From NCBI GenBank assembly GCA_045106415.1, contig JBGCEP010000012.1, positions 1 to 64,000 on the forward strand: a DNA stretch of 64,000 nt. Reading direction: 5' to 3'. Origin of the DNA: Oligoflexales bacterium. Its GTDB lineage: Bacteria > Bdellovibrionota_B > Oligoflexia > Oligoflexales > Bog-1112. Made by a program: the position numbers and the translations under genes. The notes below the pieces were generated by a model. The model was not told where the DNA came from. It did no database searches and was given only the letters and a program-made list of their open reading frames with translations. This document shows, in pieces, positions 1 through 64,000 of the stretch (within the stretch, counting starts at the first letter, position 1; each line of letters opens with the position of its first letter).

Positions 1-180
1 GTAGGGTAAGTTTTTTTGGATAGTTGCGACCAGAATAGTCTATGGCGGTTGATGAATGTTTGTACCTAGTAAAATAGCCAGTTTAGCCCGCAATTCATTT
101 CACATTCCAAGTACCTATTCCCAGTGGCTAATAGACCAAAATCATATCAGTAATTGGGTTCAGATCGTATTTGGGATGTA

Positions 181-286
181 TACGACGGCCCTATACGATG
201 GAAGTACGACGGCTCATGTGATCTAGGGTGATTTCCGGTGATATAGAAAGAGGACCGCGGAATCTCTATTGGGTAAGTGTTTGTTA
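181..286. repeat. Three 8-bp direct repeats (TACGAYGG) plus an IHF-like site; possible att arm region next to the tmRNA 3' end
   Basis: TACGACGG at 181-188, TACGATGG at 194-201 and TACGACGG at 205-212. TAACAAACACTTA (minus strand, 286-274) has one mismatch to WATCAANNNNTTR. Confidence 0.5.
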
Positions 287-334
287 TGATTGACGGGACT
301 TTCAAGGTGATTGTCCCCAATCATCTATGAAGAA

Positions 335-692
335 TGGTGGAGGCGGCGGGAATCGAACCCGCGTCCACACCTAGGGTATGAGAAGCGCTACATGCTTAGC
401 ACCGTAATTATCCTCTTGATTAGAACGCCTACGGTCAGGCTTTCTAACCCGCAGCCTGATTAAATGTCACACTTCAGCCTCCAGGCGGAAAGCTTTGTGT
501 TAAGCCAGCAGTAATAACGATGCCCCCGCGGCACTGGCGACCACAAGTTTATCGGCAGCTAATTTATATTAAGCTGCGAGTGCGTAATCGTTGCCGACTA
601 AGCGATGAAACGCGGTTATAACCGGGTCACGTTCCCACCCCGGACATGCTCTCCAGCACACCTTCTAAGCCCGTCGAAACCATGACGCCCCC
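335..692 (-). ncRNA. ssrA: tmRNA (one-piece, 358 nt); tag reading frame 595-569 encodes GNDYALAA*
   Basis: The minus strand starts GGGGGCGTCATGGTTTCGAC and ends GGTTCGATTCCCGCCGCCTCCACCA. The acceptor stem has the G3.U Ala identity pair. The internal frame GGC AAC GAT TAC GCA CTC GCA GCT TAA ends in the typical ALAA. Confidence 0.97.
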
Positions 693-705
693 GTATGCTA
701 CGGAT

Positions 706-734
706 ACACTAGCAGATCAGACCTTTCCCCACAA
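706..734 (-). promoter_or_regulatory. sigma70-like promoter of tmRNA
   Basis: TTGTGG-17 nt-TAGTGT with an extended TG, just upstream of the mature 5' end. Confidence 0.55.
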
Positions 735-854
735 GAGAGTCCTTGGTTACTTCAATCTTGCCCAGCCTAAAGACTCTTGGTAGAAGTTAATAATCGCCAA
801 ATTTTTAAAAGAAAGACAAAATACCTTTTAAAAACTAAGAGATGAACCAAGCCT

Positions 855-1784
855 GTGTTGCAGTCCGTCTCTGTCTCATTTCAACAAGTATTTCTCATCC
901 ATTCCAAAAGCTCGTATGGCAGTTATACTGAAACCGTAAATGGAGATCATGTGAACAAAACCTATAATATTTTATACACCTGCCCAGTGGATCATGTTGG
1001 CACCTCTGTCTTCGTCAGAGGGTGGACATTTCCACAAAGTGAGCGAGCGCCCGTAATTTTCATTCATGACCTAGGTGAAACTGCTGATCAATACGACCGT
1101 TTTGCCCAATCAGTAACAGATATAGGCCACAGCGTTTATGGTTTTGACATGAGGGGTCATGGGCAATCAGGACGAAGGTTAGGTCACATCCCGAGCTTTC
1201 AGCATCTTGTGAATGATCTTTTACAAGTCGTTGCCTGGGTGCGGCATAAAGAAAAAGGAAGAAAACCAATTTTAATCGGCCAAGGCATTGGGAGTTTGGT
1301 TTTATTAGGATTTACAAAAGGTCATAGTAAACTTTGCGATTCTGCTGCATTTATATGCCCAACCTTCGCTCTCGCAGAAACGATACAACCATGGCGGCGA
1401 TTTCTACTACGAACCGCTGCTGAAGTTTTTCCAACCCTTATGACACCACAGTGGTTGCTTCCTGTTTTCACAGAACCCACTGCACAACAAAAACACCCTC
1501 GCATCAGCTACCTACTCACAAATGAACTCTTAAATGCTTTAGCTCAATCGAAAAAGCTTTTCAACAGACTCAATATCAAAACCCTTATGATTTGCCCTGA
1601 GGAAGATCGTATCTGTAAAACAGAGTATTTAAAAAAAGGTGTCCAAAAACATAAAAACTCAGAAAAATTCAATCTTATCTACAAACACAACATCGGTCAC
1701 TCTCCATTAAACCACGATGAAGAATACGCTCATCTTTTAAGTGACCTTCGCACATGGATGGAACCTCCCCTTGAAGGAACTTGA
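855..1784 (+). CDS. Alpha/beta hydrolase, lysophospholipase/monoglyceride lipase-like; nucleophile Ser absent; likely start GTG 951
   Basis: Motifs FDMRGHGQS and GHIPSF, with nucleophile elbow GQGIG. GGAG precedes GTG 951. Confidence 0.85.
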   Translation: MLQSVSVSFQQVFLIHSKSSYGSYTETVNGDHVNKTYNILYTCPVDHVGTSVFVRGWTFPQSERAPVIFIHDLGETADQYDRFAQSVTDIGHSVYGFDMRGHGQSGRRLGHIPSFQHLVNDLLQVVAWVRHKEKGRKPILIGQGIGSLVLLGFTKGHSKLCDSAAFICPTFALAETIQPWRRFLLRTAAEVFPTLMTPQWLLPVFTEPTAQQKHPRISYLLTNELLNALAQSKKLFNRLNIKTLMICPEEDRICKTEYLKKGVQKHKNSEKFNLIYKHNIGHSPLNHDEEYAHLLSDLRTWMEPPLEGT

Positions 1785-4131
1785 CACTTTTCAAGACCGT
1801 TTAATTACAATGCGTAAGACCCAACAAAGGATTCGTACATTATGTTGGTTATTGGCAACAATTGCCTTTACGGTATGTTTTATAGCTTTGTATCATTTCT
1901 GGTTAAACCCTGTTCCAATTACTGTATTACAGGTTTGCTTTTTACCTGGTATTATTTTTCTGTATCTCCGCAAAGAAACGCTCCCGAATTTTAATTTTTC
2001 CAAGCTTCGTCTTTTTTTTGATATGCAGCACCCTAATGAAAGCTCTCCTTTTACAGCTGGAGATCACATCTCCCACTACGTAGAGCAAGAGTTAAAATAT
2101 CAAATAGATCTTGAAAAGAAGACGACTCAAGCATGTATCCGTAAAACTCTTCCCATAGCTTTTGTTTTCACTCTTTTTGCCGGTGGAATGTTCAAATATG
2201 GTCACTTTCAACTCTCAGGCTTACACTTACTTATTCCCACTGAAGTCACCTTAGAAGTTGTGGAAGGTCATTTTACAAACTTTCAAGATGTCATCTTACC
2301 ACTACAGTCATCAACAACTCCTCAGATGCTTGAAACCCATAAGGATAATCTCTTCAAGCTCAGTATCACCCCTTTTCAAGGAAAAGATCTGTCGTTAAAT
2401 CTGATTGCTCCAAAGAGCAATCAATTGATTCAAAGCTTTCAACTACAGGCTGTCTATGAAAACTCTCAATCACCAATGGGTTACGGCCTCGAATTCACAA
2501 TTTCCGAGGACACCCTTCTCGTGATTCCAGAGCTAAGCTCTCAGCCGTATGCCTCTATACAGATTCTATCTAAGCCGATACCAAAAGTGACATTAGAACT
2601 TCAAGCTGAATACATAGATCCTTGGCCTGATCATCAAGCCGTCCCATTAAAACTAAAAATAAAATCTCAAAACCCTCTCCAAAAAGTTATTCTTGAATTT
2701 TCTGTTAACGGTCAAAAACACCAAGAGCATATCGAGTCGTTCACGACCTCAACACGGACAGCAGAGTACGACCATGCTCTTCACCTCGAACCATACCTTC
2801 AAGACGACATGGCTTCTGTAATCATTCACGCAATCGCGTTTGATCAGACACAACCTCAATCTCTTATGGGTTCAAGTGACCCTGTTTTTTTACGAGTTGC
2901 CAGTGCCTATGGCCGCTATTTACAAACACTTGACAAGCTACGAGCAATTAAAAAAGACGTTGATCAGTGGGTTGCTGAAGGAGAGCAGAAGAAAAATAAC
3001 CAAAGCCTTATAAAACAGATGCGAGACGTTGCTATTTCATCTAATGACTCCCCTTTTTTTGATGGCCTTGACCGTATTGAATTAAATCACATTGAGCATA
3101 TGATTTCACAAACCAAAACGAGCTCCCCTTCGGAGGCTCTTCAGGTAGCTAAAAAAATTGATTCTTTTCTACAAGATCACGAAATGCTCAATGACAGAGA
3201 GCGTGACAGAGATTTTTTTGTTGCTTTACGAGGCCTTTCTCGCCTTATAGAAACGCCTGGTCATCAGAATAAAAAACACATTCAATCAGCGACAAAAAGT
3301 TTAAATACATTCTTAACCGAAAGACAAAAAAGGTGGGAACAAAGGGTTAAAAAACTTAAAACACCACCACCGTCATGGGACCACCTTCAAAAAAATAGTT
3401 TTCAAAGCCAACTTCAAAAATTTTCTAAAAATCAACACACTTCACCTTCTTCTCGTATCACTACGAACACAGCAATAAAAACTCTCTCTCATTTGGGTCA
3501 ACAATATAGAAGATGGTTAAACGAACTGGAAGGCTTAGAAGACAAGCAAAAATCTCAGCAAGAACAGAAAAGACAACAAGGATTAGCCTCTGCAAAAGCA
3601 ACATTGAGAGAGCTTCAACAACGCCAAACGAAAATATCGACAACTCTTGATCAAGCTGAAACCCGCCAACAAAAAATTGATGCTCAATGGCCTCTTACTC
3701 GCATGAACCAGAACTCCAATATAAAACTTGCTCGTAAGCTCACCGCACAACTTCAGTCGCTTGCACCACAAGCCGCACAGCGATTATCAGCAGCTCACGA
3801 TTCCATGCTCGAAACAATTAAATACGGTGGTGAAAAACAATATCAAGCGGCCGAAACCTTTGCAGACCGTGCTGGCCGACTTCTTCGAGAAGCCAAGAAA
3901 AAAACATCACAAGCTCAACAAAAATCACACAAAAGAGGCCGCAGACGCCGCATCAGTGGTGATCGTTATTATGGACGATCTGTAAGCGGAGGAATGGACC
4001 TTCATCGAGAATACTCCGTCGATCGTAAATATCGCGAAGACATCCTCGATGAAGTCAGTCGTTCTGAGGATCAGCAAAGCCCTGAAGACGCAAGTCTTTT
4101 AAACTCTTACTTAAGACAAGTCATTCGTTAG
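1741..4131 (+). CDS. Large membrane-anchored protein with beta-rich middle and coiled-coil C-terminus (DUF4175-like)
   Basis: N-terminal TM segments, an Ig-like middle region, Q/K-rich helical repeats and a C-terminal 'YREDILD...YLRQV' pattern. The family assignment is by recollection. Confidence 0.6.
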
Positions 4132-5177
4132 TCTTTCCATATTTGGTCAAGACGGTTATCACGCCCGCAGTTCGCACGATAAAACTTATATCGAATTGGG
4201 TTCTTCTGATAATAGTCTTGATGATAACTTTCAGCGGGATAAAATTTCGTGAAAGCTTCTAAAGTCGTATAGACAGTTTTCTTCAGCTGGCCAGTTACTT
4301 TTTCTTTACTTTGTTCAGCAAGTTTTCTTTGTTCGTCATTATGGTAAAAAATGGATGATCGGTACTGAGATCCTTTGTCACAAAACTGTCCCTTGTTGTC
4401 AAGAGGGTCAATATTTTTCCAAAAGACCTCAAGCAATTGCTCAAAGCTTACTTTCTGAGGGTCAAAAGTCACCTGTAAAACTTCAGCGTGACCGGTGATA
4501 CCTGCTGCAACCTGTTTGTAAGTTGGGTCTTTCACATGCCCACCGGTGTAGCCCACTTCAGTTTTTAAAACCCCGTCTGTTTTATCAAAAGGGGGCTCCA
4601 TACACCAAAAGCATCCTCCTCCAAAAGTTGCAACACTCGGTGATACCGTGTTTTTGAAGGCCTCAAGATATGTTCCATAACCTTCTTTTTCTAAATCTTC
4701 TTTAGGGATAAATCTCAAAGAAGCAGAATTGATACAATATCGCAGCCCAGTAGGTGCTGGCCCATCCTCAAACACATGGCCAAGATGGCTATCACCATGC
4801 TTAGAGCGAACTTCAACTCTTTTTGAAAACAGACTGTTATCTTCTTTTTCAACAATCATAGATTTTTCTAGAGGTCTCACAAAAGAAGGCCAACCGGTTC
4901 CTGATTTAAATTTATCTTGAGAGCTAAATAAAGGCTCACCAGAAACAATATCTACATAAATTCCAGGTCTTTTTTCATCCCAATAAAGATTTTGGAATGG
5001 CGATTCCGTTCCTTCTTCTTGGGTGACTTGATATTGAATTTTCGTCAATTTAGCCTTGATCTCTTTCTCACTTGGTTTTTTATATGTTTTATCCGCCATC
5101 AATTCTCCCCCCCCTAAGCTTGTCACCAGGGACAGTAAGCAGATTTGTCCCCATTTTTGGCATTGGTATTTCATCAT
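4128..5177 (-). CDS. msrAB: Exported MsrB-MsrA fusion methionine sulfoxide reductase
   Basis: MsrB motifs GTGWPSF, HLGHVF and RYCINS, followed by MsrA GCFWC and AESYHQDYY. Signal-peptide-like N-terminus. Confidence 0.95.
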
Positions 5178-5300
5178 TTCTCCTGTTTTGACATCTTATA
5201 CAAATATGAAGGACTAGAATTTTAAACACAAATCTGGGATGTTATATAAGAGAATAACTCAATAAGGGACCTACTGTCTCCGCGGTTGACTAAATACTTC

Positions 5301-5327
5301 TCAGGGTTGCCAATCAAGTTCCGATAA
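5301..5327 (+). promoter_or_regulatory. sigma28 (FliA)-like promoter upstream of citrate synthase
   Basis: TCAGGGTT-N11-TCCGATAA versus consensus TAAAGTTT-N11-GCCGATAA. Confidence 0.5.
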
Positions 5328-5382
5328 TAGGAATTCTCAGCAACTCGGCGTGTCAATCGCTCAGCTAAGGAGGTTCAAGGAG

Positions 5383-6678
5383 ATGGGTGTGGTGAAAAAA
5401 ACAGAATTTACAAAAGCTCAATTGCAACTGGATGGGGCAAATCATGAACTTCCGGTCATTATCGGATCAGAAGGTGAGCGGGGAATTGATGTTGCAACCC
5501 TGCGTGCACAAACAGGATGGGTCACACTAGACAACGCCTATGTGAACACAGCGGCTTGTGAATCAGCAATCACTTTTTTAAATGGTGAAGAAGGCATTTT
5601 GCGCTATCGCGGCTACTCAATTGAAGAGCTCGCAGCAAACGCTTCGTTTGAAGAGGTTGCATCTCTACTCAACAAAGGAGAGCTTCCGAGCTCAAAAGAA
5701 CTTCAAGGGTTCAGAGATCAACTCGCTCAGTACCATCAAACAGACACTCAAATAGAAGGTCTCCTAAGAGCCCTACCTAAAGAACTTCACCCTATGGGGG
5801 CAATCTCTGCTGCTATTGTCGCTTTATCAGGTTGTGAGCCTCATTTCGTCGATCAAGATCTATCCACTGACCAAAAAGATGAAGTCGTTGCACAGTTGAT
5901 GTCTCAACTCAAAAATATCACAGCATATTTGTATAGAATCCGCCAAGGTGAAACATTAATCCCATCAGATCCAAATCTTGGTTATTGTGCAGACTTCATG
6001 AATATGATGTTTGGCAAAGTCGACCCAGATATTGTTGCTGCACTAGACGTTCTCTTCATCCTACATGCTGATCACGAACAAAACTGTTCTACATCAACGG
6101 TAAGGTTGGCTGGATCTTCAAAAGCAAATCCATATGCAACAATTTCTGCTGGAATCAACGCTCTTTGGGGACCTCTACACGGCGGTGCTAATCAAGCTGT
6201 TATTGATATGCTCCAGCAAATCCACAACGGTGGTGGCGACTACAGAGAGTTTCTCGAAAAAGCTAAAGATAAAAACGATCCTTTCCGTTTAATGGGCTTC
6301 GGTCATCGTGTTTACAAAAACTTTGATCCTCGCGCTAAAATCATCAAACAATCTTGCGATACGGTTCTAAAAAAACTTGGTGTTCAAGACCCTCTTCTGG
6401 ATATTGCAAAAGGTCTAGAAGAAGAAGCTCTCAAAGACCCTTATTTTGTAGATCGAAAACTGTATCCAAATGTTGATTTTTATTCTGGTATTATTTACAA
6501 AGCTCTCAACATTCCCACAGATATGTTTACTGTCATGTTTGCACTTGGGCGTCTTCCTGGTTGGATTTCTCAATGGAGAGAAATGCTAGACTCTCCTGCC
6601 ATGAAGATTGGACGACCAAGACAAATTTACACGGGCCCTCGTGAAAGAAAATGGATTGATGTCAAAAATCGCAAATAA
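5383..6678 (+). CDS. gltA: Citrate synthase (type II-like)
   Basis: LHADHEQNCST, GPLHGGAN, GFGHRVYK and YPNVDFYSG motifs. SD AAGGAGG precedes ATG 5383. Confidence 0.97.
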   Translation: MGVVKKTEFTKAQLQLDGANHELPVIIGSEGERGIDVATLRAQTGWVTLDNAYVNTAACESAITFLNGEEGILRYRGYSIEELAANASFEEVASLLNKGELPSSKELQGFRDQLAQYHQTDTQIEGLLRALPKELHPMGAISAAIVALSGCEPHFVDQDLSTDQKDEVVAQLMSQLKNITAYLYRIRQGETLIPSDPNLGYCADFMNMMFGKVDPDIVAALDVLFILHADHEQNCSTSTVRLAGSSKANPYATISAGINALWGPLHGGANQAVIDMLQQIHNGGGDYREFLEKAKDKNDPFRLMGFGHRVYKNFDPRAKIIKQSCDTVLKKLGVQDPLLDIAKGLEEEALKDPYFVDRKLYPNVDFYSGIIYKALNIPTDMFTVMFALGRLPGWISQWREMLDSPAMKIGRPRQIYTGPRERKWIDVKNRK

Positions 6679-6732
6679 CAATGTGCTTGACTCAACATTA
6701 AAACAAGACTCTTAAGAAGAAAAAGCAGAGGT

Positions 6733-8532
6733 CTACACCTCTGCTTTTTTTGCTTCTAATTCTTCCCATCGCGCATATAAATCTTCAACTCTTTTGCGAG
6801 CTTGGTCTAAATCTGTCCAAATTTTTTGAAGCAGATCAGCTTTATCTTGTAACTCTGGTGCCGCACACTCCACTTCAAGTTCTTCAACTTTTTGTTCTTG
6901 TTTTGCTATCGTTTTTTCTATTGTCGCGAGCTCTTTTTGTTCTTTCCAACTTAATGATGATTTTTTTGAATTTTTTTCCTGTTTTTTTGGCACAACATGT
7001 GAAGCAGAAGTTTTTTTCACAGGCTTAGGAGCCACCATCACTTCAATAGCTTGCTTACGATCAGCACATAAAGTCCACGTGCCATTTTTTTGAGCATCAG
7101 GAGCGAGAACAAAGTGGCACAAATGATCTAAAAACCAACGGTCGTGAGATACAATCAATAAAGAACCTGAAAAATCTTGTAATGCTTCTTCTAGTTTTTC
7201 AATAGTATCAATATCTAAATCATTCGTAGGTTCATCTAAAACCAAAATGTCAGCTGGCTGCCGCATAAGCTGCGCAACATGAACGCGCGCAAGCTCTCCA
7301 CCTGACAAATTTTTAACAAAGGTCTTCAACTGGTTTGTATTCAAGCAAAAACGCTGCGCCCAACTGGTCACATGACATTGCCCCCCTGGATAGCTCACCA
7401 TATCACCTTCTGGACATAATGCTTGTGCCAGTGTCCACTCAGGATTGATCTGCACTCTCATTTGATCAAGGTAAGCAACCTTTAGGCCGTCAACATGTTT
7501 AACAAGACCTTGCTGAGGTTTTAACTCTTTCATTAACAGCCTTAACAAGGTTGATTTCCCTGCGCCGTTCTCGCCTAAGATCCCTAGCCTTGTGCCACGC
7601 TTTAACATAAAGTCAAAACGATTCACGATAACCTGATCACCGTATTGAAAACTTAATTCATGGGCAGAAACTAAGACTTTCCCTCTCTTCTCACCTTGCT
7701 CAAACTGCAATCGTGATTGATTCGCTTGTAAGCTTTGTTTCAGGCTACTTAACTCTTCTTTCAAAGCCATGGCTTGCTTCACACGGCCTTGATCTCGAGT
7801 TGCTCGCGCCTTCGGACCTTGCCGCAGCCAAGCTTCGTCAATTCTTGCGCGACTGGCTAAACTTTGGTGGAGTTGAGTCTGTTCTTGAAAAAAAGCAGAA
7901 CGGCGATCAAGAAATGTTGAATAGTTTCCTTCACTCTCAAAAACACCTCCGGAGTATCGAGGAGCAACCTCAATCACTCTTGTTGCAAGCTCTTCCATAA
8001 ACGCTCGATCATGAGTAACGGCAATCCAAGTGACGTTCCACATTTTTAATGTACTTTCAAGCCACAACAAACCTTCTGTATCAAGGTGGTTTGTCGGCTC
8101 ATCTAAAAGTAAAACATCTGGCTTTTTTACAAACGCTTCACAAATCGACAGACGACGTAACATACCACCAGATAAGCTTGGTGCTCGCAGCTCACCTGAC
8201 AGCCCCGCTATCGATAAAGTTTTATCAATCAGGACAAAGTCATCACAAACTTCTTGTAAAATCTCAAAAATTGTTTTGTCTTCATAGTGACAACTCTGCG
8301 CGACACGTACAATATGCAAACCCCGAGTTGTAATCACTTCACCTTCATCTGGAGTCAAGTCACCAGCTAAAATTTTTAGCAACGTTGACTTACCACTACC
8401 ATTTGGTCCTGTAATAACAACACGTTCATTTTTACTAAAAGTAAGAGATAAACCTTCAAATAAAGGCTTATCTCGAAAAGAATGCACAAGATTTTGACAA
8501 CTGAATAAAGGAGAAGACATAACCTGTTCCAA
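6733..8532 (-). CDS. uup: ABC-F family ATPase, Uup-like
   Basis: Two ABC domains (GPNGSGKST, GENGAGKST, LSGG, DEPTN), a WLRQGPKARAT linker and a C-terminal coiled coil LSWKEQKEL...RWEELE. Confidence 0.88.
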   Translation of the reverse strand: MEQVMSSPLFSCQNLVHSFRDKPLFEGLSLTFSKNERVVITGPNGSGKSTLLKILAGDLTPDEGEVITTRGLHIVRVAQSCHYEDKTIFEILQEVCDDFVLIDKTLSIAGLSGELRAPSLSGGMLRRLSICEAFVKKPDVLLLDEPTNHLDTEGLLWLESTLKMWNVTWIAVTHDRAFMEELATRVIEVAPRYSGGVFESEGNYSTFLDRRSAFFQEQTQLHQSLASRARIDEAWLRQGPKARATRDQGRVKQAMALKEELSSLKQSLQANQSRLQFEQGEKRGKVLVSAHELSFQYGDQVIVNRFDFMLKRGTRLGILGENGAGKSTLLRLLMKELKPQQGLVKHVDGLKVAYLDQMRVQINPEWTLAQALCPEGDMVSYPGGQCHVTSWAQRFCLNTNQLKTFVKNLSGGELARVHVAQLMRQPADILVLDEPTNDLDIDTIEKLEEALQDFSGSLLIVSHDRWFLDHLCHFVLAPDAQKNGTWTLCADRKQAIEVMVAPKPVKKTSASHVVPKKQEKNSKKSSLSWKEQKELATIEKTIAKQEQKVEELEVECAAPELQDKADLLQKIWTDLDQARKRVEDLYARWEELEAKKAEV

Positions 8533-8540
8533 AAATAATA

Positions 8541-10133
8541 TTAATGACGCTCTTGAGATTCATAAGATTCACGAATCATTCTTTCTAGAGCCAACCTTGG
8601 ATCTGCAATAACATCTCCACTAAGAACAAAGTCTTTTTTACCTGTATTTTGCTCTATTAACTTCAAACCATATTCATAGCCATGAAGAAGCGATCGGCAA
8701 TAACCGACAATATCCTCGCTGACTTCGCATCGTATAATTTTTTGAATAGCTTCAGGCGTCCACGTTAAAGACATACCGTGTTGATTTTCAAAGTCCGCAG
8801 AAAAATCCTTTAAATCTTTTTCAACTTGAGCTGTTTTAGGGTGAACTTCAGATAAAATTCGCTTTAAAAAAACTTGCGGGAAATCTATCAGTTCAGATGT
8901 TACCTGAAGATGTTCAACTCCTGATGAGGGAAGTTCAAACTTAAAATCTCTTAATAAATTTTCACATACTGACATGAGACCTCGAGCACCTGTTTTTTCT
9001 TCAGCTGCAAGCTCTGCTATTCTTAAAAGCGCATCTTCATCAAAATCCAGGCTTAAACCATAGCCTTCAAAAGCTCTTTTATACTGATGAAGAATTGAAC
9101 CTTCAGAATCTTTCAAAACCTTCAACAGATCTTCTGCTTTTAAAGGTTGGCAGCTCACTTTTACTGGCAAACGCCCAATAAATTCCGGCTCAAACCCATA
9201 ATCAATAAAATCTTGAGTTTGTGCTTCTCTCAACAATGAAGTTTCACTATCTCTGTCTATTTTTTGAGCATTGTCAGAGCCAAATCCAATTTTTTGCTGA
9301 CATAATCGTTTACCAATAATCTCAGAGAGACCAGTAAAAGCTCCACTCACAACAAAAAGAATATGCCGCGTATTTAAAACTTTACGCTCAACCTTACCCT
9401 TTTGCTGCATTTCCATAAATGCCTGCATTTGAGAAGCAGGGTCATGCCCTCCCCTCAAATCCACATCCGTTTCTTCCATCAGTTTCAACAAACCTAACTG
9501 CACACCACGACCTGTCACATCTCGACCATGTTGTTGACTTGGAGCTGATAATTTATCAACTTCATCAAGATAAATAATACCAAACTGCGCTACCTCTAGA
9601 TCATCATTCGCCTGCGCCGCTAACTCCTTTACCAAATCATCAACGTTCGCACCCATATAGCCGGTTTCACTAAATCGAGTCGCATCTGCTTTGACAAAAG
9701 GGACACCAGCTAACTTCGCCATCTGACGCACAAGATAAGTTTTACCAACCCCTGTCGGGCCTAAAACTAAGACGTTCTGTTTTGCATAATCTGCATCCAC
9801 TCGATCGTTCTCATAACAATCACGAACATGATTGTAGTGGTCACAAAATGCAATGGACAAAGCACGCTTAGCATCATCCTGCCCTATGACAAACCGATCA
9901 AGATAACTCTTCACTTCTTTCGGAGTCATCCGAAACTCTAATAAACTCTCAAGATTTTTTACTTCCTCAAGGTCTTGGGAAGACGACTCTTCTTCTACAG
10001 ATTTCTTAGTCTTTCTATCATGCATAGGAAAATCCTGGGAAATCACTTGAACCTGTCCACCGAATCTTTTTTTGACAAAGTCCTCAAATTCTTTTTGAAT
10101 ATCTTCGGGCTTTGGGAAGTTTTGATCACTCAT
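8541..10133 (-). CDS. ClpX-like AAA+ unfoldase lacking the N-terminal zinc-binding domain, with a C-terminal extension
   Basis: VIGQDDAK, GPTGVGKT, ETGYMG, DEVDK, RDVTGRGVQ, IGF loop and TGARGL. ATG 10133 is the likely start (the ORF track begins at 10241). Confidence 0.85.
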   Translation of the reverse strand: MSDQNFPKPEDIQKEFEDFVKKRFGGQVQVISQDFPMHDRKTKKSVEEESSSQDLEEVKNLESLLEFRMTPKEVKSYLDRFVIGQDDAKRALSIAFCDHYNHVRDCYENDRVDADYAKQNVLVLGPTGVGKTYLVRQMAKLAGVPFVKADATRFSETGYMGANVDDLVKELAAQANDDLEVAQFGIIYLDEVDKLSAPSQQHGRDVTGRGVQLGLLKLMEETDVDLRGGHDPASQMQAFMEMQQKGKVERKVLNTRHILFVVSGAFTGLSEIIGKRLCQQKIGFGSDNAQKIDRDSETSLLREAQTQDFIDYGFEPEFIGRLPVKVSCQPLKAEDLLKVLKDSEGSILHQYKRAFEGYGLSLDFDEDALLRIAELAAEEKTGARGLMSVCENLLRDFKFELPSSGVEHLQVTSELIDFPQVFLKRILSEVHPKTAQVEKDLKDFSADFENQHGMSLTWTPEAIQKIIRCEVSEDIVGYCRSLLHGYEYGLKLIEQNTGKKDFVLSGDVIADPRLALERMIRESYESQERH

Positions 10134-10229
10134 AATGGCTGCCTTGTTTGCTTTGAAATCTTGTTCTTCAAAATCCGCGTGAATATACCAGAAATCGAAC
10201 GTTCTTGAAATCAATGTAAGAGAGTTGTC

Positions 10230-10760
10230 TTGAAAAGTCACAAATCAAAATTCTGGCTTGAAAAACCCATGGCTCATTTTTCCGAGGAAGAATGGGAATC
10301 TTTGTGTGATGGTTGTGGTCGTTGTTGCCTCAATAAAGTGGAGTATATCGATGTTCAAGAAATTCACTTCACAAATATTTCCTGCTCTGAACTAGACTGT
10401 TCCACAGGACTCTGTCGCTCATACGCGAATCGCCAAAAAAAGGTTCCCGATTGCCTTAAAATCACACCTCAAAATATTAAGAGCATGACCTGCCTTCCAC
10501 CATCCTGTGGATATAAGTTGGTTGCAGCTCAGAAAGACCTTCCAGATTGGCATCCTTTGCAATGTGGCCTATCATCAGGTCCAGAAAAAGCACAAATGAG
10601 TGTGAAAGGGAAAATAATTTCAGAAGAAGATATCACTGGTGAGCTTGATGATTTTTTAATTAAGTGGGTTCCTCCACTTGACGCTGAAACAGGAAACGTC
10701 CTACAAACTTCTACAACATCTTTCAAAAAGTCTAAAGAAGACTTCAAAGATGAGTTATAA
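10230..10760 (+). CDS. ycgN: YcgN/UPF0260 cysteine-cluster protein
   Basis: EWESLCDGCGRCC, VPDC, LPPSCGY and WHPL motifs. Confidence 0.9.
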   Translation: MKSHKSKFWLEKPMAHFSEEEWESLCDGCGRCCLNKVEYIDVQEIHFTNISCSELDCSTGLCRSYANRQKKVPDCLKITPQNIKSMTCLPPSCGYKLVAAQKDLPDWHPLQCGLSSGPEKAQMSVKGKIISEEDITGELDDFLIKWVPPLDAETGNVLQTSTTSFKKSKEDFKDEL

Positions 10761-10781
10761 CTTTAAAGCTAAAGGTACACC

Positions 10782-11570
10782 ATGAAGCCATTTGACAAGT
10801 ATGCCTACTACAACCAATCTGTTCAGTCCCCTGAAGCCGATGTCGACTTCTTGCATATGGCGTACACCAAACTACGTGGAAAAGAGCCTCAGACGCTCCG
10901 TGAAGACTTCTGTGGAACTTTTTCCGTCTGCCGAACTTGGGTTCAAGGTTCAACACAGCATCACGCTGTAGGCATCGATTTAGATCCTGAACCTATCGCC
11001 TACGGAAAAGAACATGAATGGTCTCAACTCTCTGACCAAGAAAAACAACGGCTCACCATTCACCAAACAAACGTTCTTAACCCAGAAATTCCAAGCGCAG
11101 ATATCGTCTGCGCTCTCAACTTTAGTTACTTTATTTTTAAGGAAAGAAAACTTCTTAAATCTTACTTTCAAAACGTTTACAACACACTGGAAGAAGGTGG
11201 TGTCTTCGTTGTTGATTGCTTCGGCGGCAGTCAATGCCACGAGCCCATTGAAGATGAAACCGAATATGAAGATCTCGGCTTCAGCTACTATTGGGACCAG
11301 GATTCCTTCGACCCCATCACAAATGAAGCTCAATTTTACATCCACTTTCAACGCGACGGTGAAGCAAAACGAGAACAAGTTTTCTCATACGACTGGCGCA
11401 TGTGGACCCTACCTGAACTCAAAGATATCCTTGAAGAAGTTGGATTTAAAAAATCTCAAATCTTTTGGGAAGGGACAGAGGACGATGGAAGCGGAAACGG
11501 TGTGTTTGAAATGACAGACAAAGGAGAAGCCTGTGAAGCATGGGTCGCATATATTGCTGCCTGTAAATAA
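10782..11570 (+). CDS. Class I SAM-dependent methyltransferase
   Basis: LREDFCGT motif I, GIDLD, and GGVFVVDCFGG. Confidence 0.85.
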   Translation: MKPFDKYAYYNQSVQSPEADVDFLHMAYTKLRGKEPQTLREDFCGTFSVCRTWVQGSTQHHAVGIDLDPEPIAYGKEHEWSQLSDQEKQRLTIHQTNVLNPEIPSADIVCALNFSYFIFKERKLLKSYFQNVYNTLEEGGVFVVDCFGGSQCHEPIEDETEYEDLGFSYYWDQDSFDPITNEAQFYIHFQRDGEAKREQVFSYDWRMWTLPELKDILEEVGFKKSQIFWEGTEDDGSGNGVFEMTDKGEACEAWVAYIAACK

Positions 11571-11587
11571 CACATAGGCCTCAATAC

Positions 11588-11625
11588 ATAAGCCGCTAAT
11601 CGCTTGTTAAGCCTTAGCGGCTTAT
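11588..11625. terminator. 12-bp inverted repeat downstream of the methyltransferase
   Basis: ATAAGCCGCTAA-14 nt-TTAGCGGCTTAT; no U-tract follows. Confidence 0.45.
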
Positions 11626-11799
11626 AGAACATGACCACAGCAGTCACAATGCCTCTAGAAAAATTCCTCACAGTTCTCATACCGCGGCAAAAAAAACAAT
11701 AAGCTATGAATATAAAAAGAAAAAATGAGAAAACATCTTTTAAAAATTACGTATTTCTCCCCATTGTTTCTCAACATTCCCTCCTGTATAAAATAGTCA

Positions 11800-11911
11800 T
11801 AGCGGATCTCAGCACTCAAATCACCGCAGCTTGGAACATCAGGTCACTCAACCTCTCTTTGCTCCAAGAGCTCGCTCTCAGTTCCATCACGACTGAGAGC
11901 GATTTTTTTTT
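11800..11911 (+). ncRNA. Candidate three-hairpin small RNA with intrinsic terminator
   Basis: A promoter-like TTGTTT...TATAAAAT (11764-11794) precedes it. Two hairpins carry CACTCA in their loops. The terminator is TCGCTCTCAGT/ACTGAGAGCGA followed by a T9 run. Confidence 0.65.
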
Positions 11912-11934
11912 ATCAAATAAAAAATTCGTGATAT

Positions 11935-12303
11935 ATGCTTCATGAGCACTGTGCTGCTATGGAGATCGAGCTCATTCAACTCAACACCACTCACAACGAA
12001 CTGATTGAAGTCATCCGCGCCACAGGTGAGAGGCTTGCTCAACAAAGACAGGCCACCCAGCGCCTTAAGGATTTAGCGCCGACAAAGCGCCAACAACTGG
12101 TACAAAAGCTAAGACCAGAGTCACGCTCTGTCGCTCAAGCTGAGCGAAAAGCCCTCCTCCACGAAGATTACTTACAGCTTCTCGAAGAAATATTAGAAGC
12201 ACGCCAAAAGCTTTTTCAACTTAAAGTTCAGTGGGAAGATGCTCAGATGCTTTACAATGCCAGAAAAAGTCTCGATTCTTGGCATAAAGCTTTTCTTTTT
12301 TGA
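11935..12303 (+). CDS. Hypothetical coiled-coil protein
   Basis: 122-aa helical ORF containing 'SVAQAERKAL...Y'. Confidence 0.65.
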   Translation: MLHEHCAAMEIELIQLNTTHNELIEVIRATGERLAQQRQATQRLKDLAPTKRQQLVQKLRPESRSVAQAERKALLHEDYLQLLEEILEARQKLFQLKVQWEDAQMLYNARKSLDSWHKAFLF

Positions 12304-12372
12304 AATTTAGACTAAATTAATCATGATCAAGTTGTTTCAATCAATCCCTTTGTCCACCTATGGGAGCAGAGT

Positions 12373-14319
12373 ATGTCTTCGGTGTTTTTCATCATGATTG
12401 TAGGATCTTCTTTCGGTTTTTTTGCATACAGAGTTTCTCAAGCCTGGAAAGAACTCCACGCTGCAGCAACAGGGAAAGATGTTTTAGCTGAAATTTCTTT
12501 TAGCACAAAAGTCAAAACAATTCTTTTTGAAGGCTTTGCTCAAGCAAAACTTTTTAAAGACCCTGTTCCTGGGATCATGCACGCTATGATTTTTTGGGGC
12601 TTTCTTGTCGTCAGCCTTGGAACCTTAGAAACTTTACTTGAAGGCGTGATTCCACATTTTCGGTTTTCTTGGATCATTGGAGAAGGTTTTTTATACAAAG
12701 GGTTTTTAGTCTCTCAAGATATTGGTAATACAGTTGTGGCTATTGCTATTTTGTTTGCCATCTGCAGACGCTTATTTTTTCCTCCAGAGCGACTTCAAAC
12801 TCTTTCTCAAGAGGCTAAAAATGATGCCTATATCGTCTTAAGTTTTATCCTAACCCTTGTCACTAGTGAACTTATGAGTATGGGAAGTGATCCTGCTCTT
12901 TCTGTTTTCTTTCTTCCTGTTTCACACCTTTTTCAAATACTTTTATCTGAGAGCGCACATCCTATCGCATGGTGGCTTCATGTATTTACATTATGCGGCT
13001 TTGTTATTTATCTTCCGACTTCAAAACACCAGCATCTCATTTGGATTTGGCCTAACCTCTTTTACAAACAACATCGATCTAGTGGGTGGTTGCGCCCTAT
13101 GGAGTTTGATGAAGAAGCCGAATCTTTTGGGGTTGGTCATGCCTCAGAATTCACATGGAAACAACTTCTTGAATCCAAAGCATGCGTCGAATGCGGAAGA
13201 TGCACCTCAGTATGTCCAGCCCACACAACAGGAAAGAAGCTCGACCCTCGACATATGATTCATCATCTTAAAGACGGACTTGCCCAAGCAAAAGAAAACC
13301 CTAAAATGCCGGGTGGCATCGTCAGCCAAGAAGAACTCTGGGCATGCACAACATGTGGAGCATGTGTCGATGCATGCCCTCTGCATATTGAGCACATTCC
13401 AGCTATTGTTGATATGCGACGCTATCTCACTATGACCGAAGGTGATGTCCCTGCAGAACTTCAAAGCACACTCGAAAATTTAGAAGTTCACTCGAACCCT
13501 TGGGGCATGAATAACGACGATAGAGAAAAATGGGCCGAAGGCCTGAATGTCCCAGTCATGAGAGAAAAGGACGAAGCTCCTGAGTACTTATTTTGGGTCG
13601 GCTGCGCAGGTGCTTTTGATGATCGCTACAAAAACGTAACTCAATCCACTGCAAAAATTATGCAAAACGCAGGCCTTGATTTCGCTATTCTTGGAAAAGA
13701 AGAACGCTGCAACGGCGATACAGCAAGAAGAGCTGGAAATGAATATTTAGCATCGATGCAAATCGCTGAGAATGTCGAGACCTTCAAACGCTACAAAGTA
13801 CAAAAAGTAGTCACAGGCTGCCCTCATTGCTTCAACACACTCCGCAACGAATACCCTGACTTTGATTGCAACCTAGAAGTCATTCACCACAGCGAACTTA
13901 TTGAATCTTTAGTCAACGATGGAAAAATCACCCCTAAACAATCTAATGACGTTTCCAGCGTGACATGGCACGATTCCTGCTACCTTGGTCGTCACAACAA
14001 AGTCTACGACAGCCCCAGAAAAGCCCTCAGCAGCACCGTCCCTGAAGTCGTTGAAATGCCTCGCAACAAATCAAACGGTTTCTGCTGCGGCGCTGGTGGC
14101 GCAAGAATGTGGATGGAAGAAACAGAAGGAGAACGAGTCAACGTCAATAGAGCTAAAGAAGCCATAGCAACTGGGGTCTCAACTGTTGCTACCGGTTGCC
14201 CTTTCTGCCTTACCATGCTCACAGACGGAGTCACAGCAGAAGAAGCCTCTGACAAAGTTCAAGTAAAAGATGTTGCAGAAATTATAGCTGAAGCACTTCC
14301 TGATCATCAACCTAGCTGA
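12373..14319 (+). CDS. Membrane-bound heterodisulfide reductase-related Fe-S oxidoreductase (FadF-like)
   Basis: N-terminal TM domain, two CxxCxxCxxxCP ferredoxin motifs and two CCG-type domains (HDSCYLGRHN, CCGAGG, GCPFC). Confidence 0.9.
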   Translation: MSSVFFIMIVGSSFGFFAYRVSQAWKELHAAATGKDVLAEISFSTKVKTILFEGFAQAKLFKDPVPGIMHAMIFWGFLVVSLGTLETLLEGVIPHFRFSWIIGEGFLYKGFLVSQDIGNTVVAIAILFAICRRLFFPPERLQTLSQEAKNDAYIVLSFILTLVTSELMSMGSDPALSVFFLPVSHLFQILLSESAHPIAWWLHVFTLCGFVIYLPTSKHQHLIWIWPNLFYKQHRSSGWLRPMEFDEEAESFGVGHASEFTWKQLLESKACVECGRCTSVCPAHTTGKKLDPRHMIHHLKDGLAQAKENPKMPGGIVSQEELWACTTCGACVDACPLHIEHIPAIVDMRRYLTMTEGDVPAELQSTLENLEVHSNPWGMNNDDREKWAEGLNVPVMREKDEAPEYLFWVGCAGAFDDRYKNVTQSTAKIMQNAGLDFAILGKEERCNGDTARRAGNEYLASMQIAENVETFKRYKVQKVVTGCPHCFNTLRNEYPDFDCNLEVIHHSELIESLVNDGKITPKQSNDVSSVTWHDSCYLGRHNKVYDSPRKALSSTVPEVVEMPRNKSNGFCCGAGGARMWMEETEGERVNVNRAKEAIATGVSTVATGCPFCLTMLTDGVTAEEASDKVQVKDVAEIIAEALPDHQPS

Positions 14320-15215
14320 TGAAGGGTGTTCCTTAACCCAGAACCCGTTGCGACAAGGCGTATGGAACCACGTGGGAACATACGCTTTGCCAACCCTGAC
14401 AAGACTTGCCCAGGTCCACACTCTACAAACGTCTCACACCCCGCTTCTCGAGCTTCACACATACTCTTGTACCAAAGAACCGGAGCTGTAATCTGCTGTT
14501 CCAAAAAATCTGGGGAATACTGTGATACCACTTCACCACTCACATTCGGAATCATTGAATACCGTGAAGGCTGGTAGCTCATCTTGTGAATATAAAACGA
14601 CATTTCATCTTGTGCAGGTTGCATCAAAGAAGAGTGAAAAGGAGCACTCACAGGTAAAGGAATAATCCGCACCCCAGTTAAATACTCTGACAGTTCATCC
14701 AAAGATTTTTTATGGCCAGAGACAATAATTTGAGTCTCAGCATTCAGGTTTGCAACTTCAACAACGCCTGACTTAACTTGAAGACAAGCTGCTCGTACAG
14801 ATTGCTCATCTAAACCAATCACTGCTGACATTCCACCAATACCAGCAGGAACTGCGTTCTGCATGGCTGCACCACGCATACGTACAACCTTAGCTGCTTC
14901 ACACAGGTCCAAGACTCCGCTACACACAAGCGCAGAGTACTCACCCAAACTGTGCCCAGCAACAAGAGAAGGAGAAATACCAGCTTCTTGCTCCAAAACC
15001 TTCCACATAGCGACAGAAACCGCTAATAAAGATGGTTGTTGAAACTCTGAAAGACGAAGCTGGTCTTCTGGACCTTCTGCACAGAGGCTTCGAATCCTTA
15101 AAGATGTCGAATCCTCAACAGCTTCAAAGATCAAAGATGTATAAGGAAAAAGATCAAGAACCTCTCGACTCATCCCTATGGACTGAGATCCTTGGCCCGG
15201 AAACATCACGAGCAT
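14307..15215 (-). CDS. fabD: Malonyl-CoA:ACP transacylase
   Basis: FPGQGSQ, GHSLGEY and VSAPFHS. Confidence 0.96.
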   Translation of the reverse strand: MLVMFPGQGSQSIGMSREVLDLFPYTSLIFEAVEDSTSLRIRSLCAEGPEDQLRLSEFQQPSLLAVSVAMWKVLEQEAGISPSLVAGHSLGEYSALVCSGVLDLCEAAKVVRMRGAAMQNAVPAGIGGMSAVIGLDEQSVRAACLQVKSGVVEVANLNAETQIIVSGHKKSLDELSEYLTGVRIIPLPVSAPFHSSLMQPAQDEMSFYIHKMSYQPSRYSMIPNVSGEVVSQYSPDFLEQQITAPVLWYKSMCEAREAGCETFVECGPGQVLSGLAKRMFPRGSIRLVATGSGLRNTLHQLG

Positions 15216-15240
15216 AGCTGACTCACAGGAAATCTAGTGA

Positions 15241-15444
15241 TTATTGAAAATCTTGATCGCCTTGAAGATCACGCTGACGCTTCACTTCAACACCTTTGTA
15301 AGTGCTGCAAGCTTGGCATGCTCGGTGAGGACGACAAGTTTCACCACACTTAGAGCATACAGCGCGAGATGGTGACGTCAAACCATGATGAGATCGACGC
15401 ATGTTTCTTTTGGACGCGGAGGTCCGGAACTTAGGTACTGGCAT
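15241..15444 (-). CDS. rpmF: 50S ribosomal protein L32 (zinc-ribbon form)
   Basis: MPVPKFRTSASKRNMRRSH with CSKC...PHRACQAC; SD AGGAG. Confidence 0.96.
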   Translation of the reverse strand: MPVPKFRTSASKRNMRRSHHGLTSPSRAVCSKCGETCRPHRACQACSTYKGVEVKRQRDLQGDQDFQ

Positions 15445-15454
15445 GACTGACTCC

Positions 15455-15645
15455 TAACATAACCCAGTCTAGAACTTGACATATCTCACTCTGAACTAAT
15501 GTTCAGAGCTTTCGGATTCTAGGCAATTTACCGACAAGGTCGCCCTCGAAAAGACGGTCTTACAACCTCTCATCCAATAGTTGGTGCCTCAACTATTTCT
15601 AAAACGGAAGCTATGAGAACAAACCCAAAGGCCTCTACTCTAGAG
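15455..15645 (-). promoter_or_regulatory. Long structured 5' leader of rpmF-fabD (candidate cis-regulatory RNA)
   Basis: Nested stems TCTCAT/ATGAGA, AATAGTTG/CAACTATT, CGTCTT-TTCG-AGGGCG and CTCTGAAC/GTTCAGAG. A TTGCCT -35-like hexamer sits at 15679-15674. Confidence 0.5.
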
Positions 15646-15742
15646 CAGACTATTTAAATGATTCACTCTTAAAAGGCAAGGACTAAACTCACAAACACCG
15701 TCACCATGGGTTTTTGGCCAATAAACAATTTGATCCAAACAA

Positions 15743-16618
15743 TCACATGCCGACAAGTTCAGTCAAAATAATTGTTTTCCCATCAGCAAGAATAAGACCT
15801 GAGACATAAAGATTTTCTCGTCTTTTTAAAATTTCTTTTCCCCAGGCTTGGTAAAAAAAAGATAACACCGCCCGACCTCCTGTTGCATCTCTCACTTCAA
15901 TCTCACACTTAGCTAAGCGGTTCTGTTGCTTTAAACACTCACGCAGACTTGCAGAGCGATACCTTAAAGGCCCGACTTGAATTGTCCTCCCAACATAATC
16001 ACCTAAAGACTTCAAAGAAATCGTCGACTTTATAAGCTGCACAGCAGGGGGAAGTTGAGGAGGGGTTCTTGTGACGCTATTCTTCAAACGGGGGCGGAAT
16101 AATCCATTTGACTCAGCAAAATAAAGACCTAAAAGCACAATCATGGTCATAACAACATAAGGAATATAGCGAGTTGCCTTCTGCCAGGACCTCTTCGCCG
16201 CTTTTTTGTCTTGGCGATACTTCAGTCCTTTTACTGCTTCTGCCGCTTTTCCCGAAGGGTTACGAGCTCTTTTTAGCTCTCGATCTCTTCTACGACCTGG
16301 ATTTTTTTCAGGTAGCTTTACTTTGTGTTGTTTTCTCAAACTCCTACGACCGACAGCTTCTGGAGAAGCAAGCCCTAGAAAAGAGTTACGGTCACCATGC
16401 TGAGATAATAAAGTTTCCTCCTTATCCTTGAACGCCGCCCCTCTTACTTCAAAAATTCGTTCTTCTTGCATAATTTTTCTGAACACAGGAGAGCCTTGAA
16501 TAGCAATATAATCATATAGATGTGCTTTACCCAAACGTAGATGCTCACGAACTTGACGCCCTTGGAAAGGGCCTTCTTTTTGTCCTGAAGACGCATTCAT
16601 AATCATCCACTGAGCCAT
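15743..16618 (-). CDS. Membrane protein with N-terminal GYF_2/DUF4339-like domain
   Basis: N-terminal W...QKEGPF...L..G..., a basic linker, a single TM helix and a beta-rich C-terminal domain. Confidence 0.6.
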   Translation of the reverse strand: MAQWMIMNASSGQKEGPFQGRQVREHLRLGKAHLYDYIAIQGSPVFRKIMQEERIFEVRGAAFKDKEETLLSQHGDRNSFLGLASPEAVGRRSLRKQHKVKLPEKNPGRRRDRELKRARNPSGKAAEAVKGLKYRQDKKAAKRSWQKATRYIPYVVMTMIVLLGLYFAESNGLFRPRLKNSVTRTPPQLPPAVQLIKSTISLKSLGDYVGRTIQVGPLRYRSASLRECLKQQNRLAKCEIEVRDATGGRAVLSFFYQAWGKEILKRRENLYVSGLILADGKTIILTELVGM

Positions 16619-16703
16619 AGCAACCCTTTCTCATCCAGTTTTTTTATCGCTCTTTCTTTATTATAATCCCGAGAGATCATAAATATATTGCAATCAACAC
16701 ATA

Positions 16704-17306
16704 TTGTGCCTATCATCCGAAACCTGTTGGACTTTCGACAAGCAATTGGACACAAACATGAAACTCTCTACATCCGATTTTTCTCTGACAAAAAGCAATG
16801 ATATCCACATCGACGGTTCAGAAAATTGGCTTCAACTCATTTATGACGAATTTAAAAGCACAACTTCGCAACACCCCCCAAAAGTGACAGGCTTACTCAA
16901 TTGGAGGCAGGTTAGTTTTCAAGATTATAAAATAACAGGTGAGGTAACATGCTCTCTGCATATCACCTGCACTCGCTGTAATACCAAATTATTTCACACC
17001 TTCCATGAGAAGATCCTCAGTCACTTCACAACACGCAACACCCCAGATTCTCAAGGTGAACACGAAAGCATTGAATTTAATAAAAACACACCTGAACCCC
17101 TCGAAAATAGTGAGGTCGATCTCAGTCAGTTTTTATTTGACACAATTTTATTGAATATCCCAGCTCAGACACACCTTATCAAAGAACATAAATGCCTTGC
17201 CGAAGCAGCTGAAAATAAAGATGGGGACACCCTCTTGCACAGCACTCCTTCAAAAAACAGCCCTTTTGCTGTCCTTGAAAAACTTAAACACACCCCAAAC
17301 CACTGA
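16704..17306 (+). CDS. yceD: DUF177/YceD large-subunit rRNA accumulation protein (likely start ATG 16758)
   Basis: CTRC, 'VDLSQFLFDTILLNIP' and C-terminal SPFAVLEKLK. Confidence 0.85.
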   Translation: MCLSSETCWTFDKQLDTNMKLSTSDFSLTKSNDIHIDGSENWLQLIYDEFKSTTSQHPPKVTGLLNWRQVSFQDYKITGEVTCSLHITCTRCNTKLFHTFHEKILSHFTTRNTPDSQGEHESIEFNKNTPEPLENSEVDLSQFLFDTILLNIPAQTHLIKEHKCLAEAAENKDGDTLLHSTPSKNSPFAVLEKLKHTPNH

Positions 17307-17331
17307 TTTCTTTTATAAAAAAAGAAATCAG
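17303..17331. terminator. 12-bp inverted repeat at the yceD stop
   Basis: CTGATTTCTTTT-ATAAA-AAAAGAAATCAG. Confidence 0.5.
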
Positions 17332-17347
17332 AATATGAAAAAACAGA

Positions 17348-17376
17348 TTGAATGCTGAGAAATTTTCTAGTATATT
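17348..17376 (+). promoter_or_regulatory. sigma70 promoter of the rpsB operon
   Basis: TTGAAT-17 nt-TATATT. Confidence 0.65.
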
Positions 17377-17380
17377 TCGG

Positions 17381-17470
17381 TTCCGCTGTATGCGGAATTT
17401 TTAATACGCAGGTTTCCTATACGAAGGTCATTATTAATGCCTAAGGAAACCGAGGAACAACCTTCGTTTG
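17381..17470 (+). promoter_or_regulatory. rpsB leader (t44/S2 autoregulatory element)
   Basis: Hairpin TTCCGC/GCGGAA and stem GGTTTCCT(17411-18)/AGGAAACC(17444-51). Pseudoknot ACGAAGGT(17421-28)/ACCTTCGT(17460-67). Located directly 5' of rpsB. Confidence 0.75.
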
Positions 17471-17483
17471 AATGGAGTCAAAC

Positions 17484-18266
17484 ATGTCCCAGAACATCAG
17501 TGTTCGAGAACTTCTCGAAGCCGGCGCTCACTACGGTCACCAGTGCCGCCGTTGGAATCCAAAAATGAAACGCTATATCTTCGGCGCTCGCAACGGAATC
17601 CATATCATCGATCTTCAAAAAACAGTCAACTGCTTCCGTCGCGCCTGCGAGTTTACTGAAAACGTAACAGCAAAAGGTGGTCACTTCCTGTTTGTTGGAT
17701 CAAAACGCCAAGCTTCTGAAATCATTCAAGAAGAAGCAAACCGATCAAACATGTACTTCATTAACCACCGCTGGTTAGGTGGCACATTGACAAACTACCC
17801 AACAATTCGCAAAAGCATTCACCGCTTAAAGCGTATTGAAAAAATGGCTGCTGACGGAACTTACGACAAGCTCACTAAAAAAGAAGCTCTTAGCCTAGAA
17901 AAAGAACGCGAAAAGCTTGACCGTAACCTTGGTGGCATCAAAGACATGCCAGGTCTTCCTGCTGCTATTTTTGTTGCTGACGCACACAAAGAGCACATTG
18001 CTGTTAAAGAAGCACGCAAACTTGGTATCCCAATCGTAGCGATCACAGATACAAATGCTGACCCAGCACTTATCGATTTCGTTATCCCAGGTAATGATGA
18101 CAGCATCAAATCTCTCCAACTTTTCGCAAGCACTATTGCTGACGCTTGTATCGCTGGACGCAAAAAAGTCCGCAACAACCAGCAAGAAAAAGCTGAAAGC
18201 CAACACAAAGACGGAACGATCACAGATCGCGAAGGTCACAGTGTCAAGGTTGTAAAAAAGAAATAA
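17484..18266 (+). CDS. rpsB: 30S ribosomal protein S2
   Basis: [25 protein letters not shown] and IPGNDD. GGAG precedes ATG 17484. Confidence 0.98.
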
Positions 18267-18297
18267 GTTCGACAATACTTTTTAAAAGGGGATTCTC

Positions 18298-19185
18298 GTG
18301 GCTATCACCGCATCTCAAGTTAAAGAACTTCGTCAGCGCACAGGCGCTGGCATGATGGATTGCAAAAAAGCTCTTACTGAAAAAGATGGAGATCTTGAAT
18401 CAGCAATCCAGTGGCTTCGTGAAAAAGGTATTTCTCGCGCAGCAAAAAAAGCAGGCCGCACAGCCGCTGAGGGCGTTGTCACTGTTCGCGTAAGCGAAGA
18501 CAACAAAACCGGCGTAGTCATTGAACTCAACTGCGAAACAGACTTTTCCGCTCGCAACGAAGAGTTCCAAAAGTTCGCAACTGTCACAGCTGATGTCGCT
18601 CTAGCAAACAAAACAAATAGCGCCGAACAGCTTCTTGAGTGCAATCATGAAGGAAAAACCCTTCAAGACACACTTACAGCACTCATTGCAACTGTTGGCG
18701 AAAACATGAAAATTCGCCGTGTTCATTGCCTTGAGGCAAAAGACGGCGTTGTCGCTGGGTACACTCACATGGGTGGAAAAATTGGTTCTTTAGTCGCTCT
18801 TTCTGGAGCTGCTCCAGAAGCAACAGCCAACGATGTTGCTATGCACATTGCTGCTGCTGCCCCTCGTTTCTTACAACGAGAAGAAGTTGGCACAGTAGAG
18901 CTTGACAAAGAAAAAGAAGTCATTCGTAAGCGTCTGCAAGAACAAGGAAAGCCTGAAGCAATTATTGAAAAGGCACTTCTTGGTCAAATCAACTCCTATT
19001 ACGGAGAAGTTTGCCTTATAGACCAACCTTTTGTTAAAGAACCCAAGAAGAAGGTTGCACAATACGTGAAAGAATCTAATGCTGATTCTACTATCACGGG
19101 CTTTGCTCGCTTCCAACTTGGCGAAGGCATTGAGGTTGCCGAGACAAACTTTGCTGAGGAAGTTGCAGCTCAAATTAAATCTTAA
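18298..19185 (+). CDS. tsf: Elongation factor Ts
   Basis: VKELRQRTGAGMMDCKKAL and NCETDF. Confidence 0.98.
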   Translation: MAITASQVKELRQRTGAGMMDCKKALTEKDGDLESAIQWLREKGISRAAKKAGRTAAEGVVTVRVSEDNKTGVVIELNCETDFSARNEEFQKFATVTADVALANKTNSAEQLLECNHEGKTLQDTLTALIATVGENMKIRRVHCLEAKDGVVAGYTHMGGKIGSLVALSGAAPEATANDVAMHIAAAAPRFLQREEVGTVELDKEKEVIRKRLQEQGKPEAIIEKALLGQINSYYGEVCLIDQPFVKEPKKKVAQYVKESNADSTITGFARFQLGEGIEVAETNFAEEVAAQIKS

Positions 19186-19212
19186 TCTCTCGGCCTCGAT
19201 AAGGGGAATCTC

Positions 19213-19917
19213 ATGTCGCAACGTGTGATGCTTAAGCTTTCAGGGGAAATGTTAGGTGGTCAAGACCACTCAAATTTCAACGCAGACGCTCTTTCTCTCA
19301 TTGCTCATGAGATTCAATCCTTGCACGAAGCCGATTATGAGGTCGCCGCCGTTATAGGCGGCGGCAACATTTGGCGCGGCGCCATCGCCTCTGAGTTTGG
19401 CATGAACCGCGCTTCCGCCGACTATATGGGCATGCTTGCGACATGCATTAACGCTCTCGCTCTACAAGAAGTTCTGGAAAATCGATGTAACATACCCACT
19501 CGAGTTATGACCTCTCTAGGTATCCCAGAACTCGCAGAACCATACATTCGCCGAAGAGCAGATAAGCACCTTAAAAATAAGTCCATAGTCTTATTTGCAG
19601 GCGGGACTGGCAACCCATTCTTCACGACAGATACAGCCGCATCATTAAGAGCTCGAGAAATCGGCGCTCATATGATTTTAAAGGCTACAAAAGTGGACGG
19701 CATTTACGACAAAGATCCTCTCAAGCACCCTGACGCGAAACGCTACCAAACTCTCTCATACCTTGATGTCATTTCACAAAAGCTCGGTGTTATGGATGCC
19801 ACCGCAATGACAATGTGTATGGAGTCTCACATCCCTATAAAAGTTTTTAAACTCGACTCTCCTGGATGTGTACTTAACGCTATCCAAAACCCTGAAGTCG
19901 GGACGACTGTGAAATAA
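19213..19917 (+). CDS. pyrH: UMP kinase
   Basis: LKLSGE, GGGNIWRG and GNPFFTTD. Confidence 0.98.
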   Translation: MSQRVMLKLSGEMLGGQDHSNFNADALSLIAHEIQSLHEADYEVAAVIGGGNIWRGAIASEFGMNRASADYMGMLATCINALALQEVLENRCNIPTRVMTSLGIPELAEPYIRRRADKHLKNKSIVLFAGGTGNPFFTTDTAASLRAREIGAHMILKATKVDGIYDKDPLKHPDAKRYQTLSYLDVISQKLGVMDATAMTMCMESHIPIKVFKLDSPGCVLNAIQNPEVGTTVK

Positions 19918-19928
19918 AGGATCAAAAC

Positions 19929-20483
19929 ATGCAAAACTCCCTCAACGAGTGCAAAACAAAAATGCAAAAAAGCATTGAATCTTTAGAGCGCGAGCTCGCC
20001 AAAGTCCGAACTGGCCGCGCTTCAGCCTCTCTTTTAGACAGCGTCCGCGTAGACTACTATGGCTCACCAACACCACTCAATCAGGTTGCCTCTATCTCCA
20101 TTCCTGACGCTCGCAGTATTGTCATCGCTCCTTTCGAAAAAAAGATCATTTCTGAAGTCGAACGAGCTATTCAAATGTCAAACTTAGGAATTCAGCCATC
20201 AAACGATGGCAACGTTGTTCGTTTGCCCATTCCTCCATTGAATGCAGAACGCAGAAAAGAAATAGCCAAATCTCTCAAGAAAATTGGAGAAACCGCAAAA
20301 ATTTCAATTCGACAAGTTCGACAAGATTTCAATAGCAAAATGAAGCAAGCTGAAAAATCAAAAGAGACATCTGAAGACGAAAGTCGCCAGTTGCAAAAAG
20401 AAGCGCAAACCCAAACCGACAGTTATGTCAAAATTGTCGATGAAAAAGTAAGCGCTAAAGAAAAAGAAGTCATGACAGTTTAA
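19929..20483 (+). CDS. frr: Ribosome recycling factor
   Basis: RTGRAS, VDYYGSPTPLNQVA and PPLNAERRKE. Confidence 0.98.
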   Translation: MQNSLNECKTKMQKSIESLERELAKVRTGRASASLLDSVRVDYYGSPTPLNQVASISIPDARSIVIAPFEKKIISEVERAIQMSNLGIQPSNDGNVVRLPIPPLNAERRKEIAKSLKKIGETAKISIRQVRQDFNSKMKQAEKSKETSEDESRQLQKEAQTQTDSYVKIVDEKVSAKEKEVMTV

Positions 20484-20495
20484 TCTCTTTCGCAT

Positions 20496-20541
20496 TCTCA
20501 TATCGGTGGAGTTGAAAAATACACATTCAACCGATATGAGA
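20496..20541. terminator. Long inverted repeat after frr
   Basis: TCTCATATCGGT...ACCGATATGAGA (12-bp perfect, extendable). Confidence 0.55.
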
Positions 20542-20966
20542 CAACCAGTTAAATACACATCACCATGCAAAGAAAACTCTTTTTTACTTAGACCTAAAAA
20601 GCCGCAGCCTTTCACTTAAGCCATCAGCTCCACTTTCTGCAAAAACTTAAAGTCACCTACTCAGATTTAAAATAAAATTTTTGCTTCAACGCATATGCTT
20701 CACTTTGAAAAAATTTTCGTTGGAACGATCCACAGTAATGACCACAGATCTTTCGCCTTGGCTGCGTCTTCAAACTGCCTTCTAAATCCACCAGAGCCAT
20801 GCTCGCTATAGATTTTGTTGATTTTAAGCTGACAGCAGTTTTCATCATTTCTGTAACATGAAGATTCTCAATAGAAAGACAACCATAAAGCTCAATAAGG
20901 CAACACATCAATTTATGAAAATTACCTTGCCGTATATAAGCGATACGAGCACGACATACTTGCAGA

Positions 20967-21106
20967 TTTCTTTAATCTCCAGCTTGGCGCAAGAGTCTTT
21001 TTGAATGCGACTCCAGATACGCTAAAGTCCTTGTCATTTCTCGGGATGATCGAAAACCTCACCACTCGAAAGTGAGGATCGATGCGAAATACCCAGATTA
21101 AGGAAA
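20967..21106 (+). ncRNA. Candidate ~140-nt branched structured RNA
   Basis: Closing stem TTTCTTTAATCT/AGATTAAGGAAA. Internal stems TTGGCG/CGCTAA, GAGTC/GACTC and CCTCAC/GTGAGG. G.U pairs favour the + strand. Confidence 0.35.
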
Positions 21107-21134
21107 ATCATTTCCATAATCTCTAGATACAGCC

Positions 21135-22262
21135 TCAGTCTTCAAGACCATCTAGCTCAAGCCTTCTTTTCTTAACTTTTTCCACCAGCGTTGTCCTATT
21201 TAGCTTAAGGAGCTGGGCTGCTTTATTTTTATTATTTCCCGTTCTCTCTAGTGCTTGACGAATCAAACTATTCTCAATCTCTCTTAAATGAAGAGTCAAA
21301 TCGATTCCTTTTTCGGGCAACACCTCTAAAGAAGACTGCGGACAAGCATTTATACTTTCAGATTTTTTTGCATGAATTCGCTGTTCAAACGAATTCTGAA
21401 AATACCCTTCGTTTGACAAAAACTCTGCCGGCAGATCTTCTCGACGAATCTCTCCGCCACCCTTAGTAATCACAAGCCTTTCAACCAAATTCTGAAGCTG
21501 CCGAACATTCCCTGGCCAATAATGGCTTCTTAAAGCCTCTAATGCATCATGAGACAACCAGCAGTCATCGCGGAGCTTATGAGACCTGTTAGAACAGTTC
21601 AAAAAATGCTCAAGAAGATCCGATATATCTTCCGGCCTCTCTCGCAATGATGGAACTAAGATAGGGAGAACATTTAAACGATAGAAAAGATCAAGTCGGA
21701 ATTTCTTTTCATAGACTGCCAGTTCAATATCAACATTAGTGGCAGCAACAATTCTCACATCAGCTTGCTGAACAACGTGCCCACCAACACGAGTAAATTG
21801 CTTTTCTTGCAACACTCTCAATAATTTAGCCTGAAGCCTTAAAGGCATGTCACCAATTTCATCTAAAAAGATTGTACCACCTACAGCACGACCAAAAAGC
21901 CCTAGACGCGGCCTATCTGCTCCTGTGAAGGCACCTTTCTCATGACCGAAGAGCTCTGACTCCAAAAGTTCTTCCGGAATAGCGCTGCAGTTAATAGCAA
22001 CAAACTCCTTCGAAGCTCTACGAGAAAGTCGATGGATAGAGGCAGCAATCAGTTCTTTACCAGTCCCACTCTCACCTTGAATCAACACAGCGCTATCTGA
22101 TTGCGCCACCTTGCTCACGGTCTCAAGGATCTGACAAACTGTTCGCGACTTCCCTATGATCTCCGGAAACAGTTCTCGATGGTAACTCAAGGGTTTTTCA
22201 AAACCCTTCCATTGCAAACCGCTTTCGGAAGACGCACGAAATGGCAAATCTGGCATACTCAT
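21135..22262 (-). CDS. sigma54-dependent enhancer-binding protein (AAA+ plus Fis HTH) with no N-terminal sensor domain
   Basis: GESGTGKE, ESELFGHEKGAFTGA, FLDEIG, WPGNVRQL and HTH NKNKAAQLLKLNRTTLVEK. SD AGGAG at the start. Confidence 0.93.
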   Translation of the reverse strand: MSMPDLPFRASSESGLQWKGFEKPLSYHRELFPEIIGKSRTVCQILETVSKVAQSDSAVLIQGESGTGKELIAASIHRLSRRASKEFVAINCSAIPEELLESELFGHEKGAFTGADRPRLGLFGRAVGGTIFLDEIGDMPLRLQAKLLRVLQEKQFTRVGGHVVQQADVRIVAATNVDIELAVYEKKFRLDLFYRLNVLPILVPSLRERPEDISDLLEHFLNCSNRSHKLRDDCWLSHDALEALRSHYWPGNVRQLQNLVERLVITKGGGEIRREDLPAEFLSNEGYFQNSFEQRIHAKKSESINACPQSSLEVLPEKGIDLTLHLREIENSLIRQALERTGNNKNKAAQLLKLNRTTLVEKVKKRRLELDGLED

Positions 22263-22420
22263 ACGTATTTCAGTCTCCTAAGGATATCCACGACTGACTA
22301 TATGAAGAAATCGATGTAGTCTGGTTGAGACAAACGAAATGTCACTGAGGTCTATATCTCCATAATACCTCAGGTGATTGAGCACGAGCAAATTCAAACA
22401 GAGTACATGGGAGGCTTATT

Positions 22421-23512
22421 TTGAAAGTTGCATTGATTCACGACTGGCTTGTTGAGTATCGCGGCGGAGAAAAGGTGCTCCTTGAGCTTGCTCGCCTGTA
22501 CCCTGAAGCTCCAATCTACACTCTGTTTTTTCAGAAAGAATCTCTCCCCACAGAACTTTCTGAACGCGACATCCGATATCCAAAAGCTCTCCAAAAATTT
22601 CAAAAAATAAGAAAAATTCTTTTGCCATTTTTTCCGTCTATCATAGAAAGTTTCGATCTATCTGAGTTTGATCTCATCATATCAACCTCATCATGCGTGG
22701 CTAAAGGCATCATCCCACCACCAACAACACCCCACATATGCTATATACATAGCCCCATGCGATATATTTGGGATCAAAGACACGAATACTTACAAAGCCT
22801 GCAAAAATTTCCTGGTCTCTCATGGAGCTACCATTGGTTGAGCTCAAAACTTCGAATCTGGGACACAACAAGTGCTTCACGAGTCACAAGCTTTGTCACA
22901 AACTCTCAATACGTTGCAGCCAGAGTTCAGACATACTACGGAAAAAAAAGCACAGTCATTCATCCACCTGTTGATCTCACCCGCTTTGCCTATACCGGCA
23001 CCCCAAAACATGACTACATGCTCTGCGCTGGAGCCATGGTATCCTACAAACGATTTGACCTAGCAATCGAAGTGAGTCGAATCACTCAAAAGCCCCTTAT
23101 CATTGCAGGACGCGGCCCAGAGCTAAAAAAATTAAGATCCCTTGCACACAATTTAGTCACAATTATCGAATCTCCCAGCGATGAAAAAATGTTAGAGCTT
23201 ATTCAGCATGCTAAAATTTTCTTATTTCCCGGCATTGAAGATTTTGGCATCATCGCTGTAGAGGCTCTATCCTGTGGCACTCCTGTTATCGCACCAAAAA
23301 AAGGGGGGGCTTGCGACTTCATTCAGCACCAAAGAAATGGTTTACTACTCTCTCAGGTCACAGCACACAGTTTAGCCGAAGCAGCTCAAGAGGCTTACGA
23401 CAAAAATTGGAATCATAAAGAAATATCTCAAAGCGCGACTCCATTCTCATGTGAAAACTTTAACCAAAATATTCAAAGTCACATTAAACAAGTTTTAAAA
23501 GAGGCACACTGA
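22421..23512 (+). CDS. Glycosyltransferase family 4
   Basis: HDWLVEYRGGEKV and EDFGIIAVEA. Confidence 0.93.
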   Translation: MKVALIHDWLVEYRGGEKVLLELARLYPEAPIYTLFFQKESLPTELSERDIRYPKALQKFQKIRKILLPFFPSIIESFDLSEFDLIISTSSCVAKGIIPPPTTPHICYIHSPMRYIWDQRHEYLQSLQKFPGLSWSYHWLSSKLRIWDTTSASRVTSFVTNSQYVAARVQTYYGKKSTVIHPPVDLTRFAYTGTPKHDYMLCAGAMVSYKRFDLAIEVSRITQKPLIIAGRGPELKKLRSLAHNLVTIIESPSDEKMLELIQHAKIFLFPGIEDFGIIAVEALSCGTPVIAPKKGGACDFIQHQRNGLLLSQVTAHSLAEAAQEAYDKNWNHKEISQSATPFSCENFNQNIQSHIKQVLKEAH

Positions 23513-24861
23513 TGTCAAAATCATACTCAAACCAACCTTTCCAGATAGCATTCGACACACTTTTAGTTATCATAGCCTGGATTTGTGCTTACGCTCTCCG
23601 ATTTCACACTCATTTACCTATACCCAAGGGCACTCCAGATTTTTCTCATTACCTAAAACTGATCCCCCTTGTTGGTATTTCTTGGGGTCTCATTCTTGCT
23701 CTCAGCACCCTTTATCAACCTAAGATTTCAATCCGGAAAACTCATAAAGAAATTATAAAAAGTTGTTTTTTCGCAACAATATTTTTTCTTGCTCTCACGT
23801 CTTTTTATCATGAATTTCGTTATTCACGAGGAGCTTTGCTCTTCTTTGTTGTGCTACACCCTGTAACTCTCATGCTTTGGCACAGCCTGCAAAGAAAAAT
23901 GTTAAGAAAACAAAAACCTCAAAAAACACTTGTAATCGCCAGCTATGAACGCCTTAAACAACTTGAAGATTTATTCCCAAAACATGAAATCGATTGCGTC
24001 ATCTTGCTTTCTGGCTCTCAAGAAAGAATTCCTTACCCAACCCACAAGCGACCGGAACACTGGTTAGATTTTCTCTCTAAGTACCAGTACACAAACATTG
24101 TCATTCTCACAAACCATACAGATACAGAAACTCTTCAAAAAGACCTTCCGACCCTTGTGGACCAAACTCTTGACATAAAAGTTATTCCTGACATCTCAGA
24201 ATACAGACGATTCGGAGTGGACATTGACATCATCAATCACACTCCAATTATACAACTACAAGCCTGCCCCCTTTCAGGGTTCAATATTAGTATTAAACGC
24301 TGCGTAGATCTTCTCGGTGCTGTTGTCGCACTCTTTATCTTTTCACCAGTCATGATCCTTCTAAGCTTTCTCATTCCTTTTTCTTCCCGCGGCCCTATTC
24401 TTTATAGACAAACAAGAATAGGAATCGATGGCGAAACATTTGAAATTCTAAAATTTCGCAGCATGCCAATCTCCGCAGAAGCACAAACTGGTGCAATTTT
24501 TGCTACTGCGACAGACAATAGAGCAACATGGCTCGGACGCTTCATGAGAAAAACAAGCCTAGATGAACTACCACAACTTTTAAACGTCCTACTTGGAGAT
24601 ATGAGCCTCGTTGGACCACGCCCAGAAAGACCTGTTTTTGTTGATCAGTTTCGAAGAGAGATACCTGCATATATGCTACGACATAAAGTACGAGCAGGTA
24701 TGACAGGGTGGGCTCAAATCAACGGATGGAGAGGCAACACAAGTATTCACAAAAGAATCGAATGCGACCTCTATTATATTCAAAACTGGTCTTTGTGGCT
24801 TGATATAAAAATTCTTTTTTTAACTGTTTTTAAAGGCTTCATAAGCCCACAAGCTTATTAA
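23512..24861 (+). CDS. Undecaprenyl-phosphate glucose phosphotransferase (WcaJ/GumD-like priming glycosyltransferase)
   Basis: N-terminal TMs, KFRSM, SLDELPQ, MSLVGPRPERP and GMTGWAQING. Confidence 0.92.
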   Translation: MSKSYSNQPFQIAFDTLLVIIAWICAYALRFHTHLPIPKGTPDFSHYLKLIPLVGISWGLILALSTLYQPKISIRKTHKEIIKSCFFATIFFLALTSFYHEFRYSRGALLFFVVLHPVTLMLWHSLQRKMLRKQKPQKTLVIASYERLKQLEDLFPKHEIDCVILLSGSQERIPYPTHKRPEHWLDFLSKYQYTNIVILTNHTDTETLQKDLPTLVDQTLDIKVIPDISEYRRFGVDIDIINHTPIIQLQACPLSGFNISIKRCVDLLGAVVALFIFSPVMILLSFLIPFSSRGPILYRQTRIGIDGETFEILKFRSMPISAEAQTGAIFATATDNRATWLGRFMRKTSLDELPQLLNVLLGDMSLVGPRPERPVFVDQFRREIPAYMLRHKVRAGMTGWAQINGWRGNTSIHKRIECDLYYIQNWSLWLDIKILFLTVFKGFISPQAY

Positions 24862-24911
24862 AATTAAAATATAAAAAACAACTTTTGACGCTTTAAAGCA
24901 AAGAGATTTTT

Positions 24912-25598
24912 ATGCCTGAATCTGCATTGTTTCCCATTCTCGTATTAGATGACGATCCTATTGTCGCTATGCTTATACACTCGATCACTGGACATGAAAT
25001 CAAACACTTCAAAAACTCCAACGAAACGCTTGAGCACATCACAGAATTAAATCCCACAGCATGCTTTGTTGATATTCATCTTGGCGTCAAAGACAACGGT
25101 TTAGAAACGATTCCAAGGCTTCGAGAAGCCTACCCTCACACCCCTATTATTGTACTCAGCGGAAGCCCAGATAAAACTATTATCGCAGACGCCCTTGCAT
25201 CTGGAGCTGACGATTTTATAAGAAAACCTCTTAATAAAGAAGAAGTCAACGCACGTCTGCAAGTACGAACACATGAACACCACCTTAGGAAAAATCAAAC
25301 AGAAATTCTCTTTGGCGATCTCAAACTTGATACTCATCAGCGATATATCTCTTCAGAGAGCACAAAAGAAATTCGCTATATTTCTTCAACCGATGTGAAC
25401 CTACTCTTATGTTTCATTGAGTCTAAAGGAAATATTTTAAAACGACATTATCTCAAACAGCGCTGCTGGGGGCCAACACACGTCACCGACAATGCTCTAA
25501 ATAGAAAGATATGTGAAATCCGAAAAATCATAGGTGAACTTTCGTTACAGATAAAAATAAGAACTGTTTATGGAGCTGGTTTCGTATTAGAGGACTAA
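24912..25598 (+). CDS. Orphan OmpR-family response regulator
   Basis: Receiver domain (DDD, VDIHL, GADDFIRKP) plus winged helix (RTVYGAGF). No adjacent kinase. Confidence 0.88.
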   Translation: MPESALFPILVLDDDPIVAMLIHSITGHEIKHFKNSNETLEHITELNPTACFVDIHLGVKDNGLETIPRLREAYPHTPIIVLSGSPDKTIIADALASGADDFIRKPLNKEEVNARLQVRTHEHHLRKNQTEILFGDLKLDTHQRYISSESTKEIRYISSTDVNLLLCFIESKGNILKRHYLKQRCWGPTHVTDNALNRKICEIRKIIGELSLQIKIRTVYGAGFVLED

Positions 25599-25685
25599 CA
25601 GCAGCACACTAAAATCCTAATTATTTCCGTTGCTGACAAGGCTGGATAAGCATAAAAATCATCAGATTTTTTGGTGGGGGAAGTG

Positions 25686-25875
25686 ATGCATTTTATATCT
25701 ATCAGCGAAACAACTCTTCGCAGATGGGATAAAGAAAAAACCTTATAATCATCACGCAAAACACCAGGTGGTCACCACATGTATGATTATCAAAATATTT
25801 TAAAATTTGTTGGTAAGAAACAACGGTCTTGAAAAAGAGTCCGCCTTGGGTATGCCCGCTGTATCCAACTAAAAC
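25686..25875 (+). pseudogene. Decayed IS607-family serine transposase (TnpA) fragment
   Basis: A single frame reads MHFISISE-TTLRRWDKEKTL*SSRKTPGGHHMYD...*KRVRLGYARC. This is a MerR-type HTH followed by the GYAR(VS) resolvase motif, with two stops and an internal deletion. Confidence 0.82.
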
Positions 25876-26177
25876 GCTCCGTCAGCTTTCATATCCTCAA
25901 TTTCCTAATTTTTAACATATGCCCTACTTTAGATGAAAACCATATGGCAATGACAATTCCATTCTTAACGAGTCAATTATTTATGCACGCGACCTCAAAT
26001 TGTGCGAGGTGACGATCGTGTAGCAACACCATTTTACATCTAAATTTGGAGATCTTGCTTCGCAGCGAAAAAGTTTTTATAAACGCGACACCTCCTTTAG
26101 AGAGGTCTTCTACATCACTGCTATAGTCCAACATCTTCTTATTCCACTTGCCAAACCAGTGGCTTACCTATTTTCAA

Positions 26178-26441
26178 TTACTTAACAATAGATTCAACTG
26201 ATTTACGACTTTTCTGAATGCGACCGCGAAAATTTGATCGTAATTTAATAATAGATTGTAAAGATTGCGCCTTCCGCCCTCTCAAAAAAAATCCACTTGG
26301 AGCTTTCATCTTTCCTTCCAACAAAGATCCTTCAAAATCAATTTCTGTTACGGACTTCGCTTTTTTTGACTTTTTTCTCGCAACTGAAATCGTTGAAAAA
26401 GAAAAACACAAAACTATAAATGCACAAAAACGAAATCTCAT
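26178..26441 (-). CDS. Small exported gliding protein, CglF/GltF-like
   Basis: Signal peptide, then 'EIDFEGSLLEGKMKAP...IIKLRSNF'; last gene of the TPR operon. Confidence 0.7.
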   Translation of the reverse strand: MRFRFCAFIVLCFSFSTISVARKKSKKAKSVTEIDFEGSLLEGKMKAPSGFFLRGRKAQSLQSIIKLRSNFRGRIQKSRKSVESIVK

Positions 26442-27541
26442 AAGTCTTCTCCTAGTAGCTCTTTTTCAAGCTCTTCTAACTCATCAATTTCTTGTGTTTT
26501 TACCGCTGAAGCTGAATCACGTTTTTTTTCTGAGCGAGAACGTTTCACTTCAGGTTTACTACGATTTAATCTTTGTCTTGATGATGCAGATTTTCGAGAT
26601 CTTGAATTTGAGTTGTTTTTTAATGAACTTGCGAGGCGGTTGATTTCACTATACGACATTCTCTCATCACGATCTTTAATAAGCGTATTAAGTCGTTTCA
26701 CTAAAGCAAAGGCCGATTGTGTTCTTGCTGAAGACTTTTCTTCGCTTTTCAGCAAGAGTCGTAAATCATCCATCGCATCATCATATTCTTTCATATCAGC
26801 AAGAATAGATGCTCGGTTATAAAGAGCTACTGCATTTTTATTATCATAGCTTAGAACGTCATCTATTTTATCTAAAGCTTGATCATATTTGCCCTTCGCT
26901 GCATCAATCATAGCTAAGTGCATTTCAGCATCTCTATGCTCAGGGACAACATTTAAAACTCTTTCAAATTGAATAGCAGCCTCACTCAACCTTCTATAAC
27001 GAAAAAACTGAACCCCCATATTCATGCGAATAGCTGTATTATCAGGATCGACATCAAGAGCTTTTGAAAAAAGATGCATTCCTAAATCATGATTCTTTCT
27101 ACGCACTTCTACTAAAGCTAGAAGATTTAAAACAGAGGCATCTGTTGAATCTTTCCCTCCTAAAACTTCTAACATCATAGACGACATATCTAAAAGATCT
27201 TTCCGATAAAAGACTCCCGCTAAAATCAATTTCGCTCTCTTATTTTTCATGTCATATCGTAGAGCTTGCCTTACCCAGTATTCAGATTTATCAATATTAT
27301 TCAGCATTAAATAAAGATCAGATAAATCAAGCATTTTCGAGGTTGATTCTTTATTCATAGAAATATTTTGTTTTAAATCACGAATCGCATATTGAATTGA
27401 TTCTTTACTTTTCCCATGATTTAAAGGAGAAGATAGATCATCATTCGAAATAACATGGACATCTTTATCATAAGATTTTGCTTCTGGATGATAAGTTGCA
27501 CACCCAACACCATAAACCCATATAAATAGTAAATACTTCAT
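26438..27541 (-). CDS. TPR lipoprotein, GltE/AglT-like
   Basis: Lipobox VGC and multiple TPRs; positioned between the large TPR gene and the GltF-like gene. Confidence 0.7.
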   Translation of the reverse strand: MKYLLFIWVYGVGCATYHPEAKSYDKDVHVISNDDLSSPLNHGKSKESIQYAIRDLKQNISMNKESTSKMLDLSDLYLMLNNIDKSEYWVRQALRYDMKNKRAKLILAGVFYRKDLLDMSSMMLEVLGGKDSTDASVLNLLALVEVRRKNHDLGMHLFSKALDVDPDNTAIRMNMGVQFFRYRRLSEAAIQFERVLNVVPEHRDAEMHLAMIDAAKGKYDQALDKIDDVLSYDNKNAVALYNRASILADMKEYDDAMDDLRLLLKSEEKSSARTQSAFALVKRLNTLIKDRDERMSYSEINRLASSLKNNSNSRSRKSASSRQRLNRSKPEVKRSRSEKKRDSASAVKTQEIDELEELEKELLGEDL

Positions 27542-27552
27542 AGAAACCTCTA

Positions 27553-30500
27553 TTATTGAACAAGATTAGAACGACTATCTGATACTTTTAATACATGAGA
27601 AAAATAAGATGGATTTACGGTTTCAGCATTAATTTTTTTATGATCAGCAGGTCGTAACTCTGCCATTTTCTCATATGCTAGCTTCGTCCAGTTTGAAAAT
27701 GTACCAACATCTCGAGAACTATTATACGCATGTTCGTAATACTTATAAGCTTCCTCTTTCAACGGGAAAGCAACCTGCTCTAAAGATGATTTAAAAGCAT
27801 TCACTACATCTTCACCAGCACCAGAAGGTGCTTCAACATTAAATAAATCTTCTGCTAATTTTTCATGAACACGACCCATCCTATAAAGAGACGCTACCGT
27901 GAACTCACCACTCCCTGTTTCAATCACGACTTCATAATCTTTAACTAAAGAAATAAGCATTTTATTTTTATTTTGTATCGATTTTTCAATTTGAGATGAC
28001 CCTAGAGGGTAATCAAGGAATCTTTTATATTTTGCATTTACCACTCTAAACATTCCTTCTGCTACTAAATTTCGTGCCTCTATAGGAGCATTTTGTGTTG
28101 AAAGAAGCTGTTGTCGCACACGAAATAATGATTGCTGACCTTTAGATGGATTTAATTGAGATTCTAAATGAGCAGACCTTGCAGCTGCGACTAAAGATCT
28201 TTCAGATCTAGGAAACCTCCTCTGAAAACCAGCATAAGATCGTCGGGCTTCATCTTTCTTACCTGCCGCCTCTAATATTTCTGATGTTTCAAAAGCTACT
28301 TTTTCATACAGTGGAGATTGAGGATGAAGATTCATAAGAGCAACAGCGCTTTCAATTGCTAACGCATACTTTTTTAAACCCCGATACAGAACAGTCGCAT
28401 TATATAATGCCCCAGGAGATCTAGAGTCTTTCGGGTATTTTTCTCCTAATGTTTTATAGTATTTAGCAGCTAAATCAAATTGCGCTAAAGACTCATACGT
28501 CTGAGCAACAATTGCATTTACATCTTTTTTCAAAGGAGAACTTGGAAATTTGTCAATCAAGATACGATTTGCATCAAGTGATTTCTCAACCTCTCCAATC
28601 TGGTGGAAATTAAGAGACGCTTTATACAAAGCTAAATCTGCATCTTTTGCTTTTGGGAATTTTTGATATAAAGACATAAATGTAGAAGAAGCATCTTTAT
28701 AAGATTTGTTTTTCTCGTAGTTCTCTCCGATTTTAAACATTGATCCCTGCACAAGACCCGCAACCCAAGATCTCAATCCATTATCTGCTAAAGCTCCATC
28801 ATGTGAAGCAATATGATTTGAGACCTTAATAACATCTTCCCATTGCTTACGGTCAGCGTGATAACTAATCATAGTTTTTACAGCTTCGTTATTTTGTTGT
28901 GTAGCAGGATGCTGCTTCATTATTTTTAAATAAACATCAAATGATCTTTCATAATGACCATGCGTGAAATAAATTTCAGCAATTGTTGATTTTAATTTCG
29001 CTAAGCTTTTATCTTGTGGATAAAATTTATGATAAGCATGAATTGCTTTTATAAGCTTTTTCTGTTCTCTTGGAATATCTATTTTTTTTGCTGCTTTTCC
29101 TCTCGGCGGCAATTTGGATTTCTCTTGCTGGAGAATCGCTAAATTCAATGTCGAAATTGCTGACAAAGCAGCATCTGGACGAAATTTAGTATTGGGTTCT
29201 GCCACTTTTGCGTATTGATCAGATGCCAGCTCATACTTTTTAAAATCTTCTAAAATTGTCGCTAGATAAAAACGCATCTCCACGGATGTTTGTGAAGATT
29301 CAAAATGTTTTAAATATAAATGATATAAAGAAGCTGCAGCTGCAACATAGGATTTTTTATCGTTTTCAGCGCCGTATTGATGAAAAGATGTTGCATACCT
29401 CTGAAGCTCTTTTTGAAAATCTTCTTTTGCTGATATGACAGCATCTGCATTTTTTTCTTTAAGATCTTGCACCCATTCAGACTTACCCAGATAAGTCTTT
29501 GAATAAGATTTCAAGCTGCTAACAACTTTTTTAGGCTTATTTAACCCTTCATAAAGAGAAACAACGGTGAGAGAAACCTCGTAATTACTCTCTCTTGAAG
29601 GAGCTTCTCTTAAAAGTCTAGCGAAGACTCGAATAGACTTTTCTTGTTCACCATTTTCTTCATACAAATAACCTAGCCTTTCAAGCATTGCATAAAATTT
29701 ATTTTCTTCATCTAAATTTTTAAAATAATCCCAAGCACTTTGTATATCTTCAGCATCTGCCCATACCATCACAAGATCGTTCAAAGCCTCATCTTTAAGT
29801 GAATATTGTGTATCACGACTTGTGCTACTTGCTAATTTAACAACAAGTTTGAATGCCGCTGCTGCTTTTGTAAGATGCTTTTGCTTCACAGACTCATCAT
29901 TGAAAGCTTGGTTATAATGGGACCATCCTAGTTTATAAACAGCATAAGGGTAAGCTTTGTGTTTAGGGAATTTTAAGACACCTCGATAATTTTGGATTGA
30001 TTTTTGAACATTCTGATTTTCAAAGTAATGCTCACCTAAGGCTAAAAATGTATCTGGAACAAGTGGTGAACGAGGATGTGTCTTAAGGAGCTGATTAAAA
30101 TATAAATCAGCATTACTGTTACCAAGCCTAGCTAATGTTGTTCCTAAAGCAAAGAGAGCTCCATCAGTACGGGGATGTTTTGGAAATTTACTAACAAGTT
30201 TTCTAAAAACATTCACTGCAGATGTTAATAAAGATCTAGAATCATTATGAGATAATTGTGGTTCTGGACCTTTCTTTTTACCTTTCACCCATGATTTATA
30301 CTGTAATTGATAGCGGCTATATTCTAAATCTCTATAATAGTCATGGCGTTCCGTCATAATTTCACCTAAACGGAGGTACAACTCAAACTCTCTTTCCCCT
30401 AATGACGCTCTTGATTTTAATATTTTTGAAATTGCCTTAATTGTTTTCAACCTAAGCTTTTCAGCTTGTTTTTTTTCTTTAACTGAAGCCGTATGATCAA

Positions 30501-30624
30501 ATTTCGAAAAATACTTTGCATAATCTTCAATCGAAGGAGGACGGCGCTCTTCTCTTGCTAATAGACTAACACTTAAAAAAGCACTAAAAAGAAAGATAAT
30601 AGTATTTAAAAACTTAGACTTCAT
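27553..30624 (-). CDS. Large periplasmic TPR protein, GltD/AgmU-like
   Basis: 1023 aa with signal peptide, many TPRs (YAVYKLGW, ALYNA) and a C-terminal 'LEQVAFPLKEEA...FSNW'. Confidence 0.75.
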   Translation of the reverse strand: MKSKFLNTIIFLFSAFLSVSLLAREERRPPSIEDYAKYFSKFDHTASVKEKKQAEKLRLKTIKAISKILKSRASLGEREFELYLRLGEIMTERHDYYRDLEYSRYQLQYKSWVKGKKKGPEPQLSHNDSRSLLTSAVNVFRKLVSKFPKHPRTDGALFALGTTLARLGNSNADLYFNQLLKTHPRSPLVPDTFLALGEHYFENQNVQKSIQNYRGVLKFPKHKAYPYAVYKLGWSHYNQAFNDESVKQKHLTKAAAAFKLVVKLASSTSRDTQYSLKDEALNDLVMVWADAEDIQSAWDYFKNLDEENKFYAMLERLGYLYEENGEQEKSIRVFARLLREAPSRESNYEVSLTVVSLYEGLNKPKKVVSSLKSYSKTYLGKSEWVQDLKEKNADAVISAKEDFQKELQRYATSFHQYGAENDKKSYVAAAASLYHLYLKHFESSQTSVEMRFYLATILEDFKKYELASDQYAKVAEPNTKFRPDAALSAISTLNLAILQQEKSKLPPRGKAAKKIDIPREQKKLIKAIHAYHKFYPQDKSLAKLKSTIAEIYFTHGHYERSFDVYLKIMKQHPATQQNNEAVKTMISYHADRKQWEDVIKVSNHIASHDGALADNGLRSWVAGLVQGSMFKIGENYEKNKSYKDASSTFMSLYQKFPKAKDADLALYKASLNFHQIGEVEKSLDANRILIDKFPSSPLKKDVNAIVAQTYESLAQFDLAAKYYKTLGEKYPKDSRSPGALYNATVLYRGLKKYALAIESAVALMNLHPQSPLYEKVAFETSEILEAAGKKDEARRSYAGFQRRFPRSERSLVAAARSAHLESQLNPSKGQQSLFRVRQQLLSTQNAPIEARNLVAEGMFRVVNAKYKRFLDYPLGSSQIEKSIQNKNKMLISLVKDYEVVIETGSGEFTVASLYRMGRVHEKLAEDLFNVEAPSGAGEDVVNAFKSSLEQVAFPLKEEAYKYYEHAYNSSRDVGTFSNWTKLAYEKMAELRPADHKKINAETVNPSYFSHVLKVSDSRSNLVQ

Positions 30625-30648
30625 ATCGTCTCCAATAGAAAAGAAAAC

Positions 30649-32163
30649 CTACTCACGACACGCAGAGTTTTCTTGATAAATATAATATCCAACTTCATCC
30701 CACCAATATTCACCTTTATTATCACTCGCCCAGCTTTGGTTGTTCACACGGCCCCAGCCTTGGACTTTTAACCTCCTCGAAACATTATCGAATTTCAATG
30801 AAGAGTGAAGCTCTTTTCCTAGTACTTGATCGGCCTCACTCATTAAAAGTTCGACCATTAAAAAATCAACTTGCTGATTTAAACCATCATATTCTTTTTC
30901 AAGAGATTTAAGTTCAGTAATAAATTGCCGTCCAAGTTCTTGTTTCAAAGATTTTTCCCAATTCATAATCCGACGTATTGATTGATTACGAGTCGACTTA
31001 AAAATCTTGTCTTTTTGCATTCTGTTTCTCTCCTCCAAAGCATCAGCTAATTGCGATCGAATAGCCATCATCGAAGGTTGATTCATCGCTGATTGTAAAA
31101 GAGGCCTAGGGAGCTCTAAAGAACTTGAAGAAACACCTGCTAGGACATCTTCAAAAAGCCTATAAGCAGACATAGGAGAAACACGACGCTTACTAAGCCA
31201 TGTTTTTAATTTAACAATTACTTTTCTGTCATTATCAATAAAGCTCTGAAGAGCAATTCGACTTTGATCATAGCGACACATCCAAAAATATGAAATAGCT
31301 TGCAACACATGATCTTCAGGACGGTATGTATCAAAAAAAGGACTTCCGGCACCATGCAAAGCTCCTAATGCGTGATTAGGGTGCCCGGACATAAAGAATG
31401 CCCAAGCTTGCTCTGATAAAGCATCTTGAAACCATAGTCCATCTCTTGAGATGGAACGATATAATTTAATAGATTGTAAAAATTTCTTTTCTTCATAAAA
31501 AATTCTGGCTGCCGTTAAAGAGGATAAGTCAACAAGCCTTGTTTCTTCTGTATCTGAAAAATCTCCACCAACGACTTCTTTACGCATTTTTAATAAAATT
31601 TTCAAAGCTTGATTATTTCGACCCTGATCAACAAGAATAAGAGCAATTCTATATTGAGCAGGCCAATAATGCCGAGAGTTCTTTGGTATACTCTTAAAGG
31701 TTTTTACGGCATCTCTAATGTTATTTTTTTTCTCCAGTGAAATCCCATAATAATACTTCCATGACTTTACTCTTGTGCTTTCTGAGTAAGTTGTAACAAG
31801 TTCATCCATCATATGGTTTAAATGGTAGCGGCTTGCGACACGATCAATTTTTTTAATAGATATTTTCATCGGTCTTTGAATAGCTGATAAAGCATCATAA
31901 GCATATAATGCAGAGGCCACTGGATATTTCTTTTCCATAAAACCAGACAAGACGCTAAAATAATAAGCCTTTGTCTTTCTGTCCATTTTTTCTATTCTTT
32001 GCCTTGATAAGAATTTCCATAACTCCAAAGTCGATAATTTTTTAGATTTATGAGCTATGACATTTTTTTTGATATGAGAAACTGATACACGCTGACTCTT
32101 AGCCGCCATACTCGTCGACAAAATCATTAAAAATATAAAAATTTTCACAACACTATTCACCAA
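30649..32163 (-). CDS. TPR protein, GltC-like
   Basis: 'DALSEQAWAFF..G..NHALGALH..SPFF', 'YFWMCRY' and C-terminal 'GEYWWDEVGYY...C'. Confidence 0.72.
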   Translation of the reverse strand: MVNSVVKIFIFLMILSTSMAAKSQRVSVSHIKKNVIAHKSKKLSTLELWKFLSRQRIEKMDRKTKAYYFSVLSGFMEKKYPVASALYAYDALSAIQRPMKISIKKIDRVASRYHLNHMMDELVTTYSESTRVKSWKYYYGISLEKKNNIRDAVKTFKSIPKNSRHYWPAQYRIALILVDQGRNNQALKILLKMRKEVVGGDFSDTEETRLVDLSSLTAARIFYEEKKFLQSIKLYRSISRDGLWFQDALSEQAWAFFMSGHPNHALGALHGAGSPFFDTYRPEDHVLQAISYFWMCRYDQSRIALQSFIDNDRKVIVKLKTWLSKRRVSPMSAYRLFEDVLAGVSSSSLELPRPLLQSAMNQPSMMAIRSQLADALEERNRMQKDKIFKSTRNQSIRRIMNWEKSLKQELGRQFITELKSLEKEYDGLNQQVDFLMVELLMSEADQVLGKELHSSLKFDNVSRRLKVQGWGRVNNQSWASDNKGEYWWDEVGYYIYQENSACRE

Positions 32164-32168
32164 AACTC

Positions 32169-32852
32169 CTAGAGCATATACCCTAAATTAAGACTTAAAT
32201 TCATGATGTGACGCGTATATTTTTGCTGACTTCTCTCTTCTTGAAAAAAACGGCTTCTATATAAGAACTTTATGCTCCACTGCTCCATAAAATACATAGC
32301 TTCACCAAAGCCGAGATTAAGAGCTATTTTTTGGCCTTGATCTGTTTTTAGAGATGTAAGTCCTGTGAGAAAAAGAAAATCTGCGTAAACAATATTTTCA
32401 TCTAAGATATTAAATTTTCCATAAAAAGGAGCAAAGACTACCCCAAGATCCGTCATTGAGTGAATCCTATTTCTTTCAGGATCAACACTCACTAATCGAT
32501 CTGGATCAGCAGTATCCGTCACAACAGGCCTATAACTTAACGACCTTAAAGCATTGTAATCATCACTATCTGTGATGTGTGATTGATTTATATTGAGTTC
32601 AAAGCCTAAACTTTCTTTAAGAAAATAAGAAAGATGTAAACCTGTCAGGAAAGTATCATTGTACGCTTCTCGTAAAATCATACTCGTATTCAATCCAAAT
32701 TGGATTCTGTTCGATTTCTCAAAAAACCTTTGCTGCAATACTGATACAGGCCTACGAGACTGAACTCCACGAATACCGTCAGCATCTACAGAAGAAGCTA
32801 ATAAAAAATCAGGCATCCATACCATGGTCAAAAATAATAAAAAATTTCTCAT
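32169..32852 (-). CDS. Outer-membrane beta-barrel, gliding GltA/GltB/GltH-type
   Basis: 'VLQQRFFEKSNR', 'FAPFYGKFN', alternating beta pattern and terminal LNLGYML. Confidence 0.72.
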   Translation of the reverse strand: MRNFLLFLTMVWMPDFLLASSVDADGIRGVQSRRPVSVLQQRFFEKSNRIQFGLNTSMILREAYNDTFLTGLHLSYFLKESLGFELNINQSHITDSDDYNALRSLSYRPVVTDTADPDRLVSVDPERNRIHSMTDLGVVFAPFYGKFNILDENIVYADFLFLTGLTSLKTDQGQKIALNLGFGEAMYFMEQWSIKFLYRSRFFQEERSQQKYTRHIMNLSLNLGYML

Positions 32853-33135
32853 TCTCTATCCTCCAGAGGTTGAACTCCCCTGTAGTATTCATTTCGGTCA
32901 CAATCCCAAAAAATCCAACTGGCAAAAATTTCCTTGTATTTTTCGATCTCTAAAAAATTCATTTCACCCAACTCTTTGCCATACATGATAATTTATTGTC
33001 ATGATAGCTCGTCCCATCACAAAGCTATGCCGGCAATTTTGTGACCTCACTACAAAACTCGTATATTTGACAATTGATATCGAGAAAGAAGACAATCTTG
33101 TTGAAAAACAATCACCTTCCATATGAGGCATCGTA

Positions 33136-33840
33136 ATGATTAAAAAATCTATTTTCATGAATTTTTTATTTGCAAATCTATTGCTTGGGCAAAATGTTAT
33201 CGAAATACCCGCACCTATTGAAAAAATATTTTCAATAGAAAAGGGTTTTGATAACAATGACAATGTTGAAGTTCTCATTTCAGGTTACTTACCAGATACT
33301 TGCCACAAACTTGGACGGACAACAGTAAATGTAGATCATGAAAACAAACACATTCAAATTAATGCCACAGCATTTTTTCAGCAAGACAAGTCTTGCCTAC
33401 AGATACGTACTCCATATCTAGAAACTATCAATATAGGCCTCTTAGCTGCAGGATCTTATAGCATTGATGTTGTAGGACAAAATATATTTCAAAGCCAACT
33501 CAAAATCGATACAAGTTATCACTCACAACAAGATGACCAGCTCTATGCACCAGTTCAATCTCTTTCTTTGGAACCAGGCCAATCAACAGTTCTTCTTCAA
33601 GGTAGCTACCCAAATGTCCTGGAAGGTTGTATGGTCATAGAAAAAATTGAAACATATAAAATGGATAATATCCTAGTGATTCTCCCTATTGCTGCTATCA
33701 CTAAAGATGAAAATATCTGCAACCGGGACGACAAAATGTTCTCCCTGCATGTTGATATTGACGATGAATTAAAAAACAACAACGGGCTCGTCTATATTCG
33801 CACTGCAAGTGGGCGTTCAAAGAGTCTTTTAGTGAACTAA
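33136..33840 (+). CDS. Secreted hypothetical protein with two similar beta domains
   Basis: Signal peptide; repeated 'GYLPDTC' and 'GSYPNVLEGC' units. Confidence 0.7.
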   Translation: MIKKSIFMNFLFANLLLGQNVIEIPAPIEKIFSIEKGFDNNDNVEVLISGYLPDTCHKLGRTTVNVDHENKHIQINATAFFQQDKSCLQIRTPYLETINIGLLAAGSYSIDVVGQNIFQSQLKIDTSYHSQQDDQLYAPVQSLSLEPGQSTVLLQGSYPNVLEGCMVIEKIETYKMDNILVILPIAAITKDENICNRDDKMFSLHVDIDDELKNNNGLVYIRTASGRSKSLLVN

Positions 33841-33845
33841 AAAAT

Positions 33846-34223
33846 TTAAGGTCGCCGTGATTTCGAAAGCTTACGGCGATCTTTTCCTAACTCAAGACTC
33901 AAAAAAGTATCTGCAAACAAAGCTAAATACGAAGCAAAGAGTACAGTACCAATAATCATTAAAACAATAGCAACAATCCTTCCCCAGAAAGTTACCGGAA
34001 CAATATCTCCATAACCCACTGCTGTAACCGTAGTAAAGGCCCACCAAATTGCGTCCATACGCTCATCAACATCAGGATTTTGACCAAATTCAAAAAAATA
34101 AAATAGTTCAGAAAAAATAAAGACAGAAAAGTTCCCTAAAGTTGAAAGAACTACAAAGTGTGGTGAAAAAATAAAATCCTGCAAAGAAACTAACAATGAC
34201 GTGTATCGTGACGACACTTTCAT
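33846..34223 (-). CDS. Minimal 2-TM potassium channel (KcsA/Ion_trans_2-like)
   Basis: DAIWWAFTTVTAVGYGDIVPVTFWGR flanked by two TM helices. Confidence 0.92.
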   Translation of the reverse strand: MKVSSRYTSLLVSLQDFIFSPHFVVLSTLGNFSVFIFSELFYFFEFGQNPDVDERMDAIWWAFTTVTAVGYGDIVPVTFWGRIVAIVLMIIGTVLFASYLALFADTFLSLELGKDRRKLSKSRRP

Positions 34224-34313
34224 TATTTAACCCCTGAATAGAAATAGAACATCTCATTATTTCTAATATACTCTAAAAACAACCATTGGTGTTTAAATCC
34301 ATAATCATCTAAG

Positions 34314-35555
34314 ATGGCTACCGTAAATACCACGGAGAACATCATGTTTAGTTTTCGATATTCTGAACTATTAAATGCTAGAAATTTGCTCATTTCCACC
34401 TGTGGATTGCTGCAAAAAAAGAAAACCGTTTTTCTCACCAAAAATTTCCATGACTGTTATCTTGTTTTAAAGAACTCCCATATCAAAGGTCTCTTTATAG
34501 AGCAATTTGTTGCATGTCCAGCATGGAGCCCTGTTTTATCCATAGAATCAACAGATGGAGACCTCTGGAAACAATTACAAAGACGATTTAAAACAACATT
34601 TACTCAACTGTCATGGGAAGAAAAAATCCCAAAACTCATTAAAAAATACATAAAAAAAACACTCCTAAAAACTAAAGATATCAATAACACCTTCATTAGA
34701 GAAATCATTTGTCAAACAATGTTTGAAGTCCTTTTTCATATAGAGCCAACTCAAGAACAGATTCAACTCTTTTGCTCAGCATCCATGGAATGGTCTAAAG
34801 AAATCGCCATGCGAGGATCACGCAATCCTCAACTTAAAAAAGAATTTTGGCAAGAACTCTCCCTTTTAGTCTCCTTTCACTACCCTGAGATGAAAAGTAT
34901 GAATACCAAAGAGCGTATGATATTTATCTCCTCTCTTGCACAACCTTTTATTTTATCTCCTATGATTAATTTTTCAGACATTTATGCGTCGTTCAGTTTT
35001 CAAATCGAAAAAAGCCCACAATGGGGTTCATGGTTGCAAAAGCAAGTCGCGAACAATCAAAGCATGAATATTCTTCACTTCATGCTAGAGTGCATTCGCA
35101 TTCATCACCCTTTCCCAATATTCGAAAGAGAAATGATCAAAGACTTAAGCATTAGCGATCAAACTCTTAAAAAAGGAACTCAAGTTTTTATCCTTCTTGA
35201 TTCTTTTTCTATGGAAAAAGATATTCATCTGAAATACTGGGAAAACCAAGATAAAAATATTATGAAATCATTTATTTTTGGATCTGGAGCAAGAAGCTGT
35301 TTAGGCCAAAAGTTAGCTGAAAGCATTTTAGTGGAAATGACTAAAAACCTCGTTTTAGAAAATATTCCATTAACAAAACTACAGTCAGGCCTTTCCTTTA
35401 GCGGGCGCCTGAATGATCATCAAACAATTCCAGGTGAGACTCTCTATCAAACAAAAAAAGCAGTTAATCTTCTCAAATCAAGTTACGCCGTAGGAAAAGG
35501 AGAAAAGGTGCAATGCCCATTTCATACCGCACAATCTGACTTACAATCATTTTAA
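34314..35555 (+). CDS. Atypical cytochrome P450 (likely start ATG 34344)
   Basis: Heme motif FGSGARSCLG, K-helix ECIR and the 'KKGTQVFI' strand. Confidence 0.85.
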   Translation: MATVNTTENIMFSFRYSELLNARNLLISTCGLLQKKKTVFLTKNFHDCYLVLKNSHIKGLFIEQFVACPAWSPVLSIESTDGDLWKQLQRRFKTTFTQLSWEEKIPKLIKKYIKKTLLKTKDINNTFIREIICQTMFEVLFHIEPTQEQIQLFCSASMEWSKEIAMRGSRNPQLKKEFWQELSLLVSFHYPEMKSMNTKERMIFISSLAQPFILSPMINFSDIYASFSFQIEKSPQWGSWLQKQVANNQSMNILHFMLECIRIHHPFPIFEREMIKDLSISDQTLKKGTQVFILLDSFSMEKDIHLKYWENQDKNIMKSFIFGSGARSCLGQKLAESILVEMTKNLVLENIPLTKLQSGLSFSGRLNDHQTIPGETLYQTKKAVNLLKSSYAVGKGEKVQCPFHTAQSDLQSF

Positions 35556-35564
35556 AAAAGAAAG

Positions 35565-35640
35565 TGGTGGAGATAAGCGGAATCGAACCGCTGACCTATA
35601 CAATGCCATTGTATCGCTCTACCAACTGAGCTATATCCCC
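35565..35640 (-). tRNA. tRNA-Ala(GGC)
   Basis: GGGGATATAGCTCAGTTGGTAGAGCG-ATACA-ATGGCAT-TGTAT-AGGTCAGCGGTTCGATTCCGCTTATCTCCACCA, 76 nt with encoded CCA. TTGACA upstream at 35681-35676. Confidence 0.98.
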
Positions 35641-35746
35641 TGAAGATAAAATGATCTACAACACTTACAATACATTGTCAAGGTCGAAAATTTTCAATCG
35701 TAAATCTCCATTCTCAGTTTGAGAGCTGATATGATCGTATAAAAAA

Positions 35747-36919
35747 TTGATTAAGGAAAAAATAATGAGCATGCAGCGCGCGATGATTTTTTTGATCTTA
35801 ATTGGAGCTATAGGTTTTGGATTCTCCTCTTACTCAATTCTCCACCACCAGCAAGTCCAACTGCAAGGCACTACAGACGCAGCCTGTAACATCAATTCCT
35901 CTATTAACTGTGATGCTATAGCAAATAGTGCCTACAGTGAGTTCTTTGGACAACCTTTGGGGCAGTGGGGGCAAGGGTTTTTTACAGCTTTTATTTTTTA
36001 TGGAATTCTTATTTCTCTAGGTCAGGTTCAAAACCTTTTATGGCTTACTCTACTGGTGGCATTAGGGTGTCTTACAACCCTCGCTCTGGGCGCGCTCTCA
36101 TTCTCATTAGGCTCTCTCTGCCTCATTTGTCTTGGCGTCTATGCCAGTATCTTAAGCGCCGCAGGCGTTCTTTTTCAGATTCGAGGACACATCACAAGTT
36201 CATCTCCAGATCATCTTATCAAAAATATTGTACTCTCAGGTTTTTTACTCGCATCAGGCCTTATTTGGGCTCCAGCCACCTGGTTTTCCAATTTAGAAGA
36301 TATAGCCCCCCCTAAACTTAAAGACTTCTCAGCCCCTTTGCTTGCCACAGAACAAAAAAACATACCGATCAGTACTTCAAAATTTTCCGGCTTAGGCGAA
36401 GATTATAGATGGGGAAGTGATTCTGCAAAAGCTGTTATTGTTGAGTTCTCTGACTTTCAATGTCCTGCATGCGGAAATATGTCACACACTTTATCAACAC
36501 TCAAAAAAGAATTTGGCGATGGACTTTTAATTGTTTACAAGAATTACCCTCTTGATAACTCTTGTAATAAAAGTATGCAAAGAGGATTCCACGAACACGC
36601 CTGCCTTGCAGCAACTCTAGCTCGTTGTGCTGGTGAGTATCAAAAATTTTCTGACATGCACGATAAAATCTTCGCCAACCAATCTCAAATGAATGAAAGT
36701 AATCTTATAGCATGGGCGAAAGACATCGGTTTAAATCAGGATCAAATCTCAACATGTCAAACATCTCAAGCAATTCAAGATAAAATATCTGAGGACATAT
36801 CACTCGGAAACTCCTTAGGAGTACAAGGGACTCCTAGTCTTTTCCTCAATGGTCGCAAGGTGTTAGACTCAAGGTTGAGCAGTCTTCGTACAGCTGTACA
36901 AGCTTATCTCAAAAATTGA
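35747..36919 (+). CDS. VKOR-DsbA fusion (disulfide bond formation)
   Basis: VKOR loop cysteines CNINSSINC..SAYS and CLIC, then a thioredoxin domain EFSDFQCPAC...GTPS. Confidence 0.88.
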   Translation: MIKEKIMSMQRAMIFLILIGAIGFGFSSYSILHHQQVQLQGTTDAACNINSSINCDAIANSAYSEFFGQPLGQWGQGFFTAFIFYGILISLGQVQNLLWLTLLVALGCLTTLALGALSFSLGSLCLICLGVYASILSAAGVLFQIRGHITSSSPDHLIKNIVLSGFLLASGLIWAPATWFSNLEDIAPPKLKDFSAPLLATEQKNIPISTSKFSGLGEDYRWGSDSAKAVIVEFSDFQCPACGNMSHTLSTLKKEFGDGLLIVYKNYPLDNSCNKSMQRGFHEHACLAATLARCAGEYQKFSDMHDKIFANQSQMNESNLIAWAKDIGLNQDQISTCQTSQAIQDKISEDISLGNSLGVQGTPSLFLNGRKVLDSRLSSLRTAVQAYLKN

Positions 36920-36950
36920 AACTTGACATTCATGTTATTGTCCGTCATGG

Positions 36951-37739
36951 ATGAACCTCATGACGGAGGCTTTAATGGCACAAAATATGGAATTTGAAGC
37001 AGACTACCAGAAACGAATCCTACATATTCACTTTACCCAACCAACCGTCCTAGCCTCCCGCAGAGACGTCTTACAGTTGAGAGCTCAATGGACGGATGCT
37101 CTCAAAAGTTGGCATAGCCCTTATCGAGCAATCGTTAACTGTGAAAACCTCAGTGTCGAAAAAAACTCTGAGGTTGAAAACGCTTTGGCAACCATGATGG
37201 CTTTTCTAAAAGGTTTTTTTCTTAAAAAAGCTGAAGGCTTTGGCTACAGTACTGCACAAGGACATGATTCTTTACCCTTTTCCGTTCACATTTCACGAGA
37301 AGAGTGTGAAGGAGCGCAAAAAAAAACCGCGAAAGATACACAAGACTTCCGATCGAGGCTCGCTTTAGAAAATCATTTCCGTCAACAAACAGTTGAATTA
37401 ATGATTGAGCACCCAACTGCGATTGAAACAAAAAAACAACTCAACATTCTTAAATCCAAGCTTACGAACAATCTTATGCAATGGCACAGCGGCTGGAACC
37501 TTATGATTTATTGCCAACATCTCACAATCAACCCTGAGCTTTTTGACGAGTGGGAGAAGATGGTTGCGTTTCTTAAAGGCTTTTTCTTAAGAGATATCAT
37601 CGGCTACAGCCCCTCATCTCGAGAAGCTTCTTACCCATTTGAAGTTTTTCGCTCAAGACATCGGGCGGCTGCAAGGCTTGAACAAGAATCGTTATCATCT
37701 GGGGATACAGCTCACTGTCAAAGTGGCAAACCTCTCTAG
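36951..37739 (+). CDS. Hypothetical protein with a tandem duplicated ~120-aa domain
   Basis: Two copies of PT...WHS...C..L.....M.AFLKGFFL....G.......PF.V. Confidence 0.75.
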   Translation: MNLMTEALMAQNMEFEADYQKRILHIHFTQPTVLASRRDVLQLRAQWTDALKSWHSPYRAIVNCENLSVEKNSEVENALATMMAFLKGFFLKKAEGFGYSTAQGHDSLPFSVHISREECEGAQKKTAKDTQDFRSRLALENHFRQQTVELMIEHPTAIETKKQLNILKSKLTNNLMQWHSGWNLMIYCQHLTINPELFDEWEKMVAFLKGFFLRDIIGYSPSSREASYPFEVFRSRHRAAARLEQESLSSGDTAHCQSGKPL

Positions 37740-37770
37740 TCATAAATTTATAAAAATAGGAACACATGTT

Positions 37771-38082
37771 ATGGCAACACTCATCGCACACGCACAAGGT
37801 CATGTTATTTTACAAAATGGCCACACAGAGCTTCTCATTTTAGATCAATACGTCAAAGAGCTCCAACAAAAACAAGAGAAAAAACCTTTCGCTGAATATT
37901 TCCGAAGCACAGCTCTTGTCAATCGTAATGCTCGCCGCCTTTTCGATTCCTGGGTTCGCAAAGAGCCAAAATTATGGTCTCGCCTTTATGACTATATTCA
38001 CAACTCAATGAACGATGAAGACAACGCAGAGAGCACTCCTTCCAGCACTGAACAATCTGCCGACACAACCGCAGCAGAGTAA
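37771..38082 (+). CDS. Hypothetical protein
   Basis: ATG 37771 follows AGGA. The longer ORF-track start overlaps the upstream gene. Confidence 0.65.
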   Translation: MATLIAHAQGHVILQNGHTELLILDQYVKELQQKQEKKPFAEYFRSTALVNRNARRLFDSWVRKEPKLWSRLYDYIHNSMNDEDNAESTPSSTEQSADTTAAE

Positions 38083-38099
38083 TAAAGAACTCTGCTAGA

Positions 38100-38417
38100 A
38101 TGGTCATTGAACCTACTAGCAGAGTGATTCTTGTGATCCGAAAATTTCTTACGATTGGCGCTGAACTTCACCTTTCTTCAGCAAAATGGGATGACGACCT
38201 GGACCAACAGGGCCGGACTGTTGACTTATATATTCCTCTTGATGTCTTCTGGGAAATGCAAGAGACTATTGAAAAAATAAATTACCTCAAAGCCACACAT
38301 GTTCCAGCTTCAGATATTAAAGAACGCTATCGCAAGGTGTTTAAAATAGCAGCTCCATATGCGCTATTTGAAATAGATAGACTCTGGCTCTATAAAGAAA
38401 GTGGCTCGACTTCTTAA
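38100..38417 (+). CDS. Hypothetical protein
   Basis: 105-aa ORF in tandem with the neighbouring genes. Confidence 0.55.
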   Translation: MVIEPTSRVILVIRKFLTIGAELHLSSAKWDDDLDQQGRTVDLYIPLDVFWEMQETIEKINYLKATHVPASDIKERYRKVFKIAAPYALFEIDRLWLYKESGSTS

Positions 38418-39055
38418 GAAGAGGCTGCAATGATCCATGCACACAAGTTTCCCGCACTATGCAAACCCACCACAGCAAGAAGGCTTCTTGTTTTTTGGAA
38501 TATAAATCCTGTTACTAAACCCAAAAAAAATGCACCGGGAACAAGCCCTATCTCTAACACTGATATACGATCAAACGTGGGCCAACTATGAAGGAAACTA
38601 AACGTCATCGCTTGGAGATAAATCACATGTTCATCTTTTTTTAAATAAACCTGCAGCGCACCACCTAAACCTCTTCTGAACACCCATTCCTCGACCAAAG
38701 GAATCCACGTCAGCATCCACAGAGGTATTGAAAGATTAAAAAGATGAGAGAGACTGTGCAGCACAGCAAAAACACCGCACAATTTCAATGTCACACGCTG
38801 TATAGAAGAGTTTTTCTCAAGAAAAAAAAGAATAAAAACCAGAAAGGCATGAAATACTAGCGCGCTCTGCCAAGGGAGGACATAAAAAAAATCAACACCA
38901 AATTGGTACAGCTCGGCTAGAAAGACAGAAAAACACAAGCAACCACAGACAGCTGAACTAAGACGCAGATTGTATCGTTGTTGCTGCAAGAGTTTCCTGC
39001 ACGAGATCCATAAGGGTTCGCATGTCATTTTTAACAACATATGCTGTCGCTCCAA
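38414..39055 (-). CDS. CPBP (CAAX protease/Abi) family intramembrane metalloprotease
   Basis: EEWVFRRG, FSFLH and HSAGN motifs; hydrophobic. The true start is probably downstream of 39055. Confidence 0.8.
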   Translation of the reverse strand: MERQHMLLKMTCEPLWISCRKLLQQQRYNLRLSSAVCGCLCFSVFLAELYQFGVDFFYVLPWQSALVFHAFLVFILFFLEKNSSIQRVTLKLCGVFAVLHSLSHLFNLSIPLWMLTWIPLVEEWVFRRGLGGALQVYLKKDEHVIYLQAMTFSFLHSWPTFDRISVLEIGLVPGAFFLGLVTGFIFQKTRSLLAVVGLHSAGNLCAWIIAASS

Positions 39056-39950
39056 CCTCTTCGCTAGCGGCTTGGTTTGCTTGACCAGAAAGTGATGTAT
39101 TCAAAATCACCGGAAGTTTCGAAACTCTTAGATCTTCAAAATCTCGCACCCACTTAGTGAAAGTTAATCCATCCATTTGAGGCATTTCAACATCAGAAAT
39201 CACCAAATCAGGTAATTTTCCTTTGCTCAGCATATCAAGAATCATATTCTTTGCATTCAACCCATCAACAGCTTCATGAACTTCATACCCTTTGCTCATT
39301 AAAAAAGGTTTTAATGCATTTCGGATCAATGAAGAATCATCAACAACCAATAGCCGACCTGCATACGGGGCTGAAGACACGGTTAATTGATGAGGGGTAG
39401 GGGCAGCTCCAGCCCCGCGCTGAATATGGGCTCCATACGAGTGTGCAGACCCCATACCAGTCCGGCTCTCTAAATCAAGTAGGATTCTTTCTAAATCTAA
39501 AATAAAAAGAAATTGATTATCTTCAACAAGAGTCATTCCGTTAATGCACGCTTCATTCTCAGAAGCCGGTGGCAACACTTGATCCCAAGCAATACGGCGA
39601 ATGCGTTCTGTACTATCAACAACGAAACCAGCTCTCTTTGAAGAAAATTCAGTCACAATAATACGCTTTTCTCTATCATTACTATTATAAGAACCATGGT
39701 CATCGCCTAAGACCTGGGCAAGGTTAATAGCTGGAATAGGAATTCCTCTAAGTTCAAAAACCCCAGCCACACCGGGGATTCGTGATGATAATGGGTTAAT
39801 CTCAGGTATACGTACAACTTCACGAACTTTCGCTACATTAACACCATAACGTCCTGTTATTTGAGAGCCATCTGCTCTATATCGAGTCAATGTAAATTCA
39901 ATAAGCTCAAACACACTTCGACCGACTTCAAGTTCATTAAGGTCTGGCAC
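38958..39950 (-). CDS. cheV: Chemotaxis protein CheV (CheW plus receiver)
   Basis: YGVNVAKVREV CheW domain and receiver VDDS...SDVEMPQMDG. AGGAGGT precedes GTG 39950. Confidence 0.92.
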   Translation of the reverse strand: MPDLNELEVGRSVFELIEFTLTRYRADGSQITGRYGVNVAKVREVVRIPEINPLSSRIPGVAGVFELRGIPIPAINLAQVLGDDHGSYNSNDREKRIIVTEFSSKRAGFVVDSTERIRRIAWDQVLPPASENEACINGMTLVEDNQFLFILDLERILLDLESRTGMGSAHSYGAHIQRGAGAAPTPHQLTVSSAPYAGRLLVVDDSSLIRNALKPFLMSKGYEVHEAVDGLNAKNMILDMLSKGKLPDLVISDVEMPQMDGLTFTKWVRDFEDLRVSKLPVILNTSLSGQANQAASEEVGATAYVVKNDMRTLMDLVQETLAATTIQSAS

Positions 39951-39977
39951 GTCACCTCCTTCTCGCTGACTCAAAGT

Positions 39978-40004
39978 TCATCGGCACATGCAGAATAAAG
40001 ATCA
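39978..40004 (-). promoter_or_regulatory. sigma28-like promoter of cheV
   Basis: TGATCTTT-N11-GCCGATGA. Confidence 0.6.
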
Positions 40005-40745
40005 AGTTTTTGCGTTCGTTTCATGGGCATTATCAATAGGCCTTAAGTAAGCCTCAATTGCTCTTCTTTGTGTATCCATCAATTTTTGAAACTCAATTCC
40101 AGCCCTGCCGTCTTTTGCTCGAAACCATGCTAGTTTTCCTTTAACCCTCGGAGGCAAAGCTCCACCTTCAACACAAGAGAGGTGAATTGTGACTTCATCA
40201 CCTTTTTTAAAGGCACCAGCCTCATCAAATTCAACCCCAAGACCATTAACCCCAATATCTACAATTTGTCCTTGGAGCTTAGGCGCTCTTTTACCACGAC
40301 CAGCTCCTTGCCCTACGACAACAGCCGTAGCATCGACAGAGTAACGTTTAAGTGTTCGTTTTTTCTGAAGAACAAATCTAGTAACAACTTCTTTTAACTT
40401 TTCTGATCGAATAGGCTTTGGGACCCAAGCGCAAGAATCACTGTAGTAGAAAAGCTCTTCTTGGATATACTTTTTCACAACAGGGTGTGCAAAAGCAGTC
40501 ATAATAATGGGCTTGCCAGTAATTTTCTTCAGACTTTGGGTCAAAACAACAGCATCTGTATCAGGCAAATCAAAATCAACGACAATCATTTCAAAGCCTT
40601 CTGGATCAGCTTTAACGAGATCAAGGCATTCATTCCCTGTGGATGCAAGAGTAATCTCAACACCACTCAGAGTGTCTTTGAAAACCTCAGATGTCATCAC
40701 AACACTAGACTTATAACGATCAGCAATCAAAATTCTCGCCAACAC
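40002..40745 (-). CDS. Receiver domain plus PilZ domain protein
   Basis: Receiver with VVDFDLPD and VPKP; PilZ with RTLKR, DIGVNG and W...AGIEF. Confidence 0.82.
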   Translation of the reverse strand: MLARILIADRYKSSVVMTSEVFKDTLSGVEITLASTGNECLDLVKADPEGFEMIVVDFDLPDTDAVVLTQSLKKITGKPIIMTAFAHPVVKKYIQEELFYYSDSCAWVPKPIRSEKLKEVVTRFVLQKKRTLKRYSVDATAVVVGQGAGRGKRAPKLQGQIVDIGVNGLGVEFDEAGAFKKGDEVTIHLSCVEGGALPPRVKGKLAWFRAKDGRAGIEFQKLMDTQRRAIEAYLRPIDNAHETNAKT

Positions 40746-40844
40746 ACCCTCCTCAGAATCATCGCTTTTGTCGATTATATGACACTCTCAAACTCAAGAA
40801 GGCTGCCGAATCTACCGACCCGTATGTTATTGGAGGGATGACTC

Positions 40845-41903
40845 TTGCAACATGTCACAATAGCCTTAACCTTATACATGCTAGCCTGCGTACTTCAAGG
40901 CGCTGTCGATTCCCCATATACTCCAGGACACCACCAATGGGCCATGGATCCAAGCATATTCAAAATTCCAAAAAACCTGCCCATTGAAGACAAGATCATT
41001 GAAATTAAACCTTCAGAGCAACAGATCCGTAAAAGAATATTAAGCTCACAAACAAGAGAAGAGATCGGACACATTACAATCTATATCTCTCGAAAAAATA
41101 TCGATGAAAAAGCCATAAAATACTCACAACCTCCTTTTAGGAAACATTTTAAAAAATGGGCTCTTTCTCAATTGGAAAAAAGTTCAGCCAAACTCATAAC
41201 CTTAACACCTGAGACACTAGAGTGGATTAATCTTAAAAAAGTATCTGAAAAATTTGCACAAGTTCATCACGATCTCAAACTCCACCCTCTTCCTAAAAGA
41301 AAAGCACGCCAGCTCAGTCGACGAATGCGGCCTTTTTTTATTAAAAAACAATATCAAAGTCTGAAAAAGAAACTTTTATCCAAAAAATCTCTTCGAGTCG
41401 ATCAACACCTTCTTCCTTCTTTTGCAAAACGTGCTGTTCGTCATTTTACAATTTTTCGTGGCCCTAATTGTTTTCATGCAAGCCTGGCATTCCAAAACGA
41501 GCAATGGACCAAGCTTGCTGGCGTCAATATTAGAAGGGAAAAAAATCATCATAAGTCCATGATCAATCACGACGAACTTGATCGCGCTCTTAAACAATAT
41601 TTTTATCCAGTTCAACCACCATTCAAATATGGAGACCTTATGGTCTTTGCCGACCTTCCCGAAAAACCCCATACAGATCTCCATTATCGCTGGATCAAGC
41701 ATGCTGCTACATGGCTTTTCGATGGCTACGTTTTCTCCAAAGGGTCAAAATCACCGAACAGCCCTTGGACAGTTAAAACCTTTCACGAAGAATGGGATCG
41801 CTGGTCAAAAAACACCAAAAGACTGGGTATAAAAGTCTTTCGCCGATCTCAGGAACATGTTAAGAAACAGCTCCCGATCGACCCTGTCGATTGGCTCTAC
41901 TAA
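40845..41903 (+). CDS. Exported hypothetical protein, possible papain-fold/NlpC-P60-like Cys-His enzyme
   Basis: Signal peptide; GPNCFHAS...YGDLMVF...HAATWL...FSK. Confidence 0.6.
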   Translation: MQHVTIALTLYMLACVLQGAVDSPYTPGHHQWAMDPSIFKIPKNLPIEDKIIEIKPSEQQIRKRILSSQTREEIGHITIYISRKNIDEKAIKYSQPPFRKHFKKWALSQLEKSSAKLITLTPETLEWINLKKVSEKFAQVHHDLKLHPLPKRKARQLSRRMRPFFIKKQYQSLKKKLLSKKSLRVDQHLLPSFAKRAVRHFTIFRGPNCFHASLAFQNEQWTKLAGVNIRREKNHHKSMINHDELDRALKQYFYPVQPPFKYGDLMVFADLPEKPHTDLHYRWIKHAATWLFDGYVFSKGSKSPNSPWTVKTFHEEWDRWSKNTKRLGIKVFRRSQEHVKKQLPIDPVDWLY

Positions 41904-41930
41904 CCAAATTCATTTCAAACGGGTGTTCTA

Positions 41931-43124
41931 GTGCGTCGACGAGTCATGAAAGATCAATCGTCTCATAGTGTGCGTTCACGCGCTCCAAGTCCAAGAGTTG
42001 CGTGCTCACTCAAAAAACAATGTGGCTTATGCCCAGATGTTAATGAGCCTTACTCACAGACCTTGCCTATAAAAGTCGAGCAAGAACTCAAGCAGTTCAA
42101 GCAACACCCTCTTTTTGAGAACACGAAGTTTCTTCCTGCTGTTGCAAGCCCTCGTGAACTTGGATACCGCTGTGTCGCAAAACTAGCTGTACAACCTGAT
42201 CACAGTGGGGAGTTCAAGATTGGCCTCTATACCCCCGGTACTCACGATGTCATTAGCATTGAACAGTGCCCTCTTCATGTAGAAGCGATCCGCAACCTTC
42301 TCCCAGAACTGACTGAGCGACTCAATCACAGCTCTCTAACACCTTGGAATGGTGAAACCGGCGATATCCGCTACCTTGTGATCCGCGCCTCTCACCTTAC
42401 AAAAGAGTTGATGGTCACCTTTATCACTCAAAAAGACTGTAAACGAGACCTCGTCCGAATCGTCCGAGGTCTTCAACGGAGTCATATCGCTTCTGTTTAT
42501 CAAAGCGTCCATAAACCTGAGGGCAATGGAATTTTTGGAGAAACACCTCGTCACCTTGCAGGTGCCCCCGGACTAAGGGAATCTGTATGTGACTTGGCCT
42601 TCCAGCTTGGGCCGCAGACTTTTTTCCAAGTCAACCCTTGGGTTGCTTCTCAAATCTATCGCCGCATAGAGCATATTGCTGGTAACGGCAATCAACTCCG
42701 AGCATGGGATTTATATAGTGGATGTGGACCAATATCAATGGTCCTCGCTCGCGCTGGTTATCAAGTGACTGGAGTTGAAGAAAATATTGAAGCTGTTGAA
42801 TCAGCCGAGAAAAACCTTCTCCGCAACCAACTCAAAGCTCGATTTATTCCGAGTCGCGTTGAAAACACAATTCTTGCAGATAGTCCAAGCCTCATTGTAA
42901 CAAATCCGTCACGTCGCGGAATGGCTTCTGGCGCTCGCCAATGGCTCAAAGAAGCCATTAAGACACACCGTTGCCCTATCGTTTACATGTCTTGCAACGC
43001 AGACACTCTTATTCGTGATTTGGAAGACATTTGCGAAACAGGTTACCAGGTTCGTCAGATTGAAGCTTTTGACATGTTTCCACAAACCGGGCATTTTGAA
43101 TGGCTAACAGTTCTCTCCATTTAG
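41931..43124 (+). CDS. 23S rRNA m5U methyltransferase (RlmC/RlmD family, no TRAM domain)
   Basis: Cx5CGxC Fe-S motif, FFQVN, DLYSGCG, YMSCN and DMFPQTGHFE. Confidence 0.9.
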   Translation: MRRRVMKDQSSHSVRSRAPSPRVACSLKKQCGLCPDVNEPYSQTLPIKVEQELKQFKQHPLFENTKFLPAVASPRELGYRCVAKLAVQPDHSGEFKIGLYTPGTHDVISIEQCPLHVEAIRNLLPELTERLNHSSLTPWNGETGDIRYLVIRASHLTKELMVTFITQKDCKRDLVRIVRGLQRSHIASVYQSVHKPEGNGIFGETPRHLAGAPGLRESVCDLAFQLGPQTFFQVNPWVASQIYRRIEHIAGNGNQLRAWDLYSGCGPISMVLARAGYQVTGVEENIEAVESAEKNLLRNQLKARFIPSRVENTILADSPSLIVTNPSRRGMASGARQWLKEAIKTHRCPIVYMSCNADTLIRDLEDICETGYQVRQIEAFDMFPQTGHFEWLTVLSI

Positions 43125-43133
43125 GATGAACCT

Positions 43134-44297
43134 ATGCCTGTAAATGACCTTACGGCTTCTTTGAAGCCGTACCCCATGGAACAGCTTAATCAAATACGCC
43201 AAAAGCTTGCTTCTGAACAAAGAGAGGTTTTTGATTTTGGAACCGGGGATCCAAAAATTCCGGTATGGCCTCCTATTCAGGAGGCTTTAATCCAAAGCCT
43301 TTCGCCTATCAGTCAATACCCTTCCATTCGCGCAACTACAGACCTTCAAATGTCACAGGACAACTATGTCAAACGCACGATCAAGCCACTTGATGATCAC
43401 TGGATCACTCTTCCAACTCGTGGAAGTAAGGAAGCTATCTTTCATTTGGCCCTAAGTGTCATAGGAAGAAATGGTAAAAACACCCTTGCGTTCCCTGATC
43501 CGGGCTATCCTGTCTACCGAAGTTCTTGTCTCTTTGCAGGTGGAATCCCAGTCGCTGTGCCTATGCACCCTAAGAAAGCATTTGCACCTTGGGACGTTCC
43601 AGATCTTCAGCAGGGGGCTGCTGCTCTTTGGGTCAACTCACCTCACAACCCAACAGGGTCTGTTCTTTCCAAAAATAATTGGATTGATATCATTCAGTGG
43701 TGCAAAGATACAAAAACTCTATTGTTATCAGATGATTGCTACACCGAGATTTATCAAGACACGCCTCCTATTCACCCTCTCGAGCTCACAACCCGCAACA
43801 TCATTAGTGTCGTGAGTTTATCAAAGCGAAGTGGCCTCACAGGATACCGCGCTGGTATGCTTGTCGGAGACCCCGACTTACTACAGCCTCACACCAGAGC
43901 TCGAGCAAATTTTGGACTAGGCCAACCACAATTTATACAAGCCGCATCTTGCGCTGCTTGGGACGACGATAAACATGTCGCAGAGCGTCGTCAAATTTTT
44001 CGCACTCGCATGAAAACAGCTTCAGCTCCTTTCATCAAACACGGATTTTTAGACTCTGAGCCAGAAGCAACTTTTTACTTGTGGCTCAAAATCCCACAAG
44101 GATGTGATGTCGCTTTTTGCAAGAAACTCGCTACGGACTCTGCTATTATCGCGAGCCCATCTAGCTGGTTTTCAGCTAAAACTACAGGTTGGATACGTCT
44201 AGCTCTTGTGCCTGATCAAAATGATATTCAGCGCGCGCTACCACAACTTTTACGAGCCTTTGAGGAGAATAAAATTGGATATTCATCAAGCTCTTGA
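43134..44297 (+). CDS. dapC: Succinyl-diaminopimelate aminotransferase (class I/II PLP)
   Basis: GSKEAIF, NSPHNPTG, DDCYTE and SLSKRSGLTGYRAG; directly upstream of dapD. Confidence 0.85.
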   Translation: MPVNDLTASLKPYPMEQLNQIRQKLASEQREVFDFGTGDPKIPVWPPIQEALIQSLSPISQYPSIRATTDLQMSQDNYVKRTIKPLDDHWITLPTRGSKEAIFHLALSVIGRNGKNTLAFPDPGYPVYRSSCLFAGGIPVAVPMHPKKAFAPWDVPDLQQGAAALWVNSPHNPTGSVLSKNNWIDIIQWCKDTKTLLLSDDCYTEIYQDTPPIHPLELTTRNIISVVSLSKRSGLTGYRAGMLVGDPDLLQPHTRARANFGLGQPQFIQAASCAAWDDDKHVAERRQIFRTRMKTASAPFIKHGFLDSEPEATFYLWLKIPQGCDVAFCKKLATDSAIIASPSSWFSAKTTGWIRLALVPDQNDIQRALPQLLRAFEENKIGYSSSS

Positions 44298-45066
44298 AAT
44301 CATCGAAAACGATGACAAAACAGCTCCAGCAGAAGCCATAGAAACAGTTATTCAAGGTTTAGACGACGGATCCATACGCGTTTTAAATGCAAACGGAAAA
44401 GTCGACACAAGAGTCAAAAAAGCAATTCTTGGATATTTCAGGACACAGCCAATGTCTCAATATCATGTTGGCCCTTATGTCTATCACGACAAGATTCCTT
44501 TAAAACAAAATTACGCAGAGCTTGGTGTACGGGTCGTCCCTCCGGCGACTGCACGTTACGGCTCTTTCATGGAGCGAGGCGTTGTACTCATGCCTTCTTA
44601 CGTCAATATTGGCGCATGGATCGGGCGAGAAACAATGATCGACACATGGGCTACAGTTGGCTCTTGCGCTCAAATTGGTGCTCAGGTGCACTTATCCGGT
44701 GGAGTTGGTATTGGTGGAGTCTTAGAGCCAGCCAGTGCAACACCTGTCATTATTGACGACGGAGCTTTCATCGGGTCAAGAAGCATTATTGTGGAAGGTG
44801 TTCGCGTTGGCAAAGATGCTGTCATCGCAGCGAACGTCACTCTCACAGCATCCACACCTATTATTGATACTCGCTCCGGCACACACGTTACACTTAAAGG
44901 GACTGTTCCCGATCGATGCGTTGTTGTCCCAGGAACACGAGACAAACCAACGGAGGGGGGCTCTATCCAAACCGGATGCGCTTATATTATTGGCGAAAGA
45001 TCTGCGTCAACGGATAAGAAAACATCTTTAAATAATGCTTTAAGAGAATTTGCCCTCTCCGTGTAA
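44275..45066 (+). CDS. dapD: Tetrahydrodipicolinate N-succinyltransferase
   Basis: HDKIPLK, RVVPPA, MPSYVNIGA, DTWATVGSCAQIG and GGVLEP. GAGGAG precedes TTG 44275. Confidence 0.96.
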   Translation: MDIHQALEIIENDDKTAPAEAIETVIQGLDDGSIRVLNANGKVDTRVKKAILGYFRTQPMSQYHVGPYVYHDKIPLKQNYAELGVRVVPPATARYGSFMERGVVLMPSYVNIGAWIGRETMIDTWATVGSCAQIGAQVHLSGGVGIGGVLEPASATPVIIDDGAFIGSRSIIVEGVRVGKDAVIAANVTLTASTPIIDTRSGTHVTLKGTVPDRCVVVPGTRDKPTEGGSIQTGCAYIIGERSASTDKKTSLNNALREFALSV

Positions 45067-45084
45067 AAAAATTGCAGCATGACC

Positions 45085-45411
45085 TTAAAAGTCATGCTGC
45101 AAGTCTTTACCTTTCAGAGTTTCTTGTGACTCTAAATCCAAGAATAAATCTGCATCGCCCATAATCAGTCGGCAAGCAAGACGAACCTCACTTTGTTCAA
45201 AGCCCATTCTCTTTAAAAGCTCTTTTTCGTCTGAGTCCATATCTGAGCATTCGCCTTCAACTCGAATGAGGCATGTCCCACAACGGCAAGAAGCACAACC
45301 ATACTTTAAGGGCACTTTTGCTCGCACCAGAAAACCAAGAAGACGAGTTCCTACTTCAACTTCATATTCATTACCATTTGAAAGCCGCAGATATGGCACA
45401 GTACACCTCAA
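45085..45411 (-). CDS. 2Fe-2S ferredoxin
   Basis: GCASCRCGTC...RLAC. Confidence 0.88.
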   Translation of the reverse strand: MRCTVPYLRLSNGNEYEVEVGTRLLGFLVRAKVPLKYGCASCRCGTCLIRVEGECSDMDSDEKELLKRMGFEQSEVRLACRLIMGDADLFLDLESQETLKGKDLQHDF

Positions 45412-45413
45412 AA

Positions 45414-46208
45414 CTAAGGGTTATGTGGTTTTGTTCCCGAAAGTAAAAATTCGGTCAATATCACAAATTCATCAGGACTTAATGTCTCGCAGCGCCTTTT
45501 CAAATCAATAGGGGAGTCTTTGACTTGGAGTTCTCCTTGCTGCAAAAAACTAGAAAGACTATTACTTAAAGTTTTGCGTCTTTGCATAAAAGATTTTCTT
45601 GAAACAATTTCAACATTTTTTAAAACTTCAGGAGAATACTTTGTCCCAGGTTGTACAGAAAAAACAGCGCTTTCAACTTTTGGTTGTGGCCTAAAAACCG
45701 TTGCCGGTACATGAAACTCAAATTGAGTTCTAGAACGCAGTTGCGTATAAACACTAAGGCTGCCATAAGATTTTTGATTACACGGTGCAACCACTCGTTG
45801 CGCAAATTCTAACTGCACCATCAAAATCGCAGGAAGTTGAGCTTCTAATATTTTCTGAAGAATAGGACTGGAAATATTATAAGGAATATTACCGCAAATC
45901 GCGACACGCTTTCCTTTATTTTCTTTGAGCCAATCATCCAGAGAAAACCTTAAAATATCAGCTTCCGTCACTTTACAGTGATCCCACTTCTTTTCCTTAA
46001 GAAGATCTGCAAACCGGGAGTCTTTTTCAACAGCATGCACTTGAATACCTTGATCCAGAAGGTGCCGTGTTAAAATTCCTGGCCCAGGACCAATCTCTAA
46101 AACTGAGACCACATTCCAGTCTTTCAGTTTTTCAACCATTTTACGACATGGCCAATCTTCACTTAAAAAAACCTGACCTAATGACTTTTTTTGTGCAAGT
46201 CGCTTCAT
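45414..46208 (-). CDS. rsmA: 16S rRNA dimethyladenosine transferase
   Basis: KKSLGQVFL, EIGPGPG, GNIPYNIS and YGSLSV. Confidence 0.95.
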   Translation of the reverse strand: MKRLAQKKSLGQVFLSEDWPCRKMVEKLKDWNVVSVLEIGPGPGILTRHLLDQGIQVHAVEKDSRFADLLKEKKWDHCKVTEADILRFSLDDWLKENKGKRVAICGNIPYNISSPILQKILEAQLPAILMVQLEFAQRVVAPCNQKSYGSLSVYTQLRSRTQFEFHVPATVFRPQPKVESAVFSVQPGTKYSPEVLKNVEIVSRKSFMQRRKTLSNSLSSFLQQGELQVKDSPIDLKRRCETLSPDEFVILTEFLLSGTKPHNP

Positions 46209-46218
46209 AACTCGAACC

Positions 46219-47220
46219 CTATTGCCAATAATTTTCATATGGATAACGTGCAAAAGGCTCTAAATCGGAACTTGAATCAAGTTTTGTGGATTGTTTAAGT
46301 TCTTCAGAACCAAGCGCTGCGATCATTGCTGCGTTATCAGAACAATATTCTAACTTCGGCGCAACAACGTCGACATTTAGAGGTTCCAGCATATCACGAA
46401 AACGACGATTCGCAGCGACCCCACCTGCAATTACAAATGTTTTCAAATCAGAGTGTTGTTTTAGAACATTTTCCACCATTCTCACAATCTGACCTAAAGC
46501 CTCTTCTTGAAAAGCATCACACAGATCCGGAACTTCCCACGACTCCTTTGAGTGGTGAACAAGTCTCATCATATGAGTTTTTAATCCTGAATAGCTGAAC
46601 TCAAAACGCCCACTCCCATGCATCATTTTAGGCATAGGAATTTTTTGACCATGACCTAGACGAGCCTGCTTCTCAATCACGGGACCACCCGGATATCCAA
46701 GCTTTAACAGACGAGCAACTTTATCAAACGACTCTCCACAAGCGTCATCAATCGAGACGGCCAACAATTGAAAATCAAGAGGATGGTCCATACGATATAA
46801 ATTCGTATGCCCCCCTGACACCACCAAAGCCAGGCATGGGAATTGGACTTCTTTTTCTAATCCCAAAAAAGCTCCATGAAGATGGGCATGAACATGGTTC
46901 ACCGGAATTAAAGGGACTCCACTGCTTTGATGTAAACCTTTTGCAAAAGAAACACCAACCAGCAAAGCACCAATAAGACCGGGGCCCTGAGTCACAGCGA
47001 TCCCATCAAGATCACTCACTTTATACCCTGCCATCGCTTCATCCCACAGCGACGGCAAAGCTTCCAGGTGCGCTCGCGCAGCGACCTCTGGGACCACTCC
47101 ACCAAACCTTTTGTGGATATCAATCTGAGAGGAAACCAAAGAAGAAACAACTTCTTTTCCATCTTTTACTAGCGCAACAGCTGTTTCATCACAGCTGGAT
47201 TCAATTCCTACAACCAGCAC
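46219..47220 (-). CDS. tsaD: tRNA t6A transferase TsaD
   Basis: GIESSCDET, GGVVPE, HVHAH, VSGGHT and DNAAMIA. Confidence 0.97.
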   Translation of the reverse strand: MLVVGIESSCDETAVALVKDGKEVVSSLVSSQIDIHKRFGGVVPEVAARAHLEALPSLWDEAMAGYKVSDLDGIAVTQGPGLIGALLVGVSFAKGLHQSSGVPLIPVNHVHAHLHGAFLGLEKEVQFPCLALVVSGGHTNLYRMDHPLDFQLLAVSIDDACGESFDKVARLLKLGYPGGPVIEKQARLGHGQKIPMPKMMHGSGRFEFSYSGLKTHMMRLVHHSKESWEVPDLCDAFQEEALGQIVRMVENVLKQHSDLKTFVIAGGVAANRRFRDMLEPLNVDVVAPKLEYCSDNAAMIAALGSEELKQSTKLDSSSDLEPFARYPYENYWQ

Positions 47221-47222
47221 GT

Positions 47223-48002
47223 CTAACCCTTTTTATTCACTTTTTGTAAGCGGCTTAAGCTTTTTTTTGCTAATTTTGCTTCTGACGATTTCGGATGGTT
47301 CTCTAACAATTCTTTATAATAAACTCTTGCTGCATCCGATTTCCCCATTCTACGAAAACAATCCCCCATCCGCATCCGAACATGAGGGAGGACTTTATCA
47401 GAGGGTTTCATTTCTAACAATTCATGGAACGCTAAAGCAGCCTCTGACCATCGCTTAAGACGGTATAAACTTTCTGCCTTTAAATAACGACTCCCTTTCG
47501 CATGAGAACCTGTAAAATATTTAGGTATCCCCGACAGTACTTCTTCATAGCGCTTATCATGAAAAGCTCGATTGAGAGAAGAGTAACTCTGACCAGAAGC
47601 AGACTGGTCACTTGAGACAACATCTTCTTTTTTTCCAGCTGAAACCTTCTCACCCACCTGCTGTAGACTTGCCTCTATGGATTCGACTCGACCCAAAAGG
47701 GAAGAGGGATCTATCGCTTCACCTGGAACCCCACCACGCCGCACAGCAACTTTGAGCATATCTACTTCACCATGTAATAGACGAAGAGTTTGCTCAATCT
47801 CTTGAAAACGAGTATCTCCACTCGCCACCTGCTCTCTGACGCCATCAATATCTCCGCCCTTGACTCCTTGCTGCTCTTCTAAGTGCAAAAGCCGTTTTTG
47901 AACACGAAAAAGATCAGCTTTTAAATTTTTATGCTGAACTCGAGACGCGCAAGAAATCGAATTTAATAAAACAAAAACACATGTCACCATATGAATCTTC
48001 AT
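47223..48002 (-). CDS. Coiled-coil plus TPR lipoprotein, CpoB/YbgF-like
   Basis: Lipobox-like ISC, a coiled coil and three TPRs ending HPKSSEAKLA. Confidence 0.7.
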   Translation of the reverse strand: MKIHMVTCVFVLLNSISCASRVQHKNLKADLFRVQKRLLHLEEQQGVKGGDIDGVREQVASGDTRFQEIEQTLRLLHGEVDMLKVAVRRGGVPGEAIDPSSLLGRVESIEASLQQVGEKVSAGKKEDVVSSDQSASGQSYSSLNRAFHDKRYEEVLSGIPKYFTGSHAKGSRYLKAESLYRLKRWSEAALAFHELLEMKPSDKVLPHVRMRMGDCFRRMGKSDAARVYYKELLENHPKSSEAKLAKKSLSRLQKVNKKG

Positions 48003-48092
48003 AATATCCTCATACTCAATAGATTTAGCATCACACTATGTGACCACATCTGACATCTATTATATGTGAGTTATTAATATCTGAAAGGTCGA

Positions 48093-48536
48093 TTAATTTC
48101 GGCGTTTTCTAGAGCTTGCCGTAGGATCGACACGCATAAGGCTTTCAACCTTGCTTGTTCGAGCTTTCTCGACACCACGCTCCACTAGTTGCCTGCGCAC
48201 AACAAGCCTCATCAACTCTCTTGCATCAAAATTCCAATCTAAATAATAAGATTTGTGAATATGTTCTGCAACTGCCTTTAAAGAAAGAGATTCTTTCCTA
48301 AGCAGCCTTTTATGAATTTGTTCAGAATATTCACTTCTATGCTCTTCCAAGCCTTTTTCTGTTGATTTAGAACAAAAATCTTCATCCGCAACAAAAGTTG
48401 TTACGTAAAACTTGTCTTCAATGAGGGGTTTTGGTTGGCCAGAAGGGCTTTCCTGTGTATCCTCGGTTGTGGTTGACTCTATGGTTTCTGCCGCTTCCTC
48501 ATCGGTCTCTGCGGGTTCTGTCGCATTTTCGCTCAC
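48093..48536 (-). CDS. Hypothetical protein with acidic N-terminus
   Basis: 147-aa ORF with SD-like AGG; sigma28-like TCCGATAG upstream. Confidence 0.65.
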   Translation of the reverse strand: MSENATEPAETDEEAAETIESTTTEDTQESPSGQPKPLIEDKFYVTTFVADEDFCSKSTEKGLEEHRSEYSEQIHKRLLRKESLSLKAVAEHIHKSYYLDWNFDARELMRLVVRRQLVERGVEKARTSKVESLMRVDPTASSRKRRN

Positions 48537-48639
48537 AGTCCTGACCTTTCTACTGATGATTGGACTTCAACCTCCTATCGGAAGTCTTGCTACCAAAGAT
48601 GAGCCAGCTATGCAAAGACCAAGCAAAATATAAATATGT

Positions 48640-50382
48640 TTGAGACAAATATTAGACCAAGGAAGTTTTATGACGGACCATGAACAGACACAAGAAGACA
48701 CCACGAAGACAGCTGATAAAGCTGCGGTTTCTTCCAACCTTGAACCGTCTGTATCCGAGCAAACGACAAACCCCGCAGAAGACACTCAACCAGAGTCTCT
48801 TGCCCTTGTCGCTGAAGAAATTGTCGCTCCAGCACTCGAGATCGAGTGGGATTCTGCTCTAGAAGATGAAATTAAAGGCGGAAAAAAAGACCGACCTCGC
48901 CCCCAACACAAACCCAAAAAACCAGCAAGTACGTTCAGCGAACTCCCTTTATCTGATTCTGTACGTTCAGCGATTGAAAACATGGGTTGGTCAACTCCAA
49001 CCCCTGTCCAAGCTGAATGCTTACCCTACACTCTCGACAATCGTGATGTTGCTGGTTTTGCGCAAACAGGAACAGGGAAGACAGGCGTCTTTCTTGTTTC
49101 GCTTGCACATCAACTGGAACAGCACCGTAAACGCCAAGAAGAAGCAAAAAACGAAGATGCAAAAGGCTGCCAACCATTTGCACTCGTGCTTGCTCCAACC
49201 CGCGAGTTAGCCGTTCAAATTGAAGATGATTGCAGCAAGCTGTTCGAACTTCTTAAAATTCGCTCTCTCGCTGTTTATGGCGGGACAGATTGGGAACAAC
49301 TTGCGAAAAAGCTCCGCAAGGGTGTTGATGTCATTATCGCAACTCCAGGCCGACTTCTTGACTACGAACGCAAAAACGTCATCGATGTCAGTAAACTTGG
49401 TATGTTCGTGTGCGATGAAGTCGACCGCATGTTTGATATGGGCTTTATTGACGACGTTGAAAAACTTCTCAAAAAAGCCCCTGAAAAATGTCAAAAACTA
49501 CTTTTTTCAGCAACGACAAACGATCGTGTGCATGAGCTCGCTTTTGAATACCTTGATCAACCTGAGTACATTTCTGTCAATCCAGAAGAACTCGCCCCTG
49601 AACGCATTGAACAACACGCTCTTCTTTGTGAAACTCCTGAAAAACTCAGAGTTCTTATGGGTTTACTCAGAGAACACAACCCAGAACGCGCTATCATTTT
49701 TGCAAACACAAAACTGACAGCTGCCTGGCTCCAGTACAAACTGTCTCGCAACCAGTTTCAAGTAAGTATCATCACGGGTGACCTGCCTCAAAATAAACGC
49801 ATCAAACTCATTGAATGCATTAAACAAGGTCAAGTTCGCTACCTTATCGCCACTGATGTCGCAAGCCGCGGTCTTCATATTTCAGGCGTCACTCATGTCT
49901 ACAATTTCGACATCCCTGACGACCCTTCTAACTATGTCCACAGAATTGGCCGAACAGCACGAGCTGGAGCATCTGGCAGTAGCTACACCCTTGTCTGTGA
50001 CGTATACTCTGAGAACTTTGCGCCCATCCAAGAGATGCTAGGCGAAGCAGCCCCTAAATCTCGCTGGTTCGACTCCAAATATCTTGAAATCAAAGACCAA
50101 GCTGGAAACCCTTTCGATGATAACTTTGGCCGCCCAGAGCCAGAACCAGAGCCTAGAAGGCCTGATCATGCTCGCCCTCACTCAAGAGACCGCAAGCCTG
50201 ATACACGCAAAGAAACGCCTCATCGGAATAAAAACCAGCCTCAGAAAAAGCACCCTAAAAAGGATGCTCATTCTGGCAATAAAAAAACTCAGACGCCAGT
50301 AGCAACTAAAAAAGCAACGCCAAGTGTAGGCGCTCTTGCGCGTAAACTTTTCAATGTCTTTTTTGGATGGCTCAAAAAATAA
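48640..50382 (+). CDS. DEAD-box RNA helicase (RhlB-like)
   Basis: AQTGTGKT, PTRELA, TPGRL, DEVD, SAT, SRGLH and HRIGRTAR. Confidence 0.93.
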   Translation: MRQILDQGSFMTDHEQTQEDTTKTADKAAVSSNLEPSVSEQTTNPAEDTQPESLALVAEEIVAPALEIEWDSALEDEIKGGKKDRPRPQHKPKKPASTFSELPLSDSVRSAIENMGWSTPTPVQAECLPYTLDNRDVAGFAQTGTGKTGVFLVSLAHQLEQHRKRQEEAKNEDAKGCQPFALVLAPTRELAVQIEDDCSKLFELLKIRSLAVYGGTDWEQLAKKLRKGVDVIIATPGRLLDYERKNVIDVSKLGMFVCDEVDRMFDMGFIDDVEKLLKKAPEKCQKLLFSATTNDRVHELAFEYLDQPEYISVNPEELAPERIEQHALLCETPEKLRVLMGLLREHNPERAIIFANTKLTAAWLQYKLSRNQFQVSIITGDLPQNKRIKLIECIKQGQVRYLIATDVASRGLHISGVTHVYNFDIPDDPSNYVHRIGRTARAGASGSSYTLVCDVYSENFAPIQEMLGEAAPKSRWFDSKYLEIKDQAGNPFDDNFGRPEPEPEPRRPDHARPHSRDRKPDTRKETPHRNKNQPQKKHPKKDAHSGNKKTQTPVATKKATPSVGALARKLFNVFFGWLKK

Positions 50383-50383
50383 A

Positions 50384-51588
50384 CTACTGATTATTGGGAG
50401 CCACAGCTAACGAGCTCCCAATAATCAAATCTCCCTGCAACACCTCTACAGCTCCAGGTCGAACCACCGCAACGCCCCCTGAGTCACTCACTTCGACAAC
50501 ATAGAGTTGTCCAATTGACTTCAAGCGCCCAGCCATCAAACGATGAACTTCCAACAAATTTCCTGCTTGGACCCCATCTGATCGGCCTAAATTTACAGCA
50601 ACAAAGTTATGAGAATGTCCAATTCTACGCCCAGGTGATGCAAAAGCTAAAATCTTCCCCGAACGGCCGGGTTTCACAGTACGTTGAGAATCAACAAAGC
50701 GCGGCACTTGAGTTTTAGGATTTCTATATTCAATGAGAATGTCTTCTGGCTCAACTTTTAAATAAGGATCCTGCAAACGACCCCACGCACGACCTCCTTC
50801 AAACTTTAACAACTCCATCTGCCCTACATACCGGTAAAAACGTCGGCCTTGCCTGCCAACATCCTTTGCGGGTCTAGCCAAAACATAGGTTTTTCTTAAC
50901 TGAATTTCTTCTTCAGGAAAAATATAAATCACTCGACCAAAACGAACTCCACCTTCACCAACACCATTCACTTTGCCTAGGACTCTAATACGCTGATCCA
51001 CAACAAACATAGGCTGCGTTGTCACATCAGGGATATCACCAGCAACAGGCCCACTGTATGAAATCTTTCCTTCTTCCATTGAAGACAAATCTTCAACACC
51101 CACTAACTCAGCGGAGCCAGGTGCAAAAGGCCTCCATTCAGGAATTTCAATATCTAAAAGCTGCTTCTCTTCAATGTCATCTTCTAAAAACACAATGTCA
51201 TCATCTTCCAATACTTCTAAAAATGGTGGAAGGTCGTCACTCCCTGGGTAAAATCGCAGTCTCATCCCCGGCCAAACAAAATGTGGATTTTTAATAAAAG
51301 GGTTTAGAGACCATAAACGAGGCCAATATCCTGGCTTACCCAGCAATTGATCACAAATATCAATAAGGGTATCACCGTGTTGAACTGTATAAATCTCGGG
51401 CGCATCAATCGCATCTAGCGGTTGAGTTTCACCAGGGGTGTATGGAGCTCCCGAAAACATGTTACTACCCGGAATCGGACCAATAAGAATATCTTCACCT
51501 CGAACCACTTCGCTACCTGTGAAGTCTTCCGCATGAAGAGAAAAAAACAAAACGTCATAATTCAACAAAAAAAGAATTAAAAGTACTC

Positions 51589-51592
<4 letters not shown>
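50384..51592 (-). CDS. LysM domain protein, TsaP-like
   Basis: YTVQHGDTL...WPRLWSLNPFIKNPHFVWPG and a C-terminal 'VNLGRSDGVQAG' FlgT-like domain. Confidence 0.75.
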
Positions 51593-52439
<847 letters not shown>

Positions 52440-52443
<4 letters not shown>

Positions 52444-53264
52444 ATTCCCTCCAACCGACTCAGCTGCCGAATGTATTGATGTAATATTTCTTGAAAACCA
52501 TTTTGGCTCTGCTCTTTTAGAAAGAAAAACCCAAACTGGTGAGTGAAATAAGAGCTTTCTTTTCCTCTAAATTTTTCGGTTTGCCTCAGCCTCTTAGACC
52601 ACTTGAGCTCCACTCCGACTTGAACTCTTCCCAATGAAGACAATAAAAGTTGGGCGTCATAGTCAAGCATCCCTGGTTCTAAATTTCTCACCTGCCCGGG
52701 AAAAACCGTCTGCATAGAAAATCCACCCAGGCTTAAATCTTTCACTATAAAAAGCTCTTGAAGCTCTTGGTAAGGAGCCCATACGGGAAAAAAAGAAAGT
52801 TCCTCATCGTCGGCACTCATTTTACGCCGTTCATCAAGACCCGAGCGATTCTTACTCAATTTTAGATAGGGCTGAAGAGTTCCAGATGTTTTAAACCTCT
52901 CATTCTCTCGCCTCTGCACACTCAAAAGGACATCTGGCATGCCAATATAAATTCGACCTTCTGCCTCAAATGACTTAAGAAGAGGAACCACTGTCATAAT
53001 TTTTGTAGAGAGCATCATAAATTCAACATAAACTTTGCTACACCTCGATAAATGATTCACTCCTTTTTGCGAGATTCCATGAATATGAAACCCTTCAACT
53101 CTTTCACCTTTCATTTGCAAATGCCCCGACTTAGCCTTCACAGCAACCGGAGATGACGACTGTGTGCGCACAAATAAAGGAATTGCCTCATGGCTCAACC
53201 GCTGGAGAATTCTTCGAATTCTCTGCTTATCTGCAATACGAGTTGTAGTTTCGTTTTCCATCAT
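52440..53264 (-). CDS. YcgR-like PilZ domain protein
   Basis: QRRENER (RxxxR) and DLSLGG (DxSxxG) motifs, plus an N-terminal barrel. Confidence 0.78.
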
Positions 53265-53289
53265 GAATTAAAATGTCATCAATCAATTA

Positions 53290-53919
53290 ATGGATATAGA
53301 TATGATCAGTCTACCACGCAGCTCCCTATCTCTTTCGACTTGTCTTTGCCTAGTCGTTTACTCTTTATGTATGGCTCAAAAAGCGCCTTCTGAAATCACA
53401 GAACTCAATAAGCTCTCTGTTTTTGAAGAGCAATATCTTCTTTTTGGCATGAATCGAAACTTCCCAGTCAAAGACAGCCTCAACACTCTTGGCCCATCAC
53501 AAGCTCATCCATTTATAGGGTTTGGGCACACACTCCACCAAGAATGGTTTTTGAATGTCCAAGCTGGATTTCGATTTTTAGATAAAAAGTCTTCTTTTCA
53601 AATCACCGGCCAAAACCAAGATCCTCGAATTGCAATTTGGAGTGTCAGCCAAGAATCCCTCGGTATCATCCGCATTTCTCACCCACTCTATTTGCTTACA
53701 GGACCAAGCCTTCTCTACCTATTGCCGACGCGCAAAGGCATGCTTCCCATTCAAAGAGACCCTGACTTTCCACTTGAGGTTGGGGCAGGGTGGAGCGCAT
53801 GGTTTGTGTGGACAAAACCTTCTTACTTCTCAGCCGTTAAATTTGAAAGATGGAGAGGGACTTATTCACATCGCCTCCATGCATTTCAAATTTCTTGTCT
53901 CTTAGGGTTTTCTATTTAA
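53290..53919 (+). CDS. Hypothetical exported protein, possible small beta-barrel
   Basis: Signal peptide, amphipathic strands and C-terminal LLGFSI. Confidence 0.55.
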   Translation: MDIDMISLPRSSLSLSTCLCLVVYSLCMAQKAPSEITELNKLSVFEEQYLLFGMNRNFPVKDSLNTLGPSQAHPFIGFGHTLHQEWFLNVQAGFRFLDKKSSFQITGQNQDPRIAIWSVSQESLGIIRISHPLYLLTGPSLLYLLPTRKGMLPIQRDPDFPLEVGAGWSAWFVWTKPSYFSAVKFERWRGTYSHRLHAFQISCLLGFSI

Positions 53920-53939
53920 TAAATCATGCAGAGTATGGA

Positions 53940-54938
53940 TTACAAATCATCTGGTATTGAAGTCGTTTTAACCACACATCTGGCGAGCCTCACAACCGTA
54001 GACCAACCAAACCGGTCTGAAGCCCACAATTCATGAAGCCCTTTTGACTGTAAATATTCGTCGGCAGTCATAGAGTTTTTAAAACTCACATTACCGCTAT
54101 AAACAAGTGCAGACTTATGAACCAAAACACGATCTGTATGCGTAGGCCTGCGGTCACCATACACCCCATAATAGAATTCATTTAAAGGGGTCGCGGTATA
54201 ACAGCGACTTTCTTGCTCACAAAACTCTTGAGCTGTATCCATTAATTCAAGGCCATTTTTAAAAATATCATACTGCCCAACGCCAACATCTTGTGGCATG
54301 AAGCCACCAACAATCACTCGTTGTGGGCATATGTTTTCACGATCTAAAAAAACATCAATACGATCACGTAAAACACCATACCAATGGCCAATACGCTCTT
54401 GTTGCTCAGGCATATCAACATTAATCACCGCAACCGCCTGCCCCTCAAAATCTATCACTGAAGCTACAGCCCAACCATCATAACCTAAAGGCCAGCACTG
54501 CCTCGCATCACCTCGAATACAAACCTCAGGGGCTGGACGGCTAAAATTAGCAGGAAGACCAACGACTGTAACCATCGACTCTTCTTCATGACTTTTTTCA
54601 TGCTCATGCGCAACACTGCCGGACCACTGATAATCTCCTCCTAAAGCGCCCGCTCGTAACAATCTTTTATCTGATTCAGGGGAATAGTCGCCACCTTTAG
54701 CCATCACCTGCTGAAGAAATAAAAGATCAGGTTTAAATTGCCTCAACTCTCTATCAATCATATCAAGACGACGACGGCGTAAGATCCAATCTCCTTCCCA
54801 TTTCCCATCAGCACCCTGCTGACGAAAAAGAGAAAGAGTTTGAACTGTCATTTGTCGACTATCCCAGGAAGGCTGATTCAGCCCTCCATCAGAGACGCAG
54901 CCAACAGTTATAAAAACCATATATATAATTCTTAGCAC
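53940..54938 (-). CDS. Lipoprotein with a degenerate endonuclease/exonuclease/phosphatase (EEP) fold
   Basis: VGC lipobox; PDLLFLQQV, VIVGGFMP, TDRVLV and ASDRFG occupy the EEP motif positions. Confidence 0.7.
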   Translation of the reverse strand: MLRIIYMVFITVGCVSDGGLNQPSWDSRQMTVQTLSLFRQQGADGKWEGDWILRRRRLDMIDRELRQFKPDLLFLQQVMAKGGDYSPESDKRLLRAGALGGDYQWSGSVAHEHEKSHEEESMVTVVGLPANFSRPAPEVCIRGDARQCWPLGYDGWAVASVIDFEGQAVAVINVDMPEQQERIGHWYGVLRDRIDVFLDRENICPQRVIVGGFMPQDVGVGQYDIFKNGLELMDTAQEFCEQESRCYTATPLNEFYYGVYGDRRPTHTDRVLVHKSALVYSGNVSFKNSMTADEYLQSKGLHELWASDRFGWSTVVRLARCVVKTTSIPDDL

Positions 54939-56098
54939 CCAATTGATCTCGCTATCACAAGTCTTTGTATTTCACTCGTACCTTCACCAATACGAAGAAG
55001 CGCAGCATCGCGATAAAAACGCTCGATAGGATACTCTTTCATCAATCCATAGCCTCCAAAGGTCTGTTGACCTTCTCTTGCACAATACTCTGCAACTTCA
55101 GAACAATATAACTTTGCCATAGCTGCCTGTTTTGCGTAAGGTTTTCCCTCATCTTTCAGCCAACAAGCCTTATACAAAAGGCCTTCAGCAGCTTCAACTC
55201 GAGTTGCCATTTCCGCGAGTTTAAAGCCTACGGCTTGATGTTGAGCAATAGGCCGACCAAATGTTTTTCTTTCATTCGCATACTTTAAAGTCATATCTAG
55301 AGCTCCTTTGGCAAGCCCTAAACCCATTGCTGCAATAGAAAGGCGCCCACTATCAAGAGTTTGCATCATAATATGAAACCCCTCACCTCTTTTCCCTAGC
55401 ATCATATTTTTAGGAATACGCACATCATCAAAATACAACTCCCCTGTATTTGAAGCACGCCACATCATTTTATCTTTCATAGTTTTTGCAGTTAGACCTG
55501 GTGTCCCAGCTGGTAGTAAAAAACAGCTTAACTCTGTACGCCCCTTAGAGTCTTTTCCTGTCACAGCTTGAACTGTCATACCGTCAGTCATAGAGCACGC
55601 ACTGTTCGTAATCCAAATTTTTGAACCACGTAGAATCCAGTCATCTCCATCTTGCTCTGCTACAGTTTTTGAGGCTCGAGCATCACTTCCTGCTTCCGCT
55701 TCTGTAAGCGCAAAACCCCATAAACCTTTTCCAGCACATATATGCGGCAAAAACCGTTCTTTTTGCTCTTCAGTTCCAAAATTTTCAAGAGGTTTTACAC
55801 CGAGACTGTTATGAGCTGCAATCGTAGCAGCTTGAGAGCCGTCAACTCGAGCGAGTTCTTCAACAATAGTGATATACGTTAAAGAGCTCAGCTCTTGCCC
55901 ACCGTACTTCTCACTAACAAGAGCCCCCAAGAGGCCTAGTTCACCCATTTTTTGGGTCAGACTCTCCGAAAAGATTTCATCCCGGTCCAATTCAAAAGCT
56001 TTCGGTGCAATTTCCTGCACAGCAAACTCACGAATCGCATCACGCATCAACTTTAAATCATCGCTATCTTCAAAACTCCAGGACATCCTAACCTCCAC
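54932..56098 (-). CDS. Acyl-CoA dehydrogenase
   Basis: FALTEAEAGSDA, GSKIWITN, GGYG and IGEGTSEIQR. Confidence 0.95.
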   Translation of the reverse strand: MEVRMSWSFEDSDDLKLMRDAIREFAVQEIAPKAFELDRDEIFSESLTQKMGELGLLGALVSEKYGGQELSSLTYITIVEELARVDGSQAATIAAHNSLGVKPLENFGTEEQKERFLPHICAGKGLWGFALTEAEAGSDARASKTVAEQDGDDWILRGSKIWITNSACSMTDGMTVQAVTGKDSKGRTELSCFLLPAGTPGLTAKTMKDKMMWRASNTGELYFDDVRIPKNMMLGKRGEGFHIMMQTLDSGRLSIAAMGLGLAKGALDMTLKYANERKTFGRPIAQHQAVGFKLAEMATRVEAAEGLLYKACWLKDEGKPYAKQAAMAKLYCSEVAEYCAREGQQTFGGYGLMKEYPIERFYRDAALLRIGEGTSEIQRLVIARSIGC

Positions 56099-56116
56099 AT
56101 CATGTCTCGCGTGGGG

Positions 56117-57178
56117 TCAATGATTCCTAAGTCGACCTTCACGCCCAGTTGTACCAAGTAGAATACCAAGATATGAGCGATAACGCCTCTGTGCAACCAA
56201 TCCTTGCTCCACAGCGGCTTTTACAGCACAGCCCGGCTCTTCATTATGAAGGCATTCACGAAAGCGGCAACTATCAACATAGGGCTCTATATCTCGAAAA
56301 CAACGACTCAAAGTTGCACCCTCCATATCGGGAGCAACAAAACTTCGAATCCCTGGGCTATCCACAACATACCCACCTGAACCTAAACGTATAAAGCTTG
56401 CAAAACTCGTCGTATGACGGCCTTTAGTCATTATTTCGTCTTTTTCCACAACTTGTTTCAACTCAGGACGAGCAAGGTTCACCATGGAAGATTTACCAAC
56501 TCCGGAATGGCCCGAAACCAAACTAATATGACCTCGAAATAGCTTACGCACTTCTTTCATTGCGCTAGGGCTTGAGGCTTGAAGAGATAAAACCCTGTAA
56601 CCCATATCTTCATAAATTTTTTGCTGTTCAGCGCACTCTTCTTGAAATCCTTCTTTGGCGCCTACAAGCAAATCTTCTTTATTCAAGACAATCACGGCTT
56701 CAAGACCTTCAGCCTCAGCTAAAGCAAGATAACGATCAATCAACCCCCACTTGACTAATGGAGATTGATAGCTGCTAACGACAATGAGTTGGGTCATGTT
56801 TGCAGCCAGAATATGCAGCCTCTCTGCAACCATAGGATCTTTTCTAAAAATCTTTGCTGTCCTTGGCGCTCTGGCTTCAATGGTGCATTGAGGAAGGTCA
56901 TCACAAATATCTTCAGAAGCTTTTTGACAGTACACTCGATCGCCAACACACACAAAGTGACGCTCTTGTCTTTCTGACTGAAGATGCCGCCTTGCAACCG
57001 TCGCCATCCAAACATCTGTCGTATCCACTTCTCCTTCTTTAGGCTCTGTGGACACAAAAGCGTATCTTTTGTGTACTTCAACAACTCTTGCCTGAAATCC
57101 TTTTTCCAGATCCCAATGCTCAATAGGTTCTATGAATTCACGATTTGTTTTGTTTCTACGAGATTTTTTCACGCTCAC
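56117..57178 (-). CDS. rsgA: Ribosome small subunit-dependent GTPase A
   Basis: NKED, GHSGVGKSS, GRHTT, DSPG and CRFRECLHNEEPGC. Confidence 0.95.
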   Translation of the reverse strand: MSVKKSRRNKTNREFIEPIEHWDLEKGFQARVVEVHKRYAFVSTEPKEGEVDTTDVWMATVARRHLQSERQERHFVCVGDRVYCQKASEDICDDLPQCTIEARAPRTAKIFRKDPMVAERLHILAANMTQLIVVSSYQSPLVKWGLIDRYLALAEAEGLEAVIVLNKEDLLVGAKEGFQEECAEQQKIYEDMGYRVLSLQASSPSAMKEVRKLFRGHISLVSGHSGVGKSSMVNLARPELKQVVEKDEIMTKGRHTTSFASFIRLGSGGYVVDSPGIRSFVAPDMEGATLSRCFRDIEPYVDSCRFRECLHNEEPGCAVKAAVEQGLVAQRRYRSYLGILLGTTGREGRLRNH

Positions 57179-57265
57179 TCTCTACCGAGGGATAGACCAA
57201 TAGGTACCGTGCCTCATATCGTACTTTCACTAAAAAAGCGAGAATTATAGCGTATATGCCTAAAC

Positions 57266-59620
57266 TCATAAAGGAGTCTTAAGCTTCTCTCTAAAGCCTT
57301 GATTCACTAATAAGAAAAAACTTGAAACAGCTTCTTTTATTTCTGAACCTGCGTATAAATGTCCATCTCGAATTTCCACGCCCTTTGCCGTCTCAAGAGC
57401 AAGTAAGCTACTTTTTAATATCTTGCTCTCAATCAGCTCTCTTGACCCAGACAACAATGATTGTCTGTGCAGCATTTTTAAACAACTAACTTCAAACGAC
57501 TGCAACGATAAACCGCCTGATTTCAACTCTTGAGATAAAAAAAGACACATATGACTAAATATTTCAATTTCAGGCTTCATCAATCGGGCAAAGACGCTCA
57601 AATCAGAAAATTCAGAGCTCAAAACATAACTTCTATGAATTTCATCATGATTTTGATGTAAAAGATTTTCATCAACCATCACTTGAACAGCAGCAGAAAC
57701 CTGCTCTTTAGTCATTTTTTCAAGAAAGAGCTCCTGCCCTACGATTTCTATCACTTTACTTACACAAGCACATAATTCATCTTTTTGGATGATATCATTA
57801 TGCATAAAAAATGCAGCAATCAGAGATGGAGCAGCATAAAGGTGCAAAGTATTATTTCTATAATATTGCAACACATCAGCTTCTTGACTATCGACATAAA
57901 CAACAGCTCCAGTCGGATGCGTAAATCGCTTCACACCTCCAAAGGTCAGAGCAATATTTAGAATATCTTGCGCACTTTTATAATCACACTGAATGTTTTC
58001 TCCATGGATTTTCACTAGCATTCTCATCGAGATTTCAATCAAATCTAATATTTGCACTTCGTCTAACGCATCTCCATCAGATGACAGAAGGAGTGTCGAA
58101 ACATGTGCCATTGGCGTAAGAAGGGCTGCTTGATTGACCTTTATCATCATGTTTTTAGCTATTTTTTTAATATCATCAGACTCATAACTCCCATGATTGT
58201 TAATCAGTAAAGGTTCTCCATAATGAAAGTATGCATGACCTGCCCGCGCACCAATAAGTTTGAAAGCATGAAAAAGTTGCCATATAGATTCTACTTTTTT
58301 ACGTCTCCCTCGTCGTTCTGCTGCAAAACTTCTTCCTTCAAACAAACGATCATAATTAATATAAACAGGCACTAAAGCAAGACTACGATCAGCATCTTTA
58401 GCGCTCTGCAAAACCATGCTTAACATTCCTGTTTTGGGTGAGAGAAGTTTACCTGTTCGACTTCTTCCTCCTTCAGGAAAAAACATCAAAGGAAAACCTT
58501 TTCGAATTAAATAAGAAAGATACTGCCGAAAAATACTTGTATAAAGCTTTTGCCCTGCAAAAGTTCGTCTAATATAAAAAGCTCCTGCTCGACGCAAAAG
58601 CCCGCCAATAGGCCAAAAATCAAGATTTTTACCGGCTGCCGTATGAGGAGGGGTCAAACCCGCTTGATAAATCATTTGCCCTAGCATGAGATAATCCACA
58701 TGACTGCGATGACATGGCATAAAAATTAATGTGTGCTTTTCTGCGTAAGGCCTTAAATTTTGGAGACCTCGTATCATGACATCATCATACATCCGAGCCC
58801 ATAGTTTTTCTAAAAGAACAGAACAAAATCGAATAATAGATTGAGTCGGCTTTGCTGCAATTTCGTCTGCATGCTTTTCGGCTTTTATATGCATTTTTCG
58901 CCTTTGAGATTCATTTTTTCCATCTTCTTGGATCATTTTTTGAATCTCAGGTGCCATGACAACATCTCTAATTAACTGTTGACGGTCGTATAATTGAGGA
59001 CCCAAAGAAAAATTTCTCTGCTTTTTAAATTGGATTCTTAATAACCGCCTGAGCTTTCGACCTGTTTCTTGTGAAGATCTATTTTCTTCTTGCAATGCTT
59101 TTTGCACTGAAAGAGGAGATCCTATATGGCAAGAGACTCTTTGTCCTTGTACAAAAAACATAACCAAACGCTGAAGCCATCCACCATACTCATCATCAAA
59201 AAACAAAAGATGGAAAAGGGACTTCTCTTCTCGACCTGGATCTCTTCCCCAAAAAACACTAATAGGGACCAATATCACATCTTTAGAATTTTCTTTTATA
59301 GCATTATTTAAAATAAGCCTAAGTGCTTTAGGAATGCCTCGTTTTGAACGGCTTCGCAACATACCCTTAGGACCAAGTACAAAATTTTTTCTCAGCGGTG
59401 ATAAAAGATGATGTTTTTCAGCATGACCATCATAAACTAAAAGATCAGTTAAAGAGCGACTCCTAAAAACATATTGAATACTATTCGGATCCAATCCCTC
59501 TAATTGCTCAACGCCAAACAATTCACTTCTAACCCAAAGATTCATGAACCATCGTAGTATATAAAGACACAATGTTTGTACACGATTCAAAAAAGTTCTT
59601 TGTAAATGTTGCACACGCAT
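57266..59620 (-). CDS. plsB: Glycerol-3-phosphate acyltransferase
   Basis: WGRDPGRE, HRSHVD, GAFYIRR, FPEGGRSRTG and YYRNN. Confidence 0.92.
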   Translation of the reverse strand: MRVQHLQRTFLNRVQTLCLYILRWFMNLWVRSELFGVEQLEGLDPNSIQYVFRSRSLTDLLVYDGHAEKHHLLSPLRKNFVLGPKGMLRSRSKRGIPKALRLILNNAIKENSKDVILVPISVFWGRDPGREEKSLFHLLFFDDEYGGWLQRLVMFFVQGQRVSCHIGSPLSVQKALQEENRSSQETGRKLRRLLRIQFKKQRNFSLGPQLYDRQQLIRDVVMAPEIQKMIQEDGKNESQRRKMHIKAEKHADEIAAKPTQSIIRFCSVLLEKLWARMYDDVMIRGLQNLRPYAEKHTLIFMPCHRSHVDYLMLGQMIYQAGLTPPHTAAGKNLDFWPIGGLLRRAGAFYIRRTFAGQKLYTSIFRQYLSYLIRKGFPLMFFPEGGRSRTGKLLSPKTGMLSMVLQSAKDADRSLALVPVYINYDRLFEGRSFAAERRGRRKKVESIWQLFHAFKLIGARAGHAYFHYGEPLLINNHGSYESDDIKKIAKNMMIKVNQAALLTPMAHVSTLLLSSDGDALDEVQILDLIEISMRMLVKIHGENIQCDYKSAQDILNIALTFGGVKRFTHPTGAVVYVDSQEADVLQYYRNNTLHLYAAPSLIAAFFMHNDIIQKDELCACVSKVIEIVGQELFLEKMTKEQVSAAVQVMVDENLLHQNHDEIHRSYVLSSEFSDLSVFARLMKPEIEIFSHMCLFLSQELKSGGLSLQSFEVSCLKMLHRQSLLSGSRELIESKILKSSLLALETAKGVEIRDGHLYAGSEIKEAVSSFFLLVNQGFREKLKTPL

Positions 59621-59707
59621 GAAGCCCTCGTTTTAAGATTGCGACTATCATTATTTAAAACTAACGCACAAACACGGAACAGAGATTTCAATGAAGAGTC
59701 CGTTTTC

Positions 59708-59758
59708 TTTGTTCAACCTACTATGAAAACAAAATATTTTCATAGTAGGTTGAACAAA
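59708..59758. repeat. Perfect 22-bp inverted repeat with a 7-nt loop
   Basis: TTTGTTCAACCTACTATGAAAA-CAAAATA-TTTTCATAGTAGGTTGAACAAA. Confidence 0.95.
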
Positions 59759-59776
59759 AAAGTAACAATAAGTTCT

Positions 59777-60037
59777 TGTAGGTAGAAATGAGATGATAGC
59801 GCTCAGCTACACGAATGAAGACGCCTTAAATTCAAGGCATGTGGTGAGGTGGATCGGTTGGAAGATTAAAAGTTTCCTTCATAGAAACTTGGTCATCATA
59901 GACCTGCTCTCGCTTTCGCGTTATCACCTTCGTATGAACTACATCTAGCTCTTCCGACGCACACTATGTTCTTCGGTGTTTTGAGGAGAACCTTAAGCCT
60001 AGACTAAGATCAAGAATGAAAAATTCTATTTATTCTT
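59777..60037. ncRNA. Candidate multibranch non-coding RNA (~260 nt)
   Basis: At least eight stems, including GTTGGAAGA/TCTTCCGAC enclosing three short hairpins. The CWTCRTA motif repeats. The segment is GC-richer than its flanks and has no ORF in the track. Confidence 0.55.
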
Positions 60038-60317
60038 AACAGATTTTCTCTTTTTTAAAAGTTAATTCTCAATAAAAAAGCAGATAAAAACTTCGTAAAT
60101 CAATAGCATATCGCAAGAAACAACTGCATCATTTTTGTTAAGACTTCATTCGGTCTCATTACAATCACAAGACCATTTTTCTAAAAAAATATTTTCAACA
60201 AAGAATCAAAGTAAAACTTCAACATATTTGAAAATATTATATATTCCATTTTTAAGAGAAACCGGTCAAGAAATCCATACTTTTTATATAGACTGCAAAC
60301 CGTATTTATAAATTGCA

Positions 60318-60362
60318 AAAAAGAACTAAAATCCAAGTCAAAACATGATTTTAGTTCTTTTT
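60318..60362. terminator. Bidirectional intrinsic terminator downstream of rodZ
   Basis: AAAAAGAACTAAAATC-13 nt-GATTTTAGTTCTTTTT. Confidence 0.7.
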
Positions 60363-60369
60363 GATTCTC

Positions 60370-61254
60370 TCATATTTTTTTCGCCGCATATATAGGCTTA
60401 GAAGCTGCAGAAAATGTAAGTTTTCTCTCACCTGATCCAAGAGGGCCAAGATCACGACCTTGAAAAAAGATATTTACTTTTGCTGCGTCCTTGATCGTTA
60501 TTGACAATGTCTCTTGAAAAGAAAGAGTTTCTACCCCTGCCTTCCATAGTTTTTCAGCTTGAGCATGATCATCAGAAGTCCAACGGATCCCAACCTCTTC
60601 CAAAACAGTGAGCTTTAGAAGCCCTCCTTCTTGCGGTTCTATCGCTTGCTCAACAAGCAGCTTTGGATCACTACCCTTTACAGACTCATCTGTATTCATC
60701 GCGCTGTCACTCGCTGCAGCGACTATAGGGGGCGCAGCAGGCTCTGTAAGCGGAGATGAAGCTACAACCTCAGCAGGCTCTGTCGCTTGCTCTACTGTAA
60801 GCTCAACCTCTCGATTTTCTCCTAAAAGAAAGTACCATCCACCCAGCGTCACGAGCCCCGCAGCAGCCAACCCTGCAAAAAACACAGGGCGGCCCCATAA
60901 GCGGGATAAAGATCGTCTTGATCTTGACATTTTGCTGTGGTGAGGAACTTCATAACGGGCCGGTTCATCATCCCAGCACATTTCATAAACATCAATAAGA
61001 TCCTTAGGCGGCACGTCTAACGCAACGCACAGGTTTTTTATAAAACCTCGCCCAAAAACCTTACCTGGTAGAGACTCAAAGTCACCGCTTTCCAAGGCCA
61101 TCACAAAATTCGGTGAAATTCTTGTCGCGTGCACGAGCTCTGTTAAAGATTTTTCTCGACCTTCTCGCGCAGCGCGCAAAAAGCCACCAAAAATTTGCCG
61201 TTTTGTTTCAATCGGCAAATCTCCATCAATCGTAAGCTTGCAACCGTCGCCCAT
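60370..61254 (-). CDS. rodZ: RodZ-like cytoskeleton protein (HTH, TM, DUF4115-like)
   Basis: GGFLRAARE...TRIS...ALESGDF..LPGKVFGRGFIK, a single TM and a C-terminal beta domain. Confidence 0.85.
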   Translation of the reverse strand: MGDGCKLTIDGDLPIETKRQIFGGFLRAAREGREKSLTELVHATRISPNFVMALESGDFESLPGKVFGRGFIKNLCVALDVPPKDLIDVYEMCWDDEPARYEVPHHSKMSRSRRSLSRLWGRPVFFAGLAAAGLVTLGGWYFLLGENREVELTVEQATEPAEVVASSPLTEPAAPPIVAAASDSAMNTDESVKGSDPKLLVEQAIEPQEGGLLKLTVLEEVGIRWTSDDHAQAEKLWKAGVETLSFQETLSITIKDAAKVNIFFQGRDLGPLGSGERKLTFSAASKPIYAAKKI

Positions 61255-61301
61255 ATCTACCTAAACTGAAGAGTAGGTTTCAATCATTCAAGGATTACAC
61301 C

Positions 61302-62084
61302 TTGCAGACATTCTTAATCAGTCTAGTCCTCGGGTTTACGGCCTGTCAAACTGCGCCGATAAAACAACGTGATCTTCCACATGTGGCAGAGACACTCAAA
61401 CTCGCCAAAATCCGTTTAAACGAGGGCCGTGCCGCTGATGCCCTCGATGCAATTCGCCCTCTTAGGCAAACAGTTTCAAATCATATCGACGTGCTAAGAA
61501 CTTCAGGTTTAATTCACCTTGCGTTAGAAAACCACCGCAAAGCAATCTCAGAATTCAAAGCAGCCTACAGAATCGAATCTTCTGCTGAAAACGCCTTAAA
61601 CCTAAGCTCCGCTATGCTGTCAGCTGGATCTCCAGAGCATGTCAAAAATATTCTGATTCCTCACCTTAACGATTCAAATTACATTCATAAAGAGCGCCTC
61701 TATCACAACCTTGCTCTTGCATCAGAACATCAAAAAAACAACAAAATTGCCATCCACTGGTATGAGAAAGCTTTATCGGAATATCCAATTTTTTATCTAT
61801 CACTGCTTCAGCTAGGACGTTTAAAAATGCAAAGCAGCCAAGAAGACCAAGCGGCTAGTTTGTTTGAACGAGCCATAGCATCTTGCACACCGTGCTTTGA
61901 CCCTGTTCGAGAACTTGTTTTATCGTATCAACAACAACATCAATACCACAAAGCCATCCGCACTCTTCGGCAACACCTCAAAGTAAAAGACATTACTCAC
62001 CCCAAAGAAGCTCATGCACTTCTACGTTCTTTATCTCGACTAGCGGTAGCAAAAAGAGCTCATAAGAGAAAGAGACGATCATGA
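61302..62084 (+). CDS. TPR lipoprotein, PilF/PilW/Tgl-like pilotin
   Basis: TAC lipobox, TPRs with 'Y...ERLYHNLA' and a CxxC; adjacent to rodZ. Confidence 0.65.
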   Translation: MQTFLISLVLGFTACQTAPIKQRDLPHVAETLKLAKIRLNEGRAADALDAIRPLRQTVSNHIDVLRTSGLIHLALENHRKAISEFKAAYRIESSAENALNLSSAMLSAGSPEHVKNILIPHLNDSNYIHKERLYHNLALASEHQKNNKIAIHWYEKALSEYPIFYLSLLQLGRLKMQSSQEDQAASLFERAIASCTPCFDPVRELVLSYQQQHQYHKAIRTLRQHLKVKDITHPKEAHALLRSLSRLAVAKRAHKRKRRS

Positions 62085-63433
62085 ATCAGAAAATCCTTCG
62101 TACATTTTTCAGTCTTCTTATTTGGGTTCAATACTCACCATCTTTCACACAGAACACTCAAGAACAAAACCCTATCCCTCGTTATCAAAGCCTTGAAGCA
62201 TTTGCGACAGCTCTCGTTCATCTAGAGAAAATGTATGTCGACCCAGAAAAAGTTCAACAAGACCCTCTTATACTCAATGCTCTCAACGGATTAATGAAAG
62301 ACCTCGACCCTCATTCCGTAATTCTTCCTCCCAAGGCCTTTGAACAACTCACAATGGACACTCGAGGAAAATTTGGCGGCATTGGCATCATCGTTTCTCA
62401 AAATAAACCAGATGAAAAAAAACCAACATCACCATCTACTTTGATGATTGTATCCGTGATAGAGGGTACTCCAGCTGCAAAAGGAGGGCTCAAAGCAGGT
62501 GATGAAATTACCGCAATTGATGATGTTTCATTAATCACAATCACTCCCAATGAAGCCGTAGAAAGAATGCAAGGTTCTATCGGGTCAACAGTCGAACTCA
62601 CTCTTCGTCGCGAAGGGCTCAAAGAAACATTTTCTGTTCAGATTACACGAGCTCTGATCAAAGCCCCTTCTGTACATGCTCGAGACCTTGGGGCTGGCAT
62701 CATCACAATGAGTATTTCCTCTTTTCAAGAAAACACCGCACGACAACTTCGAAAAAAACTCAAACTCTACCAACCAAAAATGAAAGCACTGATTCTTGAC
62801 CTTAGAAATAATCCCGGAGGTCTGCTAGATCAATCTGTCAAAGTCGTTGACCTTTTTGTCGATAGCGGTCTAATCGTTTCGACAGTCGGCAGGGACAGCA
62901 GCCGCATTGAAAGAGAATACGCAAGAAAAAACGGGACATACGCAGGATTCCCAATGATTACTCTAGTCAACCAAGGTTCTGCAAGCGCGTCTGAAATTGT
63001 TGCGGGAGCGTTGCAAGATCACAAAAGATCGCTCATTATGGGAACCCCTACTTTTGGAAAAGGGTCTGTCCAAACCTTAATTCCTCTACCGAATAAAGCA
63101 GGCCTCAAGCTCACCATTGCAAGATATTACACCCCCTTAGATCGCTCCATCCAAGGAAAAGGAATAACCCCCGACCTTATTGTCTCCAACCAAGAAAACA
63201 AACAGCAAGCAACACGGAAAGAAGCTGATTTAAAAGGACATATTTCCGGCGGGCATTTAAGCGAAATATCCAAAGGGCATAGTTTAAGAGATCCTGTTAA
63301 AAAATGGCCAAAACCTCTGCGAAAAGATCATCAACTTGTCACAGCTTTTGTCCATCTACGAGCTTGGGCGACTCATCTTCAAGAACACATGCAGGCTCAA
63401 CAAAAAATCAACGATATTGATCAAAAGCTTTAA
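62081..63433 (+). CDS. ctpA: S41A carboxy-terminal processing protease
   Basis: LDPHS, GKFGGIGI PDZ, DLRNNPGG, SASASEI and FGKGSVQ. Confidence 0.93.
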   Translation: MNQKILRTFFSLLIWVQYSPSFTQNTQEQNPIPRYQSLEAFATALVHLEKMYVDPEKVQQDPLILNALNGLMKDLDPHSVILPPKAFEQLTMDTRGKFGGIGIIVSQNKPDEKKPTSPSTLMIVSVIEGTPAAKGGLKAGDEITAIDDVSLITITPNEAVERMQGSIGSTVELTLRREGLKETFSVQITRALIKAPSVHARDLGAGIITMSISSFQENTARQLRKKLKLYQPKMKALILDLRNNPGGLLDQSVKVVDLFVDSGLIVSTVGRDSSRIEREYARKNGTYAGFPMITLVNQGSASASEIVAGALQDHKRSLIMGTPTFGKGSVQTLIPLPNKAGLKLTIARYYTPLDRSIQGKGITPDLIVSNQENKQQATRKEADLKGHISGGHLSEISKGHSLRDPVKKWPKPLRKDHQLVTAFVHLRAWATHLQEHMQAQQKINDIDQKL

Positions 63434-63689
63434 AAATGGTGACGCGGTAGCTATCCAACATCCCATGCTCGACCTGCCGGCCTCGCGATGCACAAAATTT
63501 TAGATAATTACGGTAAGCTGCGTCATCAGTAAAACACTTAATAAGATATTTGCACTCCGCGCAAACCATCATAGGATTAAATTTCGCGTTGTCGCGCACA
63601 GTACGCATACAACAATCTCGAAAACCACTCGAGCTTGTTGGTGCCGGTGTTTTTGTGTGTTCATGTTTCTGTGCTGATATATCCATCAT
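63408..63689 (-). CDS. Small Cys-rich hypothetical protein
   Basis: CC...CAEC....KC...FC in 93 aa; GAGG upstream. Confidence 0.6.
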   Translation of the reverse strand: MMDISAQKHEHTKTPAPTSSSGFRDCCMRTVRDNAKFNPMMVCAECKYLIKCFTDDAAYRNYLKFCASRGRQVEHGMLDSYRVTIFKAFDQYR

Positions 63690-63767
63690 TAAGGCCTCGG
63701 GTAGAGCTAAAATACGAGCGTACGAAAGTTCATCAAAAAGAACATTCGCGGCATCCTGTTCAAAGTG

Positions 63768-64000
63768 TCATAAAATGTCAAGTTTCTCTACTGCTGAAAG
63801 GCCAATCTCAGAAAGATTTTTCGTTTCTGATGAAGATATCGACATTTTTTCTCCTAAAACCTGCAAAAGCTCCACACACACTTCTGTCACTTCAATTGAA
63901 GTGCCAGTTAAACGCTCCATGGTCGTAACGCCACGGTTTCGTAAACCACACGGGACAATTGTTGAAAAAACATTTAATGAATTATTAATATTCAGAGCCA
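63768..64000 (-). CDS. lipB: Octanoyltransferase LipB, 3' part (truncated by window edge)
   Basis: Manual translation gives ALNINNSLNVFSTIVPCGLRNRGVTTM...EKLDIL*, containing the PCG catalytic motif. Confidence 0.85.
   Translation of the reverse strand, partial: ALNINNSLNVFSTIVPCGLRNRGVTTMERLTGTSIEVTEVCVELLQVLGEKMSISSSETKNLSEIGLSAVEKLDIL

Follow-up and report, generated by a model that had tools for sequence, protein, structure and literature searches.

In the window, by which we mean the whole 64,000-nucleotide stretch of DNA analysed here, positions 11799-11911 of the forward strand may constitute a lineage-specific, stand-alone small RNA (sRNA) gene with a transcript of about 110 nt. We put this reading forward tentatively and with some doubt, on the basis of the sequence. 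The locus comprises a strong intrinsic terminator in an orphan position, an island of elevated GC content and a repeated loop motif, contains no credible open reading frame (ORF) and matches no known RNA family (Table 1). Its robust features are the terminator, the distance between this terminator and the preceding gene, the lack of a credible ORF and the GC island, whereas hairpins 1 and 2 and the promoter-like site are weak. An earlier note on this DNA had described positions 11764-11911 (+) as a three-hairpin sRNA preceded by a promoter-like element; all the letters and coordinates it gave for this region were correct on re-reading, and the CACTCAA motif that it reported in the loop of hairpin 1 and again at the tip of hairpin 2 is indeed present at both places, with the second copy at 11845-11851.

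Table 1. Features of the candidate sRNA locus and of its neighbouring genes (positions in the window)
Feature	Position	Strand	Remarks
Class I methyltransferase-like gene, 262 aa	10782-11570	+	Upstream gene (context)
Perfect 12-bp inverted repeat, 14-nt loop, no T-run	11588-11625	+	18 nt past the methyltransferase stop
-35-like hexamer TTGTTT	11764-11769	+	3/6 match to TTGACA
-10-like hexamer TATAAA	11787-11792	+	5/6 match; 17-nt spacer to the -35-like TTGTTT
Predicted transcript, ~110-113 nt	11799-11911	+	Start inferred from the -10 position, end from the terminator
Hairpin 1	11802-11827	+	4-bp stem GCGG/CCGC; 18-nt loop with CACUCAA (11813-11819)
Hairpin 2, imperfect	11830-11868	+	Basal stem CUUGGA/UCCAAG; apical AGGU/ACCU around the hexaloop CACUCA (11845-11850)
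Intrinsic terminator stem-loop (hairpin 3)	11872-11902	+	12 pairs (11 Watson-Crick, 1 G-U); 7-nt loop
Terminator T9 tract	11903-11911	+	Read from the sequence
Coiled-coil ORF, 122 aa, without known family	11935-12303	+	Downstream gene (context)
Membrane CCG/4Fe-4S oxidoreductase gene	12373-14319	+	Next after the 122-aa ORF

The locus ends in an orphan terminator and lies in a GC island

The third hairpin had been described earlier as a perfect 11-bp stem followed by nine T residues; the 11 Watson-Crick pairs and the T9 tract are both there, and an additional G-U pair brings the stem to 12 pairs. We compared this terminator with others of the same genome, using a crude map of 2397 ORFs (87% coding, ORF starts being longest-ORF guesses) and a strict terminator scan, which found 164 terminators, 86 of them intergenic and with a co-directional upstream gene. 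The stem lies 302 nt beyond the upstream stop codon, compared with a genome median of 29.5 nt (interquartile range 23-43, n=86), and only seven of these 86 terminators are located at least 250 nt beyond the upstream stop. It is also one of the 25 out of 164 in which the stem has 10 or more pairs and seven or more T residues follow. Strict terminators are scarce in this genome, with 164 (103 of them outside the crude ORFs) against approximately 2400 ORFs, and several strong ones sit just 8-44 nt 5' of the next co-directional ORF start, as far as the longest-ORF guesses place these starts.

An ORF scan of the gap between the methyltransferase gene and the terminator found no ORF of at least 20 aa ending before the terminator. 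The sole long ORF that crosses this stretch (79 aa, 11706-11945) reads through the terminator, and it has no Pfam match and no relative among 40 related genomes. In the terms of the generic test for sRNA genes, the terminator is therefore Rho-independent and, given its distance from the upstream stop and the lack of an ORF ending before it, not attributable to a protein gene. The methyltransferase gene probably has a 3' hairpin of its own, namely the inverted repeat at 11588-11625, which may be a terminator without a U-tract or a stabilising 3' hairpin.

The base composition changes sharply where the transcript is predicted to begin. Over 11799-11898 the GC content is 0.51 (intergenic average 0.364, sd 0.071), a value reached by only 2.6% of the 27,452 intergenic 100-nt windows; the 109 nt upstream of the predicted transcript (11690-11798) have a GC content of 0.257. 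Such a step at 11798/11799 is what a promoter would be expected to show. The orphan terminator, the upstream gene's own hairpin, the lack of an ORF and the GC island jointly appear to favour, without proving, a separate non-coding unit.

Folding strength, the loop repeat and the promoter-like site

The folding of the unit was compared with 200 shuffled sequences. The terminator was more stable than any of them (z -5.76; 0/200 shuffles as stable), while hairpin 2 (-10.7 kcal/mol, z -2.02) was equalled by six of the 200 and hairpin 1 (-4.6 kcal/mol, z -1.05) by 31. Without the terminator, the 73-nt body reached a z-score of -1.12, with 24/200 shuffles equally stable. The minimum free energy of the entire unit (11799-11911) was -34.6 kcal/mol, and its z-score of -4.56 is, given the values for terminator and body, owed almost entirely to the terminator. 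The supposed three-hairpin architecture is in fact made of one strong terminator, one modest hairpin (hairpin 2) and one hairpin at chance level (hairpin 1). The proposal of a stand-alone sRNA thus retains the strong orphan terminator, the lack of an ORF and the GC island after an AT-rich stretch, whereas its body folds like shuffled sequence.

We assessed the repeated CACUCA(A) motif with 3000 dinucleotide shuffles of the body, counting repeated k-mers as well as copies located in two different hairpin loops. Some repeated 7-mer occurred in 512/3000 shuffles, and copies in two different hairpin loops in only 4/3000; for repeated 6-mers, the corresponding numbers were 1575/3000 and 19/3000. 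Genome-wide (2.9 Mb), same-strand CACTCAA pairs 10-60 nt apart were observed five times against 3.8 expected, and a repeat of this kind, taken by itself, is thus to be expected from a post hoc look at a genome of this size. The loop repeat is real and unusual locally but unremarkable genome-wide, and it is notable only if the place is chosen on other grounds. Two more same-sense ACTCA(A) motifs, AACTCAAC and CACTCAC, lie within the initial 60 nt of the 122-aa ORF (11979-11995). ACTCA as such occurs four times in 202 nt at this locus, against 0.25 expected; yet 32 such clusters are found across the genome. Another 16 terminators of the genome are orphans separated from the upstream gene by 120 nt or more, and neither CACTCA nor, by eye, any other common motif was found in the ~130 nt preceding them.

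The promoter-like element that the earlier note placed directly 5' of the RNA is present and correctly spaced, but TTGTTT-17-TATAAA agrees with the sigma-70-type consensus at only 8 of 12 positions, a quality that is common by chance. Indeed, sites scoring at least 8/12 occur at 1.11 per 100 nt per strand in the intergenic DNA of this genome, and the 390-nt region scanned around the element holds five further sites of such quality. The element was absent from the output of a consensus promoter scanner. Judged in this way, the match appears weak, being of ordinary quality and of the frequency that chance would give in AT-rich intergenic DNA here. The spacing of the -35/-10 pair would give a transcript of ~110 nt. 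A weak second candidate promoter, TTATCA-16-TATATG, is located at 11910-11937, between the terminator and the downstream ORF.

Search for known families and relatives

At gathering thresholds, Rfam 15 returned only tmRNA and tRNA for the whole window, that is, a tmRNA at 335-692 (-) with the tag GNDYALAA and a tRNA-Ala (GGC) at 35565-35640 (-). Relaxing the threshold to E <=10 for positions 11600-12050 added three minus-strand matches with E values of 4.7-10, far under gathering. Literature searches, judged by title and abstract, yielded no such RNA for Oligoflexia and, for a CACUCA loop, only unrelated work on miRNAs or algorithms; together with the lack of an Rfam family, this agrees with the earlier description of the element as undescribed.

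The collection of homologues that had been suggested recovered none, whether from 40 relatives, the order, the family, metagenome loci or pattern scans of 185,579 species. BLAST of the element yielded noise only, both in the 40 relatives and in its own genome, where no copy was found elsewhere (single-copy element), and there was no plasmid match. Homologue searches used a single-sequence covariance model of the element. Over the order (95 genomes, namely 94 others and its own), this model gave four weak hits, none of them credible; the two best (E ~0.04) lay inside the EF-G gene (fusA) and are hence not homologues. In 16 family genomes searched with laxer filters, the best hit (E 0.57) was dissimilar on inspection. 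Searching metagenomes with the 122-aa protein gave no relatives, while the CCG protein led to 80 loci, none of them more than 69% identical, in which the covariance model found nothing. Two pattern scans of the 185,579 species returned zero hits and one hit, respectively, and the lone hit, on a Corynebacterium contig, scored 5.9 bits with the covariance model and is a chance match. No element-like sequence was seen 5' of orthologous 122-aa genes in the 11 relatives' loci inspected.

These failed searches say little on selection because no close genome is available in the collections: the genus is represented by this genome alone, and synteny at this locus does not extend to other genera. The sequencing runs that contain the stretch are two DNA runs of one study, one of which is possibly the source sample, with no RNA run listed; the contigs of the second DNA run leave out positions 11546-12028 and hence showed no natural variants of the element.

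The locus lies at a gene-order junction

The flanking genes are widespread among the 40 relatives. The methyltransferase is present in 34 of them, and the DNA 3' of it differs in all 24 relatives' loci listed as well as in the 11 family members inspected. Relatives of the 122-aa coiled-coil protein, which has no Pfam or NCBIfam match, occur in 35 of the 40 genomes; most genomes with the family have two matches, and the second one in this genome is at C18:48586-48882. Because these relatives align only from residue ~11-22 onward, the second ATG (11959) is the likelier start of the ORF.

Several relatives keep the 122-aa gene and the CCG gene side by side. Elsewhere in the order, in other families, a ~490-aa gene whose product ends in ...YL..(I/V)(I/V)R directly precedes the 122-aa gene. 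The orthologue of this ~490-aa gene is found here at 1741-4131 of the window, ~7.8 kb upstream and followed by a convergent gene. Given that it is now separate, the ancestral three-gene order has been broken here, and the spacer is a lineage-specific junction.

Alternative explanations

Such a junction might also hold nothing but a bare terminator, which would stop read-through from the methyltransferase gene or insulate the downstream operon, with the 300-nt spacer being rearrangement junction DNA and the hairpins and heptamer being owed to chance or to a small duplication within the locus. The parting of the 122-aa gene from the ~490-aa gene, the different sequence 3' of the methyltransferase in every relative inspected, the shuffle-like folding of the body (z -1.12), the chance rate of the promoter-like match, the lack of any conservation or TTGAGTG enrichment found and a methyltransferase hairpin that, without a T-run, may not terminate are all in line with this. 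However, a GC island within the top 2.6% beside a stretch of 26% GC is unlike neutral spacer DNA drifting towards AT, the location of one 7-mer in two hairpin loops was seen in just 4/3000 shuffles, and the distance from stop to terminator is atypical; on balance, we consider a bare terminator possible though rather unlikely. The rearranged locus and a coding-like composition (GC 0.51) would also suit a GC-rich body left as the decayed 3' terminus of a protein gene that was lost while its native terminator survived. This we regard as highly improbable: no + frame has a stop codon within ~11803-11893, where the stop of such a gene would be expected, and the 79-aa frame has no relatives (the protein search covered this frame of the three).

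An attenuator for the downstream genes had already been mentioned in the earlier note as the alternative to an sRNA. Transcription would then start at the 11764-11792 promoter and the RNA would act in cis as a 5' leader, with the terminator gating read-through into the 122-aa ORF and, after it, the CCG/Fe-S oxidoreductase gene, a co-directional pair that has been severed from the gene which ancestrally preceded it. From the end of the T-tract it is 24 nt to the first ATG (11935) and 48 nt to the likelier start, with only the weak alternative promoter TTATCA-16-TATATG in between. As long as the 3' arm has not yet been transcribed, UGGAAC (11832-11837) may instead bind GUUCCA (11881-11886), at -16.9 versus -15.3 kcal/mol, but this 6-bp alternative pairing would displace only 3 of the 12 terminator pairs and hardly amounts to a convincing antiterminator. 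Segments of the leader are also partially complementary to the start region of the ORF (best inverted repeat, 17/23 nt); even so, this start region ranks 276th among 2383 for predicted pairing with the RNA. Moreover, Rfam gave neither an aptamer nor a leader family, the ORF scan showed no leader peptide that has a ribosome-binding site, and nothing similar lies 5' of the orthologous 122-aa genes in the relatives inspected. Known attenuators and riboswitch platforms share with this locus a strong terminator 24-48 nt 5' of a co-directional ORF, preceded by a hairpin leader of ~75 nt; unlike them, it has no aptamer match, no strong antiterminator and no conservation upstream of the orthologues. 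We therefore hold a cis-acting leader to be unlikely.

A possible mode of action and comparison with known RNA systems

If the locus is a stand-alone sRNA gene, transcription would start just 3' of the weak sigma-70-like promoter, and the resulting ~110-nt non-coding RNA would end at the very efficient intrinsic terminator; we infer from the sequence both that this promoter could fire and that a discrete RNA could accumulate, and any target or mechanism is to be read in the same way. In the case of a regulator, the CACUCA hexaloop of hairpin 2 would be its best-exposed element, with the same heptamer also present in hairpin 1, a large region that is in essence unstructured, and the RNA might bind G/U-rich (UUGAGUG-like) mRNA sites through short antisense duplexes, without Hfq or ProQ. 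Neither Hfq (PF17209) nor ProQ (PF04352) was found in this genome, which is estimated to be 93.8% complete; this does not prove that they are absent. An enrichment of TTGAGTG in 5' regions, which would fit such pairing and had been proposed as a check, was not borne out: from -60 to +30 of the ORF starts, the heptamer occurred 27 times against 22.5 expected and ranked 63rd among 140 7-mers of the same composition, and several of the hits, at 0 or -4, are artefacts of longest-ORF starts.

The earlier note had drawn parallels with Csr-type sponges and cuckoo-type sRNAs, and both fail. Csr/Rsm sponges display numerous GGA motifs, either in the loops of hairpins or in single-stranded linkers. The candidate resembles CsrB/RsmY/RsmZ in its repeated loop motif, and the genome does encode CsrA (one PF02599 match above cut-off, C78:12696-12848). 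However, its only two GGA motifs (11804-11806 and 11834-11836) lie in stems or at stem edges and thus outside loops, its loop motif is present in two copies only, and CACUCA(A) is not a CsrA site. Cuckoo-type sRNAs of Alphaproteobacteria likewise have an identical motif in several hairpin loops, but they occur as multiple paralogous copies per genome and carry C/U-rich anti-Shine-Dalgarno loops, whereas the candidate is a single-copy element with two motif copies, its CACUCA is not a CCUCC-type anti-Shine-Dalgarno sequence, and it has no Rfam match.

In overall layout, the candidate may resemble RoxS/RsaE of Firmicutes, which are terminator-ended trans-acting sRNAs with one short, C-rich motif in several loops. 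Like them, it is ~100-110 nt long, has a strong Rho-independent terminator behind its hairpins and the same short motif in two loops, and is encoded between unrelated genes. It differs in that its motif is CACUCA(A) instead of a C-rich anti-Shine-Dalgarno sequence, and in having no conservation beyond one genome, no target enrichment and no Rfam match. The candidate would be, at most, another generic terminator-ended sRNA, as yet unverified.

If expressed, the RNA would be among the first sRNA candidates in uncultured Oligoflexales, and would represent a young, lineage-private riboregulator at a gene-order breakpoint in a genome without detected Hfq or ProQ. For now it is a singleton, still unverified, that opens no long-standing question, and its practical value would be that of a test locus should metatranscriptomes or more genomes of the genus become available.

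Candidate targets

Targets were ranked by co-folding the RNA with 2383 start regions (mean ddG -5.4, sd 3.5). A transpeptidase-domain gene came first (ddG -26.7), followed by a pentapeptide-repeat/IBR-like gene at C18:24604-26124 (-) (ddG -20.6). A single control with a shuffled body reached -25.6, -24.8 and -23.5; given that this control equals the best targets, the ranked genes are leads only and not evidence. A ranking by duplex energy was dropped, as its energies came from long gapped duplexes and the terminator itself forms part of the neighbour's start window.

In the start region of C18:24604-26124, AGGUUGAGUGAC complements the hairpin 2 tip perfectly over 12 nt and spans the likely ribosome-binding site and the start codon, and a second GGUUGAGU site lies 11 nt upstream of it. 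A more elaborate version of the sRNA reading would thus be a de novo, genus-specific riboregulator born at the rearrangement junction, whose two CACUCA(A) loops would either clamp an mRNA at tandem GGUUGAGU sites, with C18:24604-26124 as the best candidate, or mimic the ACUCA(A) cluster at the beginning of the 122-aa ORF and thereby titrate an unknown RNA-binding protein away from this ORF. We regard this elaboration as very unlikely. Along C18:26100-26160 (-), the sites read as a tandem GGTTGAGT-AAA-GGTTGAGTGAC, with the second GGTTGAGT 11 nt upstream. The pentapeptide-repeat/IBR-like protein encoded there is 506 aa long and has a signal-peptide-like N-terminus.

Follow-up and report, generated by a model that had tools for sequence, protein, structure and literature searches.

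A structured RNA gene beside rodZ in flagellated Oligoflexales, apparently part of the late flagellar regulon

The Oligoflexales, a sister group of the Bdellovibrio-like predatory bacteria, have received little study. The textbook view of CsrA, a protein that requires GGA, separates gammaproteobacterial CsrA, which is under the control of sRNAs, from flagellar CsrA, which is under the control of FliW. The CsrA-binding leaders of hag (Bacillus subtilis) and flaA (Campylobacter jejuni) combine a sigma-28/sigma-D-type promoter with two AGGA-loop hairpins, the second of them Shine-Dalgarno-like, and the CsrA-FliW-flagellin partner switch is not known to involve sRNAs. MotR, FliX, FlgO and UhpU of E. 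coli are sigma-28-dependent sRNAs; sigma-28 sRNAs of E. coli and Campylobacter are short, of the Hfq or seed type, often derived from UTRs, and act by base pairing. The pan motif RNA (RF01749) sits upstream of panB/panC. Two reports describe FliW-partnered flagellar CsrA as controlled by FliW rather than by sRNAs (PMC4894983; bioRxiv 10.1101/2020.07.02.184341). A study on Bdellovibrio bacteriovorus describes sRNAs with a FliA motif, together with merRNA, as structured, highly phase-specific and proposed sponges, and gives the attack-phase motif as TTAAG-N16-CCGATA (PMC3627812). A text search of the literature for small RNAs of Oligoflexales found no paper.

The window analyzed here is the whole 64-kb stretch of DNA. 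Its minus strand at 59837–59996 is a gene for a structured RNA homologous to single-copy elements in relatives. This homology was first spotted by eye in the spacers and later confirmed by a covariance model (R1) trained on three relatives, the window sequence being left out; low-word-size blastn of the spacers missed it, and blastn of the 749-bp rodZ-plsB spacer against 40 relatives gave short chance matches only. The significant R1 match lies in the syntenic place between rodZ and plsB and is the sole one both in the window and in the host genome searched as a whole. R1 matches, exactly one copy each, are found in 70 of 95 Oligoflexales genomes and in none of 36 other genomes of the phylum, the sensitivity of this three-relative model for divergent members being limited. 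Laxer filters added three further weak matches, all syntenic. Matches in two genomes (G035 and G020; 16.7–18.5 bits) are not syntenic and were treated as noise. When all species genomes were scanned with a pattern, every true match came from a record named Oligoflexus, Oligoflexales, Pseudobacteriovorax or the like. Scans of genome and metagenome contigs for relatives of PlsB gave none. We hypothesize, at about even odds (roughly 0.5), that the window copy is a member of an undescribed RNA family restricted to flagellated Oligoflexales, a stand-alone small RNA of roughly 110–140 nt acting with the sigma-28 regulon. The features of the locus are as follows, in the direction of transcription after the full match:

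59837–59996, minus strand: full R1 covariance match (promoter-like element, structured core and 3′ tail); 44.5 bits, E ~3e-9.
59989–59996, minus strand: −35-like element TTAAGGTT of sigma-28 (FliA) type, aligning with CTAAAGTT of relatives at fixed spacing.
59969–59976, minus strand: −10-like element CCGAAGAA of sigma-28 type, aligned with CCGA of relatives.
59954–59957, minus strand: P1 5′ strand UCGG, partner of CCGA at 59854–59857.
59936–59951, minus strand: P2 hairpin GAGCU-AGAUGU-AGUUC; 6 of 6 pairs changed on both sides in the family.
59926–59931, minus strand: P3 5′ strand GAAGGU, after a conserved UAC; partner of AUCUUC at 59861–59866.
59911–59920, minus strand: P4 hairpin CGC-GAAA-GCG, the shortest form of a variable helix (sequence and model match).
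59891–59904, minus strand: P5 hairpin GGUC-UAUGAU-GACC with an A-N-G-A loop; helix 99.7% paired.
59870–59890, minus strand: P6 hairpin AAGUUUC-UAUGAAG-GAAACUU with the second A-N-G-A loop; helix 97.7% paired.
59861–59866, minus strand: P3 3′ strand AUCUUC (model match, family pairs, RNAalifold).
59854–59857, minus strand: P1 3′ strand CCGA (model match and family pair counts).
59823–59838, minus strand: small hairpin GCCUU-GAAUUU-AAGGC followed by GUCUUCAUUC, from its sequence a possible weak RNA 3′ end.

No Rfam family accounts for this element. A gathering-score scan of the whole window with Rfam 15 returned a tmRNA and a tRNA only, an E-value scan of 59550–60450 gave nothing within 59837–59996 but sR32 (E 1.1, 12.8 bits), and scans of the loci of relatives (sets of five and six, E up to 1) gave no relevant match. 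The CsrB, CsrC and RsmX/Y/Z models had no match in 59550–60450 or in the scans of these loci. The initial annotation had called the element a large multibranch RNA unrecognized by Rfam, and this is borne out by the R1 homology, by the pairing across 70 sequences and by the Rfam results. It was also right to see no RNase P, SRP or 6S RNA: the element is not RNase P-sized, and 6S RNA (RF00013, contig C26) and SRP RNA (RF00169, contig C30) score above cut-off elsewhere in the host genome, as they lie elsewhere in four relatives too.

In the conserved fold, P1 closes the P2 hairpin and the P3 helix, the latter surrounding hairpins P4, P5 and P6; the lengths in the host copy are 4, 5, 6, 3, 4 and 7 bp for P1 to P6. 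Support for this structure is comparative. Energy minimization gives, on both strands, a fold that does not surpass those of shuffled sequences (z −0.21 for plus and −0.98 for minus, not beyond chance). In the alignment of 70 sequences, which was itself fitted to R1, 94.6% of 2173 cells are paired as against 78.4% in shuffles, and both partners vary at 30 of 35 pairs; none of 500 shuffles attains any of the pairing measures, and slid controls stay at or below 64%. RNAalifold independently recovers P2, P3, P5 and P6, and compensatory changes back all helices from P1 to P6. Double changes occur at all four pairs of P1, where the three closest relatives have AUGG/CCAU, i.e., two compensatory changes relative to the window copy. 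P2 varies in length, with insertions of up to about 60 nt in relatives, and the P3 columns 158:321 hold G-C in 41 sequences, A-U in 19 and G-U in 10. P4 (helix 6 of the alignment) is doubly changed at 6/6 pairs, yet it has many gaps and 80.8% of its cells paired; P5 (helix 7) and P6 (helix 8) are doubly changed at 5/5 and 6/8 pairs. Inspection by eye revealed no consistent tertiary pairing of the P5 loop with the 3′ tail.

The three inner hairpins of the initial annotation were correctly placed and correspond to P6, P5 and P4, and its architecture around them has to be redrawn. The stem GTTGGAAGA/TCTTCCGAC can form, but the family pairs P3 and P1 instead; the family model lacks the outermost stem ATGTGGTG/CACTATGT, one arm of which enters the predicted start region. 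The P2 hairpin had been missed, and two proposed flanking hairpins (59968–59991 and 60012–60037) fall within the promoter-like element or upstream of it. The strand, which had been left open with a slight lean to plus, is minus, as given by the R1 match and by G.U pairs in the family that fit minus only (U.G in 45/70 at columns 282:296, G.U in 29/70 at columns 279:300). That the locus makes a plus-strand RNA or a small protein (ORF 59793–59948, 51 aa, plus), or just holds chance hairpins, is hardly credible. This frame does start with ATG, one stem of the initial annotation has a U.G pair on plus, and the folding z-scores are not significant. However, R1 matches on minus only, the variation in helices is compensatory rather than codon-like, no spacer ORF (51, 58, 51 and 59 aa) has a Pfam match, the one at issue included, and single-copy conservation in 70 genomes excludes chance hairpins.

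The adjacent P5 and P6 pentaloops share a near-invariant A-N-G-A across the 70 sequences. In P5, the first A is kept in 68/70, the second position is free, G is kept in 67/70 and the last A in 70/70. In P6, the counts are 70/70 for A, G31/U22/A17 for the second position, 69/70 for G and 70/70 for A, followed by a G in 58/70. The second position is G in 38/70 (P5) and 31/70 (P6), and GGA lies inside the loop in 40/70 and 30/70, respectively, UACGGAGAUGGA being common. Family members carry 1–10 GGA per RNA (by hand count about 5.5 per 170 nt). Other ANGGA words (ACGGA, AUGGA) occur near the loops. The window copy has two GGA in 160 nt, neither of them in a loop, and both of its loops read UGA. 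The repeated TAYGAWG motif that had drawn attention to this locus is present in three minus-strand copies (59877–59883, 59894–59900 and 59928–59934), but it occurs often in the window (54 matches where shuffles predict 27.2); three copies within 58 nt are a local cluster only. Family-wide conservation lies instead in the A-N-G-A of the two pentaloops and in UACGRAG where P3 starts.

Upstream of the RNA, relatives carry CTAAAGTT-N13-CCGAW, which fits the sigma-28 consensus, published as TAAAGTTT-n11-GCCGATAA (PMC2859248), and also agrees with the Bdellovibrio motif TTAAG-N16-CCGATA (PMC3627812). The expression CTAAAGNT-N13-CCGA matches in 21 of 31 loci, CCGA lying 13 nt after CTAAAGNT in 20 relatives, and one-letter variants are visible in 9 more loci. 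The host copy has CTTAAGGTT and 12 nt before CCGA, with a total length equal to the CTAAAGNT-N13 of relatives; its bipartite element TTAAGGTT-N12-CCGAAGAA, at the correct spacing, agrees with the consensus in 6/8 and 5/8 letters by hand alignment, a match in sequence only. We infer that a promoter of the sigma-28 (FliA) type drives the RNA gene. By the geometry of E. coli promoters, the transcript would start near 59960–59963, a few bases before P1.

The host genome encodes FliA (282 bits), and its flagellin gene on contig C74 has CTAAATAA-N13-CCGAAGTC upstream. Among the eight flagellin-family genes of this genome, one has the motif at equal spacing and one at a spacing one base shorter. The motif also lies upstream of flagellin genes at three other loci (L206, L210 and L216); the majority of the flagellin genes inspected have extended −10-like promoters in its place. 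CTAAAG-N15-CCGAW shows enrichment in one relative (18 matches, control 5) and none in a second (14, control 25). The strict sigma-28 motif has 12 matches in the host genome, none obviously flagellar; in another genome (G027), the genes that follow the motif encode, among others, a PilZ protein and a type IV pilin but no flagellin.

The distribution of the RNA follows that of flagella. In a cross-table of the 95 genomes of the order, compiled by hand, it is present in 70/81 flagellin-bearing genomes and in 0/14 flagellin-less ones. Contrasts exist within genera: one genus (g6) has three genomes with both RNA and flagellin and one with neither, and another (g11) has one of each kind. The family members apparently belong to the late flagellar regulon, with sigma-28 as the candidate driver suggested by the upstream motif. 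Given a sigma-28-type promoter, sigma-28 activity would lead the RNA to accumulate together with this late (motile-phase) regulon.

The RNA gene directly follows rodZ in every locus examined. The order in most families is rodZ, RNA, panC and plsB on one strand; in the host genome the RNA lies between rodZ and plsB. This neighborhood, and in three relatives a conserved sequence that begins a few bases from the rodZ stop codon, could be read as a 3′-UTR element that arises by read-through or processing and stabilizes or regulates rodZ. We regard such an origin as very unlikely, since about 370 bp and a terminator-like hairpin (60318–60362) intervene in the window, the rodZ terminator lies before the CTAAAG element in several relatives, and the congener G014 retains rodZ without RNA, flagellin or csrA.

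The other neighbor raises the possibility of a cis-acting leader or riboswitch for panC-plsB (pantothenate/CoA and phospholipid synthesis) in which the terminator would be the expression platform; the initial annotation had similarly considered a long leader of plsB. The gene order in most families, the aptamer-like conservation of the fold and an intrinsic terminator within 10–30 nt after the RNA, read by eye in at least 11 of 30 relatives, would all suit this proposal. On the other hand, the RNA is kept where no panC was found (host genome, G013 and G002) and where panC lies on a different contig (G005, G011 and G015, all of g6), and its presence tracks flagellin, not panC. One family has a separate conserved promoter-like GTGTAATACT between RNA and panC, and a sigma-28-type promoter would be an odd driver for CoA and lipid genes. 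In G014, which lacks the RNA, rodZ and plsB are still neighbors, separated by about 90 bp, and the same promoter-like element precedes plsB. No Rfam match to the pan motif (RF01749; E up to 1, six loci including panC) or to any riboswitch was obtained. A panC-plsB leader is therefore unlikely, and the plsB leader fails on the same terminators and on G014, besides having panC in between in most families. Because terminators follow and the RNA is retained where panC is absent or elsewhere, we consider it an independent gene. The terminators of relatives lie at the position matching the host hairpin at 59823–59838, where the host RNA possibly ends; a terminator scan of 59400–60500 found none.

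As to what this independent RNA does, the leading mechanism is that of a protein-sequestering RNA, with CsrB-like logic and another loop code. It would act in trans, the A-N-G-A pentaloops of P5 and P6 on their GC-rich stems offering twin sites to a dimeric RNA-binding protein. CsrA is the leading candidate for the partner, and a tentative one; in that case, the RNA would titrate or buffer flagellar CsrA while sigma-28 is active. csrA is present in 69/70 RNA-bearing genomes. This co-occurrence is inseparable from that with flagella; csrA is missing from just one flagellated genome, whose completeness is 66%. The host csrA-fliW lies after flgI-J-M-N-K-L, at the end of the flgI-flgL cluster, and the flagellin leader on contig C74 has CACAGGAGUG and ACCAGGAGGU hairpins that, by inspection only, resemble P6 of relatives (GCCAGGAGGGC). 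Since CsrA needs GGA, the free second loop position counts against it, and the invariant stems and covarying multibranch core exceed the needs of a simple sponge. The UGA loops of the window copy imply either weak CsrA binding or a partner that reads A-N-G-A. A more specific hypothesis, which we hold as less likely than not, is that this family provides the first case of an RNA that antagonizes or buffers a FliW-partnered flagellar CsrA. Sigma-28 would fire a decoy imitating the paired AGGA hairpins in flagellin leaders; the drift to UGA in the window lineage would then mean a relaxed CsrA code or a different dimeric reader of A-N-G-A.

Alternatively, the RNA could be a base-pairing sRNA of the sigma-28 regulon, in which unpaired UACGRAG, AGUGC, the loops or the 3′ tail pair with flagellar or other mRNAs and the core serves mainly for stability. 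The promoter-like element and the terminators fit this equally well, and the tail 3′ of P1 is conserved within subgroups. There are also precedents, namely three FliA-motif attack-phase sRNAs in Bdellovibrio (PMC3627812) and sRNAs in Campylobacter (PMC11187230). Conservation, however, peaks in the helices and in A-N-G-A loops whose free second base makes a poor seed, and a covarying four-way core is unusual for seed-type sRNAs. We find this function doubtful and retain protein sequestration as the leading mechanism.

A single-copy, order-wide RNA that is backed by covariation, preceded by a sigma-28-type promoter motif and lost with flagella gives a testable entry to post-transcriptional motility control in Oligoflexales. 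If the partner is CsrA, the division between sRNA-controlled and FliW-controlled CsrA would break down, and through the decoy the CsrA-FliW-flagellin partner switch would gain a level of control by RNA. Should some other protein be the partner, the twin A-N-G-A pentaloops would define a new RNA recognition code. Covariance model R1 is also usable at once for genome annotation.

Compared with known systems, the RNA resembles CsrB, CsrC, RsmX, RsmY and RsmZ of Gammaproteobacteria in being stand-alone, with its own terminator and hairpins with purine-rich loops; the loops are AGGA(N) in most family members, and two adjacent sites suit a dimer. It differs from them in its sigma-28-like promoter, which is not of the GacA/UvrY type, in a lower GGA density and a loop G before GA that is not conserved, and in a fixed covarying multibranch core without sequence or model similarity; the host CsrA, moreover, is of the FliW-partnered flagellar type. 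With the pan motif it shares the place next to panC in most families. The Bdellovibrio attack-phase sRNAs belong to a related predatory-lineage group and have a comparable FliA-type motif, whereas merRNA has a c-di-GMP riboswitch, to which the host RNA shows no match. The sigma-28 sRNAs of E. coli and CJnc170 of Campylobacter (PMC11187230) belong to the late flagellar regulon through a sigma-28 promoter, as the RNA described here would; the conserved multibranch fold sets the Oligoflexales RNA apart. The hag and flaA flagellin leaders have the same succession of a sigma-28-type promoter and two AGGA-loop hairpins, but here terminators rather than a coding sequence follow, and the extra helices P1–P4 are added.

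The 749-bp spacer at 59621-60369, with a minus-strand gene on each side, contains the structured RNA at approximately 59837-59996, inside a G+C island (40-50%, ~59780-60000) of an otherwise AT-rich region. The following genes were annotated in the window:

57266-59620, minus strand: plsB, 784 aa, GPAT_C and Acyltransferase domains of PlsB
60370-61254, minus strand: rodZ, 294 aa, HTH_25 domain, RodZ_C matched weakly
335-692, minus strand: tmRNA, Rfam match of 130 bits
35568-35640, minus strand: tRNA, Rfam match

The Rfam scan of the whole window returned the tmRNA and the one tRNA and no other match, and a permissive scan of 59550-60450 left the island empty save for one weak archaeal snoRNA match (E ~1). 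The relatives' loci gave no relevant family either, in agreement with the initial annotation, which had seen no signature of RNase P, SRP, 6S or a common riboswitch here.

On the window sequence alone the hairpins are not demonstrably beyond chance, since the 261 nt delimited initially fold with energies no better than those of shuffles (z -0.21 and -0.98 for the two strands). DNA searches for the spacer in 40 relatives found no homologue; the genomes of the same family are all distant, with PlsB identities of only 35-44%. Homology was first found by comparing spacers upstream of plsB among relatives: immediately downstream of rodZ, three congeneric genomes (loci L019, L020 and L031) have in common a conserved element, whose motif order, UACGAAG(A/G)UGA, three hairpins and then UUAAUCUUC, is that of the window's minus strand. 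A covariance model, R1, was built from these three sequences alone, its structure drawn from their compensatory changes. It matches 59837-59996 on the minus strand with 44.5 bits (rough E ~3e-9), the sole match in the window and in the entire source genome. Because R1 was made from relatives only, this match is an independent homology test and settles as minus the strand that had initially been left open; frequent G.U pairs also fit the minus strand only, e.g., U.G at columns 282:296 in 45/70 sequences.

Pairs were counted on 70 sequences aligned to R1, and although this alignment is fitted to the model and hence favours it, standard pairs occupy 94.6% of 2173 cells vs. 78.4% in column shuffles, with both sides changed in 30 of the 35 pairs (397 cells vs. 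122 in shuffles). None of 500 shuffles reached any of the pairing measures, and when the partners were shifted by one, two or three columns, pairing fell to 35-64%. RNAalifold recovered P2, P3, P5 and P6 unaided from the same 70 sequences. The helices of the window copy, all on the minus strand, are:

59954-59957 with 59854-59857, minus strand: P1
59936-59951, minus strand: P2
59926-59931 with 59861-59866, minus strand: P3
59911-59920, minus strand: P4
59891-59904, minus strand: P5
59870-59890, minus strand: P6

P1 (AUGG/CCAU in the model sequences, UCGG/CCGA in the window) is the closing helix of the entire structure, P2 a length-variable hairpin with insertions of up to ~60 nt, and P3 (GGAGAU/AUCUCC in most members, GAAGGU/AUCUUC in the window) closes a junction of three hairpins, namely the variable P4, P5 and P6. 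These last three are the inner hairpins recognized initially; the outer stems proposed with them are alternative pairings without family support, and P2 had been overlooked.

Exactly one R1 copy is present in 70 of the 95 genomes of the order, source genome included, and in none of 36 other genomes of the phylum (families f17, 0/2; f18, 0/1; f19, 0/33). A second search of 10 of the 25 negative genomes of the order, under relaxed filters, added three weak matches (38.6, 26.2 and 20.7 bits), each adjacent to plsB and to rodZ or the TPR neighbour of rodZ. A degenerate P5-P6 core pattern, scanned across one genome per prokaryote species, hit 43 places; the 34 confirmed by R1 belong to records of Oligoflexus, Oligoflexales, Pseudobacteriovorax and similar, plus vaguely or oddly titled metagenome bins, and the other nine, from unrelated phyla, seem to be chance matches. 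As far as searched, the family is confined to Oligoflexales, and a text search of the literature on Oligoflexus small RNA, like Rfam, contains no description of it. The model match, the recurrence across the order and the covarying helices show that the RNA suspected from a single sequence is real.

A long regulatory leader for plsB had been offered as one explanation, and comparison with relatives corrects it. At every locus examined the RNA lies 3′ of rodZ on the same strand, and in most families panC (pantoate-beta-alanine ligase; Pfam E 1e-101) sits between it and plsB. A classic stem plus U-run, read by eye, follows P1 by ~10-30 nt in at least 11 of 30 relatives. A promoter-like GTGTAATACT is conserved in the RNA-panC interval of one family. 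At L038, L041-L043, L052, L054, L060 and L061, all of one family, AAAAAGTGTAATACTA(C/G)CTCCACTTTT is conserved before panC, ~100-150 nt past the RNA, and resembles an extended -10 promoter followed by a conserved leader. The RNA is kept in the source genome, G013 and G002, where panC was not found, and in three genomes of genus g6 with panC on another contig; their congener G014 lacks the RNA and has a rodZ-plsB gap of ~90 bp with the same promoter-like sequence before plsB. Together these observations speak against a riboswitch and against a leader of panC or plsB. 6S and SRP RNA were discarded as identities, both being above cut-off elsewhere in the source genome and in four relatives. Searches for panC (Pantoate_ligase) were negative in the source genome (93.8% complete), G013, G010, G014, G001 and G002, an indication that part of the window's family is auxotrophic for pantothenate.

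The spacer itself has further features. In the window a terminator-like hairpin (60318-60362) directly follows the rodZ stop, and ~320 bp at 15-30% G+C separate it from the promoter-like element of the RNA, in contrast to relatives, where the RNA lies only a few dozen bases past rodZ. A terminator scan downstream of the RNA in the window detected none; the only 3′-end candidate is the small hairpin formed by 59823-59838, whose 3′ tail is poor in U. Between RNA and plsB, a perfect 19-bp inverted repeat (GTTCAACCTACTATGAAAA, 7-nt loop; 59698-59766) is no usual terminator in either direction, since a T-run precedes and an A-run follows it on both strands. It is unique in the source genome (a DNA search returned only the self-match), its plant miRNA matches are spurious, and it may represent an operator or else what is left of the lost panC region. 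The corresponding spacer of G011 (L020, ~3847-3984) holds a G+C-rich imperfect palindrome of ~140 nt (GCGTAAGCCACTTGGGGCAA...), possibly an inserted mobile or repeat element; its MIR1858 match is spurious. In G007, where the RNA family was not found and rodZ synteny is broken, the spacer end just upstream of plsB (L026) resembles a tRNA gene.

Upstream of P1, every family bears a two-part element of constant spacing, CTAAAG(T/A)T-N13-CCGA(A/T). A regular expression matches it in 21 of 31 loci, nine more have one-letter variants (GTAAAG, TTAAG, TCAAG, TCGAT) and one is masked by N; the window version is CTTAAGGTT-N12-CCGAAGAA at 59996-59969 (minus strand), of unchanged total length. The sigma-28 promoter of E. 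coli is given as TAAAGTTT-n11-GCCGATAA in PMC2859248, and to judge from its sequence our element has this geometry; we infer that it functions as a promoter and that the RNA starts at ~59960-59963. In the source genome, FliA scores 282 bits, which exceeds the curated cut-off, and FlgM is encoded within the flgI-flgL cluster. One of the eight flagellin genes of this genome has the motif at the same spacing (contig C74, CTAAATAA-N13-CCGAAGTC) and another at a spacing one shorter. In relatives, 3 of 20 flagellin genes, read by eye, have the motif (L206, L210, L216). Most others have extended -10-like sequences in its place, and the flagellin genes (~8 per genome) seem to be split between promoter classes; in L207-L209, L211, L215 and L218-L220 a TGnTA(C/G)(G/T)AT-like extended -10 lies ~60-70 nt before the start codon.

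RNA, csrA and flagellin were cross-tabulated by hand over the 95 genomes. Flagellin is encoded in all 70 RNA carriers, and the RNA occurs in none of 14 flagellin-less genomes (families f4, f5, f9 and five genera of the window's own family). The contrast holds within genera: of the g6 genomes, three have both features and one lacks both, and g11 has one genome of each kind. csrA is found in 84/95 genomes and in 69/70 carriers, the exception being only 66% complete, and four genomes have csrA without flagellin or RNA. Since it is present only with flagellin and absent from csrA-bearing flagellin-less genomes, the RNA tracks the flagellar system, and its association with csrA is inseparable from that with flagella.

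P5 and P6, directly adjacent hairpins with pentaloops, are the most conserved parts. The P5 loop reads A (68/70), N (G38, U17, A11, C4), G (67/70), A (70/70), N; that of P6 reads A (70/70), N (G31, U22, A17), G (69/70), A (70/70), G (58/70), and the GCC/GGC stem beneath it hardly varies. Such a pair of near-identical sites, separated by ~20 nt, points to a dimeric RNA-binding protein as a putative partner. An RNA of the sigma-28 regulon would then act in trans by binding protein, a reading to which we give about even odds (~0.5); its main rival, a base-pairing sRNA, is improbable. CsrA is the leading candidate partner, tentatively and at clearly less than even odds. For it count the loops AGGAU (P5) and AGGAG (P6) of most relatives (GGA in 40/70 and 30/70), the strand before P4, often UACGGAGAUGGA with two ANGGA words, and the AGGA hairpins of one source-genome flagellin leader, much like relatives' P6. 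Against it count the unconserved base before the loop GA, the family's modest GGA density, the window's UGA in both loops with just two GGA overall, and the fixed multibranch core, which exceeds the needs of a sponge. At L126 (G000:C78:8500-17000), flgI, a rod-binding flgJ-like gene, flgM, flgN, flgK and a flgL-like gene precede csrA (99 aa) and fliW, an arrangement predicted to be a FliW-type, FliW-controlled CsrA system in an Oligoflexales genome.

The family clearly matters both to annotation and to understanding how motility is controlled in a lineage that has received little attention. In Bdellovibrio bacteriovorus, PMC3627812 reports TTAAG-N16-CCGATA, which shares the sigma-28 geometry of the element upstream of P1, in 92 of 140 attack-phase promoters and also before three attack-phase sRNAs. 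In relative G027 (L138-L166), CTAAAG-N15-CCGAW has 18 genome-wide matches vs. 5 for the reversed control; a second relative's genome showed no enrichment (14 vs. 25). Genes downstream of the G027 motif encode a PilZ-GYF protein, a type IV pilin-like protein, fn3 proteins and a carbonic anhydrase, which suggests that a sigma-28-like regulon extends past the flagellar genes, as has been reported for Bdellovibrio (PMC3627812). As a working hypothesis, the initial proposal of CsrB-like logic with a different loop code is still the best available. The RNA is a new family of a general kind already known.
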